IMG/VR virus record: IMGVR_UViG_2778261301_000015
Coordinates: 1-4,369 of that record
DNA: 4,369 nt
Source: a virus
Taxonomy: Duplodnaviria; Heunggongvirae; Uroviricota; Caudoviricetes
Strand: one strand, 5' to 3'
In this document: piece by piece, positions 1 to 4,369 of the stretch
How the letters are laid out: every line of letters begins with the position of its first letter
Position numbering within the stretch: position 1 is the first letter of the stretch
Notes under the pieces: generated by a model
What the model saw: the letters and a program-made list of their open reading frames with translations, nothing else
The model's database searches: none
What the model was told of the DNA's origin: nothing
Program-made: the position numbers and the translations under genes

Positions 1-825
1 TCAGGCACCAGAGGCGGCAAAAAATATCTCAGAAAGTTTCGTGGTGGAGAAGGAGACACTATCTGGCATGAAACAGTACAGGGCGGGGTTGTTCGCTGGG
101 CGACTGGTAATACTGATGCTCAGGAAGAATTATCACTCAGCTCCGCTTATGGTCTCCGTTCAAGAGGTGAGATTACATCAAGCAGTGCTAATGGTCTGCG
201 CATTGCTTATGGCAATTATGGATTCTTTATCAGGAATGATGGCAGCAGCACTTATTTTATGTTGACTAAATCAGGTGACAGATTAGGCACTTATAATAAT
301 TTAAGACCACTGATTATAAATGATGCCACGGGTGCTGTATCAATGGGGCATGGCCTGAGTGTTACTGGTGATATTGTCTCAAGTACCAAAGTACGTGCCG
401 GTAGCGGGAAAAAATTCACGGTCAGCAGCAGTAATACATCCACGAAGGAAGCCGCATTCAATTTGTGGGGAAACTCAAGTCGTCCGGTGGTGGCTGAATT
501 AGGTGATGATGCAGGCTGGCATTTTTACAGTCAGAGAAATACAGATAACAGCATCACTTTTGCTGTTAACGGGCAGGTATCACCATCTAACTATGGCAAC
601 TTTGATTCACGCTATGTCCGGGATATTCGGCTTGGTGGTGCTGCCACATACAAACCTGCGAACAATGGCATGACATGGACACATCAGGCACCGTCCGGGT
701 GTGTATATTCCGGCATTATTGTTCAGGATACCGGCTCAAACTCTGCCGATAACATTGGTGGCGTATATTACAGACCGGTGCAGAAATACATTAACGGGAC
801 TTGGTATAACGTGGCGCAGGTATAA
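1..825 (+). CDS. H: Tail fibre protein, C-terminal portion (P2 gpH-like); 5' end lies upstream of the window
   Basis: Frame 1 is open from base 1 to the TAA at 823-825 (translation begins SGTRGGKKYLRKFRGGEGDTIWHETVQGG..., ends ...YINGTWYNVAQV). The listed ORF 259-825 is only the part after an internal Met. The Gly/Ser/Thr/Asn-rich composition and the ending resemble P2-family tail fibre distal domains, and the gene is followed 3 nt later by a recognisable tail fibre assembly gene. Confidence 0.85.
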   Translation, partial: SGTRGGKKYLRKFRGGEGDTIWHETVQGGVVRWATGNTDAQEELSLSSAYGLRSRGEITSSSANGLRIAYGNYGFFIRNDGSSTYFMLTKSGDRLGTYNNLRPLIINDATGAVSMGHGLSVTGDIVSSTKVRAGSGKKFTVSSSNTSTKEAAFNLWGNSSRPVVAELGDDAGWHFYSQRNTDNSITFAVNGQVSPSNYGNFDSRYVRDIRLGGAATYKPANNGMTWTHQAPSGCVYSGIIVQDTGSNSADNIGGVYYRPVQKYINGTWYNVAQV

Positions 826-828
826 TTT

Positions 829-1356
829 ATGCAGCATTTGATAAATATAACGGCAGGTAATCCAAAAACGGTTGAACAATATCAATTAACAAGGGATTTT
901 GATGTTGTCTGGTTTTTTTCAGAAGATGGTAAGAACTGGTACGAAGAACAAAAGTATTTTGCTGATGACACGATAAAAATAGCGTACGACAAGGATAATA
1001 TCATCCGCTATGTGGAAAAGGATGTGACAGCTATCAGACCGGATGGATTAAGTGTTGTTGAAGTGGCGGATATTACTGCTAACCGACGGGCGGACATTTC
1101 AGGGGGCTGGATGTTTAAGGACGGCAAAGTGATTAAACGCATTTATACGGCAGAGGAATTGCAGCAGCAGGCAGAAAACCGGAAAGCCAGACTTCTTGCA
1201 GATGCTGAATCCGTGATTTTGCCGCTGGAGCGCGCTGTCAGGCTGAATATGGCTACAGAGGAGGAGCGCACACGACTGGAAGCATGGGAACGCTACAGCG
1301 TTCTGGTCAGTCGTGTGGATCCTGCAAATCCTGAATGGCCGGAAATGCCGCAATAA
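829..1356 (+). CDS. G: Tail fibre assembly protein / chaperone (P2 gpG-like)
   Basis: 175 aa ORF starting [40 protein letters not shown] and ending [21 protein letters not shown], which I recognise as closely resembling P2 gpG. The ATG at 829 lies 3 nt after the H stop with a GGT/AGG-like purine stretch upstream. Position and size match the P2 H-G arrangement. Confidence 0.9.
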
Positions 1357-1405
1357 GTTGTATGAGCTTACATACCTATAGCACAGAGTAAAGCCTAATC
1401 TGACA

Positions 1406-1436
1406 GTCCGCTCTGTGCCAAGAGCGGACGTTTATA
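1406..1436 (+). terminator. Candidate intrinsic terminator after the tail fibre genes
   Basis: Perfect 9-bp stem GTCCGCTCT (1406-1414) / AGAGCGGAC (1421-1429) with a 6-nt loop GTGCCA, followed by GTTTATAA. The T-tract is short and interrupted, so strength is uncertain. It lies 50 nt after the G stop. Confidence 0.45.
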
Positions 1437-1561
1437 ACATTATGAATAATTTATGTTAAAGCATGATTATGCCATTATAGTAGTCTCGCATTGAACTCTT
1501 CATGCCACCATTCTTGTTGGAGCAATTTGTATGATATAATAGTAATCATTACACTTAGTTC

Positions 1562-2485
1562 TTAATGAGGGTTCATTGTCAAATCAAGTGAGTCAGGCAG
1601 TGAATCTCTTTGTTCTTTGGTATAAACATGTAATTTAGCCTTAAAACCTAGAATATCACCTTCCATGGTTAAGAATCGCCCTTTCTCTGCAAAGAACATG
1701 GGATTAATATCTCTACGAACAACATCAGCAAACCAATTAGCTGATTTTGTGGCTTCCACTAACCAATTATGACATTCTTGAATCCATTGCTTATATTTTT
1801 CAACGTCTTCTTCATAATTAACATTCCAGCCACCAGTTTTATAAAATTTATCTGGATAATAAGTGTCTTCATAAAGTTTAGAATGTTCCATGAAAGTTTG
1901 AGCGGCTATGTTAAGGGTTATGGAAAATGTTTCAGTGGCTCTTCGCAGTTCATCAAACTCATTAGGCCATATAGCAGAAATGACTTTTTGCCGAAATTCA
2001 AATATATCATCGGGTAAATTTTTAGGCCACTTAGGATCTGATGATAATGCAAAGCTAGTCCAATTCTGCCAATTTTCTAAACGACAATATTTTACTGCGG
2101 AGTCAATTATTGAAGTTACTGAAACTTGCTTAGCTAGAAAAAATTTATCTTCAACTCTACTAAGAGTTTCAGAAACCCATAACTCATGTGCTGACTTAAC
2201 GTTATAGAGTTTTTCGGCTGGCCAATCTTCTACATTTCTATCAATTTCCGTATGATGGTTTGGGCAAAGGAGAATAAGATTGTGATAACTATTTCTTTCA
2301 TCCAGAGTTAAATTCGATTTTCCTCGAGCCGCATCTTCCTTCTCTCCAATAATATGTGCCTGTTCCCCCAGTGTAAATGCGGAATTAACGGAGTTCTTAT
2401 CCTGTGTCAACTCTCTCTTACAAATTGCACATCGATTTCCGGAACGCCCCCACAACAATTTGATGTCTTTTTGATTTATTGCCAT
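1562..2485 (-). CDS. HNH nuclease-domain protein with uncharacterised C-terminal domain (about 307 aa); candidate anti-phage / exclusion cargo gene
   Basis: Minus-strand ORF with stop TAA at 1564-1562. Numbering from the Met at 2485-2483 (MAINQKDIKLLWGRSGNRCAICKREL...), the protein has CxxC at residues 19-22, His44 in EQAHIIGE, Asn69 in YHNLILLC, and C74-P-N-H77-H78, which is the arrangement of a zinc-binding HNH fold. A Shine-Dalgarno-like AAGGGA lies 9 nt upstream of this ATG and a perfect TATAAT further upstream. The remaining roughly 230 residues (WPAEKLYNVKSAHELW...WNVNYEEDVEKYKQWIQECHNWL...) carry no motif I recognise. Confidence 0.75.
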   Translation of the reverse strand: MAINQKDIKLLWGRSGNRCAICKRELTQDKNSVNSAFTLGEQAHIIGEKEDAARGKSNLTLDERNSYHNLILLCPNHHTEIDRNVEDWPAEKLYNVKSAHELWVSETLSRVEDKFFLAKQVSVTSIIDSAVKYCRLENWQNWTSFALSSDPKWPKNLPDDIFEFRQKVISAIWPNEFDELRRATETFSITLNIAAQTFMEHSKLYEDTYYPDKFYKTGGWNVNYEEDVEKYKQWIQECHNWLVEATKSANWFADVVRRDINPMFFAEKGRFLTMEGDILGFKAKLHVYTKEQRDSLPDSLDLTMNPH

Positions 2486-2513
2486 GTTAAATATTCCCTT
2501 TGGGTGAGTTAAA

Positions 2514-2550
2514 CCCAATATTATAGTTTTTATATAAACAAAAAAAGTAG
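2514..2550 (-). promoter_or_regulatory. Candidate sigma70 promoter for the HNH gene
   Basis: On the minus strand there is a perfect -10 hexamer TATAAT (plus coordinates 2525-2520) preceded by an A/T-rich tract (TTTTTTTGTTTATATAAAAAC) that could act as an UP element. The -35 at 17-bp spacing (ACTTTT) is weak. The predicted transcript start near 2512 gives a leader of about 27 nt containing the AAGGGA ribosome-binding site. Confidence 0.35.
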
Positions 2551-2813
2551 TTTGCCAGAAATTATCATAAAAAAGATGCCTAAAGCCATCTTTCATTAAG
2601 TAATCAGAAAGGCCAAAGGTTGATATTTTCCCCTGGGGATTTTGTCAGGCCTAACCTGAAGGCATTCAATTCCCACTCGTTCTGCATCCTGATTAGCTGC
2701 CATTTGGCCGATATATTGGGTCGTTAAAACCTCATCAACGACGAGAAAAGGGGCAAACATCCGCTTCTTGCTCAAACAGGCGGTCAGATTTGACAGAATT
2801 TAGGTTACGTAAT

Positions 2814-2842
2814 TTGTCAGTTGGAAACTGAGAGAGTATAAA
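2814..2842 (+). promoter_or_regulatory. Candidate sigma70-like promoter on the + strand upstream of FI
   Basis: TTGTCA at 2814-2819 (5 of 6 matches to TTGACA), a 17-bp spacer, then TATAAA at 2837-2842 (5 of 6 matches to TATAAT). This is sequence pattern only, and its role relative to the expected Ogr-dependent late promoter is unknown. Confidence 0.2.
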
Positions 2843-2853
2843 TCAAGGCACCC

Positions 2854-2879
2854 GGCGGATTGCCCGCCTTTTCTTTATC
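2854..2879 (+). terminator. Terminator-like GC hairpin plus T-run (possible attenuator or leader structure)
   Basis: GGCGG (2854-2858), loop ATTGC, CCGCC (2864-2868), followed by TTTTCTTTATC (2869-2879). The stem is only 5 bp. It is oriented for + strand transcription and lies about 95 nt upstream of the FI start. Confidence 0.3.
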
Positions 2880-2972
2880 TGTTGTTTCATCCACTGACCA
2901 GCCAGGTCAAATAGCGTCTCATGTACTGCCCAACAGAAAATAGTTGCACCCATTAACCACGGAGTTAAACGG

Positions 2973-4163
2973 ATGAGTGACTATCATCACGGCGTGCAGG
3001 TGCTGGAGATTAACGACGGCACCCGCGTCATTTCCACCGTATCCACGGCCATTGTCGGCATGGTCTGTACGGCCAGCGATGCGGATGCCGAAACCTTCCC
3101 CCTCAATAAACCGGTACTGATTACCAATGTGCAGAGCGCAATTGCAAAGGCCGGTAAAAAAGGCACGCTGGCGGCGTCGTTACAGGCCATCGCTGACCAG
3201 TCAAAACCGGTCACCGTTGTTGTGCGTGTGGAAGACGGCACCGGCGACGACGAGGAAACGAAACTCGCGCAGACCGTTTCCAATATCATCGGCACCACCG
3301 ACGAAAACGGTCAGTACACCGGACTGAAAGCCCTGCTGGCGGCGGAGTCGGTAACTGGTGTTAAACCGCGTATTCTCGGCGTGCCGGGACTGGATACCAA
3401 AGAGGTGGCTGTTGCACTGGCATCAGTCTGTCAGAAGCTGCGCGCTTTCGGGTATATCAGCGCATGGGGCTGTAAAACCATTTCCGAGGTGAAAGCCTAC
3501 CGCCAGAATTTCAGCCAGCGTGAGCTGATGGTCATCTGGCCGGATTTCCTCGCATGGGATACGGTCACCAGTACCACCGCCACCGCGTATGCCACCGCTC
3601 GTGCACTGGGGCTGCGTGCCAAAATCGACCAGGAGCAGGGCTGGCATAAAACGCTGTCCAATGTCGGGGTGAACGGTGTTACCGGCATCAGCGCATCTGT
3701 ATTCTGGGATTTGCAGGAGTCCGGCACCGATGCTGACCTGCTTAACGAGTCAGGTGTCACAACGCTGATTCGCCGCGACGGTTTCCGCTTCTGGGGTAAC
3801 CGTACCTGCTCTGATGACCCACTGTTCCTCTTTGAAAACTACACCCGCACCGCGCAGGTGCTGGCCGACACGATGGCTGAGGCGCACATGTGGGCGGTGG
3901 ACAAGCCCATCACCGCAACGCTGATTCGCGACATCGTTGACGGCATCAATGCCAAATTCCGTGAGCTGAAAACAAACGGCTATATCGTGGATGCGACCTG
4001 CTGGTTCAGCGAAGAATCCAACGATGCGGAAACCCTCAAGGCCGGAAAACTGTATATCGACTACGACTATACACCGGTGCCTCCTCTCGAAAACCTGACC
4101 CTGCGCCAGCGTATTACCGATAAATACCTGGCAAATCTGGTCACCTCGGTTAACAGCAATTAA
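2973..4163 (+). CDS. FI: Contractile tail sheath protein (P2 gpFI)
   Basis: 396 aa ORF beginning MSDYHHGVQVLEINDGTRVISTVSTAIVGMVC and ending LANLVTSVNSN, which I recognise as P2-family tail sheath. GGAG at 2961-2964 sits 8 nt before the ATG. GC content is high and position-specific, typical of conserved P2 late genes. It is followed 12 nt later by the tail tube gene. Confidence 0.95.
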   Translation: MSDYHHGVQVLEINDGTRVISTVSTAIVGMVCTASDADAETFPLNKPVLITNVQSAIAKAGKKGTLAASLQAIADQSKPVTVVVRVEDGTGDDEETKLAQTVSNIIGTTDENGQYTGLKALLAAESVTGVKPRILGVPGLDTKEVAVALASVCQKLRAFGYISAWGCKTISEVKAYRQNFSQRELMVIWPDFLAWDTVTSTTATAYATARALGLRAKIDQEQGWHKTLSNVGVNGVTGISASVFWDLQESGTDADLLNESGVTTLIRRDGFRFWGNRTCSDDPLFLFENYTRTAQVLADTMAEAHMWAVDKPITATLIRDIVDGINAKFRELKTNGYIVDATCWFSEESNDAETLKAGKLYIDYDYTPVPPLENLTLRQRITDKYLANLVTSVNSN

Positions 4164-4175
4164 GGAGCCTGACCG

Positions 4176-4369
4176 ATGGCAATGCCGCGCAAACTCAAGT
4201 TAATGAACGTCTTTCTGAACGGCTACAGCTATCAGGGCGTTGCAAAGTCCGTCACGCTGCCAAAACTGACCCGTAAGCTCGAAAACTATCGCGGTGCGGG
4301 GATGAACGGCAGCGCACCGGTAGACCTCGGCCTTGATGACGATGCGCTGTCAATGGAGTGGTCGCTCGG
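4176..4369 (+). CDS. FII: Tail tube protein (P2 gpFII), N-terminal portion; 3' end lies beyond the window
   Basis: The ATG at 4176 is preceded by AGGAG at 4163-4167, which overlaps the FI stop. The translation MAMPRKLKLMNVFLNGYSYQGVAKSVTLPKLTRKLENYRGAGMNGSAPVDLGLDDDALSMEWSL runs open to the window end. I recognise it as the P2 FII N-terminus, and FI-FII synteny supports it. Confidence 0.9.
   Translation, partial: MAMPRKLKLMNVFLNGYSYQGVAKSVTLPKLTRKLENYRGAGMNGSAPVDLGLDDDALSMEWSL

Follow-up and report, generated by a model that had tools for sequence, protein, structure and literature searches.

Location of the low-GC interval

An interval of low GC content separates two conserved tail genes in the window (the whole 4,369-nt stretch of DNA that was analysed, positions 1 to 4,369 of IMG/VR record IMGVR_UViG_2778261301_000015), which raises the questions of how this DNA came to lie there and what the gene on it does. 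The window is part of a P2-like prophage (Peduovirus) of E. coli, and in near-identical genomes the prophage is integrated beside trhP/yegQ. Pfam Caudo_TAP and Phage_sheath matches, synteny with P2 (NC_001895) and the gene order of the near-identical prophage L001 showed that the interval lies between G and FI (Table 1). G was homologous to G of P2 and of all compared loci up to ca. position 1429, and FI shared 95-96% nucleotide identity with many Peduovirus genomes. In P2, the same gap is filled by fun(Z) on the minus strand. The low-GC interval is almost certainly the accessory DNA carried in the classical P2 Z/fun hotspot between G and FI.

Nilsson and Haggard-Ljungquist reportedly gave this accessory region of P2 the name "Z-region". 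Since the locus is a long-known accessory region, reading it as a cargo slot is right but not new; the Z/fun slot is a textbook region and is now recognised as a defence hotspot. The G-FI locus has already been named a hotspot (PMC9519451, bioRxiv 10.1101/2024.10.15.618418, PMC13586616, PMC3091744), and the "second defence-enriched locus of P2-like phages" of Vassallo et al. (2022) is the Z/fun region. The present locus and P2 Z/fun have in common the position between homologous G and FI, the junction elements, a minus-strand cargo, an AT-rich composition (33% GC for the P2 cargo), non-essentiality, variability in relatives and enrichment in anti-phage genes. However, Fun(Z), a 528-aa protein annotated in RefSeq as an Sll1717-type P-loop ATPase, is unrelated to the product of the present cargo gene. 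The original prediction had placed the cargo inside a conserved tail operon; it does lie between the conserved G and FI, but the slot separates two late operons, being located between the end of V-H-G and pF of FI.

Table 1 Features of the window (positions are those of the window; an empty strand cell means that no strand applies)
Feature	Position	Strand	Evidence and remarks
Tail-fibre gene H, 3' part	1..825	+	Leaves window at left edge; ORF 259-825 with Gp34_trimer match; RefSeq "tail fiber protein" of near-identical prophage L001 ends at the position equivalent to 825
Tail-fibre assembly gene G, conserved left flank	829..1356	+	Pfam Caudo_TAP, 2.3e-34
Conserved spacer after G stop codon	1357..1395		In filled-slot phages, missing from empty-slot phages; junction alignment
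Left inverted-repeat arm	1396..1431		AATCTGACA + hairpin 1406-1429 (GTCCGCTCT-GTGCCA-AGAGCGGAC)
Variable cargo cassette	1430..2755		1326 bp, GC 0.358; true extent of the island
AT-rich 3' flank and last codons of cargo gene	1437..1588		90% identical to an unannotated stretch in a non-P2 prophage
Cargo gene, 307 aa	1562..2485	-	HNH nuclease, aa 1-125; C-terminal helical-bundle domain, aa 120-307
Cassette-specific 5' region of cargo gene	2486..2755	-	Only with this cargo, 9/9 genomes
Right inverted-repeat arm	2756..2793		AACATCCGCTTCTTGCTCAAACAGGCGGTCAGATTTGA; degenerate inverted copy of left arm; backbone homology resumes
Conserved spacer	2794..2853		With filled slots, missing from empty sites
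Terminator-like hairpin and T-run	2854..2877	+	GGCGGATTGCCCGCC TTTTCTTTAT; terminator scan
pF late promoter region	2880..2949	+	Inferred from P2 annotation (NC_001895 features 17555-17583 and 17626-17628 carried over by alignment; sequence diverges from P2 across 2880-2945); Ogr activator site ~2880-2905, transcription start ~2947-2949
Tail sheath gene FI, conserved right flank	2973..4163	+	Pfam Phage_sheath_1, Phage_sheath_1C, Gp18_domIII_N
Tail tube gene FII, start	4176..4369	+	Leaves window at right edge; RefSeq annotation of L001 mapped across

Compositional island and limits of the cassette

A three-segment likelihood model placed breaks at 1430 and ca. 2846, giving the island a GC content of 0.359 versus 0.459 on the left and 0.559 on the right; its log-likelihood ratio was 59.5, and the best of 100 block shuffles reached 14.1. 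Sliding GC was 0.32-0.39 across ca. 1400-2650 and 0.45-0.60 thereafter, the interval 1437-2640 had a GC content of 34.9%, and the island was the lowest-GC 1200-bp stretch in the whole prophage. Besides, the GC3 of the cargo gene was 0.27 versus 0.59-0.71 for the late genes. These observations support the GC discontinuity of the original prediction as real and significant, and the predicted recovery to about 48% by 2641-2700 was also seen (0.48 in the 2651-2700 bin). The GC content above 50% ascribed to G and FI was found on the FI side, but G as a whole had 46% and exceeded 50% in its 3' half only.

The limits of the cassette were set by comparing about 90 P2-like loci, with pairwise blastn breakpoints against 10 loci and ca. 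70 more. The junctions were sharp and common to the loci, the left one at 1429/1430 and the right one at 2755/2756; junctions differing from locus to locus were looked for and did not occur among the compared loci. The predicted left bound at the hairpin of 1406-1429 agreed with this comparison, in which homology to every other cargo type stopped at 1429-1437. The right edge had been put at 2640, but the homology edge was at 2755, i.e. 115 nt further; the DNA of 2641-2755 has 47% GC, yet it occurred only with this cargo (9/9 genomes). Thus, the shared backbone before FI comprises only 217 nt (2756-2972) and not 330 nt. Within these limits, the cassette has the AT-rich composition, atypical relative to the backbone, that is expected of the Z/fun hotspot.

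Different cargos at the slot

Relatives do not all carry this gene: the whole cassette was present in 9 of the 2148 E. coli genomes having the G/FI flanks (5426 complete genomes searched), and this cargo was absent among 80 IMG/VR loci and GenBank phages. Alignment of the G-FI intervals, proposed along with the original prediction, supported a swappable slot in which different genes occupy the same place between the common junctions. Clustering sorted the cargos of 57 filled slots (IMG/VR, GenBank phages and E. coli) into 40 unrelated clusters, and at least six phages had an empty slot. Near-identical backbones (FI 99-100% identical) host 40 different cargos, and in strain STEC1588, the same cargo (99% identical) adjoins a very different H/G module. 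Cargo types in the slot include PD-T7-1, PD-T7-3, OLD-like and Fun(Z); the alternative cargos, whose GC contents were 0.31-0.47, matched models of validated or candidate defence systems (PD-T7-1, PD-T7-3, ATPase-Toprim_I-B, AriA/PtuA-like, TIR and PDC-S15). A 152-nt stretch was common to the cassette and a non-P2 prophage locus (L022 3501-3654), where it is situated 3' of lambdoid-type tail-fibre genes and 5' of the genes for a 403-aa hypothetical protein and a retron Eco8 effector.

The gene could instead be an old resident of the Z slot, and selection, or the mutational regime to which silencing or expression in lysogeny exposes a gene, would keep it AT-rich. All cargos of the Z slot and of the other two accessory regions of P2 are AT-rich, and a homologue in a distant P2-like prophage of Morganella occupies the same G-FI slot in the same antisense orientation, with 34% GC inside a 52% GC phage. 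Since this homologue (68.7% identical) diverged as much as the sheath (67.5%), long vertical residence of the family in the slot is conceivable. However, the different cargos on near-identical backbones, the rarity of the present cargo, the presence of family members with 50-68% identity in unrelated contexts across many phyla and the 152-nt stretch shared with a non-P2 locus argue against old residence, which we regard as improbable compared with a swapped-in cassette.

Junction elements

The variable DNA starts at the end of the left arm (AATCTGACAGTCCGCTCTGTGCCAnnAGCGGAC), and the right arm is an imperfect reverse complement of the left. Both arms (ca. 36 nt) were present in 35 of the 40 cargo clusters, with 22-32 of 36 positions identical, and inverted repeats of 33-48 nt surrounded the cargo in three other loci (L002, L005 and L009). 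The arm pair of the window escaped gapless tools because the right arm has an indel. Both arms were missing from empty sites. The empty-site phages break at 1356; aligning the window with the empty P37 site (a Yersinia phage) showed that in such phages the terminator-like hairpin of 2854-2877 lies directly 3' of the G stop codon.

The hairpin in the left arm has a 9-bp stem with a folding energy of -18.5 kcal/mol (z = -4.1), and none of 200 shuffles folded as well. It was conserved in 36 loci with 86% of cells paired. Since covariation across these loci was not above shuffles and the 3' half of the stem, on the junction side, was the more variable half, no selected RNA structure is claimed. 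The spacer of 2794-2853 had no Rfam match and folded no better than shuffles. An Rfam scan of the window (E up to 1) returned a single chance-level PhrS match outside the region, and Tandem Repeats Finder detected no repeats in the window.

Homologous recombination within H/G and FI, the long conserved flanks, may be the main route by which cassettes are swapped between P2-like phages, and foreign DNA would have been joined repeatedly at the inner ends of both inverted hairpin-like arms. It is also imaginable, if unlikely, that the arms are not passive scars but are acted on by a recombination process, directed by structure or by site, that captures and exchanges Z/fun cassettes, like a fixed landing pad. 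If this were true, the arms would provide a concrete handle on the uptake of unrelated genes from other mobile elements by P2-like defence hotspots, and how these hotspots gain unrelated genes is still unexplained according to the most recent survey (PMC13586616). Together, the inverted-repeat junctions and the natural empty sites offer a defined system for studying the uptake of foreign cassettes by phage hotspots.

The cargo gene and its expression signals

The cassette contains a single gene, which is oriented against the tail genes. Homologues of its product are 302-306 aa long and start with MAINQKD; the 344-aa start of RefSeq is probably over-extended, and the true start would be at 2485, giving a product of 307 aa. 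The 37-codon N-terminal extension of RefSeq (to 2596) is probably not coding, and neither, probably, is a 59-aa ORF on the minus strand (2596-2775), which had no Pfam or PADLOC match.

On the minus strand, reading of the sequence revealed a likely RBS (AAGGGA, 2495-2500) and, at 2520-2525, a -10 box with the perfect sequence TATAAT, but no good -35 box. A consensus promoter scan upstream of the cargo gene found no full sigma-70 -35/-10 pair, and a terminator scan and folding found no clear terminator for this minus-strand gene. The plausible RBS and the perfect -10 box would fit a gene that, like fun(Z), is expressed in the lysogen. A moron in the Hendrix/Juhala sense is an independent transcription unit of atypical composition that lies between two phage genes and has a promoter and a terminator of its own. 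The cargo gene has this position and composition as well as a -10 box and an RBS, and the scans showed neither a full consensus promoter nor a clear terminator for it.

Some phages use nucleases against host DNA, and the cargo gene is nested among late genes. Its product might, therefore, serve the lytic cycle of the phage itself, e.g. by degrading host DNA, or another kind of lysogenic conversion, and not act against other phages. However, the gene runs antisense to the Ogr-dependent operons and is not part of them, and it is dispensable, as most relatives are without it and some slots are empty. Besides, its homologues are mostly found outside phages. A role in the phage's own cycle is thus very unlikely.

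The HNH nuclease domain

The cargo protein matched Pfam HNH_2 (PF13391; 1.5e-6, 28.4 bits versus a cutoff of 21 bits). Its best PDB sequence match was the SPARHA HNH-APAZ protein 9om4 (6e-18), restricted to aa 1-125, and Cap5 structures matched aa 2-106 with E values of 9e-10 to 6e-7. Among 55 aligned sequences, C22, H44, N69, C74 and H78 were invariant, and C19 and H77 were conserved in 54 and 51, respectively. Judging from these residues, the HNH (His-Me finger) nuclease motif of the Cap5/SPARHA clade is intact, with the catalytic His/Asn and the Cys/His zinc site. The domain was poorly modelled by AF2 (pLDDT 30-55). Models of PADLOC, NCBIfam and PHROGs matched the HNH part of the protein only, and NCBIfam assigned no family.

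Comparison with known systems of this clade indicated a different arrangement in each case. Cap5 (HNH-SAVED; PDB 7rwk, 8fm1 and 9dif) has an HNH domain of the same clade and the same order of an N-terminal effector and a C-terminal regulatory domain, but the cargo protein lacks SAVED: PADLOC SAVED_HNH and the Cap5 structures align to aa 1-150 only, and its C-terminal domain is a helical bundle without similarity to SAVED. Unlike in CBASS, no CD-NTase cyclase gene lies beside the cargo gene. The match to SPARHA (9om4; PMC12738770) over aa 1-125 includes the N-terminal helix region, but it ends at residue 128; the cargo protein has no APAZ domain, and there is no pAgo partner gene. The best PADLOC match was PDC-M68A (3.7e-31); however, out of 253 profile positions it covered only 5-114, corresponding to HNH, and the cassette has no second gene.

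Homing was also considered. Phage genomes often contain free-standing HNH endonucleases, the empty G-FI sites are possible targets, and short repeats bound the cassette; the protein could thus have inserted its own gene by cutting an empty site, in which case the island would be selfish and of no benefit to the lysogen. However, the same junctions serve 40 unrelated cargos, most of them without a nuclease, so that insertion appears independent of the HNH protein. Furthermore, members of the family are found in more than 10 phyla and mostly outside phage structural regions, no NUMOD, IENR or AP2-type DNA-binding modules were found in the cargo protein, and PHROG matches to annotated phage HNH endonucleases were weak (4e-5). 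Homing is, thus, a highly improbable origin for the island in comparison with exchange of cargo.

The C-terminal domain

The C-terminal domain (aa 120-307, ca. 180 residues) was modelled as a helical bundle with a pLDDT above 90. A profile of this domain yielded no matches among PDB sequences, and Pfam searches with 26 members gave noise only. Besides HNH, the domain is fused elsewhere to seven effector classes, namely TIR, SEFIR, SIR2, caspase, CHAT, PNP and lipase-like alpha/beta-hydrolase. The TIR, PNP and SIR2 fusions whose gene context was looked up all lay on short contigs. A common C-terminal module combined with interchangeable suicide effectors is the usual signature of a shared infection sensor. 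The same design, swapped N-terminal effectors on one common C-terminal module, is seen in single-polypeptide sensor-effector proteins such as bSEFIR and the effector-variable LmuA of Lamassu. However, the PADLOC models of bSEFIR, LmuA, ThsB, "caspase" and "chat" align to effector parts and not to the present C-terminal domain.

Proteins of roughly 200-250 aa that have the C-terminal domain alone also exist, and these were counted against the sensor-effector reading.

Proposed function

Taken as a whole, the explanation that we consider likely is that the island is a swapped-in cargo of the P2 slot encoding a one-gene nuclease that may act as a single-protein sensor-effector defence. That the cargo is an anti-phage defence gene is in itself fairly probable from its sequence relationships, because the HNH domain is closest to those of SPARHA and Cap5, the C-terminal domain is common to immune effectors and homologues are found in cargo positions of mobile elements. 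Activation by oligomerisation is the model for HNH domains of this clade, and in SPARHA the HNH domain is activated in this way and cuts DNA collaterally (PMC12738770). By analogy, it was hypothesised that the C-terminal domain detects a cue of infection or governs assembly, and that the HNH domains, once released or oligomerised by it, would cut DNA indiscriminately and thereby abort the infection by a competing phage. This mechanism of sensing and oligomerisation is tentative, with somewhat less than an even chance of being correct. Bacterial immunity would gain a new class of sensor if the trigger of the C-terminal domain were found.

Restriction enzymes are among the members of HNH_2, and the cargo protein might accordingly be a DNA-targeting nuclease of the restriction type (modification-dependent or Type IV-like), whose C-terminal domain reads DNA and places the HNH domain on foreign DNA, providing direct immunity. 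The HNH_2 match itself, the single gene without a partner and the fact that fusions of HNH with reader domains are common among modification-dependent enzymes (PMC12738770) fit such a protein. However, no reader domain (SRA, EVE, McrA-type or other) was detected in the cargo protein, its HNH domain is nearest to Cap5 and SPARHA, which belong to a clade of collateral nucleases, and the same C-terminal domain is present on NADases (TIR, SIR2 and SEFIR), proteases (caspase and CHAT), PNP and a lipase-like hydrolase, which need no DNA targeting. Restriction-type immunity is, therefore, unlikely when set against a sensor-effector protein.

Distribution of the family

At least 900 relatives were found in more than 10 phyla. 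In 58 loci, again drawn from more than 10 phyla, no gene neighbouring the HNH homologues was conserved. No mention of the accessions WP_201795225, WP_052728123 and WP_215255367 was found in the literature searched. The cargo gene represents an apparently unstudied and very widespread single-gene family. A 302-aa gene beside the Pseudoalteromonas homologue has the look of a tandem paralogue, but it is unrelated. The Enterobacter homologue is located in an integrase/primase island, and that of Providencia adjoins the integrase of an ssrA-site island.

The AT-rich island corresponds to a cassette between G and FI

Sliding-window analysis showed that GC content drops to 0.32-0.39 across ca. 1400-2650, and a three-segment likelihood model placed breaks at 1430 and 2846 (segment GC of 0.459, 0.359, and 0.559) with a log-likelihood ratio of 59.5, as compared to a maximum of 14.1 among block shuffles. 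These results confirmed, with small corrections, the low-GC island at ca. 1440-2640 of the original prediction: the interval 1437-2640 has a GC content of 34.9%, and no other 1200-bp stretch of the prophage is as low in GC. The GC3 of the cargo gene was 0.27 versus 0.59-0.71 for late genes. G had been described as above 50% GC, which did not hold for the gene as a whole (46%). Judged by composition, the right boundary of the island was diffuse.

The boundaries were defined by pairwise blastn against ten P2-like loci, in which homology ended at 1429-1437 and restarted at 2756-2770 in all cases. In the aligned junctions, divergence begins at the base after ...AGAGCGGAC (1429), and identity restarts at AAC(A/G)TCCGCT (2756). 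The region 2486-2755, including its 47%-GC part (2641-2755), was found only in the nine cargo-bearing genomes and is therefore part of the cassette, which spans 1430-2755 (1326 bp). By homology, the left edge moved from 1437 to 1430 and the right edge from 2640 to 2755; of the 330 nt upstream of FI previously taken for backbone, locus comparison left only 217 nt. The hairpin at 1406-1429 that had been proposed as the left bound folds at -18.5 kcal/mol (z = -4.1), and it lies immediately before the point of divergence.

In the P2-like prophage of E. coli 2017.09.02CC, which is 99.7% identical to the window and adjoins yegQ/trhP, the P2 gene order is complete between the replication endonuclease and ogr. 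Both flanks of the window were 90-96% identical to Peduovirus genomes, none of which covered its middle. The region 2880-2945, containing the pF promoter and Ogr site, was markedly divergent from P2 and P37, whereas the surrounding terminator and 5' UTR were conserved. The near-identical E. coli prophage L001 has two more low-GC accessory regions: 1847-4206 is the old/tin hotspot, with genes for a DUF3850 protein and for two hypothetical proteins (GC3 0.32-0.46), and 13776-14561, in the orf30 slot that separates S from V, carries a minus-strand gene of 261 aa (GC3 0.38).

Coordinates of features in the window, in compared loci (L-numbers), and of proteins carrying the C-terminal domain (P-numbers)
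Feature	Locus	Coordinates	Basis or remark
Tail-fibre gene H, 3' end	window	to 825	backbone gene of P2-like phage
Tail-fibre assembly gene G	window	829-1356	Caudo_TAP, 2.3e-34
Terminator-like hairpin and T-run	window	2854-2877	P2 annotation mapped by alignment; terminator scan
Putative Ogr activator site	window	ca. 2880-2905	mapped from P2 annotation
Putative pF transcription start	window	ca. 2947-2949	mapped from P2 annotation
Tail sheath gene FI	window	2973-4163	sheath domains
FII, start only	window	after FI	backbone gene
Natural empty Z/fun slot	L020 (Yersinia phage P37)	1630-1764	
Natural empty Z/fun slots	L021, L029, L052, L054, L092		
Arm pair	L002	1306-1347 / 2772-2813	
Arm pair	L005	883-915 / 2489-2521	
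Arm pair	L009	881-928 / 2726-2773	
Proteins with C-terminal domain	P0128, P0143, P0156, P0170, P0191, P0201, P0212, P0246		domain search

The cassette occupies the Z/fun slot of P2-like phages

In P2 itself, the place of the cargo is taken by fun(Z), which likewise lies on the minus strand. The locus has been described as a hotspot within the tail genes (PMC13586616) and as the 'Z-region', in which Z/fun is replaced by horizontally acquired genes (PMC3091744). The slot was surveyed in 80 IMG/VR loci with the sheath 86-100% identical, together with GenBank and E. coli loci. The 57 filled slots fell into 40 unrelated clusters (0.85-4.1 kb, GC 0.31-0.47), among which the cargo of the window was a singleton, and the slot was empty in six or more phages, among them the Yersinia phages P37 and GMS190. 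In these empty slots, the terminator hairpin and pF come within ca. 10-15 nt of the G stop codon. These observations support the predicted swappable cargo slot. The expectation that related prophages hold different genes at this place was also borne out by the G/FI interval in complete E. coli genomes, as the flanks were present in 2148 of 5426 and the full interval in nine. The island was thus read correctly, but what it represents is the P2 Z/fun hotspot, which was known before; among the occupants of that hotspot, the cargo is new and rare. The interest lies in the junctions with their inverted repeats and in the candidate sensor domain rather than in the island itself.

Representative cargos of other clusters matched PD-T7-1, PD-T7-3, ATPase-Toprim_I-B (OLD-like), AriA/PtuA-like ATPases, DpdB-like, a TIR-transmembrane protein, PDC-S15, and a REase. 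In another E. coli P2-like prophage (L005), the slot encodes a 403-aa protein with a Cap5-type HNH (1175-2386); PADLOC matched the HNH part alone, with no match for the C-terminal region, which by its sequence looks like an ABC-type ATPase. If so, this would be a second HNH architecture at the hotspot. In STEC1588 (L186 9700-11900 compared with L001), the H-distal/G module beside a 99% identical cargo is strongly divergent. Identity changes abruptly close to the 3' end of G, which shows that the cargo and the receptor-binding module are reassorted independently around the slot.

Imperfect inverted repeats bracket the variable DNA

The left junction element (1396-1431) consists of AATCTGACA and the hairpin, and at the right junction it recurs in inverted, imperfect form; no other copy was found in the prophage. 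In L002, L005, and L009 the cargo is likewise bounded by inverted repeats, of 33-48 nt with 75-82% complementarity. In a fixed 36-nt frame, both arms were present in 35 of the 40 cargo clusters with 22-32 of 36 positions identical, and their inner ends are the start and end of the variable DNA. Each ca. 36-nt arm can form a hairpin; the right arm of the window (2756-2793) contains an indel and is more degenerate. The empty-site phages lack both arms as well as the conserved spacers outside them (1357-1395 and 2794-2853).

In the left hairpin, the stem half nearest the junction was the more variable one and covariation did not rise above that of shuffles, a pattern closer to that of a frayed recombination joint than to that of an RNA structure under selection. 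The arms may be scars left by an ancestral insertion, they may be duplicated terminators or insulators, or they may serve as an active substrate for recombination. [quoted passage not shown]

The AT-rich 3' flank of the cargo (1437-1588) was 90% identical to L022 3501-3654, a stretch without annotation that is present in five E. coli genomes, where it lies downstream of non-P2 tail-fibre genes and upstream of a 403-aa hypothetical protein and a retron Eco8 effector; a short sequence is thus common to cargo loci of different prophage types.

The cargo encodes an HNH protein

The longest cargo ORF, 1562-2596 (-), encodes 344 aa and is the RefSeq annotation. More than 100 homologues are 302-306 aa long and begin with MAINQKD, and the RefSeq extension (2486-2596 (-)) contains, upstream of the ATG at 2485, an RBS (AAGGGA, 2495-2500) and a TATAAT box without mismatch (2520-2525). 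Homologue lengths and these signals point to the ATG at 2485 as the probable true start, giving a product of 307 aa (1562-2485 (-)).

Residues 1-125 form an HNH domain (Pfam HNH_2), whose best PDB matches were the SPARHA HNH-APAZ effector 9om4 (6e-18) and CBASS Cap5 (9e-10 and weaker). PADLOC models of SAVED-HNH effectors and PDC-M68A matched, in every case over the HNH part alone. C22, H44, N69, C74, and H78 were invariant in 55 of 55 aligned sequences, with C19 kept in 54 and H77 in 51. Within the HNH clade of the cargo, Cap5 and SPARHA have been shown to be activated by oligomerisation and to cut DNA collaterally (PMC12738770).

The C-terminal domain is shared with other effectors

Residues 120-307 were predicted to form a helical bundle with two beta-hairpins (pLDDT above 90). 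Foldseek found no specific structural relatives in PDB or BFVD, the domain profile gave no hits to PDB sequences, and Pfam, NCBIfam, and PHROGs contained nothing beyond HNH for the cargo. A search with residues 120-307 alone gave 391 hits among 1.84 billion representatives. The proteins bearing the domain were ca. 300-aa HNH forms and longer proteins in which it lies C-terminal to other effectors, namely Peptidase_C14 (caspase), CHAT, PNP_UDP_1, SEFIR, SIR2_2, a DUF676-type alpha/beta hydrolase, and, in several proteins, TIR. PADLOC models bSEFIR, ThsB, LmuA, 'caspase', and 'chat' aligned to the N-terminal effector parts only. The domain also occurs in ca. 200- to 250-aa proteins with no recognisable N-terminal domain.

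One common domain combined with interchangeable suicide effectors is the usual sensor-effector architecture of bacterial immunity. NADases and proteases, to our knowledge, do not need a DNA-targeting domain, which argues that the common domain is a sensing or regulating module rather than a binder of the nuclease's substrate. Considering the effector-swapped domain and the precedent of the HNH clade, architecture and context are best explained by a putative one-protein abortive-infection system, in which the C-terminal domain would sense or regulate and the HNH nuclease would act as the suicide effector.

Relatives of the cargo occur in many phyla

The relatives numbered at least 900, with full-length members (50-68% identity) in Gamma- and Betaproteobacteria, Cyanobacteria, Bacteroidota, Acidobacteriota, Verrucomicrobiota, Deinococcota, Campylobacterota, and Desulfobacterota, and more distant ones in Actinomycetota and Firmicutes. 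No neighbour gene family recurred in more than three of 58 loci, and the protein is therefore predicted to work alone. The family thus appears to be widespread, single-gene, and uncharacterised, with a modular, undescribed C-terminal domain.

Members were found in cargo positions of mobile elements or in small islets. The Enterobacter hormaechei homologue is in an integrase/D5-primase/Bro-N island, and that of Providencia is the immediate neighbour of the integrase in an ssrA-site island. In a Morganella morganii P2-like prophage (L104 6693-7949), a homologue is found in the G-FI slot, also antisense to the tail genes; this cargo is 68.7% identical, the sheath of the phage only 67.5%, and the cargo again has 34% GC within a 52% GC phage. 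This could reflect recurrent capture or old co-residence. The Pseudoalteromonas homologue is in a small chromosomal islet and adjoins an unrelated gene with an RxxxxH motif, which we tentatively read as HEPN-like.

Follow-up and report, generated by a model that had tools for sequence, protein, structure and literature searches.

The window analysed here, a stretch of viral DNA of 4,369 nucleotides (IMG/VR record IMGVR_UViG_2778261301_000015, positions 1 to 4,369), derives from a P2-like prophage in Escherichia coli. Its minus strand carries a gene for a 307-amino-acid protein, in which an HNH nuclease module is followed by a C-terminal domain (CTD). We read this gene, with a probability of roughly 0.55, as prophage cargo (a 'moron') encoding a one-protein abortive-infection (anti-phage) nuclease with the CTD as its switch. 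The HNH nuclease would be the killing effector, of a clade used in CBASS Cap5 and in the short-Argonaute system SPARHA, and the CTD would stand in for the SAVED domain of the former or for APAZ and Argonaute of the latter. In an uninfected lysogen, the CTD would keep the effector off. During infection, it would recognise a cue and switch the effector on via a change of the protein's oligomeric state, which, by analogy with characterised members of the clade, is the most likely way of switching. The arrangement of the domains, the intactness of the active site, the spread of the CTD among different effectors, its occurrence in genes that stand alone, and purifying selection are shown by the data below, whereas a role in defence, activation through oligomerisation, and the presence of a cue are what we infer in this reading.

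Position and extent of the gene in a P2-like prophage

The features of the window are listed in Table 1. The gene under study lies between a tail fibre assembly gene similar to G of P2 and a tail sheath gene similar to FI. The GC content of this insert is 35%, versus 44–59% in its flanks. A 99.9% identical copy was found in a RefSeq genome, where the surrounding 30 kb represent a complete P2-type prophage and the sole gene annotated between the assembly and sheath genes is an 'HNH endonuclease signature motif containing protein'. The whole stretch is present in only nine of 5426 complete E. coli genomes, the flanking segments 1400–1588 and 2752–2900 match hundreds of other prophages in these genomes, and one related P2-like prophage has a different gene, for a 197-aa product, at the same spot. 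These three observations delimit a cargo that consists of one gene. The insert displays the marks of a moron, namely a foreign composition, a location between conserved backbone genes, and replacement by other cargo in relatives. A small ORF upstream of the gene (2596–2775) was considered as a partner or antitoxin gene and rejected: it belongs to no family and is partly prophage backbone. This ORF is annotated in one strain only, in which a point change removes a stop codon.

In phage P2, the accessory gene Z/fun occupies this junction of G and FI. The tail-gene region of P2 was reported as a defence hotspot, and the tail hotspot named in that report is 'downstream of GpL' (PMC13586616); we infer that the G/FI junction slot is identical with the latter.

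Table 1. Coordinates of the features in and around the HNH-CTD gene (positions of the window)
Feature	Position	Strand	Basis or remarks
Tail fibre gene, 3' end	259–825	+	
Tail fibre assembly gene (P2 G-like), left flank	829–1356	+	Pfam Caudo_TAP, 2e-34; RefSeq annotation
HNH-CTD gene, coding region (307 aa)	1565–2485	-	Stop codon at 1562–1564
C-terminal tail, residues 301–307 (...DLTMNPH)	1565–1585	-	DNA segment common to other prophages
CTD, residues ~110–300	1586–2158	-	Predicted fold: helical bundle, two beta-hairpins; no library match
Single-gene low-GC cargo, approximate extent	1589–2751		GC profile; comparison of E. coli genomes
N-terminal HNH nuclease module, residues 1–109, Cap5/SPARHA clade	2159–2485	-	Pfam, PADLOC, and PDB profiles
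37 codons of the PGAP N-terminus	2486–2596	-	Absent from homologues of 302–306 aa
Shine-Dalgarno-like AAGGGA	2495–2500	-	9 nt upstream of ATG 2485; reading of the sequence
Inverted repeat	2500–2518		Within 2486–2596
-10-like TATAAT	2520–2525	-	Within 2486–2596
Tail sheath gene (P2 FI-like), right flank	2973–4163	+	Pfam Phage_sheath_1, 1e-33; RefSeq annotation

The PGAP annotation of this gene corresponds to an ORF of 344 amino acids that is present in the window (1562–2596, minus strand). Its start is placed too far upstream, and the true start is most likely the ATG at 2485 (MAINQKD...), since a Shine-Dalgarno-like motif precedes this codon, homologues of 302–306 amino acids begin with MAINQKD, and the same start is used in some records. 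The 37 additional codons are most likely 5' leader or promoter DNA.

The search for related proteins revealed 900 homologues; the best 120 of these are full length and share 58–84% identity with the examined protein. The homologues stop at ...PDSLDL, so that the last five to seven residues (TMNPH) are missing there. Positions 1410–1588 of the window, which include the codons for residues 301–307, display an 89% match to other prophages, and the segment encoding these residues is probably a recombination junction.

HNH nuclease module and C-terminal domain

Profile comparisons placed residues 1 to ~110 among the HNH nucleases of the Cap5/SPARHA clade. The Pfam model HNH_2 matched above its cut-off (1.5e-6), and the PADLOC models for CBASS SAVED_HNH (1e-29) and PDC-M68A (4e-31) matched the N-terminal ~110 residues only. 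The nearest solved relative among PDB profiles is the HNH-APAZ effector of SPARHA (9om4_A; 5.9e-24, query residues 1–127). Cap5 structures were also retrieved, with values from 8e-13 to 1e-8; these include 7rwk (8e-13, query residues 2–109), 8fm1, and 9dif. Membership of the protein in PDC-M68 was rejected, the match being restricted to positions 5–114 of the 253 positions of the profile, that is, to the HNH part. The PDC systems are unpublished PADLOC candidates.

The roles of individual residues in the HNH module were assigned from equivalent residues in a published analysis of the clade (PMC12738770). The catalytic residues H44, N69, and H78, the zinc ligands C19, C22, C74, and H77 (a CCCH site), and the bridging E41, which aligns with Aca E43 and Mlla E50, are all invariant or nearly so among 44 homologues; the N-terminal helix KxLWGR is conserved as well. 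Judged from the sequence, the HNH active site is intact. The equivalents of these catalytic, zinc-binding, and bridging residues are needed for SPARHA activity, and the bridge glutamate links HNH dimers in both Cap5 and SPARHA (PMC12738770). Nucleases of this clade are activated in Cap5 and SPARHA by formation of tetramers or filaments, which builds a composite double active site; once activated, they cut double-stranded DNA with little sequence preference (PMC12738770). Before this, the nuclease stays silent, and it is the partner domain that brings the assembly about. The same work describes the clade as joined to many alternative sensor platforms and lists associations with STAND and ABC-3C proteins.

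The initial annotation had assigned positions 1562–2250 to a tail of about 230 residues that follows the HNH core. This region is real and coding: dN/dS was about 0.08–0.1 in both halves of the gene, with synonymous sites saturated, and the nuclease and the CTD are under equally strong purifying selection. The region starts, however, at T79, inside the HNH core, and alignments with 9om4 and Cap5 revealed that its boundary was drawn about 30 residues too generously. Residues 80 to ~110, including WPAEKLYNVKSAHELWVSE, align with the HNH modules of these proteins. The latter sequence was one of three peptides quoted as examples of the tail. All three occur in the ORF, but the helix formed by this one aligns with solved HNH modules and is therefore part of the nuclease module. 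The domain that is left without explanation is ~190 amino acids long and comprises residues ~110–300.

In the alignment of 44 homologues, conservation of the CTD almost reaches that of the nuclease. Domains that directly bind fast-evolving phage proteins are usually less conserved between phyla than the CTD is, which is a counterpoint to a sensor reading. The amino acid composition of the CTD (4.0% Trp, 7.1% Phe, 4.0% Tyr, 8.1% Glu, and 8.1% Lys) agrees with the enrichment in these five residues reported initially, and no transmembrane segment was revealed, the maximum Kyte-Doolittle mean over 19 residues being 0.81, again as initially stated.

The description of the tail as devoid of recognisable motifs also stood. 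No match to the CTD was detected in Pfam 2025, PADLOC 2023, PHROGs, or NCBIfam 2026. A Pfam search with 21 diverse CTD members yielded no model, and CTD profiles matched none of the PDB 2026 sequences. The checks suggested along with the initial annotation included structure prediction followed by a structural-similarity search and a remote homology search by profiles. The former produced a confident helical fold. AlphaFold2 predicted five long helices and two beta-hairpins for the CTD, with pLDDT values above 90 in the full-length model, in which the HNH part is of low confidence (pLDDT 50–70); the domain alone was modelled with pLDDT 85 and pTM 0.84. According to these models, the CTD folds as a unit of its own. 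A search of PDB folds and a Foldseek search of viral structures gave no match to it. The profile searches revealed no similarity to a well-characterised domain of Pfam or PDB; the set of CTD-containing proteins obtained with them is described below.

The only name given to the family in any source is 'HNH endonuclease'. The literature search revealed no paper that mentions the accession, no phage-defence experiment for any family member, and nothing specific on PDC-M68 or on HNH proteins in P2 hotspots. The CTD and the family appear undescribed in Pfam 2025, PADLOC 2023, PHROGs, NCBIfam 2026, PDB 2026, and the papers searched.

Portability and solitary context of the C-terminal domain

A search of 1.8 billion representative proteins with a CTD-only profile retrieved 587 of them at E ≤ 1e-3. 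Among the best 150 of these 587, the N-terminal partner was HNH in 67 proteins and another domain in 28. The latter, as classified by Pfam, include TIR/SEFIR, DUF4062, SIR2, PNP_UDP_1, caspase, CHAT, the alpha/beta-hydrolase DUF676, and HetE-N; elsewhere, the CTD is thus preceded by at least eight other kinds of immune effector domain. PADLOC models recognised the N-termini as ThsB TIR (8e-38), LmuA-type SIR2 (3e-60), CBASS PNP effector, caspase, CHAT, and bSEFIR, and none of these effector matches covers the CTD in a way that holds up. Fragments aside, the CTD is located at or near the C-terminus, with little sequence after it in most representatives and ~80–106 further residues in two proteins (P0213 and P0270). 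No long protein was found to begin with it. Residues W139, P174, N250, and R257 are invariant throughout all effector classes. The CTDs borne by SIR2 and TIR proteins can be 63–67% identical, which points to recent swapping of effectors. Proteins that seemed to consist of the CTD only were considered as free-standing regulators or decoys and rejected, most of them being frameshifted genes or fragments at contig edges.

Gene neighbourhoods were compared for 46 loci from genomes and 80 from metagenomes, the latter obtained in a scan with one subgroup alignment (A5). The genome loci belong to Proteobacteria, Bacteroidota, Cyanobacteria, Acidobacteriota, Chloroflexota, Deinococcota, Planctomycetota, and Myxococcota; besides these at least eight bacterial phyla, the CTD occurs on phages and satellites. 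All-against-all BLAST of the 46 + 80 loci revealed no neighbour family in more than three loci. Similarly, no Pfam or PADLOC family was present in more than three of 148 neighbours, SMC_N being found in only two. Genes for SIR2-CTD and TIR-CTD proteins are likewise solitary. Overall, no recurring partner gene was detected across more than 130 loci from at least eight phyla. Pentapeptide-repeat genes adjacent to three TIR-CTD genes were evaluated as partners and judged coincidental, and a gene for a 302-aa protein located upstream in Pseudoalteromonas, tested as a paralogue, proved unrelated. Defence genes occur sporadically in these neighbourhoods, including type I restriction-modification systems, Gabija/Septu/PARIS-like ATPases, Shosta (ShosA), a dGTPase, and a McrB-like gene. 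About half of the neighbourhoods contain ordinary housekeeping genes and are not defence islands, which counts against the defence reading.

The presence of one CTD behind at least eight unrelated effectors in solitary genes suggests that this domain is a regulatory or sensing module. The idea, voiced in the initial annotation, that the tail might sense a trigger or restrain the nuclease has thereby gained comparative support. The specificity domain offered there as an alternative has fared worse: a role in substrate specificity is disfavoured because DNA is not what the TIR, SIR2, caspase, PNP, and hydrolase partners act on. That the CTD is so well conserved from one phylum to another suggests a cue that is itself conserved and universal, for example a small molecule or metabolite, a factor of the host, or some general sign of infection, rather than a particular, variable phage protein.

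The same neighbourhood data bear on an improbable alternative, in which the CTD would be an adaptor that docks the effector onto unlinked sensing machinery, for instance a STAND/NLR ATPase with the same domain or an SMC complex of the Lamassu/ABC-3C type. This explanation would account for an effector repertoire that is shared with the NLR-like proteins of bacteria and with Lamassu LmuA. It is also in line with the match of the SIR2 domain of protein P0206 to the LmuA model mentioned above and with the STAND and ABC-3C associations listed for the HNH clade (PMC12738770). It is weakened by the absence of a recurrent neighbour or a homotypic partner.

A similarly low probability is assigned to the CTD being a small-molecule receptor, either of a second messenger produced by an unlinked host system or of an infection-linked metabolite; the protein would then be a Cap5-like orphan effector without a cyclase. 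A second-messenger receptor would be a possible variant of the sensor idea. Across the 46 + 80 loci, however, none of the genes linked to the CTD gene encodes a cyclase, a TIR-synthase, or another enzyme that produces a signal. The predicted fold of the CTD is unlike those of SAVED, CARF, and SLOG domains, and ligand-binding bundles scored no better in fold matching than designed helical bundles.

Close relatives of the gene are carried by a P4-like Enterobacter satellite, by integrative elements, and by other prophages, or lie beside IS elements, and several gene copies are frameshifted. A solitary gene in such surroundings, with disrupted copies as for a costly toxin, would fit a CTD that acts in cis as the antitoxin or immunity domain of a selfish addiction or competition module, masks a toxic effector, and is removed or degraded under stress without any specific sensing of phages; the gene would then serve to stabilise mobile elements and not to defend the cell. 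We consider this explanation less probable still, since the effector types matched belong to defence systems, the gene is located in the P2-like tail-gene region, for which a defence hotspot is reported (PMC13586616), and mere masking of very different catalytic folds would not predict such conservation. The least likely is a restriction nuclease, either modification-dependent (type IV-like) or sequence-specific, whose CTD reads DNA, for although many HNH restriction enzymes pair a nuclease with a DNA-reader domain (PMC12738770) and a specificity role had been proposed initially, the same CTD is attached to TIR, SIR2, PNP, caspase, and hydrolase domains, none of them DNA-cutting, its acidic pI of 5.3 argues weakly against such a role, and no similarity to SRA, EVE, McrA-N, or other modified-DNA reader domains was detected in Pfam or PDB.

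The reading of the examined protein as a one-protein abortive-infection nuclease may, tentatively and at rather less than even odds, be extended to the CTD as a whole, which would then represent a widespread, previously unrecognised family of minimal one-protein immune sensors without an NTPase. A CTD of ~190 residues would alone detect a conserved infection cue and do the job of NLR/STAND proteins, SAVED, or Argonaute, with a nuclease, NADase, protease, nucleosidase, lipase-like hydrolase, or pore-former-like domain as the output. If this is true, a compact conserved module drives at least eight immune effectors from within a single small protein and offers a simple system for studying how infection is recognised and how one switch is coupled to several different outputs. 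A family would also be gained that is missing from PADLOC 2023, the models of which pick up the N-terminal effector parts only. The possibly universal nature of the cue makes the trigger worth finding.

Comparison with known systems

One of the closest known systems is Cap5, the HNH-SAVED effector of CBASS (7rwk, 8fm1/8fmf). Both proteins have an HNH domain of the same clade, followed by a regulatory domain (putative in the window protein) in one polypeptide of 300–390 amino acids, and the activation logic of the examined protein is probably Cap5-like, with the active site built by oligomerisation. The regulatory domain of Cap5 is SAVED, whereas the window protein has a predicted helical-bundle CTD instead. 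The operon of Cap5 includes a CD-NTase, while the gene described here stands alone, with no CD-NTase or cyclase nearby. In SPARHA (AcaSPARHA, 9om4; PMC12738770), the HNH domain is the closest among those solved, and the similarity includes the helix after the HNH core. SPARHA possesses APAZ and a short Argonaute gene; the window protein has no APAZ, its match to 9om4 ends at residue 127, and no Argonaute or PIWI genes were found among the neighbours.

Lamassu LmuA and ABC-3C proteins likewise display a variable N-terminal effector in front of a conserved C-terminal domain. Lamassu additionally has LmuB, an SMC-type ATPase, and LmuC, neither of which was present in the window, in the prophage, or in any of the 46 + 80 CTD loci. 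The LmuA model gave no match to the window protein, the match of P0206 to this model is limited to its SIR2 part (residues 3–234), and no structural match of the CTD to LmuA was found. Type IV or modification-dependent HNH restriction enzymes differ in possessing a modified-DNA reader, none of which is matched by the CTD.

Among proteins validated by experiment, bSEFIR, a single-gene defence system of Bacillus sp. NIO-1130 (468 aa; Millman et al., bioRxiv 10.1101/2022.05.11.491447), is the only one that is tied to CTD-bearing proteins by PADLOC models. The PADLOC bSEFIR model picks up SEFIR-CTD proteins (6.5e-76), with the alignment extending into the CTD. The presence of the CTD in the validated protein itself, the sequence of which was taken from the supplement of the cited work, was rejected on the basis of an hhalign probability of 0.1% over the first 399 of its 468 residues. 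The CTD is also absent from a group of SEFIR proteins of 477–485 amino acids. As in the window protein, an effector-like N-terminus and an uncharacterised C-terminal region are encoded in one gene, the N-terminus being SEFIR in the former and HNH in the latter, and bSEFIR is a precedent for the architecture only.

The NLR-like or STAND proteins, such as Avs and bNACHT, share the menu of N-terminal effectors and, on the sensor reading, the combination of sensing and killing in one polypeptide. They contain an NTPase, whereas the window protein has none and its whole putative sensor comprises ~190 residues. With respect to location, the gene resembles Z/fun of P2 and the cargo of the tail-region hotspot, which are likewise of low GC content, occupy the G/FI slot, and are exchanged for other genes; in P2-like prophages, it accommodates candidate defence genes other than the known Z/fun. 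The kind of system proposed here, a modular sensor-effector defence protein with a Cap5-type HNH effector, is already known.

Start codon, leader and upstream ORF

The RefSeq/PGAP annotation places the start of the HNH-tail protein at ATG 2596 (minus strand), which gives a product of 344 aa. The start in homologues and in some GenBank records is ATG 2485, located 37 codons downstream and preceded by a ribosome-binding site, AAGGGA. The extension at 2486-2596 of the window (minus strand) is probably leader or promoter DNA. It contains a -10-like TATAAT, absent from the promoter-scan output, and an inverted repeat that could serve as an operator or form a leader hairpin (see table).

The 59-aa ORF directly upstream was rejected as a gene. 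Its annotation, as a 99-aa 'hypothetical protein', occurs in a single strain, STEC1588, where a T-to-A change abolishes the stop codon; the family search with the 59-aa ORF gave no match, and part of it falls in the prophage backbone.

Features in and around the HNH-tail gene (window coordinates unless a locus is named)
Feature	Position	Strand	Context
GC-rich hairpin, 9-bp stem	1406-1429	plus	after tail-fibre-assembly gene
Inverted repeat, 6-bp stem	2500-2518	minus	between -10-like TATAAT and ribosome-binding site
-10-like TATAAT	2520-2525	minus	poor -35 region
59-aa ORF, TTG start	2596-2775 (2699-2998 in locus L138)	minus	directly upstream of HNH-tail gene
GC-rich hairpin with T-run	2854-2868	plus	upstream of sheath gene

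The 3' junction and frameshifted copies

The segment at 1410-1588 of the window takes in the gene's final 8 codons (the TMNPH tail, which is missing from homologues) and shares 89% identity with lambdoid-prophage DNA downstream of tail fibre genes, where the counterpart adjoins a retron Eco8 locus. The segment resembles a shared recombination flank, and the junction would then fall within the 3' end of the gene. Two GC-rich hairpins were recorded on the plus strand, and a search for a terminator-like site serving the minus-strand HNH-tail gene found none.

Homologous genes split by frameshifts were present in several loci (L020, L030, L052, L088, L104, L137, and L142), so that the tail lies in a different frame from the HNH or TIR part; one frameshifted copy adjoins an IS110-type transposase. 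These frameshifts could mean that a costly gene is genuinely decaying, or they could stem from misassembled metagenome bins. Many of the 'tail-only' database proteins are artefacts of the frameshift type. The tail is preceded by an N-terminal region of 40-200 residues in the database proteins P0139, P0265, and P0246 and in the gene at 3395-4141 of locus L095. These regions had no Pfam or PADLOC match and may be further, unrecognised effector domains.

Related cargo and comparison with known systems

A homologue with 76% identity was found in an Enterobacter P4-like satellite (L002-L005 and L140, about 5990-10090), placed between the primase gene and host DNA and followed by an unknown 348-aa gene. 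Related cargo is thus found on a P2-like phage as well as on a P4-like satellite, whereas a recent paper reports that defence genes are rarely exchanged between the two. The main P2 defence hotspot of the prophage itself lies outside the window, between the replication and portal genes (772-2243 in locus L001). Within it lie a DUF3850 gene and two genes that carry no annotation, encoding 243 and 218 aa; these may constitute a second unknown cargo.

The PADLOC bSEFIR model, PDLC03957, extends its alignment 115-200 residues into the tail of the SEFIR-bearing proteins P0232, P0211, and P0257, but it gave no match to closely related tails where these follow a SIR2 or TIR domain. Either some of its seed sequences carry the tail or HMMER over-extended the alignment. 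Current tools would call these three proteins bSEFIR, although they differ at the C-terminus from the validated bSEFIR protein.

Follow-up and report, generated by a model that had tools for sequence, protein, structure and literature searches.

The HNH gene carried by this P2-like (Peduovirus) prophage of E. coli most likely starts at the ATG at position 2485 and encodes a protein of 307 aa. The 344-aa RefSeq model would then be over-extended by 37 codons, through 111 nt of non-coding DNA that hold the ribosome-binding site and most probably the -10 element of the gene. We put the probability of this reading at about 0.92. The start at 2485 is supported, at the level of sequence analysis, by comparison with homologues, by the ribosome-binding site and by structural homology. 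The window referred to throughout is the whole stretch of 4369 nt that was analysed, and its features are collected in Table 1.

Table 1. Features of the window around the HNH gene.
Feature	Position	Strand	Remarks
H tail fibre, C-terminal part	up to 825	+	
P2 G-like tail-fibre assembly gene	829..1356	+	left anchor of the variable site; Pfam Caudo_TAP 2e-34; annotations
AT-rich cargo between P2 genes G and FI	1440..2755		BLAST and composition
HNH gene, most likely CDS	1562..2485	minus	307 aa; start ATG 2485..2483, stop at 1564..1562
C-terminal domain	1586..2098	minus	~170 aa (residues ~130-300); confident AlphaFold2 model with long helices plus two beta-hairpins
N-terminal HNH (His-Me finger) nuclease domain	2147..2485	minus	residues 1 to ~113
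CxxC	2431..2420	minus	C19 and C22 of the short form
37-codon extension, judged non-coding	2486..2596	minus	5' leader and candidate core promoter
Shine-Dalgarno-like AAGGGA	2495..2500	minus	9 nt before ATG2485
Perfect TATAAT, candidate -10	2520..2525	minus	40 nt before ATG2485
Upstream ATG, RefSeq/PGAP start	2594..2596	minus	without Shine-Dalgarno, inside a local stem-loop
59-codon TTG ORF	2596..2775	minus	stop overlaps ATG2596 (TAATG); judged spurious
Segment upstream of the HNH gene, judged non-coding	2597..2755	minus	80-89% identity to Citrobacter, Kluyvera and Enterobacter loci
P2 FI-like tail sheath gene	2973..4163	+	right anchor; Pfam Phage_sheath_1/1C; annotations
FII, start of gene only	right end of window	+	

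Results

Conservation begins at the downstream start codon

The minus-strand open reading frame 1562..2596 encodes 344 aa and has the N-terminus MKDGFRHLFYDNFWQTTFFVYIKTIILGLTHPKGIFN-MAINQKD... A search of 5.8 billion proteins returned 1205 homologues. The best 120 of these, from which the lengths were taken, are mostly 302-306 aa long and cover 87-88% of the 344-aa query. Their N-termini follow the pattern M-[AG]-I-x-Q-K-D-I-K-L-L-W-G-R-S-G-N-R-C, and their start aligns to Met38 of the long ORF. In the alignment, the few longer homologues carry unrelated extensions of varying lengths, and protein conservation of the extension was not found among the homologues.

The same boundary is seen in the DNA of 80 loci, drawn from species-representative genomes of many phyla and counted by a tblastn-anchored tally. 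This tally supersedes an earlier motif-anchored one, which was too strict and caught only 38 of the 80 loci. At the position of Met38, 50 loci have ATG, 8 GTG and 4 TTG, and a start codon lies within two codons of this position in 78/80. Fewer than 37 codons upstream, 74 of the 80 loci have an in-frame stop (median distance, 7 codons), and an extension of at least 30 codons is possible in only three. An earlier note on this DNA, which had proposed the start at 2485, named the alignment of homologues as a check and an extension conserved among them as evidence against its proposal. Conservation of protein and DNA begins at Met38 (nt 2485), and homologues do not keep the 37 residues.

The extension is disrupted in close relatives

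Copies of the gene in Citrobacter, Kluyvera and Enterobacter are 93-95% identical, lie in unrelated genomic contexts and have ~270 nt of upstream DNA in common. The Kluyvera extension has a TAG at codon 3, a 1-nt insertion and a 1-nt deletion. The Enterobacter extension has two 1-nt deletions, which bring TGA TAA into frame. From the conserved ATG onwards, both copies are intact. The Citrobacter copy retains both the open frame and the upstream ATG, and gene callers there give 339- and 349-aa models. Residue differences from the Citrobacter copy amount to 5/37 in the extension versus 13/302 in the body, and substitutions are distributed over the three codon positions as 1:3:3 in the extension and 8:7:28 in the CDS. 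In two further copies, nucleotide identity falls from 85% in the gene to 54% in the extension (Erwinia) and from 75% to 50% (E. hormaechei), and both have in-frame stops 3-4 codons upstream of the conserved start. The stops, the indels, the drop in identity and the substitution pattern in close relatives all argue that the extension is non-coding DNA.

Homologues of the HNH protein also occur in other settings. One lies at the same tail-fibre-assembly/tail-sheath site in a Morganella P2-like prophage, and the Citrobacter copy sits in a lambdoid prophage. The E. hormaechei copy is downstream of a P4-type primase (D5_N/Pox_D5), and a Providencia copy adjoins an integrase and a DUF927 primase. 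In E. hormaechei and in the metagenome contig L097, the HNH gene is followed by a 348-aa gene that has no Pfam family. In our numbering the homologue loci are L101 (1501-2409), L008-L010 (2501-3409), L097 and L099. The loci fit a mobile, possibly defensive, single-gene cassette.

Initiation signals at the two start codons

The 15 nt preceding ATG2596 (CTTTCTGATTACTTA) form an anti-Shine-Dalgarno duplex of -1.5 kcal/mol at best, in keeping with the claim that this ATG lacks a ribosome-binding site. At the internal methionine, AAGGGA (2500..2495) is followed, as had been pointed out, by a 9-nt spacer (ATATTTAAC) to the ATG at 2485..2483, and its duplex reaches -5.3 kcal/mol. Only 12.5% of cargo positions are as good, which is modest evidence alone. 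Scoring the ribosome-binding sites of both starts, as the earlier note had advised, favours 2485, and local RNA structure agrees. RNA folding encloses ATG2596 in a local stem-loop of -10.3 kcal/mol, and the region of ATG2485 (58-61 nt) is near-unstructured: its fold of -2.3 to -3.0 kcal/mol is less stable than those of 86-90% of shuffles. A purine-rich, Shine-Dalgarno-like motif is found at the same position in relatives (AAGGGA, AAGGAA, AAGAAA and GAAAGA).

The extension had been described as an A/T-rich tract with a perfect TATAAT; its G+C content is 27%, and the hexamer lies at 2525..2520. Among the copies of the gene, those of E. coli and Citrobacter alone keep the extension open in frame, and a 37-codon frame stays open in ~3.5% of composition-matched shuffles. 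Since the TATAAT, the Shine-Dalgarno motif and the open frame are each weak taken singly, the verdict rests on the comparison with relatives.

A candidate promoter inside the leader

Because the HNH gene is divergent from FI, it needs a promoter of its own between 2486 and ~2970. In seven lineages, three of which are otherwise diverged upstream, a TATAAT lies at -40/-41 from the conserved ATG (41 in one case). The sequence AACTATAATnTTG is invariant at this distance in the window, Citrobacter, Enterobacter, Erwinia, E. hormaechei and the metagenome contig, and the Kluyvera version of the region is ATTATAAT. In Erwinia, E. hormaechei and L097, upstream identity is otherwise near random and AACTATAATnTTG is kept as an island. 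BLAST homology to Erwinia and L097 ends at ~2546-2550, just upstream of the TATAAT.

At 2520-2550, the -10 hexamer of a candidate sigma-70 promoter is present. Hand enumeration of -35 elements at 16-18 nt gave a best match of 2/6 in the window and 3/6 elsewhere. An extended -10 (TGn) is absent, the bases preceding TATAAT being AAC. A consensus promoter scan did not report the site, as expected when no -35 is present. The hexamer occurs six times in the window against 2.9 expected, a count that is not statistically unusual, as 18 of 200 shuffles reach it. The proposal that the gene's own promoter lies within the extension thus stands as far as the TATAAT at a fixed distance in seven lineages is concerned, and falls short for the -35 or extended -10 element and for the scan that missed the site. 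On this sequence evidence, we consider the TATAAT a probable -10-only promoter in a T-rich context. From its position the transcript would start at ~2513-2511, with a leader of ~27 nt. A hairpin between the -10 and the Shine-Dalgarno motif (TTGGGT...ACCCAA, 2518..2500) was considered for a functional role and rejected; we treat it as incidental because the Citrobacter and Kluyvera substitutions, read by eye, are not compensatory.

The conserved segment and the reading frame upstream of 2596

Where the HNH gene occurs in unrelated contexts in Citrobacter, Kluyvera and Enterobacter, the ~160 nt upstream of the extension (2597..2755) are co-inherited with it. E. coli has the segment only together with the HNH gene, in 9 of 5426 genomes. 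It has no Rfam match and no coding signature. The copy in the Citrobacter lambdoid prophage (L092) also shares 2768-2832, a piece of the P2 backbone, which hints at an origin of this copy from a P2-like hotspot.

The 59-codon ORF that overlaps ATG2596 shows substitutions relative to Citrobacter of 6:9:6 by codon position, in-frame stops in Enterobacter, stops and indels in Kluyvera, and no PHROG or Pfam match. Translational coupling from this ORF through the TAATG overlap was rejected, as the frame lacks a coding signature and is broken in relatives. In STEC1588, the RefSeq annotation has a 'hypothetical protein' of 99 aa (WP_301001361.1) whose ORF, upstream of the HNH gene, ends at the same overlap (L002 2799-3098, equal to window 2596-2895 on the minus strand). 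This ORF is owed to one T-to-A change that removes a stop, it crosses the conserved P2 intergenic hairpin, and it has no coding signature in relatives; judged from these features, it is probably spurious.

Architecture of the HNH protein

The N-terminal domain matches Pfam HNH_2 (PF13391) with 28.4 bits against a cut-off of 21. In 112 sequences, no variation is seen at C22, H44, N69, C74 and H78, and conservation reaches 90% or more at C19, H68 and H77, so that the catalytic His/Asn/His and the zinc-binding Cys/His residues of an HNH protein are retained and the product is a putative nuclease. The earlier note had remarked that the short form puts the CxxC motif near the N-terminus, as is usual for HNH domains. 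The cysteines are C19 and C22, and in solved homologues the HNH domain begins at residue 1. The best PDB match is 9om4_A (E=6e-18), which aligns over residues 1-125 only. Its first residues, MAIEPRTKQILWGR, align one to one with MAINQKDIKLLWGR from residue 1 of both proteins. Cap5 is also matched (7rwk, E=9e-10), and Cap5 chains align from residue 2-4. The PADLOC profiles Cap5/SAVED-HNH, PDC-M68A and SduA match residues 2-113 only, from profile position ~5. PDC-M68A is the best PADLOC match (E=4e-31; residues 3-110 versus profile positions 5-114 of 253), and since it covers the HNH domain only, it indicates a shared domain and not membership.

AlphaFold2 with 112 homologues gave a mean pLDDT of 82.7, mostly above 90 for residues ~120-300. 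A Foldseek search of the PDB returned only Cap5, over the HNH domain. The C-terminal domain has no family in Pfam, NCBIfam, PADLOC or PHROG and no fold match in the PDB or BFVD; it holds many invariant tryptophans (W139, W142, W153, W173, W234 and W251).

9om4 comes from the SPARHA Argonaute system, where it acts as the HNH-APAZ effector; both there and in Cap5, activation requires dimerisation of the HNH domains through an N-terminal helix (PMC12738770). Like Cap5 (8fmf, 7rwk) and the SPARHA effector, the HNH protein carries its nuclease at the extreme N-terminus, followed by a C-terminal domain in the position of their regulatory one, and it shares with them the N-terminal helix, the CxxC and the motifs EQAHI, YHNLILLC and HH. 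Unlike theirs, its C-terminal domain is not a SAVED or APAZ domain, judged by sequence and by fold. The protein is not a CBASS Cap5, as it has no SAVED domain and the single-gene cargo has no CD-NTase gene; nor is it a SPARHA effector, as it has no APAZ domain and the cargo has no short Argonaute gene.

The cargo site between G and FI

Homology to the P2 backbone stops at ~1420-1439 and resumes at ~2755-2767 in BLAST comparisons with L-413C, Wphi and two other E. coli P2-like prophages. The G+C content is 33-41% in the cargo and 50-60% in the flanks. The flanks are matched by 1700 of 5426 complete E. coli genomes and by 82 phage records, and the cargo is present in only nine of these genomes. 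The cargo is a single minus-strand gene with an HNH_2 domain, oriented opposite to the tail genes and divergent from the FI tail sheath gene. With conserved flanks, varying content and atypical composition, the G-FI site has the hallmarks of a variable cargo (moron) site. We take it to be the Z/fun variable site of P2; a literature search on this site and on PDC-M68 yielded nothing usable.

Other P2-like phages and prophages carry unrelated single genes at the site: a plus-strand 169-aa HNH endonuclease (L004 1426-1935), minus-strand hypothetical proteins of 259 aa (L003 1409-2188) and 346 aa (L005 1421-2461), and Wphi orf44 (L006 1473-2372). The cargo resembles the known P2 morons and defence hotspots in being a small AT-rich insert between conserved phage genes, with content that varies among P2-like phages, and in being oriented and expressed independently of the late operons. 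It differs in location from the P2 hotspot analysed by Rousset et al. in 2022 (PMC9122126), which lies between gpA and gpQ (old/tin).

The edges of the cargo show several further features. Homology to all close relatives ends at 1583, within the last codons of the HNH gene; the relatives end in ...DSLDL* and the E. coli P2 copy has five more residues (TMNPH). Together these place the 3' recombination junction inside the end of the gene. Between the P2 backbone and the gene end lie ~120 nt of AT-rich DNA (1440-1561), which match neither the backbone nor the HNH cassette of other genera and hold TATAAT on both strands (1474-1479, minus; 1535-1540, plus). They may be a remnant of an earlier cargo. 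Just 3' of gene G, at 1407-1430, is a hairpin, GTCCGCTCT-N6-AGAGCGGAC. Window 1397-1434 resembles, in inverted orientation, L005 2564-2601 (87% over 38 nt), at the right-hand border of another cargo, that of E. coli ECC-1470. The hairpin may be a terminator or a recombination element that brackets the variable site. In the conserved backbone between the cargo and FI, a terminator-like hairpin on the plus strand (2854-2878) consists of GGCGGATTGCCCGCC followed by TTTTCTTTAT; plus-strand cargo transcripts would end there, before the FI late promoter region. We found no convincing repeats flanking the cargo within the window and no Rfam match over 1300-3000.

Annotation of the gene

In both complete genomes inspected, RefSeq/PGAP gives a 1035-nt CDS of 344 aa (for example, WP_201795225.1), which bears out the suspicion that callers preferring the longest ORF would mis-assign this start. 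In public data, 70 contigs carry the exact 344-aa sequence and 59 the exact 307-aa one. GenBank already contains the correct 307-aa form, and the pipelines disagree.

Discussion

In the arrangement that we favour, translation from ATG2485 would yield the 307-aa protein, and 2486-2596 would be an AT-rich leader that is open in frame by chance and holds the ribosome-binding site AAGGGA (2500..2495) and most probably the -10 element TATAAT (2525..2520). The mRNA would start near 2512, downstream of ATG2596, so the 344-aa form could not come from such a transcript.

The points that speak against a start at 2485 are the open frame and ATG2596 kept in the E. coli and Citrobacter copies, the TAATG overlap and the moderate strength of the Shine-Dalgarno motif. 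One rival is a RefSeq model that is right, with the 37 residues as a genuine lineage-specific N-terminal extension translated from ATG2596. This model is the longest ORF and is annotated by PGAP, its frame and ATG persist in Citrobacter, and a frame of this length stays open in few shuffles of the same composition. Nevertheless, we consider it highly improbable. ATG2596 lies in a stem and is not preceded by a Shine-Dalgarno sequence; frameshifts or stops break the extension in Kluyvera and Enterobacter, and hundreds of homologues lack it. The substitution pattern of the extension is non-coding, and its residues are rich in Phe, Ile and Tyr, as expected from translated AT-rich DNA. A hydrophobic add-on of 37 residues would, in addition, probably interfere with an N-terminal dimerisation helix like that of the relatives (PMC12738770). 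Scarcely more probable is the use of both starts, with read-through transcripts giving a minor long isoform, possibly through termination and reinitiation where ORF 2596..2775 overlaps the upstream ATG at TAATG. A stop/start overlap of this kind is able to allow coupled translation, and the 99-aa ORF that PGAP annotates in STEC1588 ends at it. However, ORF 2596..2775 does not behave as coding (6:9:6, stops in Enterobacter and Kluyvera, no family match), its 99-aa version depends on one T-to-A change and runs across the P2 intergenic hairpin, and the extension itself is not conserved as protein. Because the upstream ORF lacks a coding signature and its longer version is a matter of one base, both a genuine long form and a dual start are unlikely.

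The position of the promoter is less settled than the start codon. The gene might start at 2485 and be transcribed from elsewhere, for example from the conserved 2597-2755 segment or from further towards FI. On this view, some other cause would account for the conservation of the TATAAT, or the hexamer would be just one among a number of weak AT-rich initiation sites; the mRNA would include ATG2596, which would go unused. The TATAAT has neither a -35 nor an extended -10 element and escaped the scan, and the ~160-nt non-coding segment upstream has been conserved and inherited along with the gene in four genera; by eye, it contains TTGATG-17-TATATC. In contrast, Erwinia, E. hormaechei and L097 have no similarity beyond ~-60 and yet keep AACTATAATnTTG at -40/-41, and the consensus scan found no better promoter-like site on the minus strand at 2486-3000. 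A promoter outside the leader is therefore possible but unlikely in our view, and we retain the TATAAT as the probable -10 element.

The error is an ordinary start-codon over-extension, an already known kind of annotation error. As in other longest-ORF cases, an upstream in-frame ATG without a ribosome-binding site was chosen over a conserved start preceded by a Shine-Dalgarno motif, and the added residues are a low-complexity translation of AT-rich upstream DNA. Particular to the HNH gene is only that the extension crosses the gene's own candidate -10. The case shows how AT-rich, horizontally acquired cargo can yield open frames through its own promoter region, and by itself the over-extension opens no new biological question. 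Its practical value is a correction of the annotation: the RefSeq start should move 37 codons downstream, which is relevant to those who clone or model the HNH protein and to those who build profiles of the family.

A wider reading, which we offer tentatively and hold at somewhat less than even odds, concerns the family itself. More than 1200 homologues occur in Proteobacteria, Cyanobacteria, Chloroflexota, Actinomycetota and other phyla. The 307-aa protein may represent a widespread single-gene immunity family, in which an HNH effector of the Cap5/SPARHA type, activated by oligomerisation, would be joined to a new C-terminal sensor domain without a known fold. Phages and their satellites would carry the gene in variable sites such as P2 G-FI, P4-like elements and integrase islands. 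Since the N-terminal helix drives dimerisation in the Cap5/SPARHA clade, a hydrophobic add-on of 37 residues could mask or alter activity in defence assays. If the immunity reading is true, a free N-terminal helix would be essential for activation, and the RefSeq 344-aa model, cloned as annotated, would give a dead or misbehaving protein.
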